Assembly (NCBI GenBank): GCA_964508365.1
Contig: CAZDTP010000093.1
Location: forward strand, 1 to 10,528
Length of the DNA: 10,528 nt
Reading direction: 5' to 3'
Source of the DNA: an uncultured archaeon
GTDB lineage: Archaea > Asgardarchaeota > Lokiarchaeia > Sigyniarchaeales > SOKP01
The position numbers were made by a program, and so were the translations under genes. A model generated the notes under the pieces. It saw only the letters and a list, made by a program, of their open reading frames with translations. It searched no databases and was not told the DNA's origin. This document shows positions 1 through 10,528 of this stretch, in pieces (position 1 is the stretch's first letter; the number at the start of each line of letters is the position of its first letter).

Positions 1-870
1 AATTAAATACTCTAACTTTTTAAAGATCGGTGTAATGTATTTCTCCAAATTTACATATCCATTCTCGAAGAAAATCTCTACACGTCTCTCATCCATTTTT
101 GCTTTATTCCAGATACTTATTAAATTCCCTACAAATCCATCTTCATATTCAAAGTTTAATGTGGCTACATCCTCAAGCTTTCCTTCAGTCAAGGGGGATA
201 CATAGCGAATTTTAGCGAATATTTTCGAAAGTGGTGCCTGATCACCAAAAAGATATTCAAGCATATCCACATCGTGAATGCTATGTTCAAATAAACTTCC
301 TCCATAAGCAAAGGAAGGATCTTTTCTCCACTCAGATTGATGTAAACCGGTGCCAATAGGCCAATCTTGAGTATCTCTGAATATAAATGATAATCTCTTT
401 CCAAACGCTTCCTCATTTTCTTGTATAATTTGTTTCATTTTCCAGACTACTGGACAATGCCGGAGTACTAATCCTACCTGTGTGGAGATTCCATGCTTTT
501 TTTCTGCTAATATTAGCTCTTTGATATCTTCTAAAGAAAAGGCAAGTGGCTTTTCACAAAAGATATTTTTACCTTCTTCCGCAAGTTTTATGAAATAATC
601 TTTATGGAATTTAGTAGGAGTAGCGATGTAAACAACATCGATAGCTTTATCCTTAACGATATCATCTGGATTCGTCGTAAAATAGTCAATTATATTAGCA
701 TCCTTCAATTTTAGCTTGTTCAATTTCTCTTCATCTGGATCGGCGACTCCCCGAATTTTGATATGGACATCACTATCAGAAAGGAGCCTTTCTTCTTCGA
801 TTTTTTTTAATGAAAATAAGTGTGTCTGTCCAATTAGTCCTGTTCCTATTATCCCAACATTTATATTCAA
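1..870 (-). CDS. Gfo/Idh/MocA family NAD(P)-dependent oxidoreductase (3' end outside the window)
   Basis: Manual translation gives 290 open codons from TTG at 870 to the window edge: (M)NINVGIIGTGLIGQTH (Rossmann GxGxxG), IDVVYIATPTKFH, NIFCEKPLA (EKP motif), GGSLFEHSIHDVD. An in-frame TAG at 889-891 leaves this TTG as the only plausible start, with purine-rich GAAGGATGG upstream. Absent from the ORF track. Confidence 0.9.
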   Translation of the reverse strand, partial: MNINVGIIGTGLIGQTHLFSLKKIEEERLLSDSDVHIKIRGVADPDEEKLNKLKLKDANIIDYFTTNPDDIVKDKAIDVVYIATPTKFHKDYFIKLAEEGKNIFCEKPLAFSLEDIKELILAEKKHGISTQVGLVLRHCPVVWKMKQIIQENEEAFGKRLSFIFRDTQDWPIGTGLHQSEWRKDPSFAYGGSLFEHSIHDVDMLEYLFGDQAPLSKIFAKIRYVSPLTEGKLEDVATLNFEYEDGFVGNLISIWNKAKMDERRVEIFFENGYVNLEKYITPIFKKLEYLI

Positions 871-1181
871 CTTAAACCATCCTTCTCTCTATAGGAATTT
901 AATTAACTAAAAGTAAAGAGCAATTTTTTATAAACATTTCAAAAATCTTGTTGATTTTTGACATTTGAGTTTTTTTTTTCTTATCTAATTCATCTGAAAA
1001 ATGTTGTATCAAACATATAAAAAAAGAAAATAATTTGGTCCTAATTAAAAATAGAAATTCTAAAATATCCAAAGTTCCTCATAGTAATCTGTATGATACA
1101 TCTTAATGAAAAAATGACCATTTAAGGCAAAGATGCTATTGAACTCGGCGTTTCTATTCTTATTAACATCTTTATACATTT

Positions 1182-1904
1182 TTATTTGATTCCGTATATT
1201 ACTCCCATTGTTTTCAATTCAATTTTTACTACTTTGGGCATTGATAATTCGTCTACAATTTCAACAAAATTAACCTGCTGAATACCCCATTCCTTAATTT
1301 GTCTTATTAATTCCTCAATTATTCCATATTTTCTCTTATTTTTAAATGTGTCTTGTAAAGAAAACATTCCTCCCTTTTTCAACACTCGTAAGGATTCATT
1401 AATGAGTTTTCTTTTATCTCTGGTGTCTCTAACTTCATGATATACGAAGTTGCTCACAATAGCATCAAATTCTCCATCATTGAAAGGTAATTTTGAGGCA
1501 CTTGCCTTTTGAAATATAACTCGGTTTGCCACACCTTCAATTTCAGCATTTTTCTCACACTGTTGCTTAGAATAATCCCATACGCTTCCCCAATGATCAA
1601 TTCCCCATACAGATGATTCAGGGAATCTTTTTGCAAGCTCTATAGTCAATCCTCCTGCGCCAGTACCTACATCAAGTGCTTTTCCCTGCCCTTTCCAAGG
1701 CAATTTCTGGATAACTAAATCCCAGATTTTATGTTGAATTTCTTTATTATGTGCTGAAAAGTAATAATAAAGATACATCATATAAGCGAAAGGTAAAATC
1801 CATATTCCGGCAATTACCCACAGAACTATTTTTATCAATGATATTATTGGAAATATGGTGGGAATTAATAAAAGTAAAAATACTGCTACAAAAAAATAAA
1901 TCAT
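1182..1904 (-). CDS. Class I SAM-dependent methyltransferase with N-terminal transmembrane segments (true start probably further upstream)
   Basis: Motif I ALDVGTGAGG, post-I VWGIDHW, ASASKLPF..GEFDAIVSNFVYHEV, LRVLKKGG; hydrophobic N-terminal ~45 aa. The frame stays open to 1949 and reads KITETVDYGNWVPKK before the called Met. Confidence 0.88.
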   Translation of the reverse strand: MIYFFVAVFLLLLIPTIFPIISLIKIVLWVIAGIWILPFAYMMYLYYYFSAHNKEIQHKIWDLVIQKLPWKGQGKALDVGTGAGGLTIELAKRFPESSVWGIDHWGSVWDYSKQQCEKNAEIEGVANRVIFQKASASKLPFNDGEFDAIVSNFVYHEVRDTRDKRKLINESLRVLKKGGMFSLQDTFKNKRKYGIIEELIRQIKEWGIQQVNFVEIVDELSMPKVVKIELKTMGVIYGIK

Positions 1905-2578
1905 CTTCTTTGGAACCCAATTTCCATAATCTACTGTTTCCGTAATTTTTTATCGCCATTTTGTGTGTTTTTATGATTAATAATTTATTCTCATATTTAA
2001 ATTTAGGTATGCCTAATCTATTTCAATAAATATCATAATATAAATAAGATAAGAATAATTACACTGTGTTAAAGAGATATTTTGGGAAACTTAGATATTA
2101 ATAGTTTCCTTAATATCCTAAAAAAATAATAAAGCTGCTTTTTTATCATTAAAGAAAGGAATCTGGGTTAAAGAATAAAATACCATTTGGATTTGCATCC
2201 TATATCTCTATAGGGAGAATGAACTAAAAAGAATATTTAATACGTCAAAAAATAGATATTAAAAGAATCATTAGAGTCAATTACATAATAATTCAACATT
2301 ATAGCCTATTAAATTAAAATCACATTAAGGTCTATTTTTAAGTCTTTCAAAGGAATAGAGAATAGTAAAGAAACTTATGTGAAACGGTAGAATATTAAGA
2401 TAAATGATACACATAATTTTTTTCTCGTTTCATAAATTTTTCCTTTTAACTTTTGGAAGATTTATTAATATTATTTTGCAATTAAAGTAATGGTTTTTAT
2501 CAGTATATCTTTTTATACGGAATAGTCATTTATTAAACTAACTAATGAAAAATCTAAGAAAAGAGAGGAAGGAAAAAA

Positions 2579-3652
2579 ATGACAATTTTAAACCGAAAAA
2601 AAATACGACCTGATATTCTCAAAATCCAGGATGATGGATTTAAAGAAATAATGAAATTTATACTTCAATTTACGGAATTCGAAGAAAATAAGCGGTTTAA
2701 TTTTCCCAAAATCTATAAGAAAGTTCTGGATTTAAATGAACTTTTCTTTAAAAAAAAAGTTGGAATGGTTGAGCTCCATGATAAATTAACTGGTGAGGAA
2801 AGGAATTATATAACAAAATTATTACGTTATGCAACTGAACATTCAGCAATTCAAGAATTAGAAAACGATCCAATTCCGAAGGAAATTGAAATCAAATCTA
2901 TAACGCTTGATAAAATTTCTGCTGATTGGGTAATTCCCCCGAATCCCATAAAAGATTATGTAATTTTATACCTTCACGGGGGCGGATGGATACTTGGTTC
3001 TCCTCTGACTTGCCGAAAGTTAAATTCTGCTATAGCTAAAGCTACAAGTATTAAAATCCTTAGTATTGATTATCGCCTTGCCCCAGAACATCCATTCCCC
3101 TCACCATTAGAAGATTGTGTTAACGCTTACAATTGGTTATTATCAAATGGATTCAAAAATGACCATATAATCATCGCGGGAGATTCTGCTGGAGGAAATC
3201 TAACCCTAACAACTCTTTTAAAAATAAGAGATCAGAGAAGAGATTTACCTGCTGGAGCGATCTGCCTATCACCTGCAACAGACTTTACTTTAGCAGATGA
3301 TTCCTATTTTAAAAATGCCGAAACTGATCCAACATTAGCAGATGTCGGAATATTTTGGTGGTATGCTGCTTATCTTGCTGGAGAGGACCCCCGTAATCCA
3401 TACATTTCGCCCTTGTTCGCGGATTTAAAAGGATTACCTCCAATATTAGTCCAAGTTAGCTCATGTGAAATGCTTTATAGCGATACTACTCGCTTTGTTG
3501 AAAAAGCTAAGAAGGTAGGTGTAAACGCAATTTTACAATCTTGGGATGAAATGCCGCATGTATTTCAAGGAGAAAGATATGATCTTCTTCCAGAAGCTAA
3601 AGATGCAATTACTAAGATAACTAACTTCACTAACCAACTATTTAAAATTTAG
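2579..3652 (+). CDS. Hormone-sensitive-lipase family (family IV, Abhydrolase_3) esterase/lipase
   Basis: YLHGGGW oxyanion motif, DYRLAPEHPFP, nucleophile elbow GDSAGG, CEMLYSD (acid), MPHVF (His); purine-rich AGGAAGG upstream of the ATG. Confidence 0.93.
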   Translation: MTILNRKKIRPDILKIQDDGFKEIMKFILQFTEFEENKRFNFPKIYKKVLDLNELFFKKKVGMVELHDKLTGEERNYITKLLRYATEHSAIQELENDPIPKEIEIKSITLDKISADWVIPPNPIKDYVILYLHGGGWILGSPLTCRKLNSAIAKATSIKILSIDYRLAPEHPFPSPLEDCVNAYNWLLSNGFKNDHIIIAGDSAGGNLTLTTLLKIRDQRRDLPAGAICLSPATDFTLADDSYFKNAETDPTLADVGIFWWYAAYLAGEDPRNPYISPLFADLKGLPPILVQVSSCEMLYSDTTRFVEKAKKVGVNAILQSWDEMPHVFQGERYDLLPEAKDAITKITNFTNQLFKI

Positions 3653-4153
3653 ATCTACAAAAAATTTTTATATCATCAGGAAATTCGTGGACCGGTTTCA
3701 GAGAATTATGCAAATCTTTTGGAAACAATTAAATTAAACAAATTAGAAAAAGGCGTCCCTGTTTATAAGGGGTTAGGAGAAGAGAGCTGTATTGTAAATT
3801 TCAGTCCACTTGGTATTTCTTCATGTGTTTCTGAAGAGGATCATAAAAAGATGGAACTTATATCAATTGACGAATTTGTAAGAGAACAAGATCTTTCAAT
3901 AGGTTTGATTAAAATGGATGTTGAAGGTTATGAATTCGAAGCATTAAAAGGAGCAAAAAAAACGATTGAAAAGTTCAAATCGGTGTTATTAATCTTGATA
4001 TATCATCATCCAGAAGAATTATTTAGAACAAAAAAATACATTCAAGAGATTGAACCAAATTACGAATTTAAAATTAAACACTTGGCAGATATTAGATCTC
4101 TTGGAGAGATTCATTTAATTGCATGGCAAAAAAAAATTTTAACCTATTTCTAA
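3653..4153 (+). pseudogene. 5'-truncated FkbM-family methyltransferase remnant
   Basis: Central and C-terminal FkbM motifs are present (PVSENYANLLETIKLN, ISIDEFV, LIKMDVEGYEFEALKGAKKTI, IYHHPEELF). The N-terminal SAM-binding DxGAxxG motif is absent and there is no room for it after the esterase stop at 3652. The ORF-track start (TTG 3719) is an internal Leu codon. Confidence 0.75.
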
Positions 4154-4183
4154 AAAATCATTTTTTGTTCACACTTTTTTCAT

Positions 4184-4309
4184 TTATATACTGAATGATA
4201 TAATTTGATTTTCTCTTGACGATTGATATGCAGATTCTATGATTTCGTGAGTACGATATCCGATATCTAAACCAGGATAAGGTTCTATTTCTTTGTTCCT
4301 CCAAGGCCA
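4184..4309 (-). pseudogene. Probable C-terminal remnant of a Gfo/Idh/MocA oxidoreductase
   Basis: Manual translation: ...KEIEPYPGLDIGYRTHEIIESAYQSSRENQIISFSI* (TAA at 4184-4186). This resembles the terminal 'P...DG.....IIEAAY.S......' helix of Gfo/Idh/MocA proteins. No start codon; in-frame TAG at 4310-4312. Confidence 0.45.
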
Positions 4310-4401
4310 CTATATTAGTGCCTATTATATTAATTGTAATATGAATTTTTTATAAACAATAGTGTTATAAACTTATACATAATTTAGATCTTAAATTATA
4401 A

Positions 4402-4409
4402 AGAAGGTG
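4402..4409 (+). promoter_or_regulatory. Shine-Dalgarno-like site of the BAR-domain gene
   Basis: AGAAGGTG ending 6 nt before ATG 4416, similar to the archaeal GAGGTG consensus. Confidence 0.5.
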
Positions 4410-4415
4410 TTATAA

Positions 4416-5063
4416 ATGTTTAAGAAATTTATGGATAATTTAACAAATGCTTTAGGAATTACAAGCAATAAAATTAGTGAGTTAATTAAAGGAAGTAATC
4501 AATATATCAATGCAGAAGAAAATGTCACAAGAGAAATTAAAAAGACAGTTGCTGCATTAAAAGGTTATGCTGAAACGGAGACACCTTCCCTAGGTCAGGC
4601 AGTAAATTCATTAGCTTCTACATTTGAAATTATTGAAAAAGAAAGTACGGAAAAAGTCAAAAGACTTCGTGAAGAATTCATTAAACCGCTAAGTGATCTT
4701 TTAATTAGCTTACAAAAACTCCAAACTGAACAGAATGAAGCTCAAAAGGCTACGAAAGAATTAGAAAAAGCTGAAAAGCATCTAAGTAAAATCCAAAGCA
4801 AACCAAAAGAAAAATTAAAGCCAAACGAAATGCAAACAGCTGAAACAGAATTGAAAACTGCGAAAGAAAAAGCTGCTAAAGAAGAAGACGATGTAAAAGT
4901 AGCAACCGTGGAATTTAATAAAGTAAAATTAGAAAACATGCAAAAACTTCTTAAAAATATGGTGGATATTGAAACTGTTTTTCATAAAAAGATTCTTGAT
5001 TCCGTAGCAACAGTAAAAGTTAAAGCTGAAGCTATTAAAGTTGCCGAAGAATCAAAAATGTAA
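4416..5063 (+). CDS. BAR-domain superfamily protein, FAM92/CIBAR-like (candidate eukaryotic signature protein)
   Basis: 215 aa, all-helical with heptad pattern and no TM segment. Motifs YAETETPSL, VKRL..EFIKPL, AETEL and IETVFHKKIL fall at the same spacing as YAATETPHL, VERL..KVVEPL, AETEL and IEMLFHGKAL of human FAM92A/CIBAR1 as recalled from memory. Confidence 0.8.
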   Translation: MFKKFMDNLTNALGITSNKISELIKGSNQYINAEENVTREIKKTVAALKGYAETETPSLGQAVNSLASTFEIIEKESTEKVKRLREEFIKPLSDLLISLQKLQTEQNEAQKATKELEKAEKHLSKIQSKPKEKLKPNEMQTAETELKTAKEKAAKEEDDVKVATVEFNKVKLENMQKLLKNMVDIETVFHKKILDSVATVKVKAEAIKVAEESKM

Positions 5064-5083
5064 ACCTAATTCTCTTATTTTCA

Positions 5084-5093
5084 TTTTTTTTTT
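5084..5093 (+). terminator. Oligo-T tract, likely archaeal-type terminator of the BAR gene
   Basis: T10 run starting 21 nt after the stop codon at 5063. Confidence 0.5.
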
Positions 5094-5351
5094 CCCCAAA
5101 TTTACTTCGATTCCTATTTCATAAATCCTATATATAGATTGAAATGTATCTAAAGAAAAATGGCAATTGGGTTTAGCGTGAAATAACAATAATAAGTATA
5201 TTTTCTCATTTCATAAGTGCTCTTTTTCGGGTATTCTGACTAAAATAAGGAAGACGTTTGAATTATTAATAATAACTTTAATAATGATAATGTTCTAAAA
5301 TTTCTAAGAACACTTTTTTATAGAAAAGAAATCTTTAGGAAGAAGTAAATC

Positions 5352-6866
5352 ATGATAGACGAAATCGAAAAAATTCCTGATTCTTTCGTAATGAGAGATG
5401 ATTTAGATTTTAAATATTACGTGTCTGGTGCTTGGAAAAAGTCATCTTCGGGAAAAACAATAGTTATTAAAAATCCGTATAATGATGAGAGAGTAGGAAC
5501 TGTGCAAGCATGTTCCACTGAAGAAGCTAATCAGGTCATAACCGTTGCAAAAGAAAGTTTGGGATGTTGGGAAGAAAAGACTCAGAGAGAACGAGCTGAT
5601 ATATTAATGAAAGCTGCTAATTTAATGAGAGAATGGGCTAATCCTTTAGGGTATATTATGATGAAAGAGATCGGTAAACCTATAAAAAGTGCCATATCAG
5701 AAATAACCCGAACTTCCGAATTATTTGAAGCCACAGCCGAAGCGGGATTACAACAAGAAGGAGAAGCAATTTACGGAGATGCGTTTAAAGGTTTTGGTAA
5801 AGATAAGATGTCAATGACGTACAGAGTTCCTTTAGGAGTGATTCTATGCATTGGTCCCTTTAATTATCCGTTTAATCTTACGGGATCTAAAATAGCTCCT
5901 GCATTAATGGCAGGAAATACTGTTGTAGTCAAGCCTCCTTCCCAAGGAGCGATCAGTCCCTTATTCTTTGGATTAATTTTAGAAAAAGCGGGAGTTCCTC
6001 CAGGAGTTTTTAATATAATCACCGGAAAGGGATCTGAAATCGGTGACTATTTAGTACACCACCCTTTGGTTAACATGGTGAGTTTCACCGGATCTTCTGA
6101 AACGGGTAAACACCTTGCAAATTGTGTTGGAATGAAACCTTTATTGTTAGAATTAGGTGGAAAGGATGCCGCTATCGTACTAAACGATGCAAATTTAGAA
6201 TTAACGGCAGATGCAATTGTTTCGGGAGCATTTTCATACAGTGGGCAAAGATGTACTGCAGTAAAAAGAGTTCTTCCAATGCCCGGAATTGCTGAAAAAT
6301 TAATAGAATTAGTAAAAAAGAAAACCATGAATTTATCTATTGGAGATCCCGAAAAAAATGCTACTATCGGGCCCCTCATAAGTGCAAAACAATGCGATTT
6401 CGTTCAAGGACTGATAGACGATGCTTTAGAAAAAGGTGGTACTTTACTATGCGGAAATAAAAGAGAAGGTAACATCATGTGGCCAACATTGTTAGATAAT
6501 GTTACAATTGAAATGAGAATTGCCTGGGAAGAACCTTTTGGTCCTATATTACCTTTTATACGAACTAATAGCGCTGAAGAAGCAATAGAAATATCAAATA
6601 AATCAGAATACGGACTTCAAGGCATGATTTTCACAGAAAATATCGATTTAGCTTTTAACATTGCACAGGAGTTAGAAGTGGGTTCTGTTCAAATAAATGG
6701 AAAAAGTGAGAGAGGTCCAGATCATTTTCCATTTTTGGGAACCAAATCATCAGGCCTAGGAACACAAGGAATAAAGTATTCGATTGAAGCAATGAGTAGA
6801 CCAAAAGTCATCGTATTGAACTTATCAGAGAAAGGGAAGTTAATAAAACTATGCAAATATGATTAA
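5352..6866 (+). CDS. gapN: NADP-dependent non-phosphorylating glyceraldehyde-3-phosphate dehydrogenase (ALDH family 11)
   Basis: PFNYPFNLTGSKIAPALMAGN, KPPSQG, FTGSSETG, LELGGKDAA (catalytic Glu), FSYSGQRCTAVKRV (catalytic Cys), MRIAWEEPFGPILP, RGPDHFPFLGTKSSGLGTQGIKYSIEAM. The KPPxQG, RIAWEEPFGP and RGPDHFPF segments are typical of GapN. Confidence 0.92.
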   Translation: MIDEIEKIPDSFVMRDDLDFKYYVSGAWKKSSSGKTIVIKNPYNDERVGTVQACSTEEANQVITVAKESLGCWEEKTQRERADILMKAANLMREWANPLGYIMMKEIGKPIKSAISEITRTSELFEATAEAGLQQEGEAIYGDAFKGFGKDKMSMTYRVPLGVILCIGPFNYPFNLTGSKIAPALMAGNTVVVKPPSQGAISPLFFGLILEKAGVPPGVFNIITGKGSEIGDYLVHHPLVNMVSFTGSSETGKHLANCVGMKPLLLELGGKDAAIVLNDANLELTADAIVSGAFSYSGQRCTAVKRVLPMPGIAEKLIELVKKKTMNLSIGDPEKNATIGPLISAKQCDFVQGLIDDALEKGGTLLCGNKREGNIMWPTLLDNVTIEMRIAWEEPFGPILPFIRTNSAEEAIEISNKSEYGLQGMIFTENIDLAFNIAQELEVGSVQINGKSERGPDHFPFLGTKSSGLGTQGIKYSIEAMSRPKVIVLNLSEKGKLIKLCKYD

Positions 6867-7067
6867 AGTTTTAAAATTATCAGGGCATAAATTATCGCCA
6901 GAACACAATATTATATAAAAGGAGTCAGTAAAATGAATAAATCTATCTAATTACTTCATAAATAAAAGCAATCTTTAAAACGATAGATAATTAAGGCTAT
7001 AATATTTAAAAATGATGTAGCATTGACAACTGTAAGAATTCAACTTTTTATTAGTGGTGAAATTAAT

Positions 7068-7517
7068 ATGGATTTATTCGATTGGATGTTTATTGTTTCA
7101 GGCTTTATTTTTTTCGTTTCAATGATTAGTGCAATACTATTGATGGCCAGAAATAAAATGAAGACTGTTAAAATTTTTGGCCCGATCCTCGCAGTTCTGA
7201 TGCTTCCAATCATCGTCGTTTTGATTAATTATATTGTATTTAATAAAGATCTGAGATTTGTAATTTTCACAGTTTTAATCCTCATTTATCTACTGGCAGA
7301 ATCCTTACTTGATATGGTTTTCAAATATGATTTTCGATCAAAACCGAGTACACACGTTCCTTATATCATCGTGGAATGGGCTGCTGCTTTTTCTTTCTTG
7401 TTTGGCACTATCAGGCTTGATACAACGATGGGCTGGATTATTGCAATCTTTTTTTGGACTTTCATCGTTGCTTTGGTTTATTATATTATCAAGCGAAGAA
7501 AAAATAAGGAAACGTAA
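7068..7517 (+). CDS. Integral membrane protein of unknown function (about 5 TM helices, 149 aa)
   Basis: About five hydrophobic stretches and a basic C-terminal tail (KRRKNKET). ATG 7068 is preferred over the track's TTG 7023 because GGTGA lies 7 nt upstream of it. Confidence 0.75.
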   Translation: MDLFDWMFIVSGFIFFVSMISAILLMARNKMKTVKIFGPILAVLMLPIIVVLINYIVFNKDLRFVIFTVLILIYLLAESLLDMVFKYDFRSKPSTHVPYIIVEWAAAFSFLFGTIRLDTTMGWIIAIFFWTFIVALVYYIIKRRKNKET

Positions 7518-7546
7518 TATGTTCATAGAATTTGATACTATCTTTT

Positions 7547-8344
7547 TTACTCCAGAAATTTAAGCAATACTTTGATAAACTTATCAGGTTCCTCCGTGTG
7601 AATAAGATGAGCGTTTGAGTCGAAGTACACGATTTCTGCCTTTGGTATTTTCTCAGCTAAGATCTCGCCATTTCTATATGGAACAAGAATATCTTGCTTA
7701 CCATGTATTATTAAAGTAGGAATGTTTATTTCTTTTAATTTTCTACATGAGTTATATCTCATCCAAGCAGTCATTTGGGCTTTAAAGGTGGTAGGCTTAA
7801 TTGGAATTATCAGAATATCATCAATTTTTTTTTCCATAAATTCAGGATTTTCATCCATGAACTCTTTTGTAAATATATGGAGCATTGCCTCTTCGGTTAA
7901 ATCTCGTGTATGCTCTTTTATTGATAATTTACCTAATAACCTTTGTGTTTCAATTAAGGGCAATACTGCTTTAGACCCTCCACAACTTGTTGAACAAAGA
8001 ACGAGTTTTTTAATTCTCCCTGGAAATTTAAGAGCCAGCTCTTGTGCGATCATTCCTCCCATCGAATGACCAAGGATATGAGCTTGATTAATATTTAAAG
8101 CATCCATCAATCCTAATGCATCAGCACACATCATTTCGATCGAGACATCTCCATCCAGATTATCACTTCTTCCAACACCTCTATTATCAAAAATAACTGT
8201 CTTAAAGTATTTTGAAAGATCATTTATCATAGGGGAATCCCACCAATACACATTTTCAGATAAGCCCAGAATCATCAAGAGAGGAAAACCATCTCCATGG
8301 GTCTCGTAATAAAGATTCACACCATCGACCTTAACTTTTGGCAA
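7547..8344 (-). CDS. Alpha/beta hydrolase fold protein (Abhydrolase_1; enol-lactonase/RutD-like group)
   Basis: LYYETHGDGFPLLMILGL, FDNRGVGRSD, GHSMGG nucleophile, IHGKQDILVP (Asp), NAHL (His); TTG start. Confidence 0.92.
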   Translation of the reverse strand: MPKVKVDGVNLYYETHGDGFPLLMILGLSENVYWWDSPMINDLSKYFKTVIFDNRGVGRSDNLDGDVSIEMMCADALGLMDALNINQAHILGHSMGGMIAQELALKFPGRIKKLVLCSTSCGGSKAVLPLIETQRLLGKLSIKEHTRDLTEEAMLHIFTKEFMDENPEFMEKKIDDILIIPIKPTTFKAQMTAWMRYNSCRKLKEINIPTLIIHGKQDILVPYRNGEILAEKIPKAEIVYFDSNAHLIHTEEPDKFIKVLLKFLE

Positions 8345-8607
8345 ATTTACATCAACTCTAATTTATTTGTTTTTGGATTTAATATATTAACCTTTCTTGG
8401 TTATGAAAAATTAGTTCTGATATCTATATATACCATTTGGTTTAGTCTGTTCTCTATTTAACCTTTTTTGACTTATGGTGATTCGTTGCAGCTATATAAA
8501 ACTATTTTATATTTTTATTCCCTATAATTTTATATACTATTATGTAAGTTTTTATAAATAATTATTATTTTCAATACAAATTATTTGTTGAAAAAAAGTG
8601 AGGGAAA

Positions 8608-9258
8608 ATGCAATTTTTCTTAAAAAAATTTAATAAAAGATCCAAACACATTTTTATTTTGACCACTATAGCAATTCTTTAATCTTTAAGTAATCTTTTC
8701 TTACTGAATTTTAATAACGAATTTACTAAACAGTTATTCTCTAATGAGGATTCCAACTTCGTAGATGATGAATCCATAAAATCTGAATTCAACCATTTAT
8801 TTACTTCTAAGCTTGATCTTGCTCCAGCTTGGGGACCCATACCGGTAGGTGATTATCCATTTGACGATAATTGGATTGGTGATATAAATAATGATTCTTT
8901 AAACGATGTGGTAGTTCCCACACTTTTAGCGAATATTGCTAACGTCTATTACCAAGGATCTGATAATAGTTGGCCTTCTGCTCACAATCATACTTTGGAT
9001 ATAGGATTTAACGGATATAGTGTAGATTTTGGTGATTTAAATAATGACAGTTTAACTGATGTTATTACAAGAGCAAAGGGAAATATAAGAATTTATTTTC
9101 AATACGAAGATGGATCGGGAATATCATCGACCTATAATCGATCACTAAGTTATAATGGTGAAGGTTTTGTGAGAATTTTAGATTGTAATCAAGATGGTCT
9201 AAACGATTTTGTCGTAGATAGCTGGGAATATTGGTCATATTCTAACAATTTTTCATAG
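8608..9258 (+). pseudogene. Disrupted secreted FG-GAP/VCBS-repeat protein
   Basis: ATG 8608 (GTGAGGG upstream) gives MQFFLKKFNKRSKHIFILTTIAIL*SLSNLFLLNF, a signal/anchor peptide broken by TAA at 8680-8682. The same frame continues through three repeats (GDINNDSLNDVVV, GDLNNDSLTDVIT, LDCNQDGLNDFVV) and ends in TAG TAG at 9256-9261. Confidence 0.75.
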
Positions 9259-9443
9259 TAGTATAGCTATAGTTAATGAGATGGATTTCCTTTTAAGTTG
9301 AAATTTTAGGGATAATAATTCAATTGGAGTAATACTTTCAATTTGTCTTAAATTGTTTATAGTAGATATCGTTCTAAATTAGGACAAGAGTTAAATATTA
9401 GAATAATTAAAAGTATATTGTTATCAATTGTATTATATAGGAA

Positions 9444-9620
9444 ATGAGCTTCATGAGAGTTAAATTATGTTTTAAATGTAAACAATACATACCTATCCGT
9501 GAGAATAATTTTAATAATAGTAGAGACTTACTAATGTTTGATAAAGCTCACACGGGTCATCCCACTCAGATCGTGAACGAAGAAGAAGTCGCTAGTTATG
9601 AAAAATGGACAGAAAGTTAA
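9444..9620 (+). CDS. Small putative zinc-binding protein (C-x2-C-x23-H-x2-H), 58 aa
   Basis: Manual translation MSFMRVKLCFKCKQYIPIRENNFNNSRDLLMFDKAHTGHPTQIVNEEEVASYEKWTES*. Alternative ATG at 9453. Shorter than any ORF in the track. The ORF is more GC-rich than its flanks. Confidence 0.72.
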   Translation: MSFMRVKLCFKCKQYIPIRENNFNNSRDLLMFDKAHTGHPTQIVNEEEVASYEKWTES

Positions 9621-9815
9621 GTAAAATTGAGCTATTTTAAATGTGAAAGCGATATCATTTAAACTTTTTATAAAGTCATTTTGATAATCAGCTTGCATGT
9701 TGCTTTAAAAATCGATGGAACTTTAGAAATTTAAAAAAAAATTCACATTTTTTAATAGTGGTTAATTGGTATTATTTATGAATTGTCTTTTAAGTAGATC
9801 TTGAAAACTTTTTTC

Positions 9816-10232
9816 TTATTTTATGAATCTAACTTTATGGATTAATTCTTCTGTGGTTATTACTTCGATTTCCTTTTGGTCTCCTTTAAGCTTTTTGTCA
9901 TTCGACCATATCTTAGAATCTATTACTAGTGCGCAAGCTAGGTAAACCGTATCTTTTGGATCCGGAGAAAACTTCTCTGCTTCTTCTATAAATGGCCTAA
10001 TAATATTTTGAGGAATAATTTCTATCTTTTCCCTCAGTATGTTTAAATAGTGCTCAAAATCTTCCTTAGAACGGTTTGTCTTCTCAAGTATAAACTTCTC
10101 ATATTTTATAAATTCATCAAAAAGAAACTCTGGACCAAAAAAATTTAATTTATCACTAAGTAATAGCTCAGCAGTTAAACTATCTTTTATCAACGAAGCA
10201 AATAAGATATTGGCATCTATCACCAATTTCAA
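9816..10232 (-). CDS. vapC: PIN-domain ribonuclease toxin (VapC-like)
   Basis: MKLVIDANILFA (first acidic residue of the PIN site), LFDEF, DPKDTVYLACA, IWSNDKKL; 138 aa; TTG start 2 nt after the antitoxin stop. Confidence 0.9.
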   Translation of the reverse strand: MKLVIDANILFASLIKDSLTAELLLSDKLNFFGPEFLFDEFIKYEKFILEKTNRSKEDFEHYLNILREKIEIIPQNIIRPFIEEAEKFSPDPKDTVYLACALVIDSKIWSNDKKLKGDQKEIEVITTEELIHKVRFIK

Positions 10233-10234
10233 AA

Positions 10235-10459
10235 TTAATCCCTCTTATAACGTTTCACCAATAATTGATTTACTTCTTGTCCTAATTTCAAAGCGTCATC
10301 TATAGTAATGTCGCTGTTCATTCTAAAACCTTTCAGAAAACTCAACTGAGCTATTTTTTTCTTTATAGAATCTCTCGCAACTTCCGACCAATTTATCTCT
10401 GGAAATTTTTCCATTTCTTTTTTAAGCTCTTCTGGAATCGATAAAGTTATATTCGCCAT
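10235..10459 (-). CDS. vapB: Ribbon-helix-helix (CopG/MetJ-type) antitoxin, VapB-like
   Basis: MANITLSIPEELKKEMEKFPEINWSEVARDSIKKKI fits the RHH strand-helix-helix pattern; 74 aa, directly upstream of and closely coupled to the PIN gene. Confidence 0.82.
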   Translation of the reverse strand: MANITLSIPEELKKEMEKFPEINWSEVARDSIKKKIAQLSFLKGFRMNSDITIDDALKLGQEVNQLLVKRYKRD

Positions 10460-10464
10460 CTTTT

Positions 10465-10514
10465 ACACATATTTTCAATTTCTTATTATGTGAAAATATG
10501 TGAATACACATATT
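10465..10514. promoter_or_regulatory. Inverted/direct repeat array, probable autoregulatory operator of the TA operon
   Basis: CACATATTTTCA (10466-10477) and TGAAAATATGTG (10491-10502) form a perfect 12-bp inverted repeat. AATATGTG-aata-CACATATT (10495-10514) is a second palindrome. There are four CACATA half-sites in total. Confidence 0.62.
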
Positions 10515-10528
10515 AATATTTTTCTATC

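Follow-up and report, generated by a model that had tools for sequence, protein, structure and literature searches.

The gene at positions 4416 to 5063 of the window encodes P0001, a Lokiarchaeial protein that is well supported as a classical BAR protein of the FAM92-like kind and that belongs to a known but uncharacterised family. The window is the whole stretch of DNA that was analysed, namely the entire 10,528-base contig C93 of a 4.07 Mb genome in 149 contigs with a completeness rating of 100%, and its closest DNA matches are salt-marsh metagenomes. The BAR fold forms a crescent-shaped dimer with which eukaryotes sense and bend membranes, and eukaryotic BAR proteins connect membrane curvature with the cytoskeleton. 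FAM92/CIBAR is a protein of the cilium and the mitochondrion. Our joint reading, which we consider probable, is that P0001 is a stand-alone protein of classical BAR fold, confined to Lokiarchaeia and related to FAM92/CIBAR, that forms an antiparallel dimer and serves as a curvature scaffold through its tips and its N-terminus, without Chibby.

The report of the first Lokiarchaeum genome already included a putative BAR domain protein (PMC4917890), in agreement with the statement in a preliminary description of this DNA that BAR proteins had already been noted in Asgard genomes. With Lokiarchaeial BAR proteins known since 2015 and the family labelled BAR or FAM92-like in databases, P0001 adds detail. 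The Lokiarchaeum protein and the BAR proteins of L. ossiferum (PMC13716822) are alike P0001 in kind and in archaeal class, as compared by description. A full-text literature search found no paper linking Asgard or Lokiarchaeal BAR proteins with FAM92/CIBAR. This Asgard BAR family, whose eukaryotic relative can be traced, offers a small soluble protein with which to probe whether membrane-shaping machinery preceded eukaryotes, and it could reveal how such machinery works on archaeal lipids. Specific mutants and comparisons follow from the kinship to FAM92, from the conservation of the dimer core, and from the loss of the central basic patch.

The gene, its flanking signals, and the predicted elements of its product are as follows:

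4403 to 4409, forward strand: Shine-Dalgarno-like GAAGGTG, 6 nt 5' of the ATG, read from the sequence; function putative
4416 to 5063 including the stop, forward strand: FAM92-like BAR domain protein gene (P0001), 215 aa, from the open reading frame list and translation, with no internal stop
4419 to 4574, forward strand: helix 1, aa 2-53, predicted by AlphaFold2, with the basic amphipathic MFKKF start and the dyad contact V37
4584 to 4796, forward strand: helix 2, aa 57-127, predicted by AlphaFold2 and family consensus, after the conserved YAETETP turn
4788 to 4823, forward strand: lysine-rich distal tip KIQSKPKEKLKP, aa 125-136, counterpart of FAM92A R201/R203/R205 by residue mapping
4827 to 5030, forward strand: helix 3, aa 138-205, predicted by AlphaFold2, with the IETVFH motif and H190, the top-confidence self-contact, which aligns with FAM92A H264
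5070 to 5093, forward strand: T-rich tract with T10 at 5084-5093, 3' of the TAA stop; likely an archaeal terminator

The gene had been described as a stand-alone reading frame of 215 aa with its own Shine-Dalgarno sequence and T-tract, and both signals were found at these positions. Against five orthologues, the dN/dS of P0001 was 0.12-0.28, and it is therefore a real gene under purifying selection. Metatranscriptome contigs from four libraries, 90-99% alike, overlap the reading frame. They are a weak hint that close orthologues are expressed, since RNA libraries can contain DNA. These contigs do not cover the flanks at 4300-4409 and 5075-5200, and because they stem from relatives that are 90-99% alike, the uncovered flanks mark no transcript ends. 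The window was found to hold no tRNA genes or Rfam families.

Sequence kinship to FAM92/CIBAR

The Pfam FAM92 model (PF06730) matched P0001 with 33.2 bits, above its curated cut-off of 23.6 bits, and the match runs from residue 9 to 199 and from profile position 20 to 210 of 225. The next Pfam family, BAR_3, scored under its own cut-off, and other helical families gave weak sub-threshold matches. On the whole genome, the P0001 reading frame was the sole match of the FAM92 model, which had zero matches in 14 control genomes; the match is thereby a reciprocal one. Compared by HMMER with the solved CIBAR1 chains, P0001 matched 9uhd with an E of 7.5e-9 and 8ceg with an E of 4.7e-7. A single-sequence phmmer search of 1.84 billion proteins also reached animal FAM92, at whole-library E values of 5e-5 to 4e-4. 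Judged by these sequence comparisons, the match of P0001 to FAM92 is far beyond chance.

The preliminary description had set P0001 against human FAM92A by eye. All of its motifs were recovered in the same order by HMMER, but the alignment has three indels (of 1, 2, and 1 residues) and not the one 2-residue indel that had been given. The motif pairs, with P0001 named first, are YAETETPSL and YA(S/A)TETP(N/H)L, VKRL...PL and VERL...PL, AETELKTA and AETELQRA, and IETVFHKKIL and IEMLFHGKAL. In the MAFFT alignment, ELIKGSNQY pairs with ELCQIFAAY (L23 with L99 and Y30 with Y106). Identity to CIBAR1 is about one residue in five (20-21% in Foldseek), as had been counted by hand.

A profile built from 50 archaeal members of the family (A1) set FAM92 clearly apart from other BAR proteins. 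It matched CIBAR1 (9uhd) with 84.8 bits and an E of 4.2e-23, collinear over the full length, versus 25.7 bits and an E of 5e-5 for the next solved BAR protein, amphiphysin, with arfaptin, IRSp53, SNX, endophilin, and BIN1 all under amphiphysin. When the window's own clade was taken out of the profile, CIBAR1 still scored 84.7 bits versus 26.5 bits for the next BAR protein. Since the gap is unchanged without that clade, the affinity to FAM92 belongs to the whole archaeal family. At E of 0.001 or less, FAM92 was matched by 24 of the 50 members, BAR_3 by 20, and BAR by 13, and for single divergent members the Pfam BAR, BAR_3, or Vps5 scores often equal or exceed the FAM92 score. The nearest relative of the family outside archaea is FAM92/CIBAR. 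The specific kinship to the FAM92 lineage that had been proposed is thus upheld by the profile scores and by the first fold match, which is also 9uhd.

CIBAR1/FAM92A and CIBAR2/FAM92B (PF06730; PDB 9uhd and 8ceg) have, like P0001, a three-helix classical BAR monomer of about 210 residues. Both carry, in collinear order, YA..ETP.L following helix 1, FI.PL within helix 2, and two helix 3 motifs, AE.EL at its beginning and then IE..FH. Alike in both are the hydrophobic dimer core, the dyad residues (H264/H190 and L113/V37), and the basic distal tips. P0001 differs from FAM92 in that identity is only about 20%, in that the central basic patch, invariant in FAM92, is missing, and in that there is no tail past the BAR domain (215 aa versus about 290). 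The setting differs as well: neither Chibby nor a partner of the DZIP1 type is present in the genome, and cilium and mitochondrion are both lacking in the organism.

Other BAR proteins share the fold more than the sequence. Amphiphysin/BIN, endophilin, arfaptin, APPL, and ACAP1 are alike P0001 in fold (TM 0.7-0.8), in the antiparallel dimer, and in the basic amphipathic N-terminus. Unlike these classical and N-BAR proteins, which the family profile scores at 26 bits at most, P0001 has no SH3, PH, or other added domains. Asgard Vps5-BAR homologues have been described, with a Thorarchaeia form fused to Vps28 (Eme et al. 2023, PMC10307638). They belong to the BAR superfamily, as does the P0001 family, one divergent member of which (P0139) scores best against Pfam Vps5. 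In the window's genome, the Vps5 model had zero matches.

Predicted fold, dimer, and charged surfaces

The fold, the kinship, and the dimer geometry of P0001 described here are computational. AlphaFold2, run with the A1 alignment, predicted a monomer of three helices (2-53, 57-127, and 138-205) with a pLDDT of 94.9 and a pTM of 0.81. The first Foldseek match in the PDB was the BAR domain of FAM92A (9uhd), at TM 0.88 and an rmsd of 1.9 A over 207 columns with 21% identity, followed by 8ceg and then by APPL, endophilin, arfaptin, ACAP1, and SNX. All PDB matches listed were BAR domains; classical BARs fitted best, and I-BAR and F-BAR matches fitted worse, at TM 0.33-0.53. A search of the ESM Atlas agreed with this result. 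On the predicted model, P0001 is a genuine BAR-fold protein with a three-helix antiparallel monomer.

P0001 is rich in lysine and glutamate, which, together with the weak sub-threshold Pfam matches to other helical families, would suit a generic coiled coil or a helical protein of the PspA or ESCRT-III kind whose likeness to FAM92 came about by chance or composition. We regard this as extremely improbable, given the full-length collinear match to CIBAR1 at an E of 4e-23 and the fold match at TM 0.88. PspA, Snf7, and ESCRT-III were absent from the sequence and fold matches of P0001; a better match to PspA/ESCRT-III or to a generic coiled coil, which the description had named as counter-evidence, did not appear. 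With the score gap also persisting when the window's own clade is left out, we ruled out this candidate.

A symmetric homodimer of the BAR-like monomer was predicted: three runs gave an ipSAE of 0.81, whereas no control out of three exceeded 0.00. Contact agreement between runs was at least 98%, with a partner pLDDT of 90. In the tool's calibration, 20 of 30 proteins with a solved one-chain pair came up to this ipSAE mark, compared with 1 of 23 solved single, counts that are only rough for P0001 as our own alignment was used. The dimer pass may also be due to likeness to solved BAR dimers. Helix 1 and the beginning of helix 2 form the predicted interface together with the C-terminal half of helix 3, and the most confident self-contacts of this interface are H190 with H190' and V37 with V37'. 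The three-helix BAR monomer and the dimer are both what the preliminary description had expected of such a prediction.

To compare P0001 with mouse FAM92A residue by residue, 50 archaeal sequences were aligned with 14 animal ones in MAFFT, and published residue lists (PMC12269497) were mapped onto them. In FAM92A, joint mutation of H264 and L113 destabilises the dimer (PMC12269497), and these two residues align with H190 and V37, which are exactly the predicted dyad contacts of P0001. The dimer core positions (L99, Y106, L113, I124, Y127, L139, F142, F146, F253, F256, I257, L268, and Y271 in FAM92A numbering) are hydrophobic in 44-50 of the 50 archaeal members.

By this alignment, basic residues are conserved at the tips and lost at the centre. 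Mutating the central basic patch of FAM92A (R108, K109, R112, R114, and K116) lowers its liposome binding by about 90% (PMC12269497), and this patch is invariant across the animal sequences aligned. P0001 has N32, A33, N36, T38, and E40 at these positions, where basic residues occur in 7, 0, 23, 1, and 6 of the 50 archaeal members, respectively. Across the family, the median net charge of the central helix-1 stretch is -1, and 15 of 50 members are net positive there. Tip residues R201/R203/R205 of FAM92A correspond to K125/Q127/K129 in P0001, where 48, 28, and 43 of the 50 members are basic, and the distal tip has a median net charge of +3. The concave face, as mapped by alignment, thus appears basic at the tips and neutral or acidic at the centre. 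A K-x-K basic amphipathic N-terminus is common in the archaeal family. The hydrophobic moment of residues 1-14 of P0001 ranks 15th of 202 segments, which is not discriminating because all helices of the bundle are amphipathic. Overall, the family has a median pI of 6.1, and many of its members are acidic.

In the prediction, two three-helix chains pack antiparallel via helices 1 and 3 into a symmetric dimer with the dyad positions of mouse FAM92A. For membrane binding, the cellular site, and any actin link of P0001, we infer the following. This dimer would be a curvature-sensing or curvature-stabilising scaffold that lies against the membrane from the cytoplasmic side. Plausible sites are the tubular protrusions and necks that are typical of Lokiarchaeia, and the Lokiactin system may act together with it. 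The lysine-rich distal tips, which are conserved, and the N-terminus, which is basic and amphipathic, would do most of the binding, with the central concave patch, strongly basic in FAM92A, being neutral in P0001. P0001 would act without Chibby.

The same fold and kinship could instead belong to a protein that mainly scaffolds other proteins, such as actin regulators or small GTPases, and that bends membranes little or not at all by itself. The loss of the central concave patch and the acidic pI of many members are consistent with this, as are the fusion of a family domain to HEAT repeats in P0166 and the tandem BAR-BAR proteins of other genomes. In L. ossiferum, two BAR-domain proteins were found in a Lokiactin co-immunoprecipitation (PMC13716822), below significance; their presence there favours our joint reading, and their failure to reach significance fits the protein scaffold. 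The conserved basic tips and K-x-K N-terminus speak against such a role. Moreover, to our knowledge, every well-studied protein with a BAR fold binds membranes. We consider a mainly protein-binding scaffold unlikely, and a membrane-curvature scaffold remains our preferred reading.

Distribution and origin of the archaeal family

A word-index search returned 213 relatives of P0001, the best 120 of which are 76-90% identical, 201-240 aa long, and from metagenome genomes of Lokiarchaeota/Promethearchaeota. Several relatives of 80-84% identity carry the NCBI name 'BAR domain-containing protein', and in the ESM Atlas the archaeal cluster goes by 'FAM92 protein domain-containing protein'. When 1.84 billion representatives were searched exhaustively, 73 clusters were recovered, with a weak tail that includes animal FAM92 (Lottia, and Mobula CIBAR1). 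The archaeal family is diverse, with members down to 19-25% identity to P0001. Two relatives that are 80% identical, P0106 and P0115, have the NCBI labels Hermodarchaeota and Thorarchaeota; the taxonomy labels of those metagenome genomes are probably at fault, and otherwise gene transfer would account for them.

We surveyed 331 Asgard genomes of at least 80% completeness with the A1 family profile. Strong matches were confined to the class Lokiarchaeia, where they were observed in 46/117 genomes of family f1, 8/10 of f3, 2/2 of f4, and 2/2 of f7, and matches outside the class reached 21 bits at most. One of these, in another Asgard class (G044:C267:329-943), is a full-length weak match of 20.3 bits over profile positions 5-210 inside a 735-aa reading frame, possibly a BAR domain of very remote kinship that has been joined to other domains. 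In the window's own family, the gene was found in 46 of 135 genomes, and in its own genus in 11 of 41, with several family genomes rated 99-100% complete lacking it. Because it is absent from about two thirds of the genomes of its own family, including 100% complete ones, the gene is not essential.

Several members depart from the single-domain form. Single reading frames of 448-547 aa with two BAR domains in tandem were observed at G138:C1:4484207-4485541, G138:C1:2539872-2541236, G135:C1:2596690-2598057, and G137:C69:4809-6131. These genomes belong to the window's order, and two of them are closed; in the closed pair, the tandem fusions measure 459-547 aa and single-domain forms occur too. 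Such a frame would be, from its sequence, a covalent BAR-BAR 'dimer'. The 6.0 Mb genome G138 has five domain matches to the archaeal BAR family. P0166, a metagenomic protein of 467 aa, has HEAT repeats at 2-204 and a BAR-family domain at 248-441, a fusion that hints at a scaffold role.

A maximum-likelihood tree was built solely from 50 sequences taken as archaeal, metagenomic ones among them, and 11 animal FAM92 sequences. A single long branch, with an SH-aLRT of 100 and a length of about 2.4 changes per column, lies between the archaeal and the animal sequences, and neither group is nested in the other. Two clans so joined are compatible with either direction of descent. The preliminary description had called the gene a candidate ancestor of FAM92, and this was not borne out, given the strong matches in Lokiarchaeia only and the long branch without nesting. 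A profile of animal FAM92 found only animals among its best 120 matches. An ESM Atlas cluster of oomycetes, with FAM92 on 38% of its members, is only a lead towards a wider eukaryotic spread.

Within archaea, the gene tree disagrees with RpoB. By RpoB, the window's genome is 94.7% identical to its congeners G261 and G262 and 93% identical to G184 and G223 of genus g12, whereas its BAR protein is 65-68% identical to the former and 87-88% identical to the latter. This conflict between the BAR gene tree and RpoB, along with the patchy occurrence in the genus, suggests either exchange or the differential loss of two lineages.

Instead of vertical descent from an Asgard ancestor, an ancient horizontal transfer might have brought the family from an early eukaryote into Lokiarchaeia, or the family might have passed from Lokiarchaeia to eukaryotes. 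Strong matches in a single class among the 331 Asgard genomes, with at most 21 bits elsewhere, are in keeping with this, as are the patchiness even in the window's genus and the conflict with RpoB, which indicate gain, loss, or exchange. However, the archaeal clade has both depth and diversity, with identities falling to 19-25%, and some 2.4 changes per column lie between it and animal FAM92, with neither nested in the other. Furthermore, the rest of the contig is ordinary archaeal DNA. Given the clean separation of archaeal and animal sequences, nothing points to a recent transfer, and contamination is excluded. Weighing both sides, we judge an ancient transfer in either direction to be improbable. 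Also unlikely, and put forward only tentatively, is the idea that FAM92/CIBAR has its true prokaryotic sister in the Lokiarchaeial family; the classical BAR domain would then have its origin in Asgard archaea, FAM92 would be the eukaryotic lineage that kept the most ancestral form, and the role would be tip-mediated shaping or sensing of actin-supported protrusions.

Partners and neighbouring genes

The best match of the Chibby Pfam model in the whole genome had an E of 0.29 and 12.9 bits, which is below its cut-off and no better than in control genomes. The earlier observation that no Chibby-like partner is visible in the window thus extends to the genome. We know of no archaea with cilia. 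Searched with the BAR, Vps5, and IMD models, the genome yielded no second BAR gene.

The neighbours of P0001 include an oxidoreductase, methyltransferases, alpha/beta hydrolases, and an aldehyde dehydrogenase. No conservation of this neighbourhood was observed in other genomes, except for a divergent upstream methyltransferase at two loci, and the neighbours give no functional clue. In those two genomes (L003 and L009), the methyltransferase adjoins the BAR gene directly upstream; in the window, the alpha/beta hydrolase at 2579-3652 and a reading frame at 3719-4153 stand between the BAR gene and the methyltransferase at 1182-1904. The frame at 3719-4153 (forward strand, 144 aa, TTG start) covers no more of the FkbM methyltransferase profile than positions 90-152 out of 173 and is probably a truncated gene.

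Two further regions of the window were noted. At 9816-10459 on the reverse strand lie a PIN_2-domain protein of 138 aa and, just before it, a 74-aa reading frame without a Pfam match, and the pair resembles a VapBC-like toxin-antitoxin arrangement. Between 8345 and 9815, only short reading frames are found, including a 116-aa FG-GAP repeat fragment at 8908-9258, and a larger gene for a surface protein may have left this region behind.
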